Shown here piece by piece: positions 1 through 64,000 of a stretch of 64,000 bases of DNA. Source of the stretch: Scenedesmus sp. PABB004 (lineage: Eukaryota); assembly GCA_014905635.1 (NCBI GenBank), contig JABVCE010000030.1:310001-374000 (forward strand), read 5' to 3'. The translations under genes were made by a program, and so were the position numbers. Below the pieces are notes generated by a model. That model saw nothing but the letters and a program-made list of their open reading frames with translations, was not told the DNA's origin and did no database searches. Position 1 is the stretch's first letter. Every line of letters begins with the position of its first letter.

Positions 1-24
1 CCTCCCTCCCTCGCTGCGCCGCAG

Positions 25-1487
25 GCGGGCAACAACAACACCTACTGCCACGACTCGGAGCTCAACTGGGTCGACTGGGCGCAGGTTGAGCGCGACGAGG
101 GCGGCTTTGCGCGCTTCATGCGCCGCCTCATCCACTTCAGGTGGGCGCGTGGGCTTGTCTGATCAACAGGGGCGGCCAGGAGCGGCAGGAGGGGAGGGAG
201 GGGCGGCGGCAGGGGCGAGGAGGGCTGCGCACGCTCGGAGGGGGAGGCGGCTGCGGGGCGGGGCGTCGAGGGGCTGTGGGCCGCCGGCGCGCGCGCGGCA
301 CGCGTGCACGCGGCGGCGGCGGCGGCGGCGCGGGCGCGGCCGGCGGCCCCCTGTGTGCCCACCCTCTGCCCCCTCCTCGCCCCCTCCCCCGCCAGGCACA
401 CGCACCCCGAGCTGCGCCGCGCGAGCTACGTGAACGACAACGACGTCCAGTGGCACGGCGAGGCGGCGTTCAAGCCCGACTGGAGCGACAGCGCGCGCCT
501 CGTGGCCTACACCGTGAAGCAGCACGGCCCCGCCGGCCCCACCGGTGCGCGCCGCCGCCGCGCTCGCCCCCTGGACTCGTCCTCCCGCGCGCCCCGAGCC
601 CCCTGCCCTCTCGCCCCAACCTCTCCCTCCCACCCTGTGCCTCCTCACCCACTCCGCCTCCGCCCCTCTCCACCCACCCACCCACACTAAACCCTCGCCC
701 AGGCGGCGGGCTGTACATCGCCTTCAACAGCGGCCACACGCCCAAGGTCGTCGAGCTGCCCCACTGGCACGGCCGCGCCTGGCAGGTCGCGATCGACACC
801 GGCAAGCTCACGCCGTTTGACATCCTCGTCCCCGACGAGGAGCTCGCGCCGGAGGAGGCGCGCCAGGTGCGCGGAGGTTTAGGGTTTAGGGTTCAGCGCT
901 CGTGCCCAGCAGGTTTAGGGCTCGTGCCCAGCAGCCGCGCGCGGCGCGGCGGCGGGGGCGCGGCACGGCCCCGCCCCCGCGCCCCCCACGACGGCCTCTC
1001 ACCACCACCCGCCTCGCCCTCCGCCCGGCCCGCGCCCTCCCCCCGCGCCGCGCAGGCGCAGCTCGCGGCGTCGATGTGGACGGCCAGCGGCTTCTATTCA
1101 GTGCTGCCCTGGAGTTGCGTGGTGCTGGAGAGCGTGCCGGAGCACACCGTCGCATCGCTGCGCGTGCGCGGCAAGGATGGCTCCGCCGTCGTGACCGCCG
1201 CGGCGCAGGCCAAGGCCGGCGGGCCGCTCACGCCGACGCCGGAGCAACGGACCGCGGAGCGGGTGCGGCGCGCGCCGAGCGCCGCGCGCAGCGCGCGCGC
1301 CCCTCGCCGCCAGCTCGGCGGCGCCCGCGCGCCTCGCCGCCCGCGCTCCTGCCCGCGCGCGCGCCCACGCCGCCGCCCGCCCGTGCCTGCCTGCCCGCGC
1401 GTGCAGGCCGCCAAGCGGTCCGCGCCCGCCGGGGGCTTAATGGAGGAGATTCGTGCCTCCAAGGCGGCGCAGCTGCTGCAGGAGTGA
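25..1487 (+). CDS. ISA1: Isoamylase-type starch debranching enzyme (GH13, ISA1-like), 3' part; exons approx 25-140, 396-544, 704-866, 1056-1262, 1407-1487
   Basis: Spliced peptide GGNNNTYCHDSELNWVDW...FMRRLIHFR / HPELRR...VQWHG...PDWSDSARLVAYT / LYIAFNSGH...LP...WQVAIDTGKLTPFD resembles the plant ISA1 C-terminal region. GT-AG junctions keep the frame. Confidence 0.85.
878..920 (+). repeat. Intronic telomere-type repeats (TTTAGGG x2 at 878-891, TTTAGGG at 914-920)
   Basis: ggaggTTTAGGGTTTAGGGttcag...aggTTTAGGG lies directly after the 5' splice site at 867. Confidence 0.7.
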
Positions 1488-2407
1488 GTGCCGGGGCCCC
1501 CGGGGGCGCAGGCGCGCCGCGCTGTACAGGCGGCGCGGGGCGGCGGGCGCCGCGGCCATGTATTGGGCCGCAGGCCGCCCGCGCCCGCGCGGCCGCGGCG
1601 GTGGGCCCCCGCGGCTGTGAGTGTACACTAGGCGGCGGGCGGCGCAGGCGGCGCAGGCGCGCGTGGGGGTGCAGAACAGGGGCCACCAACCAATCCCCGC
1701 CGCGCCGACGCCGGGGCGTGCGGTCGGCGGGGCGCGGCGGCGGCGCGGCGCGCCGCCGCCGCCGCGTGTGTGGGGACTGCTCTCGTGTGTGTTGCGCCTG
1801 CGCGCCGGACTGGGCGGCAGGCGCCTCCGGCGGGGCTGGGCACTGTGTGCGTGGCGTTGCTGCAGCCCGCGATTCATCCATTGAGGCGCCGCGCGCTGGC
1901 AGCGGCTCGATTTTGCGCGACGACGACGAGGCCGGCGCGCCGTGCGGCCGCGGGCGCCCCGCCCCGCGCGCGGGGCGGCGGCGGCATGTGCGGTGCCGCG
2001 GCGCCGCGCGCGGGGCGGCACCGGGGCGTTGGCCGAGCTTGAGCGGAGCGATCGCACGCGTTGGCGTTGTGGCGAGAGAGCAACTGGGGCGGGCACGCAC
2101 GCACGCGCATGCGCGCGCGGCCGGGGGCAGAGGGAAGCAAGCACGGCGGCGGCGGACGACGAAGAAGGACTGGCGTAAGTGCGTGCGATTCACGCAACTC
2201 ACGACTTCACGCGGCCTGCAGCCCACAATCCGCAGCGTTGCCGGGCGGTGGTTCCGACGCCGCCGGCCGCGGTCTGGGGCCCAGGGCTTGTTGTTGCGTT
2301 GCAGCTGCCCGCCCCGCCTCGCAGCGCCCCCCGCCGCAGCTCCCACACCGCGTGGCCGCCCGCAAGCGCCCGCCGCCCGCCACCGACCACATCGGCCGCT
2401 GCTCAAG

Positions 2408-3731
2408 ATGGAGGCCGGCCCCTCGGGCGCGGGCGCGCCAATTTGGCCGCCGCCCGGCCCACACGGTCACAACGACGCCGTGAGCAGCTACCTGGACTTC
2501 CTTTCCGATGACATGCTGCCCGGCGTGGGCGGGGCCCTCGATGCGGGCACCCTCGCCGCCGTGGCGGCCGCGCAGGGCCCCGCCGCGCAGCGCAAGCGCT
2601 CCCGGGTCAAGGCCGAGCCGTCCGGCGGCGGCAGCGGCGAGGAGGACGACAGCGACGAGGAGGACGACGGGGAGCCGGCGGGCAAGGGCAAGCGCAAGAG
2701 CGCGCACGCGCAGAAGGCCAAGGCCAACCGCGAGAAGCAGCGCCGCGAGAAGATCACCACGCGGTGCGTGGCCGGGCGGCACGCGCGCGCGGCGGGGGCC
2801 GGCGCCGGCGGCGGCGGGCGCGCGAGCAGCGGCAGCGCGCGGCGCCAGATCTCTGGCCCACGGCGCGCGCACGCCGCGCCGGGGCGCGCAGGTTCAACGA
2901 GCTCGCCAAGCTGGTGGACCCGGGCGCGGAGCCGAAGACGGACAAGCTCGGCATCCTCGCGGAGGCGATCCGCTTCGTGCAGCAGGTGCAGGTTGAGAAC
3001 TGCCAGCTGCGCCAGCTCAACAAGTTCCTGGAGGTGCGCCGCGCCGGCGGCGGCGCGGGGTGGGGCGGGGCGGCGGCGCGGGGTGGGGCGCAGCAGGCGC
3101 GCGGCCCGGGGTGGTGGAGCCGCGGCGCGGCGCCCGGCCCGGCGGCGGCGCCAGCCTCACCCTTTCTCGCCGCGCCCCGCTGCCGCGCGCCGCTGCGGCC
3201 GCGCAGGAGAAGGTGGGGCACCTGGAGAAGGAGCGGGCGCAGAGCATGTACCAGATGTATCAGTTCAGCGGGCAGATGATGCAGGGCGGCGCGCCGGGCA
3301 TGCAGGCCGGCGGCGGCGCGATGGGCTGCGGGCCGCCGATGGGCGCGATGGCGATGCCCGGCATGGTCCAGCCGGGCATGGCCCTGCCGGGGCAGCTGCT
3401 GCTGCCCGGCGGCGACGCGGCGGCGGCGGCGGCGGCGCAGCAGGCGCTGCCCGCGCTGCCGGCGGCGCCGGAGCAGCAGCAGCAGCGGCAGCAGGCCGGC
3501 GACGCCGGCGCGGCGGCAGCGGCGGCGGCGGCCGCGCAGCAGGACGCGGCGGCGGCCGCGCAGCTGGCGGCGGGCGGGCACGCGGCGGCGCCGTTCCTGC
3601 AGGGCAAGTCGCTGATGGGCATGTCGCCGGGCGGCGGCGCTGGCGCGCCGATGCCCTGCTGGCAGAGCATGATGCCGCCGCAGATGCTCGACTCCATGCA
3701 GGACTCGCTGCTGCGCCCGCCCGCGGCGTGA
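2408..3731 (+). CDS. bHLH-ZIP transcription factor of the IVc/ILR3 (bHLH105/115) type; 3 exons
   Basis: Peptide KAKANREKQRREKITTR|FNELAKLVDPGAEPKTDKLGILAEAIRFVQQVQVENCQLRQLNKFLE|EKVGHLEKE. The C-terminus WQSMMPPQMLDSMQDSLLRPPAA* resembles the IVc WQFMPP..D.SQDHVLRPPVA tail. Confidence 0.85.
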
Positions 3732-4274
3732 GGCGCGCGCGGGCGGCGCGCAGCGCAGCGGGTGACCAGCAGCGCGGTGCGGGCACGCCGTGAGGGCGAG
3801 CTGCACAAGCTCGACGCTAGTAGCGGGCGCCGCGGGCGCGCCCGGCGCCGGCCTGCGCCGGCGAGCGCGCGGCGCCGCCGGCAGCACCCCCTCCTCCCCC
3901 CCTCTCCTCATGTTGCTTTCCAGGCAGCATCACCAGCAGCAGCAGCAGCGGCAGCAGCAGGCGTCCAGCCAGCCGGCTGGCAGCGGGCGGTCGCAGGACT
4001 GGACCGCGCGCCGCGGGCGTGGCCCTGCGGGGCGCCCGGGCGTGGTGCGCTGCACCGCGCGCGAGCTTCCTACGCACCCCGGCGGCACGCTGGGACGCCC
4101 TTGGCTTCATGCGTGTGACGGTGTTTGTCGGGCACGGACCGCGGGGCGCACAGCAGCAATAAGCGGGGTGCTCGCGCGGGTGGCGCTTTGCGGACGAGGG
4201 GGGACGAGCACGGGCGGGGGCTCTCCGGCAGGTAACCTCCGACACGCGCGCCCTTTGCGCACGCTCGCCCCGCC

Positions 4275-5366
4275 TCAGCCGCCGCCGCGCGCCGCGAGCG
4301 CCGCCTCGCGCTCGTCCACGTCCACGGGGATGCCGTCCAGCTTCTTGAGCTGCGGCACGCGCTTCAGCACCTGCGCGCCGGCAGCACTCGCGCCCGGCGG
4401 CCCGCCGTGCTGCCGGCCGCGCGCGCCGCGCCGCCGGCCGCCCCCGCCGCGCCGCGCCGGCGCACCTCCACGCGGTACTCTGCCACGCTGCCGCCGTCGC
4501 GGTACTCGGCGTGCAGCGGGTTGCCGAGCAGCAGCAGCTCCTCGAGCTGCGCGTTGCCGGCGAGGCGCTCGAGCTCGCCCCAGTCGCGCACGCGGTTGTT
4601 GGAGAGGAAGAGCTTGCGCAGCGCCGCCAGCTTCTCGACGCCGGCCTGCGCGCGGGCGGGGGCGCGCGGGCGGGGGCGCGGCGCCGAGCTGCTCGCGCGG
4701 GCCCGCCGCCCGGCGCGCTGGAGCCCGGCGCGGCCGCCAGCAACCCCGCGGCGCCAGACACGGCGAGGCCGCTGCGTGCGCGGTCCCCGGCGCGGCGCAC
4801 CAGCCGCTCTATCTGGTTGTAGGAGAGCCAGAGCTCCTCGAGCGTCGCCGCGACGGGCTCGACGTTCTCAATCTTCTTCACCAGGTTGCGGCTCAGCGAG
4901 AGCACGCGCAGGCTGTCCATGCCCGCCAGGCTGCTGATCTTCTCTATGCTGTTGGTCGACAGCGCCAGGTGCCTGCGGCCGGCGGCGGCGGCGGCGGCGC
5001 GCGGAGCAGCGTGGCGCGCGCCCGGCGCGGCGGCCGGGCCCGCAGCAGGCCCGACGCAGGCTCAACCGAAGGGGTATTGCGGCTCCCTGACCGCACGGCG
5101 CCCCCGCACTTGCAGGCCTTGAGCGTGGAGAGCGTGGCGTCCATCTTTTCGATTGGCGGGCACAGCCCGAACAGCTCCACCTGCGCCCCCCGCAGCGCCG
5201 CGCGTCGTGAGCGGGGACCTCACGGCGGTCGCCAGCGGAGGCCCCCGCGCTCAAGGCGGCCGCGCCGCGCTCCGCGCGGCCGCGCCTTCTCCGCCTCCGC
5301 CGCCACGACGCCGCGCGTCTCCTCCAGCTTCTTCAGGGCGTCCTTGATGGTGGTGGCCTTCGCCAT
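4275..5366 (-). CDS. DNAL1: Axonemal outer-arm dynein light chain 1 (LC1/DNAL1), LRR protein; 5 exons
   Basis: MAKATTIKDALKKLEETRGVVAAEAEK|VELFGLCPPIEKMDATLSTLKACK|HLALSTNSIEKISSLAGMDSLRVLSLSRNLVKKIENVEPVAATLEELWLSYNQI...|VLKRVPQLKKLDGIPVDVDERE closely resembles Chlamydomonas LC1. Confidence 0.93.
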
Positions 5367-5656
5367 GGCGCGACTCGCTGGCGCGAGCTGCGCGCCGGCG
5401 GGCGAACTGGGGGCGGGCGTGCTGCTGCTGCTGCGCCTGTCGCGGCGAAGGCGCGGTGCGCGGGCGCGGGCGTGCGGCGCGGGCGTGCAGCTGCCGCGGT
5501 GCTGGGTGCGATGCCGGGCTGGCGACCGATCCGCGCGGGTGAGGACAGGAAGAAGGAGTCAACCCGGGTTGACCCCCAAACCCCGGCCTCAGCACCCTCG
5601 CAGCACACGCGCCCCGCTGCCGCCAGCGTCGTGGGCGCCAGCTGCGGTGTCATCCA

Positions 5657-8600
5657 TCACGCCCTGCTGCTCGCCATTGCAGACATGACCTCGGCCGCGC
5701 GCGAGTGCGGCAACAGGTCGGTCCTGCGGGCGCGCGGCGCACGGCGCGCCGGCGCGTGGGCAGCGCCGACGAGCGGCGGGGCGCGCAAGCAGCGCCAGCA
5801 GCAGCGCCCGCTCCCCGCAAGGGCGCCCCACTCACGCGGCGAGCCAGGCAAAGGCCTCCTCCGAGATGAGCGCGCGCGCTGCGGCCTGCAGGCCGCCCGC
5901 GGGCAGCTCTAGCGCGCCGCCGCCCGGCGCCTCCGGCGCCAGCAGCCGCAGCAGGCGCGGGAACGGCCGCGTGTAGCGCTGCGCGGCGCGTGGGCGTGGG
6001 CGCATGCTGAGGTCGTTCTGCATGACGCGCGCTGCACGCTGTGTGCTGCGCGGCGGGCTCACCAGGCCGCCCGCCACGCAGGTGGCGCAGATGGCGCTGT
6101 GCAGCTCGCTGTCGCGCGCCATGCACGCGTCACTGCAGTAGCACGCCGCACGGCACCTGGGGCAGCTGACCGCCTGTGGGTGTGCGGGCGCACGGGCGCG
6201 CGCTGCCGTCGGCGGCGACGGTGGCGGCGCGACCGCGGCCGGCAGCGCGAGCGGCAACCACAGCTGGCAGTGGCGGCAGCGCGCCGCCGGCTGCCCTGCG
6301 CTGCGCTCGCACCGCGCCTGGCGCCAGCGCGCCCGTGCAGGCGTCGCAGCTGGTGCTCCAGAGCATGGCCGCCTGGTGGCGCGCCCACCAGACGCCCGGG
6401 TCGCGCAGCGCCTCGAGCGGCGAGCGGGGGCCCAGCGCCGCCTCGCCGACGTCGGTCAGCAGCCCGCTGGGCTGGGCCTCGTCCTGCCGCACCGCCTGCG
6501 CGCAGCATGGCAGCGCCGGGCGGCGCAGCGTCGCCGCTGCGCGGCGCAGGCGCAGGCGCGCCGCGCGGGCGCAGCGCGCCGCACCTCGTTGCCCTCGCTG
6601 CCTGGGGCCTGCGGCGTGAGGTTCTGCATGTTGACCATGTGGCGGCGCACGTGTGTCGCCATGTCCTCCACGCGTCCGTGCAGCGCGCCGCCCTCGACAT
6701 GGATGCGCGCGCCCGCCGGTGCCAGCATGTCACGCGGCGGGCCGGCCACAGCCGCCATCCAGACCAGCTCCGCTGCGGACGGCTGCAGCTGGCGGGCCAG
6801 CTCTCGCCGCCCCGGTGGGGGCTCGCTGGCGGATGTGTCCGCCAGGACCTGGCTCTTCACAGACGCCAGCAGGGCAAGCGCCGCCTGCTCGCTGCGTGGC
6901 CGCCTGCCAAAATCTGGCATGCGCCGCAGCAGCGCGAGGCCTGGCAGCATGGGCGGCCCCTCGGCGCCGGGCGCCAGCTCCGGCGCGGGCGCAAAGCGCG
7001 CCGCGGCCGGCGGCAGCGCGCAGCCCAGGCTCGCGCCCGCGGGCACGCCGCTGAGCTGGCGCGCGGCGAAGCTGACCGCACGCAGCCTGCCGGCCAGGCG
7101 GCGGGCGCGCGGACGGCGCGCGGTGAGCAGCGGGCGGGCGGCGCGAGCCGGCGGCGACGCGTGTGGGTGGCCTGGTGCCAGCGCGCGAGCGGGCGGCGGC
7201 GGCAGCCTGCGCCGCGCCGCCCTGCCGCCCGCTCACCGCGCGTCATAGTCCATGTACAGCAGCTCCTCAGCCTCCACGCTGGCGGCCACGCTGGCGGCCT
7301 CGCTGGCCGCCTCGCTGGCCGGGCGCGGTGCCTGCTGCTGCGCGCCGGGCCCGGCGGCGCCGCGCGCCGCGGCGCGGCGCAGGCCGACGTGCCACCACAC
7401 GTGCCAGGCGGTCAGGCCGGCGCTGCGGTGCCGGAACCAGTCCAGCACGGGGCTCGCTGTGAGGGAGTCCATCAGCGCCTTGCCCACGGCCGGCCGGAAG
7501 CTGCTCGGGCAGAGGTGCGCGACCTCCGGCCCTGCCGCAACCTGGCAGTGCAGCGGGGACAGCGCCAGCAGCACCTGCCGCGCCAGCACGGTCGTGGCGG
7601 GGCTGTACGCCTGCAGCGGCGCGCGGGCGGCCGCGCAGGCGGGCGCGCGGGTTGGGCCGCGCTGCGGCCGCCGCCGCCGCCGCCGCCGCTGCCGCGCGAC
7701 CGCGTCAGGCCGACGCGCGCGCCAGCCTGACGCGGACAGCGCCAGCCTCGTCCGCGCCGGCGCACCTGCACGTAGGCGGCGTTGACCGCGCGCGCGTACT
7801 GCCGCACTCCCAAGCTGCGGTAGCGCGTGCTGCCAAAGTAGCGGACCATGCCGGTGCCGAGCTCCAGGTCGAGCAGGGCGTGCGCGTCGGGTGGGCTCCA
7901 CAGCGCGAGCGACGCGCTGTCCACGACCAGCTGCCACACCCTGTGCAGCGAGCGCGCCGCGGCGGTGAGCCCCCGCCCGGCAGCGGCGGCAGCGGCGCCG
8001 CCGCGCCGCCCCAGCGTGCGCGCGCGCGCGCACGCGGGGTCGGGGCAGTGCGGGCACGCTGCGAGGTGCTGCGCCAGGAAGGCCTGGCCCACGGGCGAGA
8101 CCTTGCCCAGCAGCTGCCACAGCAGGCGGCGGAGCATGAAGGGACTCTCCCACGGCACTGCCGCATCGGCTGGGCTGCGCCCGTCGCGCGCGCCGCCGCG
8201 CTCGCGCTCCGCGCGCCGCTCGTGCAGCTCCTGCTGCTCGCGCACGCAGAGCGGGCAGTCCCGGTGGTAGTCGTGCGCCCCGGCCGGCCACGCGCGCTGC
8301 CCCTGGCCGCCGTCGCCGCCGCCGCCGCCGGCTGCATCGGCCGAGCTGCTGCTGCCGCCGCTGCCGCGCCCGCCGTCGCGTGCCGCAGCCGCGGCCGCGG
8401 CCCGCCGGGCGAAGCGCCAGGGTCTGGCGCCGCGTGCTTGCCCGGCGCGGCGCCGCTCCTGGCGAGCTGCATGCGGTAGCCGCTCTCCCACCACGCGCGC
8501 GCGGCCTCCTGCTGCGCCTTGTACTCTGCCAGCCAGGCGGCATGCCACGCGCGCAGCGGTGCCAGCTGCGCGGCCACAGCGGCGGCCAGCTGCCTGCGAG

Positions 8601-11600
8601 CGCGGGCGCACGCACACACACGCGTGAGGTGCGCTGGTAGGCAATCAGCTGGCGGGCGGGCCGGCCGGCAGGCGCGCCGCGCGCGCTGCGCCCCACCTGT
8701 ACGCCCTGCGCGCCTCCTGGAGCTGCTGCCGTCGCAGCTTGCGCTGCGCGGCGAGCTGCTCGCGCCCCTCCTCGCTCTTCTCCGGCCCCTCGTCGGCGCT
8801 CGACAGCTCGTCGTCGCCGCCGTCGTCGCCGTCGTCGTCCGAGCCGCTGCTGCTGCGCTCCAGGTCGCGCGGGACCTCGACCATGAATGCTCCTGTGCTG
8901 GACGCTCCTGCGCTGGCCAGCATTGACTGCAGCTGGCCCGTCCTGACCACCTCCTGCTGGTGGCGGCTGGCTGCAGCGTTGCTCATCAGCCCCTGGTGCC
9001 GCATGATGCCGAGCTTGTGCCCCAGCACTGCATTCGCCACAAGTTTGGATGCGTGCGCCACCAGGCCTGGCCTGCGCGTGGACGCCGCCGTGGAGACTCC
9101 CGCACCGGGGCCAGCGCTGCCGCCGGCGCCGCCTGCGCTGCCGGCGCCGCTTGCGCTGCCAGCGCTCGGCGGCGCGTCGCGGGAGTCGCGAGCAGCGGCT
9201 CGCGCGAGGCGCTGCACCGTCTGCCTGTTGTGCGCCAGCTGCGAGAACAGCGACTCCATAGCAGAGACCGTGCCCCGCCAGCAGCCGGTCGCAAGCGCCA
9301 CCTGCCACGCCTGCCGCCGCAGGGCCGTCCCCTCTGGCGCCTGCTCCTCCTGCTGCCGCTGCAGCTGCAGCTGCTGCTGGGGCAGCTCGCCGCTGCTGCG
9401 GACCTCGCCGCCGCCGCCGCCAGGGGCCGAGGCGCTGCCGCCGGCCGTGGGGGTCCAGATGCCGGCGCCGCACGGCGCCGGCGCCACGAGCGGCCCGGAC
9501 GCCAGCGGGCCGCGCGCGCCGAAAAACGTGCACGGGTCCATGGTGGCGGGGCTGGGCGGCTGCACGTCGCCGCGCGCGCGCGGCCCGGGTGTCGCGGGCG
9601 CCGGCGGCGCCGGCGACGCGTTGATGTCGCTGTTTGCTGTGCCAAAGGCCCGGCACAGCTGCAGCAGCGACGCCGCTTTGTGCAGGACCGGCAGCAGGTC
9701 CGGCCCCGCAAGCTGCGGCGCGGGCAGCAGCCGCTGCGCCGCCTGCAGCACGCCAGCGCCGCGCGCCGCTGCGAGCGGAGGTGGCGGCCTGCAGCTGCGC
9801 AGCATGCCCTGCAGCTGCAGCGCCAGCAAGCACAGCACCAGCGCCTGCAGCGGCACTGCGTGCTGCCACGCCGTGGCGCCGCTGCCGCCCGCCGCGACCT
9901 GCTGCTCCAGGAAGCGTGCCAGCACGCCGCCGGCGAGCGCCTGCACCACGGCTCGCAGCCGCGCCTCGACGCCGTCGTCCGCGCACACGGCGCCGCCGCT
10001 TGCAGCTGCGAGCGCCAAGTGCTGCAGCGCGCTCGCAGCGCCGACGGCGCCGTCGTCGCCCGCGGACGCTTCCACAGCCGCGACGCACTGCGCCTCGAGC
10101 TTCTGCCGCACCGCCTCGTTGCTGAGGCACGGGGCGGCCCGGTCGAGAAGCACCTGCGCCAGCAGCTGCATGCACAGCACTGCCAGAACATCGGCGGGGC
10201 TGTCGTCGCTGCTGGCGCTGCCGCCGCCGCTGCCACCGCCGCCGTTGCCGCTGCTGCTGCCGCCGCTGCTGCTGCCGCCACCGCCGCTGGCGCCGCCGCC
10301 CATGCGCGCTTGCACGTGCAGCGCGCCCGCGAGCTCGCCGAGCAGGTGACGCAAGTTCTCCAGGCCCTGTGGGCCAAGCTCGCCCAGGGCGCTGGGCTTC
10401 GACTCGCCGGCAAACAGCTGCGGCAGCTGGAGGTCGTGGCGCCGCTCGCACACCAGGGCCACGAGCGCCTGCAGCAGCTCCGGCGCCGGCAGCTGCAGCT
10501 GCAGGTCGAGGTGCGGCGACAGGCCCCAGCTGGGCAGGGCCGCAAGGCGCGGCGCCGCGACGGCCTGCGCCGCCTGCCCCTGCTGACTGCCCTGCAGGTG
10601 TGCCCACAGCTGCTCGACCGCTCCCGCCGTGTGCTCCTCCTGCAGGCGCGCTGCCACGTCAGCGGGCGCATGCTCGGCGGTCGCAAGCTCTGCAACAATT
10701 TGGTCCCGCGCCGCGTGCAGGAACTGGGCGAGCGCCACTGCGTGCTCTGGCGTGTCAGGCGGCGGCTCCTCGCTGCGGACGGCGGCGGCAGGGCGGCGGG
10801 GTCACAGCGGCCCCAGCGCGAGCACGCGCCTTGCAGCGGCGCAGCGTGCCCAAGCCCCGCCGCCCGCGTCGCACCCGGGGCACAGCATGCCTGCCGCCAC
10901 CTCCGCGGCCAGCCCCAGGCGCAGACCCGGGCACAGGTGGTGCCACATGCTGGCCCGGTCGCTGCTGCGGCGCTCGCGCCACTTGGCCTGCTCCGGCAGC
11001 TTGCCCGCGGCGCACCCCTCACAGATGTGGGCGTTCGCCGCGTCGTCAGAGTCAGAGTCGGAGCCCGGGTCGTCGCTGTCGCTGTCGCCCAGGGCGCGCT
11101 TCACACGTGCGGCCAGCCTCGCCTGCCTGTGCGCGATGCGCGCTGCCTCGCCGCCGCGCGCGCTGCGCTTGCCCAGCTCGCCGCCGCGCGCCTTCCGGGC
11201 TGCGCGCTGAGCGGCCGAAATCGCGTGCAGCTCGGCATGCAGCTGGTCCAGGTCGCCGCCGCACTCGGCGAGGAGCGCCGGCGCGGTGTGCGTGATGAGC
11301 TGGCGCAGCTCCGGCAGGCGCTGCAGCGCGGCCATGCTGTGCTGCGCGAGCTGGAGGCACTCGGCCTCGCGCCACTGCGACGGCAACGGCGGCGGCGGGC
11401 GGGCGCGCAGGCGGGCGGGGCTGGTTGGAGCACTGCCGCCCAACCATCGCCCCCGCCCGCGCCGCCGCCCGCGCGGGCGCGCGCGCACCCTCTCGACCAT
11501 CAGGGCCGCGTTGAGCCGGTCGTTCGGCGTCTGGTCTGTGTCGACATAGAGCGTCAGGTCCTGCTCCGGCAGCCCCAGCAGGTCGGGCACGTGCACGACC

Positions 11601-11642
11601 GACGTGTTGAGCTCAAACAGGGCGCCTGTCGGCGGCGGCGGC

Positions 11643-11677
<35 letters not shown>

Positions 11678-11950
11678 CGGCGGGCGCACGGTCGACGCCC
11701 GCCCGCGCGCAGCGCAGCCCGCCGCCGCCGCCCGTGCGAGGCGCAGGCGCCGTGGCTCCCTCCGCCGCTCACCGCGCCGCGGCGTGCCGGACATGAGCCG
11801 CTCGCCCGCCTTGCGCACCGCTGCGGCGATGCGCAGCAGCTCGCTCTCCACTTGCTTGCGCGGCACGCTGTCGTCAAACATGCGCAGCCGGGCGTACATC
11901 TCCCGCACCGCCTGCTCTGGGTCGCCGTGCGCGGCGGCCTCCGCCGCCAT
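5657..11950 (-). CDS. Large multi-exon uncharacterised protein with a C-terminal MYND zinc finger and several Cys/His clusters; apparent frameshift near 8402
   Basis: Exons include MAAEAAAHGDPEQAVREMYARLRMFDD..., ALFELNTSVVHVPDLL..., CEGC...HHLCPG...CPGC, HDYHRDCPLC...HLAACPHCPDPAC and the MYND-like CPRCRAACYCSDACMARDSELHSAIC. The boundaries are uncertain. Confidence 0.6.
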
Positions 11951-12357
11951 CTGCGGCGGGCACGGGGCGCGAGCGGCAGCGTGTCGGGCCGCGAGCGGCG
12001 GCGGCGTCGGCAAGGCCCGCCGCCGCGCGCCCACGCCGCGGCTCGGAGCCTGCTGCCTTTTCTCCGTCCACCCAGGCCGCGGCGCGGCGGGTGCGCTAAC
12101 GCTGGCAGCCCACCTCTGCTGCTGCTGCTGCTGCTGCTGCTGCACAGGAGCGTGTGCAGGCGTATGCGGCTTTCACAGGCCGCAGCGATCCGGGGCCGGA
12201 GGCGCGGAGCGTGCGGCGTGCGGGCGCGCTGCGACTGCGTGGGGTGGCCCGCCGTGGTGGCCGCCCTGCCCGCGCCTGGAGGGCCGCGGGCGGCTCTGCA
12301 AGGCCCCCACGTCGCCCCCGCCACTGCTGTGTTCCAGCGCATGAGCGACGCAAAAGG

Positions 12358-12362
12358 TTACA
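12358..12362 (-). terminator. TGTAA polyadenylation signal of the SRA-SET gene
   Basis: ttaca on the + strand lies about 40 bp past the stop codon at 12402. TGTAA is the chlorophyte poly(A) signal. Confidence 0.6.
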
Positions 12363-12401
12363 GCGCGGTTCTCGGCCGCGGCGCCGCCCGTCGCACGCCG
12401 C

Positions 12402-15400
12402 TCAGAGCAGGCGCTTCGAGCACTCGGCGCTGCCGCAGCGGCACGGGACGCGCATCTCGCCGCCTCCCTCGTTCGAATATGAGTAGTCGTACCTGCGCCG
12501 GCGGGCCCAGGTGGGCGTTCGTCTCGGCACGGCGGCGCGCGGCACGGCGGCGTGCGGCGCGGCGCGCGCGGCGCGGCGCGCGCGGCGCGCACGTGATCGG
12601 CGTGAACGCGGGGATGTCCTGCGACGCCACGATGGCGATGTAGTGCAGCATCAGGCTCCTGCAAGCGAGCGAAGCCCGCGCGGCGAGCTCGCACCGGGCC
12701 CGTGGTGCGGCGGGCGCTCGCCGCGCGCGCGCGCCGCGCGCGAGGGCGCAGCGAGGGCAGCGGCGGGCGCAGCGCGCGCGCACCGCGCGTTGCCGGCAAA
12801 CACCGTCTGCGTGAGGCAGTTGGGGCTGCACGAGTGGTTGATGAAGCGCGCCACGTTGCCCTACGCCGGCGGCGCGCGCGGGCGCGCGTGGGCGCGCGCG
12901 CAGCCGCCGCGCGTGCGGCTCCGCGAGCCCCGCCCCCGCGCGCCCCGCGCGCCCGCGCCCCGCCCTGCGCACCATGCGGCGCGCGTCGATCGTGAGGTGC
13001 GCGCCGTCCGGGTCGGGCAGCGGCGGCAGGCGGGGGTTGAGCCGCACGTCTGGCGCCACGCCGCTCGCCTCGGCGCGCGCAACCTCCAGGTAGTGGTTCA
13101 AATCAAAGAGGTACAGGTCGCGCCCGCGCAGCGTCTCGGCCGACCTGCGCGCGCAAGCGCGGGCGCGCGTTTGACGGCCAGCGGCCAGCGTGCCGGCGGC
13201 AGGCGGCCGGCCCGCGCGGCAGCGGCGGCCGGGGCGGGGGCGGTGGTGGCGGCCGGGCGGCCATGGCTGGGCGGCCGCGGCGCCGGGGCGCCGCACCCGT
13301 CAGTGATGACGAGGCCGACGTAGCAGCACACCACCGCGCCGTTCGGCAGGTCCACCGCGCAGCGCACGCCCCAGCCCTTCTGCTTGGACTCCTGCCCGCC
13401 GGGACGGCACGCGCGCGCGCGCCGCAGCCGCGCCGTGTGGGCCCGCGCGCCGCGAGACGCGGCGCCGGCGCGCCCCGGCTCTCCCGAAACCTCAACCCCC
13501 GCACCTTGAACACCTCCAGCGGCCAGCGCACGCCCTTGGATGCGACACGGTTGGTCTGCGCGGCACGGCGCGGCGCGGCGCGGCGTTGGCGTGTCAGCCG
13601 GCGCCGGGGCGGGGGCGAGGGCGGCTGCGCCCCTGCGCCGCCCTCGCCGCCGCGGGCGCGCACCGGGCAGGCGATCGTGCGCGTGCAGCCGTCGTCGCAC
13701 TCCATGACGCCGCTCGGGTGCGTGCTCTGCAGCAGGCCGTCGTCGGTGTAGAAGCTCGGCTCCACGCCCGTCTCGCTGCGCAGAAACTGCGGCGGTGCCG
13801 GCGGCGACAGCGGCGGCGGCGCAGCGCGCTCGCTGGCTGCGTGCTGCGGCGACGGCGGCGGCCCACGGCCCCGCCAGCGCGCGGCAGCCCGGCAGCCCCT
13901 GAGCAGGCGGCGCACCTCGATGCCGCAGGTCGCGCCGCACGCCGCGCTGAACGCCACCTCCGCCTCGATCGCCAGCGCCTTGGCCTCGGCCGACCCAAAC
14001 CTGGCGGGCGGCACCGCGCGGCGGGCAGTCGGCGGTCGTCGCGCGGCGCCCGCCGCTGGCGGCGCCGGCCACGCGCGGCCGCGCGAGCATCTCGTCTGAG
14101 CTCTAATCACTGATCAATAAACGTGATTGAACAGTCAGCGCTCAAACAAACACACAACAAACAAACAGTGCTCACTTGTAGTCGGCGATGTACACATACT
14201 GCTCCTCCTCCTCCTCCTCTGCCTCCTCGCCGCCGCCGCACTCCGGCGTGAAGAGGATCGTGTCGTCGTCGTCCAGCGCGTTCCACATGGGGATGGGCAC
14301 CTGCGCGGCGGCGGCGCGGCGGCGGCGCGGCGCGCGCTGAGCGCGGGCTGCCCCTGAGCGAGCGATGTGGCAGCGGCGGCGGCGGCGGCGGCGCAGGCGG
14401 CCAGCCCGGCAAAAGCGGCCGCGGCTGCGCCGCACCGGCTCTAGGCCGCCCGACACGTCCGCCGTGACGAGCCGGCCGTGGCGCCCCGCGGCAGCGCGCT
14501 CCGCGATGGCCGCCTCGACCTCCGCGCGCGTGGGCAGCCGCGCTTCGGCCACGCTGCGGCGGCGGACACGCGCGGCGCGGTCGGCCAGCGCGCCGGCGCG
14601 CCGCGCAGCGGCGACGCGGCGGCCGCTGCGCGCGCGGCGGCCGCTCACCGCCCGCGCTTGCGGCCGGTGCGCGACGCGCCGGCGAGCAGCGTCGAGGTGA
14701 GGGCGCGGTTGAAGACCTTGTACGCGACCGTCGCCGACACTGCCGAGTGGCCCTCCACCGCGCGCAGCTGAAAGCGCACCACCTGCGCCGCGCCGCGCCG
14801 CGCCGTGCGGGGCGGGGCGGCGTCGCGCCGCGCCGCACCCACGCGGCCGTGCACGCCGCGCCCTCGTCGCCTGCGCGCGCCGCCACCGCCGCCGCCGCAC
14901 CAGGGGGCCGTCCTGGCTGGGCTCGCGCTTGTGGGCCACGACCTGGTAGAGCCCCTCATACACATACTGGCGCGCGCCGCCGGGCGTCTGCGCGCCGCGG
15001 AACACGCGCACCGGCGCGCCGGTCGCGCAGCTCTCCACGAGCGCCGCGTTGTCGGTGCTCTCGTACGTCTGGTCCTCGACCTGCCGGGCGCGCGGGGGCG
15101 CGAGCGGGGGCGCGGGCGCGTGGGCACGTGGGCGGGCGCGGCCGCGCGCCCTCGAGGCCCGCGCCGCCCGCCACCGCCGCGCGCACAAGCACACACACAG
15201 CCACACACGACGCCACACGCGCGCAGGCGTGCACGCGCCTGCTTGGCCTTCTTCTGCCCGCCCTGGCCGGTGTACCAGAACACCGCGCCGTGGTCGGCGT
15301 CGTCCTTGTAGCCGCCAGACATGCAGATCGCAAACGCCGGCCGCGCCTTGCCCGTCGCCTCGTCCTTGCTGCGCGACGGCGCGGCGCGGGCGCGCGTGAG

Positions 15401-16264
15401 CTCCGCGTGAGCTTTGCGCCGGGCCGTTCGCAGGGCTCGGGCCCCCGTGCAGGGTTTTGGGCGGTACCAGAACCCCGAGCCCCGCACCCGCCGCACCCGC
15501 CGGCCGAAATGCCGCGCATCATGTCGTGGTGCAGCCCCAGGATGGCGAGCTCGCCGCGGCCGCCAAACGCCGCGCCGATGCGCACGCCCGGCACGTGGCC
15601 GTGGGCCTTGGCGGGCGTGTGGGCGGCGCGCAGCTCGCTATAGGCGATCATGTCGGGCTTGGCGCGCTGCGGCGTGCGGTGTGGTGTGCGGGTGTGCGGC
15701 GAGAGTGCGTGGGCGTCAGCGTGCGTATGTGGGCGTGGGTGTGCGTGCGTGGGTCCGTGGGCGTGGGCGTGGGCGTGGGCGCCGGCGCCGGCGAACAAGG
15801 CCCGCCCGCGGCGGCGCGCGCACCCGGTTGTCGCTGTGCGCCTTGACGCGTGCAGTGTAGACGGCGAGCGTGTCGCGGTTGCGCGCCTCCGCGGCGGCAA
15901 ACTCGGGCGTGCCGGGCGTGCAGCACGGGTCGGCGAGGTCGCAGTGGCTCACCGCCTTGGGCGCGGCGACGCCCTGGTAGAGCCCGCCACCGCCGCTGCC
16001 GCCGGCGCCGGCGCCGGCGCGCGCGCCGCCGCTCGGGCCCGCCGCGGCTGCTGCCCCGGCCGCCGCCGCGGCCGGCGCCGCGGCCGGCGCCGCGCGCACG
16101 CCCGTCACGTCGCTGGCGCCGGCGTCGGGGCTGCTGCTGCTGCTGCCGCCGGCGGGCTCGCGCGCGGCCGGCGATGCGCGCGCCGCTGCCGCCGCGCCGC
16201 CGCCGGCGGCGGCTGGGGGACCGTCATCGCGGGAGGCTGCCTTGCGGCCGTCCCGGGACGCCAT
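12402..16264 (-). CDS. SUVH4/KYP-like histone H3K9 methyltransferase (SRA-YDG + pre-SET/SET/post-SET); about 15 exons
   Basis: SRA domain: HGHVPGVRIGAAFGGRGELAILGLH, AICMSGGYKDDADHGAVFWYTGQGG, NAALVESC...PVRVFRG...YVYEGLYQV. SET domain: KGWGVRC...VCCYVG, TIDARRM|GNVARFINHSCSPN, YDY...VPCRCGSAECSKRLL*. Confidence 0.9.
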
Positions 16265-17139
16265 GGGCGGCGGGGCAGAAGGGCCGCTGCGTGCGGCCCC
16301 GGCTCTGCCGCCGCCGCTGCTGCTGCTGCTGCCGCTGCTGTGGCTGATGCCGCCTGCAGACGCTCCCTCCCAATCTCCGGGTCACGTGATAATTGTGCCA
16401 GGCCCCGGCGCGCTCGCGGGGCCACGGCAGGCGACGCGGAGAGCAAGGCGCAGCGCTGATTCGCCCGCTGCGGTGCGTCCGGGGAGCCGCAGCGCGCGTC
16501 GCTGGGTCCGTCACGAGCGGGAGAGCGAGCAGTTGCGGTGGCGGTGCGCAGCGGGTGGCTTGGGACTGCGGCGGCGGCGCCGTTCGAAGCGCGGCGCTTC
16601 TGCCGGCGCCGCGCCGCGCGCCGCACGCCAGTGACGCCCGGCGCTCGGGATGCAGTCACCGGCGTCACACCGGCTGCGGCGCTCCGCGGCCGCGCACACA
16701 CGCGCCCGCGCCACGCTGAGCGCGCAGAGCGCACAGCGCAGCGCCTGCGGCAGCTCGGCCCCACGAGCCGCCGCCGCCAAGCGAACAGTAACGCAAAAAG
16801 TGGCCCGCACCGCTGCAGGCTAAGCTGGTCTTGGCTTGCATCCGTGCGCACGCGTCCCCGCCCCGCCCGCGTTCCAGCTGCGGCAGCAGCCCGCCGCCAG
16901 CGCAGTGCGTCCCACATGTCAACGTACCGCGCCCCCGGCGACTTGACGAGGCACTCCCAGTCCGCCCACGCGGCGTTCTGCCCACCCAAGGCAGCCCGCC
17001 AACCCCCCGCCGAGCACCGCCGCGTTCAGTTCAGTCGTTCGCCAACGCACCCCCGCCAACTCACGCCCCCTCGTCACGTGGCACGCGCCGCGCGCACACC
17101 CAGTTCAGTGCGGAGCCGCCAAGCCCAGCCAGAGCGCGC

Positions 17140-19552
17140 TCACCGCCGCCGCGCGCACACGCCGGTGAGCTGCGTGTTGCGCAGCGGGCCGCCTGGCAGG
17201 GGCGCGCCAGCGGGCAGGTCGTAGATCGGCACCGACTTGGTGCTGCAGCCCTCGTCATCGGGCACAAACCTTTGTGCCAGCGAGCAGTTGAGGGGGTGCA
17301 CCGACAGCAGCATGCCCCGATTCCGCCACGCGCGCGGCAGGCAGCCCGTCAGGTCGGGGTTGTCACTGATCGCGAGGTTGCCCACCACCTCCGGCCACGC
17401 GGCCGGGAACTGCCCCCGCAGGCCGCAGTTGCTCAAATCCAAAAAATACAGCCCCAACGCGCCCCACTTGGGCGGCAGCGTGGCGTTGAGCGGGTTGCCC
17501 GCCAGGCCGACGCCCGCCAGCGGCGTCGTGTGCGTCCACTCGCCCCACGCCGCCGGCAGCGGCCCCCGGATGGAGTTGTGGTCGAGGCGGAGGCTCGTGC
17601 CTCCAGGTTCCTCCACCTGCCGGCCCGGGCACGACGCCCCTGGCGGCGGCGATCAGCGCGGTCAGAGGCTGCAGCCGGCCGCCGCCCGCGCGCACGCAGC
17701 CACGGCGCAGCGGCCGCACCGTGCGCCCAGGCCGCTGGGAGCGTGGAGTCGATGGCGTTGAACGACAGGTCGATCGTGCCCACCCAATCAGGCGGCGCCT
17801 CGGGCAGCGGGCCGCTGAGGCGGTTGTGCGACAGGTTGAGCGTGCCCTGCCGGCAGCTCGCCTGCCCGCTGGGCGGCGTCCAGTCAGGGAAGGGGCCCGT
17901 GAGCTGCGCACGGCGTGGCGCGGCAAGCGGGGCGGCGGTCAGCGCGCGGCGCGGCGGCGTCCACTGCGGCCCATATATGGGGCGCGCCTGGTTGTGGCTG
18001 AGGTCGAGTGCCATCCACTTGTCGGTTGCACCGCCCCAGGTCAGGGCCATGCGCGTGAGCATGCCAGGCAGCAGCGGGCCGGTCAGGGCGTTGTGCGACA
18101 GCGACAGGAGAGCGATGTTATCCATTACGGCCCACGAGGCGGGGATGGGGCCGGTCAGCGCGTTGTGCGACAGCGCCAGGGTGGTCACGCTGCCCATGGC
18201 GCCGCCCCACGAGGCGGGGACGCGGCCGCTCAGGTTGTTGTGCGACGCGTCGAGGTTGGACAGTGCGGGCAGCAGCGCGCCGGGCTGCAGCTCGGGCAGC
18301 GAGGTGAAGTCGCAGCCCGACGCTTGGAGCGTCTCCAGGCTCGGCGGCAGCGACGCCAGGGGCAGCGGGCCCGTCAGGCCCGAGCAGTTCAGCGAGAGCA
18401 ACCTGAGGCGCGCCATGCGGCGGTAGTCAGGGAACGCCGCCGGCGGGGCCAGCTTGAATGAGAGCCACGCGCTCTCGAGCGCCGCGAGCGAGGCCCACGA
18501 GGCCGGGAGCGGGCCGGCGACGGGGTGCTCGGGGGCTTGCGTGATGCGCAGCGTGCGCAGCAGGGGTGCCGTGCCGGGCTCCAGCTCGGCCAGCGAGGAG
18601 AAGCGGTTGCCGGACAGCACTGCCTCCTCGACGTTTGGCGGCGCGAGCTGCAGCGCGCCCGTCAGCCCCAGGTCGCTCAGCCGCAGGGCCTTGAGCCCGG
18701 TGAGGTTGCGCCACTCGGCGGGCAGCGACGCGTCGCTCAGGTTGACGGACGATGCAGCGTCGCCGACGATCGCCAGCACCTCCAGCCTCACGCCGAGCTC
18801 GGCCCACGCGCGGGGCAGGCGCCCGGTGGCGCGCGCCGGCGGCATGATGCGAACGTTCAACGACTTGACCCAGCGGGGCGCGGCCTTGGAGCACGCGACG
18901 CCCGCCCAGCTGCAACGTCGGTGCCGGGCTGCCACGACTCAAAGCCGACCAGCTCCAGCTCCGCCGCGCCGCGCAGCAGCGCCGACCTGACCTGGTCGTC
19001 GTCAGGGAGGGGCGCGGCCACGTTGCAGGCCGCCTTGCTCTTGGCGCCCGGGGCTGCCGTCGTGAGCTGCAACGGGCAGCGGCGGCAGGGCGCGATGCCG
19101 CCGCTCGGCTTGGCCGCGCGCCAAGTCCCGACCGGGCAGGGCGTGCAGGCGGCGCCGCGGTACTTGTCGCGGCCGTAGCCGGCGCGGCAGTCGCTGCAGG
19201 CGCCCCGCGACGCTGCGCCCACGCCAGGTGTTGTGTACCCCGTGGGGCAGATTGTGCAGTTGGCGCCGACGCCGCCGGCCGACCAGGCGCCGCGGAAGCA
19301 GGCGGCGCACGCGCCGGCCGGCCCCGCCGCCGGGAACCAGCCGGTCCCCGGCGCGCACGCGGCGACGGCGGTCGGCGCGCCGGCGCCGCTCGCCGCCAAT
19401 AGACGGGCAGGGCTGCCTGCGGCCGCCGCCGGGCCGTGCGGGCGGGGCGGCTGCCGCGCCGCGCCGCCGCCGCCGGCGAGCAGCAGCAGCGACGCCGCCG
19501 CCGCGAGTGCCAGGCGCGCCGAGGTCGGGGTGAGGCGCGGAGGAGGAGCCAT
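17140..19552 (-). CDS. Secreted protein: signal peptide + Cys-rich (ephrin-receptor-like CxxC) repeats + LRR N-cap + plant-type LRRs; apparent 1-bp frameshift at ~18914
   Basis: Signal-like LALAAAASLLLLAG; CTICPTGYTT...CTPCPVGTW...CRRCPLQLTT; CSWAGVAC N-cap; repeated LxLSHNxLTGPIPxxW motifs. Confidence 0.8.
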
Positions 19553-19853
19553 GGTCTTGGCACTAGCCGACGAGCATGCGGGCAGGGGCAGCCGAGGCGC
19601 GGGCGAGGCGGGAGGTGGTCGCGTAGAGTCGGTGCGCCCGGCCTCGCAGCGCTGGGGGGCGGGGCGCGCGCCCCAGAAGCGTGACGGATGGCAATGTGAT
19701 TTGAGCGGCGGGGGGGGGGGGGGGGCCTGAGGGCGCGGCGGCGCCGGATGCGCGCAGGCGTCACTGCGGAAGGAACGCTGCGCCTGCGCTGGTCCCGGCG
19801 GCCGCCGGGGGGTGCCGGGAGGGCCTGGTTGCATGTGCCGCCGCCGCCGCCTC

Positions 19854-20514
19854 TCACGCCGCGGCGAGGCCGCTGCGCACGGCGAAGCGCTCGTACGGCG
19901 CGAGCGCGTCGGCGCCGCGCCCGGGCGCGCCGCTCGGCCGCACGCGCAGCGCGGCAAGGTCGAAGTGGCGCGCCGCGACGGCGGCGGCGCCAATGTCCTC
20001 CTCCAGCGCGGCCATCGCCGCCTCGCGCACGAGCGCGCCCAGGTCGGCGCCGGTGTACCTGCGCGCGGCGCGGCGCGGCGTGGGGCGCGTCAGCGGCCGC
20101 CTGTCGACACGCTGCGCGCGGGCCGGCCCGGCGCGCCGCGCCGCGCACCCGTCGGTGCGCGCGGCGAGGCCCGGCAGGTCCACGTCGGCCGCGAGCGGCG
20201 TGCGGCGCGTGAGCACGGCGAGGATGTCGGACCGCGCCGCGCCGTCCGGCGGCGGCACGAGCAGCAGGCGGTCGAAGCGCCCGGGGCGCAGCAGCGCGGC
20301 GTCGACCGCGTCGGGGCGGTTGGTCGCCGCGAGCACGACGACGCCCAGCCGCGGCTGCGGCGACGGCGGCGGCAGGCGGCGCGCGCGTCGGCGCGGCGGA
20401 CAGCGGCGGCGCGCGCCGCAGGCAGCTGAGCCGCGCCGGCCCCGCGCCGCGCCGCGCGCCACGCCTGGAGGCCGTCGAGCTCGGTGAGCAGCTGCGCGAG
20501 CACGCGCTCCGCGA

Positions 20515-20546
<32 letters not shown>

Positions 20547-21021
20547 CCGCCGCCGTCGGCCCGCGCGCCGACGAGGCCGTCGAGCTCGTCGAAAAACACG
20601 ACCGCCGGCGCGGCGGCGCGCGCGCGCGCAAACAGAGCCGCGACCGCGCGCTCGCTCTCGCCCACGTACGCCGAAATGAGCTCGCCGCCCTTGACCGACA
20701 GGAAGTTGAGCCCCGCGCTCGACGCGACGGCGCGCGCGAGCAGCGTCTTGCTGCAGCCGGGCGGGCCGAAGAGCAGCACGCCGCGCGGCGGCGCGGCGCC
20801 GAGGCGCGCGAGCGCGCCCGCGTGGGACTGCGGCCACAGCACCGCCTCCTGCAGGCGCTGCTTCACGTCCTGCAGGCCGCCGACGTCGTCCCAGCCGACC
20901 TGCGGCACCTCGACGCCCACCTCGCGCAGCGCGCTCGGCTTGACCAGCAGCCGCGCGGCGGCGACGTCGTCCCAGCACACGCGCAGGTCCGGCGGCTGCT
21001 GTTGTGACTGCTGCTGTGGTG

Positions 21022-21100
<79 letters not shown>

Positions 21101-23677
21101 CTGCTGCTCCTGCTCCTGCTGCTGCTGCTGCTCGCCCCCCGGCGGCGCCTGCGCCTGCGCCGGCCCGTGCTGCGCCTGCTGCGGCTGCCGCAGGCCCCGC
21201 ACGTGCCGCCGCAGCGCGCCGAGCGCCGCCTCGTTGACGAGCGCGGCGAGGTCGGCGCCGACAAAGCCGTGCGTGGTGGCCGCGAGCGAGCGCACCTGCG
21301 CGTCGCTCAGCGCGTGCGCCACGCCCGACAGCCTGCGGGCGGCGCACGCGGCGCACGCGCCGTCGCGCCGGACCCGTCGTGCCGACTGGGCGCTTGGCCC
21401 GCAGGCAAGCTGTCCTGCGCGCGTTCAGCTCCTTCGACCTGGCCGGCGCGCGCGCGCACCTGACGCGGAGAATGTCCTCCCGCGCCGCCGGGTCAGGCAC
21501 GCCGACCTCGAGCTCGCGCTCAAAGCGCCCCGGCCGCCGCAGCGCGGGGTCGAGCGCGGCGGGGCGGTTGGTCGCGCCGATCACGACCACGCGCCCGCCC
21601 GTGGCCGCCGACACGGCGCCGCCCGCGCGTCCGGCGCTGCCCAGGCCGTCCATGAGGGTCAACAGCTGCGTGAGCACGCGCGCCGCCGCCTCGCCCGCGG
21701 CCGCGCCGCCCGAGCCGCCGCCGGCGGCGGCGGCGTGCGCGCTCGCGCCGCCGTGGCCGGCCGCGTCGCGCGACGGCGCGAGCGCGTCGAGCTCGTCGAT
21801 GAACACAACGGCCGGGCTCAGTGCCTCGGCGGCCGCAAACACGCCGGCCAGGCCCGCCTCGCTCTCGCCTGCGCGGCGGCGCGTCAGGCAGCGCGTCGGG
21901 CGGCGCATCGGCGGCGCGGCCCGGCCGCACGCGGGCAGGGCAGGGCGCGGCGCGCGGCCCTGCTGCGAGGGCGGCGCAGCCCGGCCGCCGTCCGCCGGCC
22001 GCCAGCGGGACGACACGGGCGCGCACCATAGAACTCAGTCAGCACGTCTGGCCCGTTGAGCACCAGCAGCGCCGCGCCCGCCTCGACCGCGGCGGCGCGC
22101 GCGAGCGCCGTCTTGCCGCTGCCGGGCGGGCCGTGCAGCAGCAGCCCGCGCGGCGGGCGGAGCTTGTACCTGGCAAAGAGCTCGGGCACGCGCAGCGGCA
22201 GCAGCACCAGCTCGCGCAGCGCCGCGCTGTACGTCGCGATGCCACCTAGGCGGCCGTAGCCGCCCGCGCCGGACGACGCGGACGCACCTGCACCGCGCGA
22301 CGGCGGGCGGCGGGGTCGGCGGGCCGCGCCGCCGCGCGCCGCGGGCCGCGGCCGCGGTGGCGCGCGCCGCCCGCACACCTGCGCGCACCGCCCGCTCGGC
22401 GGCCTCCGCCGCCGCGTCCTGCGCGCTGCCGACCACCGCGGCCCGCGCCGCTGCGCGCGCGGCCGCGACGAGGCTCGCCAGGTCCTTTGCCGCCGAGCCC
22501 GCCGCCGCGCCCGCGACGCCCGCCGCGGCCGCCACCGCGTCGGCCGCGTCCGCCTCGGCCTGGCTGCCGGCGCCGCCGGGCGTGCCGGCTGCAGGGTCTT
22601 CGTCGCCCGGCATGCGCAGCCTCACTGCTGTTGCTGCTCCAATCAGCAGCGGCTGCTGCTGCAGCTCCGACTGCTCCTGCGCCGGCTCCGCCGCGGGGTG
22701 CAGCTGGAACAGCAGCTGCAGGCCCAGCACCGGCAGATACGCGAGGTTGCCTGGGCGGGGCGGCGGCGGGCGCGCGTCGGGCGCAGCCGGCGGCGGCGCG
22801 CGGCGGGCGCGGCCGGTCGAAGGCGCGCGTGCGGCGCGCGCGCGGTTGCCCCGGCCGCCGCCCCTCACCCGGCAGGCACGCGCGGCCCAGCAGCTGCCGG
22901 TGCGCCAGCTGCTGCAGCAGCTGCCGCTGGCGCGGCTGCGACCAGTCGACGCCGCCCTGCAGCAGCCGCAGCTGCCACGCCGCCGCCGCCGCCGCGTCCG
23001 CCTGCCGCCGGCCGCCGTCGCCGGCGGCGGGCGCGCCCCCCGCCTGGCTGTCCTTTCTGCTGGGCTTCTTGCCGCTGGACGCCGGCGACTTGGTGGGCGT
23101 GGTGTAGCCACCGCCGACGGGCCTGCCGGGCGTGCATGGCTCGCCGCCGCCGCCGCCGCCGTCTCGGATGTCGTCCGGCGTCAGCGGCAGCCCCTGCTCG
23201 CCGCCCACGCCCAGCACCAGCGACAGGCTCGCCGCCGCCGGCGGGGCCCCTGCGAGGCCGCGGGCGGCAGTGGCGCGCGCGGCGCGGCGTGAGCCTCGAG
23301 ACTGTTCGCTCAGCGGCCGGCCGGCGGCGGCGGCAGCCGATGCCGCGCGGCGGCGCACACCTGCGCCAGGCGGCCGGCTGAACAGCGCGAGGCAGCTGCC
23401 CGCCGCCGGCTGCGCGAGGCTGCCCCACGCGCCGGGGCTCAGCAGCGCCGCGCCGCGCTCCAGCTTGGCGCACGGCCACAGCGTCACTGGCACCACGCGG
23501 CGCCCCGGCTGCTGGTCGTCCAAGCCGCCGCCCGCGTCGCTGCCGTCGCCGCCCAGGCCCGCCCGGGCCGGCAGGTCGAGCAGCACCGCGGACGCCGCGT
23601 CCACGCCCGGCGCCGCGGCCGGCGCAAACCTGCAGGGGCTGGGCGTCGCCGGGAGGCCGCTGCCGGGCGTGCCGGGT

Positions 23678-23720
<43 letters not shown>

Positions 23721-23898
23721 TGCCGGCCGGCGCGCAGAGGCCGACCAGGACCAGCTGCTCGCTGCGCAGCCGGTGCGCGTGCATCGTGTCGGGCGCGAGC
23801 TGCAGCCACGCGCCGCCGCCGGCGGCCGGCGTGCCCGCCGGCGCCGCGGCCTGGCCCTCCAGCACCACCACCAGGTCCGGCGGGCGGGCGGGCGCCAT
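19854..23898 (-). CDS. Double-AAA ATPase of the AFG2/SPATA5/Drg1 (CDC48-family) type with a polyQ insertion
   Basis: D1: [41 protein letters not shown]2: [20 protein letters not shown] (typical of AFG2/SPATA5), [22 protein letters not shown]. Confidence 0.88.
20995..21131 (-). repeat. Coding (CAG)n microsatellite giving a polyglutamine tract inside the AAA ATPase
   Basis: A long (ctg)n run on the + strand is in frame with [15 protein letters not shown]...[10 protein letters not shown]. Confidence 0.9.
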
Positions 23899-24272
23899 GC
23901 CGCCGCGCCGGCGCCACCGGCGGCGCCGCCGCTGCCGCTGCTGCTGGCGTGGGCCGGCGGCGTCCGCGCGTCAGTTTGAGGCCACGGAGAGGTTGAAGCG
24001 ACGACGCTGAATGGGCGTGAGCTGGCCGCGGCCGCCAGGACGTCGCCGTTTGGGGGCGAGACGACAGCACCGGCAGTCGACTGGGCGCGTCGTCTGCCTG
24101 CTCGGCTCCTTAACTTGACTTAGTCGCGTCGTGCCACCGATCCACTGCCATGTCGCCAGCGCCTTCAGGCTTGCCTGCGTGTCGCCGCCTGTCGCCGCCG
24201 AGCCGCCGCGAGCCGCTGCTGCCACGCCGCCGCCGCCACGCCGCCAGCGCGCCTGCAGCAGCTGCAGCGGCC

Positions 24273-25612
24273 ATGGCGGAGCGCATCACACACTGCATAT
24301 TTGACATGGTGCGTGCGGTGGCGCCGGCGGGCGAGCGGCGCGCGGCGGCCCGCGCGCCGCTCGCCCGCCCGCCGGCGGCAGTCACTGCTGCACGGCTCTG
24401 CTGTGCGGCGCGCGCCGGTGTGAGCGCCGCACAGCGGTGCACAGCGGCGCTCACGCCGCCGGCGCGCCGCTCACGGCGGCGGCCGCGTGCAGGACGGGTT
24501 GCTGCTGGACACCGAGACGTTCTACACCGTCGCCCAGAAGCAGATCCTTGCCAAGTACGGTCGGGAGTTTTCGTGGGACCTCAAGGCAAAGATGATGGGC
24601 AAGAAGGCCCTGGAGGCGGCGCAGGCGCGGCGGCAGCGCTGCCAGTCGGTCAATCCCTCGCGCCGCGCGCGGCCGGCCGTGTGCCGTGCTGCGGTCCGGC
24701 GCGGGCCGCTCGGCCGAGCGCGGCGCGCGCGTCGCGCCGCGCGCAGGTGCTCGTGGACGACCTGGCGCTTCACGGCCAGCTGAGCGCCGAGGAGTTCCTT
24801 CGGCAGCGGGAGGAGATACTCGACAGGCGCGCGCACGCGGCGGCAGCGCGCACAGCGCACGCGGAGAGCTGCCCGGCTGCGGGGCGAGCGGCCACGGCGG
24901 TGGCCACGGCGCCGCGCCGCGCCGCCCAACTCATCCGCCGCCGCCCGGCTCCCCCCGCCGCTGCCGCCGCCGCCGCCGCCGCAGCCTCTTCCCCGACAGC
25001 CCGCTCATGCCCGGCGCGGCGCGGCTGCTGCGCCACCTGCACGGCGCGGGCGTGCCCATCGCGCTCGCGACGTCGTCGCACCGCCGCCACTTCGAGGTCA
25101 AGACGGCGCGCCACGGCGACCTCTTCGCGCTCTTTGACCACGTGCTCACGGGGGACCAGGTCACAAAGGCACGCGCCTTTGCGCGCGTCCACGTGCACGC
25201 GCGCGCGCAGCGCTCGCGCCGCGGCGGCCGCGCGCGCGGCGGCACGAGCTCGAGCGCGGCGGACCCGCGCCGCCGCGGCTCGCAGGGCAAGCCCGACCCC
25301 GAGATCTTTCTGACCGCGGCGGCGCGTTTCGCGGCCCCGGGGCCGGCCAGCCCCAACGCGGTCCTGGTGTTCGAAGACGCGCCCACGGGCGTCGCGGCGG
25401 GCGTGGCGGCGGGCATGCGCGTGGTCATGGTGCCGGACGCCCAGCTGGACGCGAAGCACATCGACGGCCTCGGCGCCGCCGCGGTGCTGCGCAGCCTGAC
25501 CGAGTTTGACCCGGCGGAGTGGGGTCTGCCGCCTTTCCCCGCCGGCGCAGGTGCTGGTGGCGCCAGCGCGGGCGGCGCGATGGCCGGCGACGGCATCGCC
25601 GTGCAGGCGTGA
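24273..25612 (+). CDS. HAD-superfamily hydrolase (GPP1/HDHD1, pseudouridine-5'-phosphatase / glycerol-3-phosphatase-like); 5 exons
   Basis: HCIFDM|DGLLLDTETFYT (motif I), IALATSS (motif II), GKPDPEIFL, VLVFEDAPTGV..AGMRVVMVP (motifs III/IV). Confidence 0.9.
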
Positions 25613-26060
25613 GTGCGTCGGAGCAGCAGCAGCAGGAGCGGGAGCAGAGAGAAGAGAGGGAGTGGGTGTCACCCCTGTGACCCAGTCCAGCAGCAGCGGA
25701 CCGCCAGGTGGCGCCCGCCGCGCCGCTGAGAGCCCACACACCTGCGCCGCTGCGTCGACGCGCAGCTGGTGCTTCGTCGAGTCCCTCAGCGAGCTCGCAC
25801 GACGCGGCCTATTGGAGAGAGCGCGGGAGCTGCTCGGCTGCTCGGCTGCTCGGCTCGCGGCCTCCGCGCGCCCCACGCCCCACCGCCTGCGTTTTCTGCA
25901 AGCTTCCCAGACACCCACGCAACCCGCCACGCCCTGGGCCGCTTCGACGCCCACCAGCAGCACATCTGCGAGCGCGCTTTTTCTGCGCGCGCTGGCGCCG
26001 CGCGCCTCGGCCTCTGCGCCCCCGCGCGCCATCGTCCATCACGGCAGACGCACGAGAGCC

Positions 26061-29000
26061 ATGCGGGTGGCCCTGGGGGCCCTGCTGGTGGCCGCGGCCG
26101 TGACCGCTGGTGCGGGCGGAGGAGGGCCGCGCGCCCCCCGGCTCCGCACGCGCGCTGGCGGCCTGGCACCGCCGCGTGCAGCTCGGGGGGCTCGCGACGG
26201 ACGCGTCGCGCGCTGCGCCTCACGCGCCGCCTTTCCCCCCGCGCCGCCAGGCCTCGCTGACCAGGCCGCGGGCTGGAGCAGCTACCAAGTCGACAGCGTC
26301 GCAACCACGGGTGAGCAGCAGGGGGTGTGCGAGCTCCCGACATGGGACCACCCCGCCAGCTGCCAGCGCCTCGGTGCGGCGGGCGCACGTGCCGCGCCGC
26401 CGGGCGGGCAGCGGCGCCGACGGCCGCCGACCGCCCGCCCGGCCGCGCCGCGCCGCGCGCCGCGTGCCGCACGCCGCCGCCGGCGCAGGCGCCCTCAGCA
26501 CCGTCGCCCAGATCAGCCTCAGCGACGAGGCGCTGCCGCAGTATGGCCCGAGCTTCAGGCAGCTCGTGGTGGAGGCGACGCCCGAGACGGCGACGCGGCT
26601 GCGCGTGAAGATTCACCCCGTCGGCCTGCAGCGCTGGGAGGTGCCTGAGAGCATCGTGCCGCGGTGAGGGCTGGCTGGGGCCTGGCGCTGCAGGAGACCC
26701 GGGAGCCGCGGCCAGGCGGCGGGTGGCGGGCAGCAGGCCCCTGCGCGGCGCTCACGCGCCCGCCGCGCCCCCGCGCACAGGCCCGGCCCCGCGCCCGGTC
26801 TCACCGCCGACGCGCTGACGTACGAGCTGCGCGGCCTGGAGGAGGGCGCGCCGTTTGCGCTCGAGGTGCTGCGCCGGGACGGCGGCGCGGCGCTCTTTGA
26901 CACGACGGGCTACAGGTGCGGCCGCGCCGCGCCGGCCGCAACCGCGCGCTCTGGCCCCGACAGCAACATGTGCTGGCCGGCTCGGTCAGCAGCACGCGGC
27001 CAAGCGCTCCCGCGCCGACAGTGCGCCAGCCATCCAGTTGAGCCAGTTTGAAAGCAAAGCATAGACGAGCTGCAGTCGACCTTGTGTTCGCCGCGCTGCA
27101 GGTTCCTGTTCAAGGACCAGTACATCGAGCTCACCACGGCGGTGCCGGCCGACGCGGACCTGTACGGCCTCGGCGAGGTCACGCTGCCCAGCGGCGTGCG
27201 CCTGCCGCGCGGCGGCGACACCGTCATAACGCTCTGGGCGCGCGACATGAGCTGCGCGAACGAGCACGCCAACCTCTACGGCAGCCACCCCTTCTACCTC
27301 CAGACCGCACCTGATGGGGCGAGCCACGGCGTGCTGCTGCTCAACAGCAACGGCATGGACGTCCTGCTCGGCCGCGACGCGCTGACCTACAAGTGAGCGC
27401 GTGGCCGCACCGGCGGCGGCGCGCCGCCCGCGCGGCCGCCGGCGGCGGCGCCGCCGGCGACCAGCCGGCCTCCACCGCCCGCCCGCCGCGGGGCCCTCAC
27501 CCGCGCGCCGCCCCTCCCGTGCGCTGCGCTCGCAACAACCAGGGTGATTGGAGGCCTGGTGGACCTCTACTTCTTCATGGGGCCCTCGCCCGAGGAGGTC
27601 ATCCGGCAGTACCACGAGGCGCGCGCTGGGGCCGCCACCGCAGCCGCAGCCGCAGCCGCAGCCGCAGCCGCAGCCGCAGCCGCAGCCGCAGCCGCAGCCG
27701 CAGCCGCAGCCGCAGCCGCAGCCGCAGCCGCAGCCGCAGCCGCAGCCGCAGCCGCAGCCGCAGCCGCAGCCGCAGCCGCAGCCGCAGCCGCAGCCGCAGC
27801 CGCAGCCGCAGCCGCAGCCGCAGCCGCAGCCGCAGCCGCAGCCGCACTGCCGTGCAGACGCAGCCGCGCCGGCGAGCCCCCCCCCCCCCCCCCGCCGCCG
27901 CGCGCGCGCGCGCAGGTGATCGGCGCGCCCGCGCTGCCGCCGTACTGGAGCCTGGGCCTGCACCAGAGCCGCTGGGGCTACCCCAACCTCGCCGCGCTGG
28001 AGGGCGTGGTGGCCAACTACAGCGCCGCGGGGCTGCCGCTCGAGGTGATCTGGTCAGACATCGACTACATGCACTCCCGCTACAGGCGAGCCCCGCGCGC
28101 TGCCGGGCGGCGGCGGCGCCGGTGCCCCACCCCTGCCGCCAGGGCGCGGCCACCTGCCGCGGCGGCGCCCGCCCACGCGCCCCCGCCGCGGCTCCGCCGG
28201 CCCTCCTCCCCTCTGCCGCAGGAACGCCGAGTTTGACCCGCACCGCTTCCCCGTGCCCGCGATGTCGGCGTTTGTCGGCCGCCTGCACGCCGACGGGCAG
28301 CACTGGGTCCCGATCATCGACGCCGGCGTCGCGGCGGCGCCAGGGTTCAAGACCTACGAGGAGGGCAGCCGCGCGGGGCTGTACCTCCGGGACCACACCG
28401 GGGAGCGCGACTACGTCGGCCAGGCGCGGCGGGCGCACCTCAGCGCGCGCGGCGCGCAGCGACCCGCGGCGCTGGGAGGGGAGGGGCCGGCGCGCCAAGG
28501 GCTTGCCTGGCGGCCGCGCGTGCCTCAACGTCCACACCCCCGGCCGCCGCCGCGCCGCCGCGCAGGTGTGGCCGGGCCCCTCCACCTTCCCTGACTACCT
28601 CACCAGCCCTAACGTCGCGCCATGGCTGGCGGAGAAGATGCGCCGCTTCCACGCCCAGGCGCGCGCGGCTGGCAGGGAGGGGGCAGGCGCTGTGCCGAGG
28701 CGGGTGCGGCGCCCGCGCGGGGCGCGCGCGCTGGCTCAGCTCTGGCGGCGCTCGCTCCCGCCCCGGCGCGGTCCCACTGCTGCAGGCCGAGTGGAGCGGG
28801 CTGTGGCTGGACATGAACGAGGCCGCCAACTTCTGCTCCGGCACCAACTGCCGCCCCGACCACGGCAACGCGACCAACATGTACTGTGCGTGGCGCGCGT
28901 GCTGCCTCTGGGTCTCACTCTAGCTCTCGCCTCGTCCCTTCCCCCCTCCCTTTCAGTGCCGCGCTGGCCTCCCTGCCGGCGCCGCGCGCGCCGCCCGGCC

Positions 29001-31557
29001 GCCCGGCTGCCTCGCCCCACCGCCCCGCCGCCGCGCCGCTCAACGCCCCGCCCCGCCCCGCCGCGCCGCAGGGCTGGACTATCCGGTGCCCAAGGACGGC
29101 AACGTCTCGGGTGCGTCCCGCCGGGCCTCCCGCGTCGCGCCCCCCACCCCCGCGCCGCGCGCCCGCAGCGCCCCGCCCTCGGCCGCACCGCGTGCACTGC
29201 CCGCAGCTGCGCCACCGCGCCACCTCGCGCCGCCTCGCGCCGCCTCGCGCCGCCTCGCGCCGCCTCACGCCGCCTCACGCCGCGCTGCCTGGCTGCACAG
29301 TGCTGATGAAGATGCTGTCGACATGCGTCATGGCGTGCGACCAGGCCGCGCCCGGCAACAGCCTCGCGCACCCGCCGTACGCGATCGCCAACTTCCGGGC
29401 CGAGGGCGAGCCGCGCACCGCGCCGCTCGGGCAAAACGTGGTGCACCCGACCGCGCTGCACGCCGACGGCGAGACGACCGAGTACGACGCCCACAACCTC
29501 TACGGCACCGCCATGGCCAAGGCGCACTGGGACGCGGCGCTCGAGGTCACCGGCAAGCGGCCCTTCCTGCTCTCGCGGTGCGGCGCGGCGCGGCGGCGCG
29601 GCGCGGCGCGGCGACGCGCGGCGCGCGGGCCGGCTGAGAGCCCCGCCGCCGCCGCCGCCGCCCGGCCCCGGCGCGCAGGTCGACCTTCCCCGGCGCCGGC
29701 CGCTACACCGCGCACTGGTGCGGCCGCGCCCGCACCCAGGCTGGGCTCAGGGGCCTGGGCCGCGGCGCGCGCGTGCCGGGCGCCTGACCGCAGCGCCGGC
29801 GCGCCGCTCGCAGGACTGGCGACAACGCTGCCAACTGGGAGAACCTGTACTACAGCATCGCCGGTGCGTTACGAACGCGTTTGAATTGGTTTGAAACCTG
29901 AACCACAACCGCGGCCCCGCGCGGCGCCGGCGCCGGACGCCGCGGCCCGCGCTGACGCGCGCGCGCCGCACCGCGACGCCCGGTCCGGTCCGCGCAGGCA
30001 TCCTCAACTCCAACATGTGGGCCATCCCCATGGTCGGCGCGGACATCTGCGGCTTCATCGACGCCACGCAGGGGGGCGACCCCTGGACCAACCCGCACCG
30101 CCTGCCCGACGCCGAGTACGAGCAGCTCTGCAACAGGTGCGCGCCGCACGGCGCCGCGCCCCCGCCGCCGCCGCCCCGGCCGCCGCCGCGCCCCCGCCCT
30201 CGCCGTGGCATTCCGCGCCCGCCCCGCGCGCTCCGCCGGCGCCGACACACGCGCGGCCGCCGCCGGCCCGCCCGCCGCTGGCCCGCCCGCCGCAGGTGGG
30301 CGAGCGTTGGCGCCTTCTACCCCTTCAGTCGCAACCACATGGGCTACCACGCGCGCGACCACGAGTTTTACAGGCGCGCGCCCGCGCGGCGCAGCAGCAC
30401 ACAGCAGACGCGCGCGGCGGCGCCGCCGCACTCCCTCGACCCCAAGCCCTGCACCCTTGAGCCCTCGCCGCGCCGCGCAGGTGGCCGTCGGTCGCGGCGT
30501 CGGCCAAGAAGGCGTACGGGCTGCGCTACCGCCTGCTGACCTACCTCTACGGCGAGCTCGCGCTCGCGCACGCGAGCGGCGGCGCGGTGGCCAAGCCGCT
30601 CTTCTTCGCGGCCCCCGGCGACGCCGGCGCGCGCGCCGCGGACGCGCAGTGGCTGTACGGCGAGGCGGTGCTGGTCAGCCCCGTGGTCACGCCGGACACG
30701 ACCGAAATCACGCCCTACTTCACGCCCGGCGCGTGGTGAGGCCGCGGCGGGGGGCCGCACGGCGGGGGGCCGCGCGGCGGGGGGCCGCACGGCGGGGCGC
30801 CGCCGCACGCGGGGCGAGGGCCCGTTTGCCCGCCGCCGCCGCACCACGCGCGCGCGCGCCCCGCCCCGCCCACGGCGCGGCCCCGCCTGCCTGCTGCCGT
30901 GCCAGGTACTCGGCGTGGGACTACAGCGCGCTGCGCGTCGAGGGCCCCGCCGGCCGCGCCGTGCGCACGGCGGTGCCGCTCGGCGACGTCCCGGTCCACT
31001 TCCGCGGCGGCGCGATCGTGCCGCTGCAGCCCGCCGCGGCGGTCACGCGCGACGTGCGCTTTGCGCCGATCACCCTCGTCGTCGCGCTGCCGGCGGCGCC
31101 GTCCGGCGGCGCGCGCGGCGCACGCGGGGGCGCCGCGCGGCCGCCGTACGCGGGCGAGCCCGCGTGCGCGGCCGCGCACGCCGCCGCGCCCGGCGCGCTC
31201 GTGGCGTGCGGTCAGGTGTTCATGGACGATGAGGGCGACGCGCCAGAGGTGGGGCCGCACAACAGCGTGCACGTCTGGTTCACCGCCGCGGCCGCGTCCG
31301 GCGGCGCGTCGGGCAGCGTGAGCGGCGCCGTCGCGGCGGACGGCGGCGCCGACGCGGCGCGGCTGCGCGTCGCCGCGGTGCACGTGCTCGGCGTGACCGC
31401 GGCGCCGAGCGGCGCCGGCGGCGCGGCGGTGGTGACGGTCAACGGCGCCGCCGTGGCGCGCGGCGGCGTCGACCACGACGCGGCGGCGGGCGTGCTGCGC
31501 GTGTCGGGGCTCGACATCCCCGTCGCGTCGGCGCTCGACCTCGCGTGGAGCCTGTGA
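26061..31557 (+). CDS. Secreted/vacuolar alpha-glucosidase, glycoside hydrolase family 31; many short exons
   Basis: Signal peptide; [44 protein letters not shown], catalytic [48 protein letters not shown]. Confidence 0.93.
27638..27846. repeat. Perfect (GCAGCC)n hexamer microsatellite, about 34-35 copies, inside a GH31 intron (27619-27915)
   Basis: Uninterrupted gccgca repeat between a GC donor at 27619 and the acceptor at 27915. Confidence 0.95.
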
Positions 31558-31746
31558 ACGCCGCCCTCCTCGCCAGAACCCAACCCCCGCATGCGGCTGC
31601 CCCCCTCTCTCACATGGCACGCCACCTTCCTGATGATGCGAACTCAAACCCCGGGCGCCGCGCCGGCGCCGCGACGGCGGCCGCGCGGCTCGCTAGTATT
31701 GATTGCCGGGCCCCTGCATGCACGTGGGTGCAGGGCCCTGGCTCTC

Positions 31747-31751
31747 TGTAA
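31747..31751 (+). terminator. TGTAA polyadenylation signal of the GH31 gene
   Basis: tgtaa about 190 bp after the stop at 31557. Confidence 0.6.
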
Positions 31752-32188
31752 GCCGAAGAACGGCCCGGCGGCGGTCTCGCGGCTGGGCTGTGGCGTGCCT
31801 GCACCCCGGGCGCCGCGCCGCACGCGCCGCCGCCGCGACCGCGCCGCGCACCGCCGCCGCTGGTCGCCACAGCACACGCAGACGGCGTCCCCTCTAGCCC
31901 AGCCGCAGGCAGCGGCCACACCACTCGCAGCAGCGCGCGCGCTGCCGCGCAGCAGGCAGCCCAGAGCGCAGCAGCTGCGCCTGCCCACGCACCCGTAGCG
32001 GCGTCCCGCCCATCGCCAGGCGCCCCGGTGGCCGTGCAGCGCTCGCCCCGTTGCCTCGCTGGCCGCCCTCGCCGCCCCCGGGCTTGCGGGCGGCCCCTCG
32101 CTGGCTGTGCCGCTAGCAGGCCGGCCCCTGCAGCCGGGGCCGGCGGCGCGGAGCTCGCGGCCGGCCTAGCGGCGCCCCGCGTCGCGGC

Positions 32189-33464
32189 ATGGCAGGTGAG
32201 GCCTTTGCCGGGCCCCAGCGCCTCCAGCGGCGCGCGCCCGCCCGCACAGCCGCGCCCTGGGGCGTGATGTGACAGCGCCAAGCCCCTCCGGGCGTGCCAT
32301 GGGCGAGGGGGGCAGCGGCCGCTGCGCACGCGCGCCGCTGCTCGCCGCCGCTGCTCGCTGCTGCTCGCCCGCCCGACGCGCGCCCGCTGCCCCCGCCCCG
32401 CCCGCAGCGGCGCCGCCGCCCAAGCCCTGGGAGCGCGCGGGCGCCGCGTCCTCGTCGGCCGCCGCCGACCCGGCCGCGCCCAAGCCCTGGGAGGCGGCCG
32501 GCGCGGCGTCGGCGCTGGCGGCGGGCGCCGGCGCGCCCGGCGCCGCGCTCGCCGACGCCGCGCAGCAGCCGTCGCGCCCCTGGGAGCGGCCCGGCGTGAC
32601 CGCCAACGGCCTGACCAGCACCTCGTACGGCGGCGCCGGCCTCTACGGCGGCGCTGCGGGCGCCGGCTATGGCGCGAGCCCCTATGGCGGCGTCGGCAGC
32701 TACGGCGCGAGCCCGTACGGCGGCGTCGGCGTGGGCGGCCGCTACGGCGGCCTCTACGGCAGCAGCTACGGCTCCGGCCTCTACGGCGGCGCCGGCGGCA
32801 TGTACGGCGGCGCGGGCAGCATGTACGGCAGCGGCAGCATGTACGGCGGCAGCAGCATGTACGGCGGCGGCGGCGGCCTCTATGGGAGCAGCATGTATGG
32901 CGGCGGCGGAATGTACGGCGGCGGCGGCATGTACGGCGGCGGCGGCATGTATGGCGGCGCTGGCGGGCTCTACGGCGGCGGCCTGGGCATGCGCCCCGGC
33001 ATGCTGCCCCCGGCGCCCCCGGCGGCGGGCCGTTCGACCCCAACGGCCCGCCGCCGGCGCCGCCGAGCGCGTGGCAGGCGCTGCTGGGCGGCATCAACGG
33101 CGTGATGATGTTCTTCGGCCGCCTGAGCTTCCTGGTCGACGAGAACGCGCACGCGGTGCACTTTTTCATCAGCGCGCTGCTCACGCTGCTCGACCGCGCG
33201 GGGTCGCTCTACGGCGAGCTCGCCCGCTTCATCCTGCGTGTGCTGCTCGGGCGCAAGCGCCCGCCGCTCAAGGCCGCGCCAGGGCCGCCCGGCGCCGGCG
33301 GCGCGCTGCCGGCGCCGCCGCCGCCGCACGGCGGCGGCGGGCCGCTCGGCCTGCCCGCGCCCGGCGCGTGGGCGCCGCCGTCGATGCCCGGGCGTGCCGC
33401 CGGCGCGGCGCGGGGGGAGCTGCCGACGGGCGGCCACTGGGAGCGGCTGTGGAGCGACGGCTGA
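32189..33464 (+). CDS. PEX13: Peroxin-13 (plant type) with a Gly/Tyr/Met-rich (YG) domain; apparent 1-bp frameshift at 33007-33011
   Basis: ATGGCAG|intron|..PPPKPWER; many YGG/GMYGG repeats; then FFGRLSFLVDENAHAVHFFISALLTLLDRAGSLYGELARFILRVLLG and a terminal W..LW, as in plant PEX13. Confidence 0.88.
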
Positions 33465-34601
33465 CGCGCGGGCTGGGTGAAGGGAGGGACTGCGGGCTGC
33501 GTTGGTAATCGAAGCGCGGACCGGAAATCGCGCGTTGCACACATAGAAGCGATGCGCTCGTAGCGGTCAGAGCATGGGCAGTGCGTGCGCTCCTGCTGCC
33601 GAGGCGCAGACCCGCATGGCAGGATAGGTAGAGCCGGCCCCCGCACGCGCACGCGCGCCTCAGGAGGGTGCGCAGCAGTCACGCGACTGGGCGGCACGCG
33701 AGTCTGCAGAGTCGTCGTGTGCACGTGACCAGCCGTGCGCCTCGCTCCGCCTCGCCTCGCTCGCAAGCGAGAGTGATCTCGGTGCCGTGTCAAAAGCAAC
33801 GCGCCGTGTGTGCGTCCGGGGGTCACGTGTTCACTTTGTGGGGGTGGATGGACTAAGGGCTGAGGGTGCCGCCGGCCGAGGGAGGGGTGCCAGAGACCAG
33901 CCCGAATGCCACGCAACCTCCGTCCGCGACCAACGAGTGAAAGTAAACAGCCGCCGTGCCAAAAGCCCCGGCGTGCGTTGCGTTGCGTTGCGTCGTGCGC
34001 CCCGTCTTGTGCCGCGCCCGGCTGTGTGCTTCCCGTGCACCGCCCCCTCGCCCTGAGCCCCCGACCCCAGCCGTAGCGGCGGGGTGCCGTCGTTTATGTC
34101 CCTGACGGCGGCCGGACAGCGGCCCGAGCCGCCGGGCCGGCGGCGACGACGCTCCCAAGAGCGGTGGCGCGCGGCGCGCGCGGCGCCGCGTGCAACACAC
34201 TGCTCTGCTCGGCCAAGTCTCGCGGACAAGCTTCACACATAATCATAACTCTCCCAAGAGCAACAGGCGCAACAGTTCAACCAGTTTGGCAAGAGCATGC
34301 GCAGATGCTCGTTGCAGGGATGCCGCCGCGCGCGCCTGCTCGCCCTCGGGGCCGATTCGCCCCGTGCGCAGCAAGGCGCGCGCGGCGTGCGCGGCTGCGC
34401 TCCGCGTCCGATTTCAAAAGACAGGGAGCAGCAGCAAAAGCACGCGCGTGCTGGGGCGCCCGCAAGGCCGCAAAGCCGCAAGGCAATGGTTTGACACATA
34501 AAAGAGAGCGCACGCGCGCACGCCGGCCGCGCGGCGGCCCTGGCCTCGCCGCCGACAATCGTGGCGGCGCCAGGAGCCGCGGCGGCGCCGCGGCGCGCGC
34601 G

Positions 34602-37600
34602 TCAGTGATGGTGGTGGTGGTGCGCGCTGTGCGCCGCCGCGTCGCTGTCGAGGCTCATCAGCGTCGCCAGCCCCGCGGCCGCCGCCGGCGCCTGGGGCTC
34701 GCGGGCCTTATCAGGCGTGAGCGGGTGCCCGCTGCTCAGCGCCGCGCTCGGCAGCACGCCGCCGGAGCCCTCGCCGGGGCTCGGCACCTGCAGGCGGGCC
34801 TTGAGGCCGCGCAGGCGGCGCAGCCCCTCCATCTGCTCCTGGGCGAGGCTCAGCTTGCCGCACGCGGCGCTGGACGGCGCGCCGGCGCTCGCGCCGCTGC
34901 CGCCGCTGCCGCTGATGGGCGCGGCGGCGGCCTTGCCGCTGCTCGACGCGCTCGCAGCGCGCGGCGAGGGCGGCCCGCCGGCGGCGCTCTGCTGGCCCCC
35001 CGTCCACAGGCCCGTGGTGCAGCTGCCGTTGCTGCCGCTGCTGCCGCCGGGCGCGCGCTGCAGCGACTGCCCCTGCGCCGGCAGCTCCTGGGCGTGCGGC
35101 TGCGGCAGCTGCTGCTGCTGCTGCGACGGCTGCAGCTGCGGGCTCGGCGAGCAGAACGGCGCCTCGGGCTGCACTGCGCCCGCGGAGCCGCGCGCGCCGC
35201 CGCCTGGCGCCTCTGCGCCCGACAGGCTGCCGCTGCTGCCGTCGCCGCCGCCGGCGGGCTTGCCGCGCGGCGCGCCGGCGCCGCCCTTGGTCGTCATGCC
35301 CGCCGCCGCGGCGGCGGCGGCGTACACCGAGGGCGACAGCAGCGGCGTGCCGCTGCCGCCGCCGCCGTCGAGGCTCGCGTGCGGGCTGTGCGCCGGCGGC
35401 GTCGGCGCCGCGCCGCGCGGGCTGCTGCCCGGCGCCGGCCGCGGCGCCGACATGCGCGCGAGGCCGCCCGCGCCCGCGCCGGGCGCGCGCGCGAGCCGGA
35501 ACGCGTCGCCCAGGCTCGCGAGCAGCACCTCGGGGTGCGCCTCCGGCACGCCGCGCGCCCAGTCGCAGTAGGCGGTGAGGTGCTCGCGCACGTAGGGCAT
35601 CGCGAGGATCTCGGCCACGCTCGGCCGCGCGGCGGGGTCGGTCTGCAGCAGCTCCGCGACGAGGCCGCAGAGCTGCGGCGAGCAGCCGGCCGGCAGCGGC
35701 GCGTACGCGCCGCGCATGATCTTCAGGATGATCCCGCTGATGCCGCCGTTGCCCAGGTCAAACGCCTTGGTGAGGCTCGCGAGCTCGTAGAGGATGCAGC
35801 CGAGCGCCCTGGCACAGGGCGGCGAGCGGCGTCAGGCGGCGGGGTCAGCGGCGCCGGCGGCGGGCGCGCGGGCGCGCGGCGAGGGGCACGGCGCGCGCCG
35901 CGGGCGCGCTGCGAGCGAGCGCGGCGCCGCCGCCGCGCACCAGACGTCGCTCTTCTTGCCGTAGGGCTTGTTGTCACACATCTCGGGGCTGAGGTACTGC
36001 GGCGTGCCGACGATCGTGCTCGCCATGCTCGACTCTGCAGCGCGACGGCGGGCGCGGCGTCAGCACAGCGCGGCGCGGGCGCGGCGCGGGCCCTCCAGCC
36101 GCGGGCGCGGCGCGGCGCCGGCCGTGCGTTGTGCGCTGTGGCGCGCGCGGCGCACCGGCGCCCGAGATCTTGGCGACGCCAAAGTCTCCGAGCTTGAGCA
36201 GCGGCATGCCCCCAAACGCGGGGCTGCTGGTGATGAGGACGTTGGAGGACTTGAGGTCGCGGTGCAGCACGCCCGCCGCGTGCACGTACTGCAGCGCGAG
36301 GCAGATCTGCGCGGCACGGCGCGCGGCGCGGCGCGGCGCGCGGCGGGCGTGAGCGCCGCCCGGCCGCCGCCCGCGCCGCGCGCGCGGCCGGCGCCACCCG
36401 CGCAGCCCTCCGCGCGCCGCGCCCCGCTCCCGCCCCCTCTCCACGCGCACCTGCACGAACAGCGACATGACCTCCGCCTCGGGCAGCAGCGCGCCCGCGC
36501 GGCGCTTGAGCAGGCCGCTGAGGTCGCCGCCGTTGCAGTACTCCATGACAATGTTGATGTACACGTCGTCCATGAAGCAATCGTGATACCTGGTGGTACC
36601 AGGGCGTTCGCAGGGCGGCGGCGGCGAGGACGGCGCGGCTGAGCGCCGGCGGGCGCGCCGGCCGGCCGCCGCGCGCGCGCGGCGCGGCGCCGCCGGCTGT
36701 GCGGGGCGCGGCGCGGCCGGCCACGCACTTGACGATGTTGGGGTGGTTCAGCTTTGCGAGCACCTCCACCTCGTCCATTGTCGCCGACTTTTGCTTCGCC
36801 GAGAGCGACGTCGTCTTGATCTCCTTCACCACCACGACCTTGCCGTCGGTCAGCCGCCGCGCCCTGCGCGCGCGCGCCGCGGCGCAGCCGTCGGCCGCCG
36901 CCGCTGCCCGCCGCCCGCCGCCCGCCGCCTGGCCTGCCCCCCGCTGCGCCGCCAGCCAGCCGGTGCGCCGCCTGCGCTTGCCGCGGCTGCGCCGATCCTG
37001 CGAGCAAGCTGCCGCCGCCGCCACCGGCGCGGCGCCGCCGCTGCCCCTGGCAGCGGCTGCGCCGCGACTGGCCGCCGCGCGCGCTCACCTGCAGACGCGG
37101 CCAAAGCCGCCGGAGCCGATCTCGTCCTGAATCTTGTACTCCTTGTACAGCCACTGGTGCGGCCGGGGGGTCACGCCCGCCGCTGCGGGGCCAGAGTCAT
37201 CGGACATGCTCGAGCACGAGCTGCCGCTGCGCCCGTGCTGCTGCAGACGCCGCGCCGGCGGCGGCGCCGCGCCGGGCCCCTGGTCGGGCCCGGCGCGGGA
37301 GGAGGGGCCCGCGCCCGCATCCTCGCCCCCCGCGACCTTGTTGGCCAGCAGCTGCCAGCCTGGGGGCGCGGGGAGGGCGGGGGGCAGCCGGCGTGGGCGC
37401 CACACCCGCCCGCGCGCACGCCGGCCCCCGCCGCGCCGGTGCGGCGCCGTGGAAGGCCTGGGCGGGTGGCCTGCGCCCATGGCCGCCCGCCCGGCCCCGC
37501 GGCGTCGCGAGCGCCGCCGGCGTCGCCGCCAGGCGCTCGAGAGAGCGTTCCGGCCGCGATGGGCCGGCGCGAGCGCGCGATGGCGGCCCAGCGCGCGCCG

Positions 37601-37690
37601 GGGGCGGCCTGCACGCCCCGGCCCCGCCCCTGCCCCACCTGTGAGCGTGCCGACGCTGTTCCGCCGGCCGTCAATGTTCATGGGGTCCAT
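34602..37690 (-). CDS. NIMA-related (NEK) Ser/Thr kinase
   Basis: [103 protein letters not shown]. Confidence 0.92.
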
Positions 37691-38010
37691 TGCAAACCCG
37701 TGAAGCCTCACTCAGCGCTCATTGCGCCGCGGGCGCTGGCCGCCCGAGGTGTGCTGCAGCTGGGTGTCGCCGCAGCCTGCCTTCGTGGCGTCGTGGAGGG
37801 TCTCTGTCACGCACACTGCCGCGCCCGACCGCAGGCCAGGGGGGGGGCACCGCAGCCTGCTCGCGGCGCACTGCTCAGGTTTCGGGGCGGCGCCCTTGCG
37901 CGCGCCCCGCGCCTCGCCAGCGCGTGCCGCCCAGCCCACGGATTTTTGAGATCACGCCACGCTCCTGAGGTGCGCCGCCGCAGCACGAGCGCGCGCCGCG
38001 GCGTCGGCCG

Positions 38011-38184
38011 ATGACCGCTGCGATCGAGAACTGCCTCATGAAGCTTGTGCCCCGCCGTCCAAAGTCGCGCCTGACCCGCCGACCGTGCCAGAGGCCTCAG
38101 ACTGACACGCCCGGCGCCGCAGTCCGGCCGCCCGCCGCCAGGAGGCGCGATGGCGCACCAGCTCGCGGCGACGCAGCTCGCAAC

Positions 38185-38220
<36 letters not shown>

Positions 38221-39958
38221 CGGGTGCGGCGCGGCCGAGCGGCTGGCGGCGGCCCGCCGCCGGCTCCATCGGCAGGGGGCGCGCCGGGGGCTGCGGCCGG
38301 CCCGGCGGCCGGCAGCGCGGGGTCAACCGCGGCCGCCGCCGTCGCCGCCGCGCGCAGCGCCGTCATCGCGTACGCCGACCTGGAGGTGTTGGACCAGGTC
38401 GGCGGTGAGCGGAAGGGCGCCAGGTGGCGCGCGGCCGCGCCGGCGGCGTCGAGCAGCTGGTCCGCACGCAGGCGGCGGCTTCAGCGTGGTCCACCGGGCG
38501 CTGTGGCACGGCACGGCCGTCGCGATCAAGCGCTGGTTCGGCCCCGACCTGGGCGAGGCGGCGGTCGAGGAGTTCCAGTGCGCGCGTGCGCGCGGGCGGC
38601 AGCGCCAGTGCTGCCTCTGCGCGCGCCGGCGCCGCCACGCCGCGCCGCCGCGCCCGCGCAGGCAGGAGGCGCTGACGCTGCAGCAGCTTGCGCACCCGCA
38701 CGTGGTGCAGTACCTGGGCGCCGTCATGCGCCCGCCCCACCTCTGCATCGTGACAGGCGGGGCCGCGCGGGGCGCGTGGCGCGCGGCGCGGCGGAGCTCC
38801 GCCGCGCGCCCCGTGAGACCGCATGCCACGCGCCGCCGCGGCGCGCCCGCAGAGCTGCTGCCGCACAGCCTGCACAGCGTGCTGTACGCGCAGCCGCGCG
38901 TCGCGCTCGATCGCCGGCGGTGCGGCCGGGGCGCGTGCCGCGCCGCCGCGGCGCTCCGTGGCGCCGCCGCCGCCACCACCGCGCGCCCGCTCGCAGCGTG
39001 CTGGGCATGGCGGCGGACGTCGCGCGCGCGCTCGTGTACCTCCACCACGTGATGCGCCCGGCGGTGGTTCACCGCGACGTGCGGGCCGCCGCGCCGTGCT
39101 GCGCCGCGCCGCGCCGCGCGCGCGCCCTGGCCGCAGCGCTCGCCAGCTGCCCGCCCGCCGGCGCGAGCGCGCGGACCACACGCCTGCCCGCAGCTCAAGC
39201 CCGCCAACTGCCTGGTCGACCGGGCCTGGAAGGTCAAGCTCGCCGATTTTGGGCTCGCCGCCAACAGCAAGCGGCAGGTCCGGCGCGGCGGCGGCCGCGC
39301 GGCCAGGCGGCAGGGCCAGCACGCAGCGTGCTGGCCCTGCGCAGCGGCCAGCGTCGCAGCGCTCCGGCGGCCGCCGGCTCTGCTGCAGCTCGCGAGTCGC
39401 CGCGCACCTCACGCCGCCAGGTCAACGCTGGCACGCCAGCCTACACCGCGCCCGAGCTGCTCGCGGGCGGGCCCTACAGCAGCAAGGCGAGCGCGCTGTG
39501 GACCGCCGCTGCAGCCCCTGCCTGGCTGCTCGCGCGAGCCGCCGCCGCGGCTCGGAGCGCCGCGGCAGCGAGCGCCGCCACCGGCGCTCGCAGGCGGATG
39601 TGTACTCGTTCGGTGTGCTCTTGGCCGAGCTCCTCATGCGCAGCCCGCCCTGGGCGGGCCTCGCCGCGCCGGAGATCCGCCGCCAGGCGCGGCGGCGCCT
39701 GCGGCCGCGCGCGCGGCGTTGCAGCGGCAGCCGGCTGCCGCTGCCGCCCAGGCTGGCCACGCTCACACACCGCCCGGTGCGCCGCCGCTGCCGCCGGCGA
39801 CGCACCAGGTTCTGGCGGGACAGCGGCCCGTGCTGGACCTTGCGCTGCCAAAGCCGCTGCAGGACCTGGTGTGCGATTGCTGGGCGGCGCCCGAGCAGCG
39901 GCCCGACGCCAGGGCGGTGCTCGAGCGCCTGACCGCGCTCGCGCGGCAGCTGGGCTAG
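38011..39958 (+). CDS. Raf-like/TKL protein kinase; about 10 exons
   Basis: IAYADLEVLDQVG|GGGFSVVHRALWHGTAVAIK, HPHVVQYLG, PAVVHRD|LKPANCLVD..VKLADFGL, AGTPAYTAPE, ADVYSFGVLL, CW...PEQRP. Confidence 0.88.
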
Positions 39959-40025
39959 CGCGCGCCGCCGGCGGCTGCGCGCCCGTGGCGGGGCGGGGTG
40001 GGTCGGCAGGGCGCCCTGGCCCCGG

Positions 40026-40030
40026 TTACA
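40026..40030 (-). terminator. TGTAA polyadenylation signal, probably of VTC4
   Basis: ttaca on the + strand about 390 bp beyond the VTC4 stop. Confidence 0.5.
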
Positions 40031-40417
40031 TCACGCTTGTACATAGGACGACCAAACAATCCCACGAGCCACCGCACAGCTGGAGGCCCGGAGCAGGCAG
40101 GGGCCCGTCCGGCAGCCGTGCGGCAGCCAGCGGCAGCGGCAGCCCGCCCCGGCAGCCCGTGCCGGCAGCGGCGCCGCATAAACAATGGTGAGCGCAGCTG
40201 CAAGCAAGCCCACGCGCAGTGCAGCGTGCAGGGGAGGCACGTGGGCAGGCCCGCCCCACACCCAAGGCATCTCGTTGCCCGTCCCGCTTCGCCCGGCGCT
40301 GCGGCGACGCCCCCGCCCTCCCCCCTCCGCCTCGCCCGCACTCGTGCCCCGCCCGCGCCGGCGCCCACAAGGGCCGCGCGGCACGGCCCCGCCCCCCTCG
40401 CGCCGCCGGCGCGGCGC

Positions 40418-43400
40418 TCACTGCCGCGTGTGCACGAGCGCGGCGGCCGCGTCGGCGGCGCGGCCGAGCGCGGCGGCGAGCGCCGCGGGCGAGGGCGCCG
40501 GCGCGGGCGCGGGCGCGGGGCCGGGCGCTGGGCTGGGGCCGGCCTTGGAGGCTTCGATGAACTCCAGGAAGTCAACGAACGAGACCACCAGGATGGCAAA
40601 CAGCGCCGCCACGACCGCGGCGCAGAGGCCGAGCGGGCCGAGCCGGTCGTCGAAGTGCTGGGGCTGCACGGCGCCGGCGGGGCGGGGCGGAGCGCACGGA
40701 GCGGGTGAGGCCGGCAAGCGGCGGCGTGCCCGTGGCGCCGGCGGCCCGCGCCGCAGGCGCCGCCGCGCCCGCCGCCGGCCCTGCCGCGTCCGCCGCCGCG
40801 TCCGCCGCCGGCCCGCCCCGCCCCGCGCCGCCCCGCGCCGCCCCGCTCCGCCCCGCCCCGCGCGCCGCGCCGCCCCGCCCTGCGCGCCGCGCCGCCCCGC
40901 GCGCCGCGGGCGCACCCGCTTCTTAGCGATCATGTCGCTGCGCCACTTGAAGATGAAGATCGCGTAGCCGCACATGCCGATCGCGACCGGCAGCAGCAGC
41001 AGCGCGATGATCTCGACCAGGTGCCCGCTCAGGCCCTGCGTGTGTGTGTGTTTGGGGGGCAGGGAGGCGCGAGCGCGAGGCGCAGCGGCAGCAGCACGGG
41101 TGGGGAGGGGTGAGGCGGGACGCGCGCGCGGCGGCGGGGCCGGGGGCGCGGGCGCGCAGGCGGGCGGGGTTGAGGGTTGAGGCTTGAGCCCTGCCGCCCT
41201 CAAGCCCTAAAGCCCTGGCGGCGGCGGCGCGCCTTGCCGCCCGAGGAGGAGAAGCCGAGCAGCGCGGCGGCGATGGAGCCGAGCGTGACGGCCATGTGCA
41301 GCCAGGAGAGGTACGTGCGCTCGTTGGCAAAAAAGGTCTTGGGCTCCGCGCGCATCATCGTGCCCGCCTGCACCCGCGGCGGCCGCGCACGCGGCGCACG
41401 CGGCGCACGCGGCGCACGCGTCGGCGCCGCGCCGGCGGCGGCGCCGGCGCAGCCGGCGGCGCCCACCCGGCCGCCCCCCCAACGCGCGGCGCGGGCCCTA
41501 AAACCCTAGACCGCGCGCGCGCCGCACCATCGCCGCGGGCTTGGCGCTCGGGCCGAGCAGGCGCATGAGGAAGCCGGGGCCCTCCTGCCCGCCGCCGCCG
41601 AAGCCGCGCTTCACGAAGCCACGGATCTGACCGGGCGGGCGAGGGGGTGGCAGCGCCGCGGCGCCGCGCACGGGGCCGCGTGAGCTGCGGGCGCCCGGGC
41701 GCGCGGCGCAGCGGCGCGAGCGCGGCAGGCGCGGGTGCGGCGCGGCGGCGCGAGCGCGAGCGCGAGCGCGAACGCGCCTTGGAGGGGTCCGGCAGCAGCT
41801 TGAGCGTGGGCTGGTCGCCCAGCAGCGGGTGCGTGAGGTCGTCCAGCCCGGGGGCGCGCTTGCGCGGCTTGTCGGCGGCGGGCGTCGCCATCTGCGCAGC
41901 GAGGCGGCGCGGCGCCGGTCAGCGCGCGTCGCGGCCGCCGCCGGCGACGGGCGCGACACGCGCGCGGCCGCCGCCGCCGCGCCCACCTCCTCCACCTCCA
42001 CCGCCACGTGCTGCCCCGGGGCGCTGCTGCTCGCGCCGGCCGCGCCGGCCGCGCCCGCCGGCGGCGCCGAGAGGAGCATGCTCGGGCGCACGCTCTCGTC
42101 GTCCACCCTGCAGCGCGGGGCACGGCCGTCAGCCGTCAGCGCGGCGGCGCGGGGCGCCCCGACCAGGCGCGCGCCCCGCGCCCGCCGGCCCGCGTCTTGC
42201 CGGCGCCCGCCCGGCGCCGGGGCGCGGCGGCGGCGCACCAGTAGGGCACTGCCTGGACGAGCTCGGGCGTGAGCGTGCAGCTGCCGTGAATGAACTTGCT
42301 GAACTTGTGCACCTCGGTGAGGTAGCCGCTCTCCAGCAGCTCCTGCGGGCAGCGGCGGCGTGAAGGCGGCGGCGGTGAGCAGCGCCCCGCGCGCGGCGCT
42401 GGGAGGCGGCGGCGCGCGAGCACTGACTGCACGGGGCGCACGCGGCCGCGCGGCGGCGGCGCCGGCGCACCTGCACCCACGCGGGCGCCTCCTGGCCCTG
42501 GCCGAGGCTGAGCTTGACCTCCAGCACGGCGTGGGGGAAGCGCGTGATCTCGTTGCGGTTGATCGGCAGCGACGGGTCCCTGCGGTCGACCAGCAGCAGC
42601 GCGCGGGGTGTTCAGGGTTTGGGCGCTGCGCGGGGCCGCCGCCGCGGTCCCGGCCGGCGCCCGGGCGGGCGGCGCAGCAGCGAGAACAGCGGCGGCGGCG
42701 CGGGCGTGTGTGTCACCTGTACCAGCGGCCCGCGAGCGTGCACGAGGGGCCGTCGTCGGGGTTCTCCTTGATCATGCACAGGTTGGTGTCCATGCTCACG
42801 CGCACGGTCGAGTCAAACGGAATCTGGGGTCAGGGTGTGGCGGCGGCGGCGGCGGCGCGGCGGCGGCGGGCGCGGCAGCGTTTTGGGCGTTGTGTTCAGC
42901 GCTGATCGAGCGCTGCGCCGGCAGCCCGCCCGGGCCAGCAGCCCTGCCGGCCCTGCCGGCGCGCCGCGGGCGCCGCCGCACCTGGAACGCGGTGCGCATG
43001 TACTGCGTGCGGATGAAGGGCCGGAGCTGCTTGGAGTCGATCTGCTGCCGCACCTCGGTGAAGAGCGCGGTGAACTTCTCGATCTCGCCGTCGCTCTTCC
43101 CCGCGGCGCGCAGGTCGGCGACCGCCTGCGAACACGCAGGTCGCGACGCGCGTCAGGCCCCGGCGCGCGGGCGACGCCCTCTTCCGCCCGCCAACGCGCG
43201 CCACCCGCGCCGCCGCCCGCTCCGCCGCGCCGCGCCGCGCCGCCCCGCCCCGCCCCCGCAGCCGCCCGCCCCCGCCGCCGCGCCTGGTCGAGGCCGTACT
43301 CCATCTCGAGGAAGGGCACCACCTTGCTCTCGTCCAGCGTGAACCGCTCCTTCACGCTCTCCTCGCCCTGCGCGGCAGCGGCGCGGCGGGGTCGCGTCAG

Positions 43401-45479
43401 GGTGCGCGGCGCGTGCGCGGGCGGCGCCGGCCCCGGGCTCGCGCGGCGGCGGCGCGGCGGCGCGCGGCGGCGGCGGCGCGTGCCTTCCAGCCCTCGCGGT
43501 GCGTCTTGCGCTCGATGAAGACCTTCTTGGGCTCGCCGGGGCCGTACCACCTGGCCGCGGCGGCGGCGCGGCGGCGCCCCGTGCGTCGGCGGCGGCGCTC
43601 TCCCCTCTCACCCACCACCACGCGCCTCATTCTCCCCGCGTGCCGCGCGCCTGCAGGCTCAACCCGCGCGCCGCTGCCGCACAGCCCTATCAACCCACCG
43701 GATGCGCAGCGCAATGGCGTTGGGCTTCTTGTCGAGGCGGCCGTGGTAGAGCTCGAGGTTCTCATTGTCAAAGTAGACGCTGTTGATCAGCTGCGCGTCG
43801 CCGCTGAAGTCGTCCTTGTCAAACTGCGCGTTTGGGCGTGTGTGTGTGTGGTGGGGGCGGTGGGGGTGGGTGTGGTGGGGCGTGCGTGAGTGGCGTGTGC
43901 GCGCATGAGTTGCGTGAGTGGCGTGAGTGGAGTGAGTGGCGTGAGTGTGCGCTTGCGGCCGAGCAGCGCGCCTGGAAGACGGGGAGGTGCTGCAGGATGT
44001 GGTACTTGACGTTGCTCACGTCCTCCGCGCGCACCCAGTACTTGGTGGTGCTGCGCACAAAGCCCTGCGCACGCGCGACGCGGCGGCGCGGCAGCGGCGG
44101 CGCGGCCTCGGCGCGGGCGCCGCGCGGTGCAGCGGCGGCCGCCCCGCGGCCGGCGGCCGCCCTGCGCAGCCGCGCAGCACAGCCGCGCGCGCCGCTTGCC
44201 TGCGAGGCGTCCTCGTTCTTGGTGCCGGTCGGGTCGCCGCGCAGCTGCGAGTAGGCGTTGGAGAGGTGGACGAGCACGTCGCTGTACGTCCCCTGCACCC
44301 AGGGCTGCTGGTGGAGGTGCGCGATGTAGAACTGGCGGCACGGCGCGTGCGGGAGCAGCTTGTCGTGCTTCTTCAGGATCTTGTGCACGCCCTGGCGGCG
44401 GCACGCGCGGCGCGGGGCGCGGGGCGGCGCGGGCGCGCAGGGCGGGAGGCGGGGAGGCAGCGTGTGAGCGGCGGCGCGTGGGCGGCAGCGGTTTGCGGGC
44501 GGCGGCGGCGCGTGGGCGGCGGCGGCGTGCGGGCGGCGCGGCGCGTGGGCGCGCAGGCCGGCCAGCGCGCGGCGCGGCGCAGCGCGGGGCGGCGCGGGGC
44601 GGCGTGGCGCACCATGTAGTTGAGGTTGGCGTACTTCTCCAGCGCCAGGTAGTCCTCGCCGATGACCTTGGCCTCCTGGCGGGCGGCCAGGGGCGCGTGG
44701 CCAGGGGCAGCAGGAGCGGGTGGGCGGGAGGGACGGCAAGAGGGACGGGCGGGTGGGCTGCGCGGCGCGGCGGGCGCGGGGACGCGGACGCGCGGCGCGG
44801 CGGGCGTAGCGGGCGCGCCGCCGCACCTCCATGAGCGTCTCGCGCTCGGCGTCGTTGCCCGACGCGGCCGCGCGGTCGGCCTTGGGCGCGAGGTTGGCGA
44901 GGCGCTGGCGCAGCTCCGCGACGACGCGCTGCGTGAACTTGCCCACCTTCTCAACCTGCGCGGCGGAGCGGCGGCGGAGCGGGCGCGTCGCACGCGCACC
45001 GCCGCTGCCGGCCGCTGGCCGCCGCTGGCGCCGCTGGGGGCACCGCGCGGCAGCGGCGGCGGCTTCAGCAGCGGCGGCGGCGCACCTCGGCCTCGAGCAT
45101 CTGGAAGAAGCGCTCCTCCGCCGCGTCGGTCGTCTTGGCGGCGCGCACGATCGACAGGCTGGTGGTGCGGGGCGAGAAGGCGGCGGGGCCGGAGGTCTCC
45201 GCCTCCTTGGCGGACTCCTTGATGAGGTCCTTGAGGCCCTTGTAGTCCAGGTAGAACGCGCGCCATTCCTCCTTGGCCTGCTTCTCCAGGTACTTGCCTG
45301 CGCGCCGCGGGCGGCGGCCCGGGGCGTGGAGGCGGGTCGCAGACGCGCGGTGGCGGCGCGCCGCGCGCTGGGGCCGCCCGGGCGGCGCGCAGGGCGGGGC
45401 GGGCTGCGCATCGACAGTATCGCCGCCCCCGCGCCCGGTGCGCGCCCGGCGCCCGCCGGCGCGACGCACCGAACTTCAT
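40418..45479 (-). CDS. VTC4: Vacuolar transporter chaperone VTC4 (SPX + polyphosphate polymerase + DUF202 TM domain); about 20 exons
   Basis: SPX: MKFG|KYL...YLDYKGLKDLIK, NLNY..KILKKHDK. Polymerase: FVRSTTKYWV, INSVYFDN..LELYHGRL.K..AIALRIR|WYG, VFIERKTH, SVKERF, RTQYMRTAFQ, VRVSMDTNL, FPHAVLEVKL, KFSKFIHG. TM domain: EPKTFFANERTYLSW. Confidence 0.95.
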
Positions 45480-45889
45480 GGCGCCTCGCTACGGCGGATC
45501 CGGTCGCGAGGGGTCACCCGGGCAGCGCTGGGCGGCCGGGGGCGGGTGAGGACTGCTGCTGCTCACCCCCCTGCTGGCGAGCTCGGGCGGCGGCACGGGC
45601 GGGCGCGATCGACGGCGAGTGTGCGGGCGCTCGGGCAGGCGGGCGCGCGGGCGGTGCGGAGCGGCGGCTAGACCGCGCGGGCTTGCAGTCACCGGCACAT
45701 CGAACCTTTGCGCTCGCATCACTATTCTGGGCGCGTTGCACCCCTGGCAACGCCCTCCCGCGCAGTCCCCGCAGCGCCGAGACCCACCCCAGCCCGCGCG
45801 CCCCGCCGCCGCGCCGCACGGCACGCTGCCAGGGATCGGCAGCGGCAGCCCTCCTCACCCCGGCGCGTGCAAGGCCGCCCCCGGGAACC
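45480..45889. promoter_or_regulatory. Putative bidirectional promoter shared by VTC4 and VTC1
   Basis: 410 bp lie between the two divergent ATGs (45479 and 45890). Confidence 0.6.
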
Positions 45890-46889
45890 ATGCCGGCCGA
45901 GACCATCCGGCGCACGGAGGCCAAGGCCTTCTTCGGTGCGCGGGGGCGGCGGGGGCGGCGGCGCGCCGGCGCGGGCGCCAGCGGCAGGCCGCCGCTGCTG
46001 CGGGGGCACGCCGCCGCGGCGGGGCACCGAGGCCCCGGCGCGGCCCGCCGCTGCCGCCCTGGAGCGCCCACGGCGCCGCCCCCGCGCCTGCGGCGCTCCC
46101 TCGCTCACGCGCCCGACGCCGCCCCGCCGCCACGCCCGCGTCCGCCGCCGCCGCGCAGCCAATGAGCGCACCTTCCTTCACTGGATGAACGTCTCCGTCA
46201 CGATCGGCAGCATCTCCGCAGCGCTCTCGGGTGCGCGCGCGCGCGGGCCACGCCGGCGCGCGGGCTCTGTTTGCCGCAAGGGCAGCGAGCGCCGCCCGCG
46301 CGCCCGGGGCGCGGCCCCGGCCCGCCGCCGACCCGCCCGCGCCGCCCGCCCGCCCGCCGACCCGCGCGGCGCGCGCAGGCGTGGCGGGGCACGCGCACCG
46401 CCACTGGGGCGACGACTACACCGAGTCTGCGCTGTACGTGCGCGTGATCAGCATGTTCATGCTCGCCACGTCCATCGTCATCGCCTGCTGGGGCGGCTAC
46501 AACTTCAACAACCGCGCCAACATGCTCCAGTGCGTGGCACGCCGCGCGGCGCGCCCGCGCGGCAGCGCCGCGGCCGCGGCGCCCGCCGCGCCCGCCGCGC
46601 CCGCCGCGCCCGCCGCGCGCCGCGCGCCCGCCGCGCCCGCCGCGCGCCGCGCGCCCGCGCCGCGGGCGCCTCACGCCGCGGGCGCCTCACGCCGCGGGCG
46701 CCTCACGCCGCGGGCCGCTCACGCCGCGCCCGCGCGCTCGCGCGCTCGCGCGCCGCGCCCGCTCGCAGGCTGAAGCTGGACGGGCCGTACGACTCGCGCG
46801 CGCTGCCCATCATCCTCGCCGTCACGCTCGTGACGTCGCTGCTCGTCGTCTTCGCCGGCGCCGTCACGCGGCTGCACAGCGACGCGTGA
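45890..46889 (+). CDS. VTC1: VTC1-like small DUF202 transmembrane subunit; 4 exons
   Basis: MPAETIRRTEAKAFF|ANERTFLHWMNVSVTIGSISAALS|G...VISMFMLATSIVIACWGGYNFNNRANMLQ|LKLDGPYDSRALPIILAVTLV; three TM helices. Confidence 0.87.
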
Positions 46890-47039
46890 GCCCCGGCGGC
46901 GCGCGCGCGGGGAGGGCGGGACGGCGGGGCGTGCTCGCCAGGGGCGGCTGGCGTGGCGTGGGATTTCTTCGGCCGCGCGGCGCGCACGCGCGCGCGGCCT
47001 GGGGCGCGGCCGGCCGCGCGGCAGGGGGCCTTGATTGTT

Positions 47040-47044
47040 TATAA
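47040..47044 (+). promoter_or_regulatory. Possible TATA box upstream of the ankyrin gene
   Basis: ttgattgtttATAAgggg is a rare AT patch about 525 bp before the ATG at 47568. Confidence 0.3.
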
Positions 47045-47567
47045 GGGGTGGGCGGCGACGTATGTGACCGCGCGACGGGAACGTGGGGCGGGCTGCAGCG
47101 CGGCGGCGCGCCGCGGCAGCGCGGCGCGGCTCGGCTGCAGCGGCCCGCCCCGCCGCGCGCGTGCCACCGTCGGCGCCGGACAGACACACTCGGCGAACGC
47201 GGCACACGCCACCCCGCCTCGGCGCCCGGCGCGGCGCACCCAAAAGCGTCACGCCAAGCGTGTGAGCTGCGCGCGCCTCATATGCCGCTGCCCCGCTGCA
47301 GCGCTCGGCGCCAGCATCCTTCCTCCACCCCCTCCACCCCCTCCCCGCCCCTCCACGCGCCCACACACACCCGAGGCACCCTCGCGCACCTCGCCCTCCG
47401 CGCCCGCTGCCCCGAGCACGCCCCGGCTCCCGCCACTCTCCACACTCTCCACTCCGCATCGCCTCGACCCCTCGCCGCGCCTCGCGGGCCGCTCGCCGCG
47501 GAGCGCCAGCAGCAGCTCGGCTCGCCAGCAGCTCGGCTCGGCCGCGGCCCTCCAGCGCGGCCGCGCC

Positions 47568-48168
47568 ATGGACGCCTACGCCGCCTACGGCAGCGCGCCA
47601 GGCAAGGCACCCTCGTCCATGCCACGCATCCACCGGGCCGCATACGAAGGCACGCGGCGCCGCGGCGGCAGCAGCGGCGGCACTGGCGCGCGCCGCGGCC
47701 ACGCCGCCAGGCCGCGGAACGGCCACGGCGTGCATTGCTTCTCTCACACTCCCGCCTAACGCCCCGCGGCGCCGCGCCGCCCGCGCAGGCGACCTGTACG
47801 CGCTGCGCGCCGCGCTGCACGACGGCGAGGACGTCAACGCCAGCGTGGACCTGCCCAACGCGGCGGGGCACACCGTGCACGGCGTGACCCCCCTGTACCT
47901 CGCCGCGCAGGCGGGGCACCGCGCCGCGTGCGAGCTGCTCGTCGCGGCGGGCGCCGACGTGCTGCGCACGTGCGCGGTCCCGGCGTCGGGCGACGCGTTT
48001 GGGCCGGCCGACATTGCGCTCGTGCACTTTCACGTCCGCACGTGGGCGCTGCTCGCGGCCGCGCGGCGCGCCGCGGGCCAGCGCGCCGCGGGCCGCGCGT
48101 CGGCGGCGCGGCGCTTCGGCGGCGCCGCGGCCGCGCCGCTGATGGAGCACGCGCACCTCGTCATCTGA
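47568..48168 (+). CDS. Small ankyrin-repeat protein; 2 exons (GC-AG intron)
   Basis: IHRAAYEG|DLYALRAALHDGEDVN...GVTPLYLAAQAGHRAACELLVAAGADV. Confidence 0.85.
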
Positions 48169-48443
48169 CGAGGTCGTCGGACGGCCACGCATCGCTTCAT
48201 TCCCTTCCTTCCCTTGGGCGCCACAACCCCTGATCCATCCATGGGCCAGCTGCGGACGCGCTGATCTGCGCGACGATGCCTGATCAGCGGCGCGACGCGG
48301 CACTTGCAACTCAACGTGTTGCAACTCGTCCTCGGCGCCGAACTCTCAGGCGCTCCAACTCTCAGGCGCCGCTCCCGACGCCCTGGCACACTCGCTCGCC
48401 GCCGCGCGCGGCCCGCGCGTCGCCACCTCGCGCCCTGCCGCTC

Positions 48444-49707
48444 TCACAGGTCGTTCTCGTCGCGCCACCGATAGTACTCCTCCTGCGCGAACTGCTTGCG
48501 CTCGCGGCTCACCTCCTGCTTCTCGTCACGGCGCATCCACGCGCGCTCTTTGCATCGCTCCGGCCGCCTCCACTCGTCCTGCAGCCGCCGCAGCTCCTCC
48601 GTGCCGAGCCCTGCCGCCGCGAGCGCCGCGCGCACGGCGGCGACGCCCCGCGGCTGTGCGCGCGCGCACGGCGGCGGCGGCCTCAGCGCCCGGCGGTGGC
48701 GGCGACGCGCGCGCTCGCTGCCGCGCGCCCAGCGCACCTGCGCGGCGCGCACCGCGGCCGTGGCCGGGTGCTGGTCCCAGTTGAGCGTCCTCTCGGCCCC
48801 CCACGAGCCTGGTGCCTTCTGCTGCAGCCCACGTGAAGTAGACTATGTCCCTGTCCGCCTCCAGGCGCACGAGCTCCTCCGGGCCGCTCATCGCCCCGTC
48901 CCAGCCGAGCGCGTCGGCGAGCAGCGACCGCGGGCGGCGGCGGCCGCGGCGGGCCACGTCCCACGCGTCGACCACGCCGCGCTCGAGCGCCAGCGCGCGC
49001 GCGAGCGGCGCCGGCACGCGCGCGGGGCCGCTCAGCGAGAACGCGGCCAGCAGGCGCGCCGCCGTCTCGGCCTTGCTGCCGGACGCCTGCGGCGCCAGCC
49101 GGGGCGGTGGTGGCCGCTCTGCCGCGCCATGGCGCGCGTGCGTGCGCTCGGCAGCGCGCGCGCGCGCGCCCGCGCCCGCGCGCACCGCGAGGCCCAGCTC
49201 CGACACCGCGGCTGCCAGCTGGTCGTCGTCCAGCGCCGCCGGCTCGCTCACGACGTGTTGCCAGAAGCTCCAGCCGCGCTCGCCCGGCAGCGCCTGCAGG
49301 CGCGCCACCACGCCCGACCAGGCGCCGGCCGAGGCGAGCTTGCGGCCCTGCGCAAGCGTGTGCTGCTGGCCTGGCTCTAGGCGCAGCAGCTCCAGGTCTG
49401 CCGCCGCCGCGGCGAGGGCCGCCAACGCTGGCGGCAGGGCGCCGCGCAGGGCCTGGCACGCCTGCAGGCGGCGGCGGGCGGAGCGTGAGCGCGGTCGGGC
49501 AGCGTCGCGGGCGGCCAGCAGCGGCGCGCGCCGGCGCCGCACCAGCGCCGCGTTGGCGCAGCCGCGGGCCACGAGGCTCGGGCCCCGCACGCCGCCCGGC
49601 TCGAGCGTGCGCGCTAGCTGGAGCAGCACCCCCGCCATGCACGCCGGCGGCAGCGCGGGGAGGCCGGGCGCCTCGCCGTCGCCGTGCGCTGCGCGCTGCG
49701 GCTCCAT
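48444..49707 (-). CDS. Chlorophyte F-box-like / SAP-like domain protein; possible frameshift at ~48829
   Basis: LPALPPACMAGVLLQLA...GGVRGPSLVARGCANAAL|ACQALR is F-box-like. LDDDQLAAAVSELGL|ASGSKAETAARLL is SAP-like. The final exon ends EQ...YYRWRDENDL*. Confidence 0.55.
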
Positions 49708-50139
49708 GCGCGCCGGCTACGCAGGTGGCGTGCGGGGCGGTCCAGGCGTCCCGGGAGTGCGGGGCGCGAGGGGAGCCGGGCCTCCGGGCCGCGCGGCGCG
49801 GCGCGGCGCGCTGCTGCTGCTGCTGCTGCTGCGGGCGCACGCGACCAGCGAGCGAGCGGCGGTGCGCCGGAGTGCACGTGCCGGGAGGCCGGTGGGCCAG
49901 GACGCACGTTGGTGGACTTTGTGCGAGCTGCGAGTCGTCACTCCGCACTCGACCTGAGTCACCCGCCGCACCACGGGGTCGACCGCGTGACCATCGTGGT
50001 CATCACGCCTCTCCGCCGTCGCGCATCGCGCAGCTCCGCTCCCGCGCCCTTCACTTCGCCTGCGAGCCCCCCGTCGCTCTCGCGTGCTCTACCGCAGCTG
50101 TCCTGCCGCCAGCGCGCCGTGCCAGCCCCCTGCCCCGCG

Positions 50140-51069
50140 ATGGCTTCCGCAGTCGCCGCCCGGGCCCCCTGCCCGCACGCAGCAGCCGGTGCGGGGCGCA
50201 AGCTGACGGCGGCAGTGGCCCGCGCCGGCCCCCGGCTGGCCGTGCGGCGGCATCTCCACGTCGGCGCCCGTGCCGCCGCGGCCGCAGAGTTTTGGCCGAT
50301 GGCCTGGAGCCTCCCCAGCCTGGAGGTGCGGTGCGGCTTGTCTAACAAGCCCTGTGAGGGCACCTCCCTGCCTCCACCGCGCCCGCCCACGCGCGCGCCG
50401 GCGGCCGCCGCCGCAGGACGCCGCCCGCGCGTGCGAGCGCGTGCCGCCGCTCAAGCCCGCGGCCGCGCCGGGCGCGGCGCTCGGCGACGTCATGAGCCGC
50501 CGCGTGATCTGCGTGACGGAGGGCATCGCGGTCGCGACGCTGGGGGGCACGTTCAAAAAGGTGTCGGGCGTCGCGGTCGTCGACGCCGAGCAGCGCCTCG
50601 TCGGCGTGCTCTCGCGCAAGGACGTCGGCAAGGGGGTGCGCGCACGCGCTGCGCGACGCGCCGCCGCGCCGCCGCGCCGCGCCGCACGCAGGCCCGCGGC
50701 CGAGCCCGCGCGCGCCAGGGCCGGTGGGCTGACGCCCCAGCCGCCCCCGGCGCCGCCGCAGGAGACCGTTCGCGAGGCGATGAGCGCGCCGCCGATCGCG
50801 TGCCGCCCCGAGGCGACCGTGCGCGGTGCGGCGGCGCGGCCGGCACCGCCGCGCGCGCGCGCGCGCGCGCTCCGCCGCTGCCCCTTCCCCGCTCGCTGCC
50901 TGACCGCCTTGCCCCGCCGCTGTGCGCACAAACCTGCCCGCCAGACGCGGCGGCGCTGATGGTCAAGCACCAGATCCACCGCATTCCCGTGGTCGACTGC
51001 CAGGCGCGCGTGCTTGGCATGGTCACGCGCACGGACCTCTTTGAGGCGGTGGTTGAGCAGGGCCAGTGA
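50140..51069 (+). CDS. CBS-domain protein (CBSX-like) with a probable transit peptide; 4 exons
   Basis: LGDVMSRRVICV...VSGVAVVDAEQRLVGVLSRKDV; VREAMSAPPIAC; DAAALMVKHQIHRIPVVD..RVLGMVTRTDLF. Confidence 0.87.
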   Translation: MASAVAARAPCPHAAAGAGRKLTAAVARAGPRLAVRRHLHVGARAAAAAEFWPMAWSLPSLEVRCGLSNKPCEGTSLPPPRPPTRAPAAAAAGRRPRVRARAAAQARGRAGRGARRRHEPPRDLRDGGHRGRDAGGHVQKGVGRRGRRRRAAPRRRALAQGRRQGGARTRCATRRRAAAPRRTQARGRARARQGRWADAPAAPGAAAGDRSRGDERAADRVPPRGDRARCGGAAGTAARARARAPPLPLPRSLPDRLAPPLCAQTCPPDAAALMVKHQIHRIPVVDCQARVLGMVTRTDLFEAVVEQGQ

Positions 51070-51127
51070 GCTGGCCCCAGGCGGCGTCGAGCGCGGTGCG
51101 TGGGGGTCTGCCGCAGCTAGTGTGAGC

Positions 51128-51132
51128 TTACA
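51128..51132 (-). terminator. TGTAA polyadenylation signal of the 51288-52250 gene
   Basis: ttaca on the + strand about 155 bp past the stop. Confidence 0.55.
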
Positions 51133-51287
51133 TTGAGGCGGGGCGGCTGCCCACGTCTGCAAGTGCCTGCCTGCAAGTCTGCAAGTCTGACGCGCCTAGG
51201 GCTCGTTCTTGCCCTGCAGTGCCGAGCCGCTCCCCAGCTGGTCAGCTGCAGCTGACGCCCAGCGCCCAGCTCCCAGCCCTCAGCCAG

Positions 51288-52250
51288 CTACCGCCGCTGC
51301 ATCTCTGCCACCATCGCCAGCACCTCTGGCGGCAGCGACGCCCACTCGTCGTCCACGTCGGCGACGGGGCTGTCGGCCGCGTCGCCGTCCACCTGCTGCG
51401 CGTGCGCCTGCGCGGCGGCGGCGGGCGCGCGCGCGCGGGGCGTGCGTCGGCGCGCGTCTGTGCAGCTGCAGGCGCGGGCCAGCTGCCGGCAGCCGCGCTG
51501 GCCACCCGCCCCTGCCTGGCCACCCGGTCCTGCGCGGGCGGACGCATGTCGCAGCCGCACCTCGAACCAGTCGCCGCGGCCCTCCTCGCTCATCTGCTGC
51601 AGCGCCGCGTCGCTGGCGTCCACCGCCGCTGCGAGCGCGGCATCCGCCGCGGCGCGCGCGGCCTGCCCCGCCGCGCGCAGCTCCGCCCGCTCCTGCGCCG
51701 ACAGCCCCACCTTGGCGCTGCCGCGGGCCGCATCCGCCAGCGCCGCCAGCGCCGCGGCCTTGTCCTGCTGCTGCTGCTCCGCGTCGACGCCGCCAAAGAC
51801 CGCCTCCACCTCTGCGCGCGCCGCCTCGGCCGCCTCGGCCGCCGCCGCGGCCGCGATGGGCGTGGCGGTATCATACTCGGCCAGGTCGGCCGAGTCCAGC
51901 GGCCGGCTCATGACCTCGACAAGCGGCGCCGCCGGCGCCTGCAGCTGCGCGCCGGCCGCGCCCCCCGCCGCGTCGCCACCGGCGGCGCCGGCGGCGATGG
52001 CGCCGCCGCCGCCCTGCTGGCCGCCGGCGCTGCCGGCGCCGCCGGCACGCTGCTTGCCGCCCTCGCCGCTCGCCGACGACGGCGCGCGGCGCCACGCGAG
52101 AGCGCCGGGGGCCGGTGCGGGGCGCGCCGCCACGGGTGCGCAGCTGCTGCCGAGCTTGAGCACCTCCTTGAAGCGGAGAAGGACGTCTGCGTGGTCGCCG
52201 ACCAGGTCATCGAAGCGGCTGAACGCCGGCTTGCTCGATTTCCCGCCCAT
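51288..52250 (-). CDS. Uncharacterised protein with an N-myristoylation-type start; 2 exons
   Basis: MGGKSSKPAFSRFDDLVGDHADVLLRFKEVLKLG...GDWFE|AQAHAQQ...DEWASLPPEVLAMVAEMQRR*. Confidence 0.6.
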   Translation of the reverse strand: MGGKSSKPAFSRFDDLVGDHADVLLRFKEVLKLGSSCAPVAARPAPAPGALAWRRAPSSASGEGGKQRAGGAGSAGGQQGGGGAIAAGAAGGDAAGGAAGAQLQAPAAPLVEVMSRPLDSADLAEYDTATPIAAAAAAEAAEAARAEVEAVFGGVDAEQQQQDKAAALAALADAARGSAKVGLSAQERAELRAAGQAARAAADAALAAAVDASDAALQQMSEEGRGDWFEVRLRHASARAGPGGQAGAGGQRGCRQLARACSCTDARRRTPRARAPAAAAQAHAQQVDGDAADSPVADVDDEWASLPPEVLAMVAEMQRR

Positions 52251-53018
52251 GGCGGCGGCCTGCGAGAGCGGCAGGCGCAGGCGGCGGGCGGCTGGCAGCG
52301 GGCGGCGGCGCGCGCGCGCGCGGCGCGCGGCTCGCTCCCAGCGCGCGTCCGCGAAACGCTGGGCTCGCCGAACTGGGGGCGAGCGAGCGCGCTGCGGCGC
52401 GCCCGGCACGCACGCTACGGGGCTGCGCGGGCTCCCGTCTCCCTGCAACGGCGCGGAGCGCGCCGGACCCTGTGCGCGCTCCCGACGACGATTCCTGTGA
52501 TCAAGCGAGAGCTCTGGACGTAAGCCTGGAGCCTGGCACGCCTGGTACGCGCCGCACCGAGGGGGTACGCGCCGCAGCAGGGCGGGAATCGCGAGTTGCT
52601 CTCGTCGCAAGGGCCCGCGACTGCTGACGGAGAGCTGCGGGGGTGGCGTGTGCGTCGAGGGGAAGCGGGCGCAGCTGCTGCTGCGGCGCCGCCCGCCGGG
52701 CTGCCGAGCGAACCTGCATGTTGCCCAGCCCTCCCCCTCAGCAGCAGAGCGTTTTGAACAACAACCAATCCCCCCATCCCATGCGAAAGGCAAAACAAAC
52801 ACAAAAAGAACACCGGCGGCTGCTGGCTTGGCGGCGGGCGCCAACGAAGCAGCCGCGCAAGTTCAGGGCGCGGCGGCGCCAAGCGGCCTCCTCCAATCGG
52901 TGCAAGCCCAGCCAGGGACCAATCCCACCAGCTAGACCACAAACTGCAGACTGCGGATGTCGGGGGCGCGCCGACGCGCGTCGGCGGCGCCCCGTCACGC
53001 GCCGGCGGGGGCGCCGGC

Positions 53019-53136
53019 TCACACGTGCGCGCCGGCGGGCGCCGCGCCGGCGGCGGCCGGCGCGGCGACGGGCAGGCGCTGCGCGTCGTCCTCCTCGTCC
53101 GCGGCAATGTGGGCCTGGTAGAAATTGAGCTGCGGA

Positions 53137-53179
<43 letters not shown>

Positions 53180-55111
53180 GTCTCGCAGTCGGGCGGGGCC
53201 CGCAGTGTGCACGCGCGCGCGGCGTGCCCCCCCCCGCACCCCGCCGCTCTGCGCCCCGCCGCCCCCTGCCGCCGCGGGCGCGCCTGTCCGAGGGAGATGA
53301 TGGCGATCGGGGTCATCCACAGCAGGGCAATGATGAAACCTCCCTGGGGCGGGGCGCCACCACCGCGGCGGCGCGGCGCCGCGCGTGCGCGGGGCTGAGC
53401 GAGCAGCACGCGCACGTCCGCCCTTGTGCCGCGCCCGCGCGCGCCCCGTGCGCCCCGCCGCCCTGCGCCCCGGCGCGGCGCGCTGCAGGCCGCGGCGCGC
53501 TGCGTGGCCCGAGGGGGGGGGGGTCGCGGCCCGCGCGCCGCGCGGGCGCCGCACCAGGATGTCGTCGATGTTGTGGCGGTGGTCGGTGTAGCGGCTGACG
53601 CCGACCCACCAAGCGATGCTGAGGACGGTGCACGCCCACACGATGAACAGCCCCTGCGCGACCTCTGTGAGCAGCCGCCACGCGGCGCCGCGGCGCGCGA
53701 GGTCCCACATGCCGCCCATGTAGTTGTACCCGCCGCGCAGGTACAGCGCGTGCACAAAGTAAAAGACCGTGTACCTGTGCGGCGCGCGGGCGGCGGCGCG
53801 CGGGGGGCGTGGCCGGGCGCGCAACGCGCGGCGCGGCGCATGCTGGTGCGGGCGCGGGGCGCGGCCGCACCAGCAGACGCTGAGCGTGTTGGAGCTGTGG
53901 CCGCTCGGGAAGGACTTGCGCCCGTCCGCGACGGCGGCCTTGTCGCTGCTGGTGCAGTCGGTGTTGGCCACGACCGCGTCGGGCGCCATGGTCTCGCCTT
54001 GCAGGCTCGGGCGGCAGCGCTCCATGAAGTCGGGCCTGCGCGGCGGCGGCGGCGGCGGCCGCTGTGCATCAGCCGGGCTGCGCCGCGCGCCGGGCCGGGC
54101 CAGGCAGCGCGGCCGCGGCGGCGCGGCGCGGCGCCGCGCCTGAAGCGGCTCGCGATGGGCTTGGTTGCCTCGGTGATGCTGAGCACGACGGCAAAGCCAA
54201 TGATCGCCCAGAACAGGACGTGCAGGAAGGCCTGGATGCTCGCCGTCAGGCTCTGCTTGCGCCACATGACGGCAAACCTGATGTGTGCAGGGGGGGGAGG
54301 CGCGGCGGCGCGGCGCGGTTGAGCGCCCTCCGGCGCGGCGCGGCGGCGCGGCGCGGGCCGCGGCGCGGGCCGGGGCCCCCCCACTCACTCGATCACCGCG
54401 GCGGTGATGATGAGGGCGACGAAGGGGTAGGCTGGCGGGCGCGGCCGGCGTCCGCGGGGCAGGGCGGGCGGCGCGTGGGCCGAGGCGAGGCCGTCAGGCG
54501 CGCAGCCAGCGAGCGAGCGAGCCAACTTTGGGCGGCGGGGGCGCCGCGCGGCGCCCCACCTGTCGCGGCGGCCATGGAGACGGTGTCCTTGGTCTGGTAG
54601 GGCAGCCGCACGGCCGCATCAAACAGGCGCAGCGGGCGGTGGTCCGGCTCCGTGCTGCGGCGCGCGGGCGCAGGCGTGGCGGCCGCGGCGCGGTCAGCCG
54701 CGGTGGCGGTGGCGGGGGGCCTTGACGCAGCTCAGAAGCAAGCAGCGAAGCGGAGCAGCTGCGCCGTCAACACCAACACCGAGCCCGCCGCAGCAGCGAC
54801 TGCGGCGGCACCCGGGTGCCGCCGGCGCGTGCGGGCGCCCAGCTCCGCCCTGCACTGCCCGGTTGCTTTCTGAGCCCCCCGGCGCACAAGTAGTGCGACA
54901 CGCCGACGATGATGCCGGCGATCAGCAGCACCAGCAGGCCGCCCCATGTCTGGTACTTGAACACGCGGCCCCACCGCACGCTGCGCCAGGTCGAGAGGTG
55001 CGCGGGCGAGCGGCGGGGTCCCACGGACGAGTGGTCAGACGCCGCGTCGATGTCGGGCGCCTTGCTGCCGGCGCTCCGCTCCGGCGCTGCTGCTGCCGCC
55101 GCCGGTGCCAT
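53019..55111 (-). CDS. PAP2-family lipid phosphate phosphatase; about 8 exons
   Basis: Catalytic motifs KPIASRFR|PDF (C1), RKSFPSGHSS (C2) and SRYTDHRHNIDDIL|GG (C3); several TM segments. Confidence 0.9.
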
Positions 55112-55499
55112 CTGCTGCTGCACGCGTCCGTGAGCCTCTGCGGGCGCGCCAAGGCCTGCCGGGTGCTCGAGGGGTGGACGGCGGGAGTGTTGGCGCGTGG
55201 TGGCGGGGCGGCTTGGCGCCAGCCGGCGGGGCAGCTGGCCGGGCGCCGCGCCGACTGAACGGTCAGCGCGTCAGCCCGAACGGCGGCCTTTTGCTGACTG
55301 CGTGGCCTGAAACGGTGTGGTCTGCTGTTCGGCTCGGCCCAGGCTCCCGGAAGCTCCTGGCCAGCGAGCCTGCCGGGCGCGCGCGAGCCAGCGCGCGGCA
55401 GTCGCGTGCTCGTTTGCCAACCGGCGCGCGCCCCGCTGCGGCCAACTTTCTCAACTGCGCAGCCTGCGCGTGCGTGTTACGCCGCGTGCGGAGCCGCCG
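54900..55499. repeat. Left arm of a ~600-bp inverted duplication (native PAP2 upstream region + most of exon 1)
   Basis: Reverse complement of 59814-60410 apart from a few substitutions and a 3-bp CAG indel. Confidence 0.95.
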
Positions 55500-55604
55500 A
55501 GAGTGCACGCGGTCGACCGCAGCCCCAGCACGCAGGTGCCTCCAGGTGCCGTCACCTCGCACACCCGCGCGGCGCGCCCTCAAGGGCGGCCCGGCGGAGT
55601 GAGC

Positions 55605-58357
55605 TCACTCCGCCGTGCCCGCCCCCGCCGCCGCCGCGGCCAGCGCGCGGCAGACCGGCTTGTGCGCGCGCCACGCGGCCGCCTGGCAGGCGCGGCTGCA
55701 AAAGCGCGCGGGCGCGGCCGACTTGACACAGCCACTGCACACGCATGACCGACCGCCCACCGCCGCCAGCTCGCTGCGCGCGCCGGCCAGCGCAGCGCAG
55801 CGCGGGTTGTTGCAACACGCGCGCAGCGGCAGCGCGGCGCACACCGCGCCGCACAGCTCCTCAGCCTGCGCGGCCAGCGCGGGGCCGCGCTCCTGCAGCG
55901 TGCTGGCGCGGGCGACTGCGGAGGCAGAGACGTCAGCCAGCTGCGCGGCCAGCTCTGCCGCCGCCGTGTCCAGCTGCTCCTGCTGCGCCAGCAGGCGCTC
56001 CAGGCCCGCGCGCGAGGCGTCCGCCGGCAGCGGCCCCAGCGCGCGCAGGCGTGGGCCCAGCAGCACCGCCGTCTCGCGCAGACTCCCCAGCACGACTGCC
56101 GCAGCCGCCACCATCTCTCCAGGCATGTCAGCGCCGGCGGAGATGCTCGCGCCAGTCATCGCACGCCCCGCCAGCGCCGCGCTGAGCAGCTGCCCAATCA
56201 CTGTCAGGCCGCGCGCCACCAGCACCCCCCACAGCGCGGGCGGCTCGTACGCGAGCTGGCCGCTTGCGGCCGCCACAGCTGCCAGCTGTGCGCGCGCCAC
56301 CGCGTCGCCAATGGCGCAGCCGGCTCGCACAGCCGCCAGGCACTCGCTCGCCAACTCGCGCAGCTCCTCAAGCGGGTCGGCCTCGGCTGCTGCAAGCGGC
56401 GCGCCGGCCGCCACACACTTGAGCGCCGTGAGCAGGCAGGCAAACACCTCACGCTGCAGCAGCAGGCCCGCGCCGCCGCCGGTTGTCAGCGCCGGCGAGG
56501 CTGCCAAGCTGGGCCCAAACCGCCCGATGGTGCCGCACAGTGTGCGGGCTGTGCTCAGGACCAACTGCGGAATGGCCCTGCCCATGAAGCTCCTGGCGGA
56601 CGCCTCCAGCAGCCGGCACAGGGTCGAGGGGTCCTGCCGCGCAAACACCGCCAGCGCCGCGTCGGCTGCGTGACGTGGACGCGGCGGTGGCGGCAGCAGC
56701 GTGAGCAAGCGCAGACAGGCTGGGCCAGTGCGCGGCGGCAGCTGTCAAAGCGAACTGCCGCAAGCGCGCCGCGCAGCCTGGGGCCCGTTGCTCAGCAACA
56801 GAAGCGAGCCGCAGCACAGGAGGGCGACCTGAGCAGTTTCGGCGTCAACCGGCTGCGCCCACGCCCCACGCTGCCCCGCCGCAGCTGACCCGCTGCCCGT
56901 GCTGCCGCCAGCATCCGGCGCCAGCAGCACGGTGGCGGTGGGCCGGGCGAGCGGCAGGAACGCGCGCACCACTGCCGCCGCCGCCTGGTCAGCGCCGTGC
57001 GCCCCAGTCCATGAGGCAGGCCGGAGGCAGCGCAGGATGGTGCCGGCGCACGCCGCGCCGGCAGCCAGCACGTGGGGCGCCGGCTGCAGCGCCGCCAGCT
57101 CCAGCGCCGCCTCCGCCGCTGCGGCCGCCAGCCCCACGCCGCCGACCGCTGGCAGGCCACTGATGCCGGGGCCGGTGCTGGCGCTGATGCAGCTGGGCAG
57201 AGGCGAGACAGCAAACATGCGGGTGACTGCATAGATGCTGGACATCAGCAGCCCCTCGTCGTGCTGGGCCGGGGGCACCGCGGAGGCGTCCAGCTCCAGC
57301 GCGCGCGGCAGCGCGGTGTGCGCCGCCGACACTGCGGCGGCGCCACCACCACCACTGCCGCCGCCGACGCCTGCCGGCCGGCCGCGCTGCGCCTCGTGGC
57401 TGTGCGCCGCGCGCAGGGCGAGGTTGGCCAGCAGCAGCTGCTGCACCGCGGGGTCAGACAGCAGCGCACGCTCCGCCTCGGCGCTCACGCGGCCGTGCTG
57501 GTAGGCCAGCACCAGGCTCTGAGCCGTCCACGAGGCTGTTGTGCGGGCCAGCGAAAATGGAGTCTGCACGAGCGCCGCGACTTCAGGGCTGCCGGCGGCG
57601 TCCGCACGCCAGGCGCCGGCGCGGCGCAGCACGGCGAGCGCCAGGCGCGCGGCCGGCTGCGCCAGCGGCAGCAGCGGGCCGTCCAGCTGGCCCTCCTGCG
57701 GCCAGACATTGCGCACAGCGCGTGCCACCAACAGCGGCGCTCCCGCTACCACACAGTCGCACACCACGTCGAGAGCCACGTCGCTGCCCTGCTGCTGCCG
57801 CCGCCGCCGCTGCCGCCGCTGCTGCTGCTGCTGCTGCTGCCGCTGCTGCTGCTGCTGGGCCTCCAGCTCAGCAGCGATGCCAGCGCACGCCAGAGCCAGC
57901 GGCGGGAGGATGCCTGCGGGCAGCGGCCTGGTCAGGGACGGGCGCACAGCAGCTGCAGGCGCAGCCCGCCGCCCGCCGGCAGCCGCTCACCCGCGCGCTC
58001 GACCTCGGCCGCCAGCTCCGCGGGCGCGCCAAAGACTGCACGAATCTCAATGCTCCGCGTCAGCACGTCCGACAGGGCATGCAGCGTTGAAGCAAAGCCC
58101 TCCGCCCGCGTCGCCGGCGCCGCCAGCAGCGCCAGCGCGCGCGCCACGGCCTGCGCGAGCCGCTGCTGCACGCCGGCGGCCAGCAGCGCGGTCAGGTCGG
58201 CGCAGGGCGAGCCGCTGGCCTCCGCGCGGTCAACCAGGCCGGCGAAATAGGCACGCAGCGGCTCCGCGGCGGCGCCCTCCGCCTCTTGCGCGTCGATGCT
58301 GCTCGCGCGCGCGCAGCGGCCCAGCCAGCCCGCCAGCGCGGCGGTCTCGGGGCACAT
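55605..58357 (-). CDS. Ala/Leu-rich helical protein with a C-terminal MYND zinc finger (type expanded in chlorophytes); 3 long exons
   Basis: C-terminus CAALPLRACCNNPRCAALAGARSELAAVGGRSCVCSGC...ARFCSRACQAAAWRAHKPVCRAL; internal polyQ. The start codon is uncertain. Confidence 0.75.
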
Positions 58358-58591
58358 GCTGCGTGGATCGCAGCCCAGCGGTGCGGGCGGCAGCTGGCCG
58401 GGGCCTGCGCGGCCGGGCGGGGCAGCTGCGGCAGGTGCAGTCTCGAGCTCCAGAAGAACCGCCGCCCGCACCTGCGCCCTGCGTCCAGTTTGCTCCCCGC
58501 CGCACGTTCACCCCGCCGCGATAGATCCCAGCCTCCCCAGGCTCCTCGCGTGCTCTCCTGAGACCGCAGTTTCGCCGCAGCAGCAGCGACC

Positions 58592-59807
58592 ATGAGCGGC
58601 CGGGCGCCCGGCGAGAAGCGCGTGCGGGCCCCCAGCCGGCGCTACGCCGGCGAGGAGTGGCAGACCGGGGACTCGCAGGCACGCAGAGCCGGGCGCTGCG
58701 CGCTGCTGGTGCAGCCGGCGCAGCGCGGCAGCGGCAGCAGCGGCGCGCCGCGCCCGCGCCCGAGCGGCCCGCGCCGGCCCGTGCCAGGCGGGCGAAGGCG
58801 AGGTGGACGATGACTACGAGCCGCCACCGTGCAAGAAGCGCGCCGCCAAGCCGCGCGGCGCGGCGGCAGCGCCCGCGCCCGCCGCGCTGGCCCCCGCGCC
58901 GCCCGCGCCCGCGCCCGTGCGGCGCACGCCCGCGGCGCGCCGCCGGCAGCTGGCGGCGGCGCTTGCGGCGCGCGGGCTCGAGCTGCGCTCCGACTCTGCG
59001 CTGTGCGAGGAGTTCATCCGGCACGGCGGGGGCATTGGCCAACTCGAGGCGCGCATGCGCAGCGCGCGGCGCGGGACAGGCGCGCGGCGGCCCGGCCTCA
59101 CCCTGTCCCCGCCGCGGCGCCGCCGTGCACGTGGCAGTACGTGGTGAAGGTGATGGACCAGATGCGCTTCTACCACGCCCACACGGACTACGAGGACTTC
59201 CGCGAGGAGGCGAGCCCTCGCGGCCGCCACGTGGCGGCCCGTGCACGGGCCGCGGGGCGCGCGGCCGCGGGGCGCGGGTGGCCGCCGCGGGGCGCGCGGC
59301 GCCGCGGGCCAGCAGCGCGCGCGCGCGCAGGGGGGTGTGGCGCGGGCCTCGCCCGCGCGCGCTGATCGGGGCGCCGCGACCGCGCGCCGCGCGTCGGCAG
59401 GAGTTTCACGCCATGCGGCGCGAGTGCAACTACGTCGACTCCATCGAGGTCTCCAGCGTGGCGCAGGACACCGCGCTCCGCGACTGGGCCAGCAGGCGCG
59501 CCGCCGCTGGCTCTGCCCCCGGCGCCGGCGCGGCCGCCCTGCTCGGCAGCTGCAGCTGCAGATGGCGGCCAGCCGTTGCTGCGACGCCTCGGGCGCCGAC
59601 CGCGCTGCCGCGCGGGCCCGCAGGTTCCCGAGCCGCCAGGCGGCGGCCGCCGCGCCCGAGCTGCCCGAGAGCCTGCGCGACGCCGTGCTCGCCCTCCCGT
59701 GGCCGTGCAACATCGAGCGGCCGGCGCCCTACGCGAACGACAGCGACGACGAGGACTCCCGCGACCGCTGGGGCGGCGGCGGGCGGCCCTGGTACGATCG
59801 CTACTGA
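58592..59807 (+). CDS. Uncharacterised, probably nuclear protein with an 'RRxQLxxALxARGLELRSDSxLC...M.FY..HT.Y' domain; 5 exons, all four introns GC-AG
   Basis: Exons 58592-58678, 58788-59048, 59138-59209, 59401-59495 and 59624-59807 splice in frame; NLS-like PPPCKKRAAKPR. Confidence 0.75.
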
Positions 59808-59813
59808 GCCGCG

Positions 59814-60410
59814 CGGCGGCTCCGCACACGGCGTTTGGCGCACGCGCAGGCTGCGCAGTTGAGAAAGTTGGCCGCAGCGGGGCGCGCACCGGTTGGCAAA
59901 CGAGCACGCGACTGCCGCGCGCTGGCTCGCGCGTGCCCGGCAGGCTCGCTGGCCAGGAGCTTCCGGGAGCCTGGGCCGAGCCGAACAGCAGACCACACCG
60001 TTTCAGGCCACGCAGTCAGCAAAAGGCCGCCGTTCGGGCTGACGCGCTGACCGTTCAGTCGGCGCGGCGCCCGGCCAGCTGCCCCGCCGGCTGGCGCCAA
60101 GCCGCCCCGCCACCACGCGCCAACACTCCCGCCGTCCACCCCTCGAGCACCCGGCAGGCCTTGGCGCGCCCGCAGAGGCTCACGGACGCGTGCAGCAGAT
60201 GGCACCGGCGGCGGCAGCAGCAGCGCCGGAGCGGAGCGCCGGCAGCAAGGCGCCCGACATCGACGCGGCGTCTGACCACTCGTCCGTGGGACCCCGCCGC
60301 TCGCCCGCGCACCTCTCGACCTGGCGCAGCGTGCGGTGGGGCCGCGTGTTCAAGTACCAGACATGGGGCGGCCTGCTGGTGCTGCTGATCGCCGGCATCA
60401 TCGTCGGCGT
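59814..60410 (+). pseudogene. Right arm of the inverted duplication: orphan copy of the PAP2 promoter and truncated exon 1
   Basis: Encodes the same [22 protein letters not shown]...LLVLLIAGIIVGV as PAP2, then homology stops abruptly at 60410. Confidence 0.88.
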
Positions 60411-60510
60411 CCACAAGAGTTGCCAACTGCCGGCCGCCCCACGCGCCGCCGCCGCCTGGGCCTCGACCAGCCGCAAACCCCAGCCTGCCAGCTGCCCACC
60501 CCGCGCGCCG

Positions 60511-61955
60511 TCAGCACAGGGTGAACTCGGCGAGCTGCGCCGTCGCGTCGCGCAGCCAGCCGATGGGGCGCTGGCTCGCGAAGAACCGCAGGCCCTCGAC
60601 CAGGCCCGTCACGTCGCGCGGCGCGAGCTCGGGCGCCTGCCGCCGCACGACGGCCACGAGCGCCGCGAGCCAGGGCTCCGGCGGCGCGACGCCAACGAAG
60701 AGCAGCCCGCGCACGACGTCCAGCAGCTGCGGGACGCTCCAGTGCTCCAGGCCGGGCGCGGTCGCCGCGAAGAACGCGTCCAGCAGGGCCCGCGGCGGCG
60801 GCAGCAGCAGCAGCAGCATCGTGTGCGCGAGGCGGTGCCCCAAGCCGCCCGCGAGCAGCAGCGCGTGCCCCGGCTGCTCCGGCAGCTCCGGCAGGTCCTG
60901 CGCCTGCTGCTGCTGCTGCTGCTGCTCGAGCTGCTGCTGCCGCCGCTGCTGCTCCTCGTCCGCGAGCTGGCGGCCGAGGCAGTCGAGCACCTTGGCCCGG
61001 AAGGCCGGACTCTGCAGCTGGTCGTCGTCGACGTTGACGTTGGCCCACCTGCGGCGCCGGCGGCGGCAGAGCGCGCGCTCGGGGCGGCGCAGCGACCGCG
61101 GACGGCAGCCGAGTCGCGCGCCGGTGCTCGCAGCGCTTTGCTGGGTGCTCACCGCATCGCGCATGCGAGGGCGATGGCAAAGTCAGCGAGCTGCTCCAGC
61201 GCCGCCGGCTCGGCGCCGCCCGGCAGCGGCGGCTCGGGCTGCTCCCCCGGCTGCGGGGTCGGCTGCCGGCGCTGCGGCCGCAGCAGCTCGCGCTGCGTGC
61301 CCGCCGCCCACGCCGCCGAAACGTCGCCGAGCCATGCCGACCAGCTCGCGGGGTCGGCGGCGGCGAGCGGCCGATTCCAGCGTGGCGTGCCCCAACCGAT
61401 AGCCATAGGCTGCACCACGGGGATTGGCAGCCCCGCCAGGGCCGCCACGATGCGCGCCAGCGCGCGCGGCGATGCGCCGCCGTCGGCGCAGCGCGCGGCG
61501 ATGCGCGCCGGCGATGCGCCGCCGCCGCCGCCGTCGGCGCAGCGCGCGGCGACCTCCGCCCGCAGCGTGAGCAGCCAGGAGGTGTGGGGCAGCTCCTCGG
61601 CGATGTACGCCAGCTGCTCCAGCTCCCGCTGCGCCCCGCCGCAGCCGCCCGCGCGCTCGAGCGCGGCGGCCGCGCGAGAGGTGCAGGCGACGGCGTCGAG
61701 CGTCGCGGCGAGCTGCTCCAGGGACATGCCCGGGAGGGCGCGCTCGAGCTGGAGCATGTGTTCCGCGAACTCCGCGCGCGAGAGCAGCTCCGCGCCGGGC
61801 GGGCCCCACGCGTCCGGCGGCGGCGGCGGCGTGCTGCTGCTGCCGGCCGCGAGCGCGCCGCGCCTGCTGCAGCGCCTGGCCCGGCCCGCACGCGCTGGTG
61901 CTGCTCTACTGCGCGACGGACCGGGCGCCGTGCGCCCGGACAGGCGCGCCAGCAT
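60511..61955 (-). CDS. Organelle-targeted helical-repeat protein (OPR/RAP-like); 2 exons
   Basis: Arg/Ala/Ser-rich transit-like N-terminus; SPRALARIVAALAGL, PPPRALLDAFF, GVAPPEPWLAAL and LAPRDVTGLV resemble octotricopeptide repeats. Confidence 0.6.
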
Positions 61956-62125
61956 AGGGGAGGCCGCGCGGAATCTGCTGGCCGCAGCAACAGCTGTAAC
62001 GGGCGTCTCCAGGCGTGGCCGCGCGAGGGAAGTGTGCTTCCCGGACCGCACAAGCTCACGGGACCGTCACCGCCGCAAGCAGGCACCGCGGCGCGGCGGC
62101 GCACGCCGCAAACCGCGTCAGCCCG

Positions 62126-64000
62126 TCACCGCGCTGGCCGGCGCTGCGCGAGCGTCGCCGCCGCCACGCCCGCCGCGAGCGCCGCCAGGCCCAGCAGCAC
62201 GCCACGGTCCGCCACGCCGCCGGCGCCGCCGAGCTGCACGGGCCCGAGCGCGACGGGCGCCGACCACGCGCCCGGCGCGCCGCTGCCGCCCCCGCCGCCG
62301 CCTCTGCCGCTGCCGCCCGCGCCGCTGCCCGGGCTGCCTTGGCCCGCCGCGGCCGTGGCGCCCGCCGCACCGCCGCCCGCGGCGGGCGCCCCGTCGTCGG
62401 GCGGGCCGGCCGCGCAGGCGCGCAGGCGCGGCGTCGGCCGCACCGGCGAGACGCTCCCGAAAAAGTCTGTCACGCGCACCGAATCGAGCGGGCGGCGATA
62501 GTTGCGCGCGTCGCAGTGAAACGTCGAGTCGAGCACCTCGTGCCTGCGCGGCGGGCGCGCGGCGCGGGCGCGGCGGACTCGGCGCCCGCCCGCGCCGCAA
62601 CCGCGCCGTCCGCCGCGCTGCGCCTCGCAGCGCCCCGCCGCGCCGCGCGGCCGCCGCTTGTGGCGCGCACGCGGCCCCTGCGCGCGCTCGTGCCTGTAGA
62701 TGGCCATGAGGTCGGCGAGCGTCGCGTTGGAGTGGCTGTCGACGCGCTCGAAAAAGTCGAGGCTGGACCAGGTGAAGCGATCGATGAGCGACAGGCCCAC
62801 GTCGGCGTCAGTCACGTGGCTGTAGCTGCTCTCGCCCTTGAGGCTGCTCGCCATCGCGAGCACGTTGGGCGAGCTGCGCGCGCGCGGCGTGCGTGGCGCG
62901 CGTGGCGTGCGCGGGCGTCAGCGGCTGCGGCGCGCGGCCGCGCGAGCGGCGGGCGCGTCGCCGGCGCGGCGCACGTGATTCGCGAGTAGAGCGTGGCGGC
63001 CTGGCACGTCTCCACGACCAGCAGCAGCTCCCGGTAGCGCCCCTTCTCGTGCATCTGCTGCACCGCGTCCGCGACGTCCTGCAAGCGCGCGCGCGGCGGC
63101 CGCGTGCGCGGCGGCGGTCGCGCGCGCGTGGGCGCCGCGACGCCCACGGCGGGCGGCGCCGGCGGCGGGGGCGCCGACGGACCTGGGCCATGAGCTCTGC
63201 GGTGTCCTGAAACTTCATGAACTCGTTGCCGCCGTGACCGCTGATGTACACCTGCGCCCGGCGCGTTGGTGGGCGGCGCGGCGCGGCGCGGCGCGCGTGG
63301 CGGACCGCGCGGGCGCGCGGGGCGGCGTCCGCGGCGCACCAGCACGTTGCTGCCGCGGTCCGAGAGCATGCGCTTCGGCCGCGGCACCGCGGGGTCGTGC
63401 CGGCCTGCGGCGGCGCGCGCGGGGCGGGGCTCGGACGGCGCGCGCGAGCGCCCGCGGCGCCGCCCGCCGCCCGCCGTCCGCCGCCGCCCGCCACCGCGCC
63501 GCGCCCGCCTGCCGCCCGCGCCCGCGGCCGCCGCCCGCGCTGTGTTCCGCCGCCGCGTGTCGCACCGGTGAGGACGCGGATGAAGTTTTCGACCGTCACC
63601 TCCGCGCCGCGGTAGTCGACCTCCACGGTGGACCCATACACGTTGAGCGCGTGGCCCGCGTCGTTGAAGACGGCGCCCGGGTGCGCGTTGCGCGCGTTGC
63701 ACGCGACCTCCTCCGCGAGCATGAGCACGATGTGGCTGTCGGGGATGCCCAGGCGCTTCACTGCGGCCCCCGCGGGGGCTGGGGCTCGGCGGCCCGCAGC
63801 GTCGCGCGCGGCGCGCGCGCGAGCGACTGGCGCACCCGTGCGGTAGAAGGAGAGCGCGTTGGCGATGTGACGGTAGTTGTACCAGTACTTGGACGTCGCG
63901 ACGAGCACCGCCCAGTTGCTCGTGTGCGGCGCGGGCTCCGGCGCGTGCGGCGCCGCTGCTGGCGCTGCTGCGGCCGCGGCGGCCGCGAGCGCGAGCAGCG
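62126..64000 (-). CDS. GPI8: GPI-anchor transamidase catalytic subunit (C13 peptidase); the 5' end lies beyond the window
   Basis: [69 protein letters not shown]; catalytic YISGHGG and VETCQA; ESSYSH; C-terminal TM segment. Confidence 0.95.

Follow-up and report, generated by a model that had tools for sequence, protein, structure and literature searches.

Pack-MULEs are Mutator-like elements in which fragments of host genes lie between terminal inverted repeats of the element's own family, with a target duplication of 9-11 bp. Repair of the FoSTeS/MMBIR or filler-DNA type can fill a break with a reversed copy of nearby sequence, independently of mobile-element machinery, leaving mutations near one junction; microhomology at the junction is the usual hallmark of these processes, and typical filler insertions are shorter than the copy described here. 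In addition, recombination between two long, nearly identical inverted repeats that lie a few kb from each other can turn round the segment that they enclose, as in the flip-flop of plastid and 2-micron DNA. Finally, staggered breaks are a published mechanism of inversion in Drosophila, where 17 of 29 inversions carry inverted duplications of non-repetitive sequence at their breakpoints (Ranz et al. 2007, PLoS Biol, PMC1885836). In 12 inversions, the duplication is found at one of the two breakpoints alone, and the duplications measure 46 bp to ~1.9 kb, with a median of 321 bp (PMC1885836).

The DNA analysed here is a stretch of 64 kb (the window) of very GC-rich, green-alga-like host sequence, in which two reverse-complementary arms, ~98% identical and 4.3 kb apart, bracket a pair of divergent genes (Table 1). 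Global alignment of the left arm (A) with the right arm (A') gives 590 identical columns of 600, and the repeat search recovers the pair as two overlapping segments, 54900-55118/60192-60410 (219 nt, 100% complementary) and 55089-55499/59814-60224 (411 nt, 96% complementary). Each arm consists of 388 bases upstream of the start codon of a PAP2 gene, followed by the first 212 coding bases of that gene. The coding part (54900-55111 vs 60199-60410) is 100% identical between the arms, and the arms differ by one 3-bp CTG indel directly 5' of the PAP2 ATG (55112-55114), by a 4-nt block (55475-55478) and by three substitutions (55379, 55425 and 55485). The earlier note had reported near-identical arms, stop codons of the enclosed genes lying 105 nt and 6 nt from them and two closely spaced divergent start codons, all of which the alignment and the gene limits in Table 1 bear out. 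It had also proposed a self-comparison of the window, and this returned A/A' as the only long inverted repeat; since the whole 64-kb window holds no other at these settings (seed 16, minimum 90 nt), the pair is far beyond chance. The arms are single-copy host sequence within the window, the left one still in its original context, and a search of genome contigs with a 30-nt arm pattern gave 0 matches. Independent DNA came from short contigs of a freshwater metagenome that are 2-4% diverged from the window (X1; results are those for the 16 of 337 pieces listed). As a side observation, ~5 differences in 600 nt between the arms compare with 1.5-5% between the two populations, which is suggestive at best of gene conversion between A and A'.

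Table 1 Layout of the inverted repeat, the enclosed genes and the flanking genes (positions in the window)
Feature	Position	Strand	Content or basis
PAP2 gene, 5' part and catalytic exons	53500-55111	-	Pfam and translations
Left arm A	54900-55499	-	Most of PAP2 exon 1 (CDS 54900-55111) and 388 nt upstream (55112-55499)
PAP2 ATG	55111-55109	-	In left arm
Spacer, left arm to MYND stop	55500-55604		105 nt
MYND-finger gene	55605-58357	-	Pfam and full-length homologue; stop 55605-55607
Gap between divergent start codons	58358-58591		234 nt
Small LELRSDSALC gene	58592-59807	+	Codon periodicity and translations; stop 59805-59807
Spacer, small-gene stop to right arm	59808-59813		6 nt; spanned by X1 record 6
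Right arm A'	59814-60410	+	Inverted copy of A; upstream region 59814-60198; intact ATG 60199-60201
Spacer, right arm to minus-strand stop	60411-60510		100 nt; spanned by X1 record 8
Right-hand gene, 3' part	60511-61840	-	Minus-strand codon periodicity; stop 60511-60513

The left arm had been described in the earlier note as the 5' end of a PAP2 gene, and it is indeed in place and continuous with the rest of an intact gene, whose identity is upheld by a Pfam match to PF01569 (E 3.7e-06, 27.1 bits vs a cutoff of 27.2, in the unspliced frame). The translations contain the motifs of a lipid phosphate phosphatase-type protein (K..R/PDF, SFPSGHSS and SRYTDHRHNIDD), the minus-strand frame 54767-55270 includes LLIAGIIVGV, and minus-strand codon periodicity is seen at 54880-54999. 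By our own reading of the splice sites, intron 1 would lie within ~54655-54887, and X1 shows a 140-nt indel at 54725-54864 that is consistent with a PAP2 intron. The 388 nt upstream of the ATG represent 5' UTR or promoter and possibly also the 3' flank of the upstream gene. The poly(A) signal TGTAA occurs 6 times in the window, on both strands and at about the chance level, and so gave no placement of 3' ends.

The right arm retains an intact ATG and 70 codons identical to PAP2 exon 1, and on the same splice reading it ends 12 nt before the likely exon-1 donor (54888/54887). It is directed into the 3' end of the right-hand gene on the minus strand. While an open frame of 839 codons runs onward from A' (60190-62709), the coding signal past 60410 is on the opposite strand, and plus-strand coding periodicity is absent beyond that position. 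For annotation, the right arm is best treated as a partial PAP2 pseudo-copy and not as the start of a gene. The right-hand gene itself has a GC3 of 0.93-1.00 over 60520-61120 and 61540-61840 on the minus strand and gave no match to a Pfam family, so that its earlier label as an OPR-like gene is not confirmed. Scans of the window with Rfam and for tRNAs returned no matches. A rough exon finder based on codon usage proved too patchy for a survey of intergenic distances.

The larger of the two enclosed genes has at least three coding blocks and ends in a C-terminal MYND finger (Pfam PF01753, E 2e-05), in agreement with its earlier identification. Its extent is supported by a full-length homologue from Scenedesmus sp. 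PABB004, KAF8060367.1 (HT031_004903), of which residues 1-126, 125-462 and 503-676 align to 58357-57989, 57917-56829 and 56225-55647 with 52-62% amino-acid identity. The gene belongs to a large green-algal family, with 789 relatives at E<=1e-3 and 136 at E<=1e-10. In metagenome contigs, a query with the C-terminal exon found 2 short loci, both matching the finger only. The window contains a second MYND finger at 5835-6455, which is not a close paralogue of the enclosed gene.

The small gene on the plus strand, named here after its peptide LELRSDSALC, is split into at least four coding blocks with a GC3 of 0.93-1.00; one likely intron (59049-59137) would be of the GC-AG type. No Pfam family matched it at E<=0.01, and at E<=10 only DUF7317 appeared (E 0.075). 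Homologous proteins were found neither for residues 70-151 (among near lengths) nor for residues 112-153 (among near and longer ones), and the best Atlas score was 0.81 and below the useful range. As queries made of short single exons and not of the spliced protein, these searches are weak evidence that the small gene is an orphan. A last-exon query against genome contigs gave 588 pattern matches and 0 relatives. The 234 nt between the two start codons presumably act as a shared bidirectional promoter. Both enclosed genes are intact, carry introns and show the local codon-position bias, and their GC content (0.755-0.784) is that of the rest of the window. Together with the full-length MYND homologue, these features mark them as native genes.

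An inverted duplication of this kind can arise in an assembly, as chimeric long reads can yield one by a chimeric or fold-back join, and such a join would be expected to leave identical arms and junctions that are missing from independent data. The earlier note had proposed to confirm both junctions. Confirmation was obtained on both sides of the right arm, where X1 record 6 (206 nt, placed at 59758-59957) spans the inner junction with 56 and 144 nt on either side and X1 record 8 (205 nt, placed at 60370-60573) the outer one with 41 and 163 nt, whereas the left-arm junctions are spanned by none of the 16 of 337 X1 pieces listed. Most of the X1 joints listed were treated as spurious, their sides being 20-24 nt long and situated in GC-rich repeats. 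Pieces from the list differ from the window at 4 of 275, 15 of 313, 6 of 177, 8 of 200 and 5 of 204 letters; the right-arm junctions are present in a different population, and the right arm is therefore not an assembly artefact. Likewise, the arms are told apart by an indel, three substitutions and a 4-nt block, together 10 of 600 columns, and hence neither was copied from the other by the assembler. The PAP2 gene would be incomplete without the left arm. Taken as a whole, an artefact is very improbable. The longest X1 contig among those listed is 313 nt, shorter than the 600-nt arms, and none of those listed reaches far enough to reveal which way round the segment lies. Among sequencing runs, two DNA runs share sequence with the window (shares 0.07 and 0.05); no RNA run was found among the runs matched, which has no bearing on expression.

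The arrangement had previously been read as a Pack-MULE-like composite element, with the arms as terminal inverted repeats and the MYND and small genes as cargo, and as a possible route for the spread of MYND-type genes. There is indeed a resemblance, in that Pack-MULEs likewise have long terminal inverted repeats, enclose host-derived DNA and lack an internal transposase, the two genes are bracketed by just such long repeats, and the MYND family is large and expanded, with a second finger in the same window. However, the repeats at this locus are host sequence still serving its own gene, so that an element whose end is PAP2 exon 1 and the region upstream of it, still in place, would contain part of its own host gene, and the window holds no other copy of the arms or of the cargo. 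Further, the cargo consists of two whole, native genes and not of captured fragments. The absence of a transposase, which had already been remarked on, extends to the whole window: in none of its 393 stop-to-stop ORFs of at least 110 aa was a transposase, reverse transcriptase or integrase found. A clean target-site duplication had also been reported as lacking, and no k-mer (k = 2-11) is shared by the bases that directly adjoin the two arms; the weak resemblance between the 20-nt flanks has a best local match score of 7, a value that 4757 of 20000 random pairs of 20-mers drawn from the window (24%) reach or exceed and that is thus at chance level. Consequently, we regard a mobile element as highly improbable and the composite-element reading as unsupported by these observations. 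The suggested route of gene spread finds no support either, the second MYND finger not being a close paralogue, and the locus is silent on how MYND genes spread.

Instead, the structure looks like a non-mobile local inverted duplication left by chromosome breakage and repair, and not like a jumping gene. A template-switch or staggered-break scar had been offered in the earlier note as a further option; this kind of explanation fits best, as an inversion or local duplication of resident genes rather than as an inserted accessory cassette. Our preferred reading, to which we give somewhat less than an even chance, is that a staggered break produced a micro-inversion of 4.3 kb and left the arms as a by-product. 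Under this model, the ancestral order would have been PAP2 (minus strand), then the small gene (minus strand) reading towards it, then MYND (plus strand) converging on the right-hand gene (minus strand). A staggered break would have opened across the 600 nt of A, which extend from a point 6 nt beyond the small-gene stop codon into PAP2 exon 1. A second, near-blunt break would have cut the ~205-nt stretch that separated the convergent MYND and right-hand genes, in its middle. After fill-in of the overhangs, the divergent gene pair (4.3 kb) would have been rejoined in reverse, so that A came to lie at one end and A', its inverted copy, at the other. The copy would then be a by-product, an orphan promoter with a truncated first exon facing the 3' end of the right-hand gene. 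Through the duplication of A, PAP2 would keep both promoter and first exon, and the native 3' flank of the small gene would be preserved, while the MYND and right-hand genes would each retain ~100 nt of 3' flank; the rearrangement would thus be gene-sparing, costing genes at most the 3' flank beyond ~100 nt.

The same final structure would result from a templated inverted insertion into the present gene order, and the two histories differ in the joints that they predict to be new. The joint 59813/59814 would be an old contiguity under inversion and new under insertion, the joint 55499/55500 would be new under inversion and old under insertion, and 60410/60411 is new in all models. For the insertion, a break 6 nt past the small-gene stop would have been repaired with a reverse copy of ~600 nt from the 5' end of PAP2, either by synthesis-dependent repair or by template switching during replication (FoSTeS/MMBIR or filler-DNA type), and the copy then joined to the other end; in a variant, the insertion would have entered the inverted ancestral order, and recombination between the arms would later have flipped the segment. 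This yields exactly the structure seen from a template in cis only 4.3 kb away, and 4 of the 5 arm differences lie in the inner 121 nt (55379-55485), which could reflect error-prone synthesis at the start of copying; reverse copying and the clustering of mutations at one junction are shared with FoSTeS/MMBIR and filler DNA, although the insert here is longer. Yet the insertion would have replaced the whole 3' flank (3' UTR) of the small gene beyond 6 nt, and this gene nevertheless looks like well-adapted coding sequence, with a GC3 of up to 1.00 to its stop. It also implies an ancestral stop-to-stop gap of a mere 106 nt between convergent genes. For these reasons, we consider a templated insertion the main rival, but a rather unlikely history. 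The junctions bear no signature that favours inversion or insertion, microhomology and hairpin being at chance level: at each end, the bases immediately beyond the arms are different, and microhomology inside the shared part would have to be read against the pre-event sequence. A small hairpin across the reconstructed ancestral joint (ACTCT..AGAGT) was dropped as a weaker similarity than the flank pair noted earlier. An RNA-templated origin, with a break filled by a copy of PAP2 pre-mRNA that begins at the transcription start and stops close to the first splice donor, could draw on the 12-nt distance between the outer end of the arm and the likely donor, and the inner end could be a transcription start. 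But the arm end does not coincide with the best donor, a 5' UTR of 388 nt would leave 105 nt for both the 3' end of the upstream gene and the core promoter, and neither poly(A) nor other marks of a retro-copy are present, making this history scarcely credible.

The comparison with the Drosophila inversions is one point in favour of the micro-inversion. Inverted copies of non-repetitive sequence stand at both ends of the segment, one of them in its original context, and their 600 bp fall within the range of 46 bp to ~1.9 kb. In the inversions of Ranz et al., as at this locus, an ancestrally unique and often genic breakpoint sequence is found inverted at both segment ends; of the two copies, one remains in its context and the other is an incomplete gene, probably without function (PMC1885836). 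The systems differ in scale, as the Drosophila inversions are chromosomal and the segment here is 4.3 kb with two genes in a green-alga-like eukaryote, so that a staggered-break model would extrapolate from far larger events (PMC1885836). They also differ in arm identity, which is ~98% here and ~88% on average in D. yakuba (PMC1885836), and in that the inversion proposed here is a putative one. In addition, the present orientation does not fix the history, since recombination between the arms can flip the segment. The arms do resemble those of inverted-repeat flip systems in lying a few kb apart, although both orientations were not seen here, where the X1 contigs listed reach at most 313 nt.

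The case is a new example of an already known kind of rearrangement, and a literature search found no natural nuclear green-algal case of it. If the micro-inversion holds, the locus would be a clean, small, non-animal example of a gene-sparing rearrangement through breakpoint duplication. A complete spare promoter and first exon beside a neighbouring gene are raw material for antisense regulation or exon shuffling, and the arms are a substrate for recurrent flipping of the two-gene block. It could be speculated, though we think it improbable, that the segment flips recurrently by recombination between the arms, with both orientations in populations, and that the promoter in A' is active antisense into the neighbouring gene. 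If so, A' with its intact ATG and 70 codons would either add a new input to regulation or mark the beginnings of a new gene whose membrane anchor derives from PAP2.

Two near-identical arms in reverse-complement orientation, as the earlier note had described, enclose the MYND-finger gene and the small LRSDSxLC-type gene, with 590 of 600 aligned columns identical. The arms differ by a 3-bp CTG indel immediately 5' of the PAP2 ATG, single substitutions at three sites and one 4-nt block situated 22-25 nt from the inner end; none of these falls within the 212 coding bases. Each arm comprises 388 nt upstream of the PAP2 ATG together with the first 70 codons, and the pair is the sole inverted repeat of at least 90 nt within the 64-kb window. 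Reading of the gene sequence confirmed that the left arm is the 5' end of PAP2 in its working position, and the distances recorded earlier are correct: 105 nt from the MYND stop codon to the left arm, 6 nt from the small-gene stop codon to the right arm and 234 nt between the two ATGs. The outer end of the right arm lies 100 nt from the stop codon of the right-hand gene, previously called OPR-like.

Features of the inverted repeat and other elements in the window
Feature	Position	Strand	Remark
Left arm	54900-55499		in-place PAP2 5' end
PAP2 ATG	55111-55109	-	left arm
MYND gene	55605-58357	-	between the arms
Small gene	58592-59807	+	between the arms
Right arm	59814-60410		inverted copy
Copied PAP2 ATG	60199-60201	+	right arm
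Right-hand gene, stop codon	60511-60513	-
Second MYND finger	5835-6455	-	Pfam PF01753, E 3.1e-05; ~50 kb from first
(GCT) x 46 microsatellite	20995-21132		88% matches; within ORFs with AAA ATPase matches
(CCGCAG) x 39.5 microsatellite	27638-27871		95% matches; between GH31 N-terminal and TIM-barrel Pfam matches

The window is uniformly very GC-rich (0.753-0.818 in 32 of 32 two-kb bins), and as a consequence the 64 kb contain 393 stop-free frames of at least 110 aa, a large number of which overlap on both strands. An open frame by itself is of little value as evidence of a gene here, and codon-position GC (GC3 up to 1.00) is a much better guide to coding frame and strand. Pfam searches of all 393 stop-to-stop ORFs depict genes that are split by introns and encode ordinary eukaryotic domains (isoamylase C-terminus, LRR, SAD/SRA, AAA, HAD, GH31, protein kinase, VTC/SPX, CBS, PAP2, MYND and peptidase C13). 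Both microsatellites are long, clean and of in-frame length.

The MYND gene is supported by a Pfam match and a full-length Scenedesmus homologue, a 690-residue protein (KAF8060367.1) whose alignment starts with residue 1 at 58357, reaches the finger at 55647 and comprises three blocks of 52-62% identity. The best homologues belong to two green algae, Scenedesmus sp. PABB004 and Tetradesmus obliquus. A search with the C-terminal exon of the MYND gene gave 789 relatives at E<=1e-3, 136 at E<=1e-10 and none at E<=1e-30, which places the gene in a large and rapidly evolving algal family; it is nonetheless a resident gene that was inherited. The deposited C-terminus of KAF8060367.1 (residues ~630-690 versus 55647-55850) seems out of MYND-finger register, and a separate 24-residue match of 83% identity lies in another register, which may reflect a gene-model slip in the record. 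The second MYND finger displays no tblastn similarity to the MYND-gene exons at E<=1e-3 and is thus not a recent paralogue. In the small gene, codon-position bias is strong in at least four blocks, and no family was detected by Pfam and homologue searches using single short exons, which are weak queries. Its probable intron at 59049-59137 begins with GC instead of GT (GAG/GCGCGC ... GGCAG/TAC); no other frame-consistent intron could be drawn to link the LELRSDSALC...GQLE block with the YVVKVMDQMRFYHAHTDY block, and introns of the GC-AG type may be frequent in this genome of 78% GC.

Two freshwater metagenome runs provided low-depth short contigs of close relatives. In one run (X1), record 6 (59758-59957) leads from the small-gene 3' end into the right arm and record 8 (60370-60573) from that arm into the right-hand gene flank, each with more than 31 nt on either side of the junction. 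Since X1 bridges these junctions and the arms differ from each other, an assembly artefact is unlikely. Among the 16 of 337 pieces listed, no contig bridging the left-arm junctions was found; the left arm is required for PAP2 to be complete. The listed X1 pieces differ from the window by ~1.5-5%, so X1 represents another population and not the same assembly, and as it carries both right-arm junctions, the duplication seems to have been present before the two populations diverged. At position 59828, in the right arm, X1 shows the base found in the window's left arm, and that arm difference thus arose later, on the window's lineage. The arms are about as similar to each other as the populations are, or more so, which is compatible with homogenisation by gene conversion but does not demonstrate it. 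The first exon and promoter of the MYND gene (58127-58381) are matched by two other X1 contigs at only ~86% (22/156 and 32/227 differences), suggesting that this metagenome also contains a second relative at a greater distance, or a paralogue.

The arms are unique genic sequence of one locus, inverted at both segment ends, with one copy in context. This layout is the signature reported for Drosophila inversions formed by staggered breaks, where 17 of 29 inversions carry inverted duplications, a single breakpoint is duplicated in 12 of the inversions, and the duplications have a median length of 321 bp (range 46 bp to about 1.9 kb) (PMC1885836). A staggered-break inversion is tentatively our best explanation. 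The ancestral order would have been PAP2, the small gene pointing towards it, and then the MYND gene convergent with the right-hand gene. One of the two breaks would have been staggered across 600 nt, from 6 nt past the small-gene stop into PAP2 exon 1, and the other would have fallen mid-gap (105 and 100 nt) between the convergent genes. Old contiguity would persist at 54899/54900 and 59813/59814, leaving new joints only at 55499/55500 and 60410/60411. PAP2 would have retained its promoter and first exon and the small gene its own 3' flank, which would explain why its stop lies only 6 nt from the arm. Filling of a break just past that stop by a reverse copy of the PAP2 5' region would produce the same final structure, as would the same insertion into the inverted gene order if the arms then recombined and flipped the segment. 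Simple insertion, the main rival, is somewhat less likely than the inversion, as the whole 3' flank of the small gene would have been replaced. No junction signature separating these three routes was found.

An artefact, a mobile element and an RNA-templated copy are, even jointly, very improbable. The earlier note had proposed a Pack-MULE-like element while reporting no transposase, and Pfam indeed revealed no transposase, reverse transcriptase or integrase family in 393 of 393 ORFs. There is no target-site duplication at the arm ends, and the weak flank resemblance suggested earlier is matched by 24% of random pairs. The mobile element was rejected, as its left "terminal repeat" is the PAP2 5' end in its working position and its cargo is whole genes. 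Nor is an accessory cassette supported, since the segment's composition is that of its surroundings, the MYND gene is inherited, and the window contains no paralogue of either gene.

The best PAP2 exon 1 donor, as read from the sequence, is probably TT/GTGCGC at 54888/54887, which would join in phase to an acceptor at 54655/54654, before the conserved ...TEPDHRPLRLFDAAVRLPY block. In that case the duplicated stretch would end 12 nt before the end of exon 1 and the right copy would be without a donor. In one X1 contig (depth 2.9), 54725-54864 (140 nt) is replaced by 7 other letters, consistent with a PAP2 intron 1 that is polymorphic in length. Coding periodicity in the plus-strand frame continuing from the copied exon is gone entirely at 60410, and the 839-codon open frame there is thus a product of GC content and not a gene; the right-hand gene has very strong minus-strand periodicity (GC3 0.93-1.00). 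The right arm carries the full upstream region, an intact ATG and 70 codons; it faces the right-hand gene's 3' end, and its putative promoter copy may fire into that gene. Recombination between the two arms might in addition invert the intervening segment; the available metagenome contigs are shorter than the arms and would not reveal this. A literature search at the level of titles for natural nuclear cases in green algae turned up two papers, neither of them on such a case. The repeat is a new instance of a known rearrangement scar, of modest interest.
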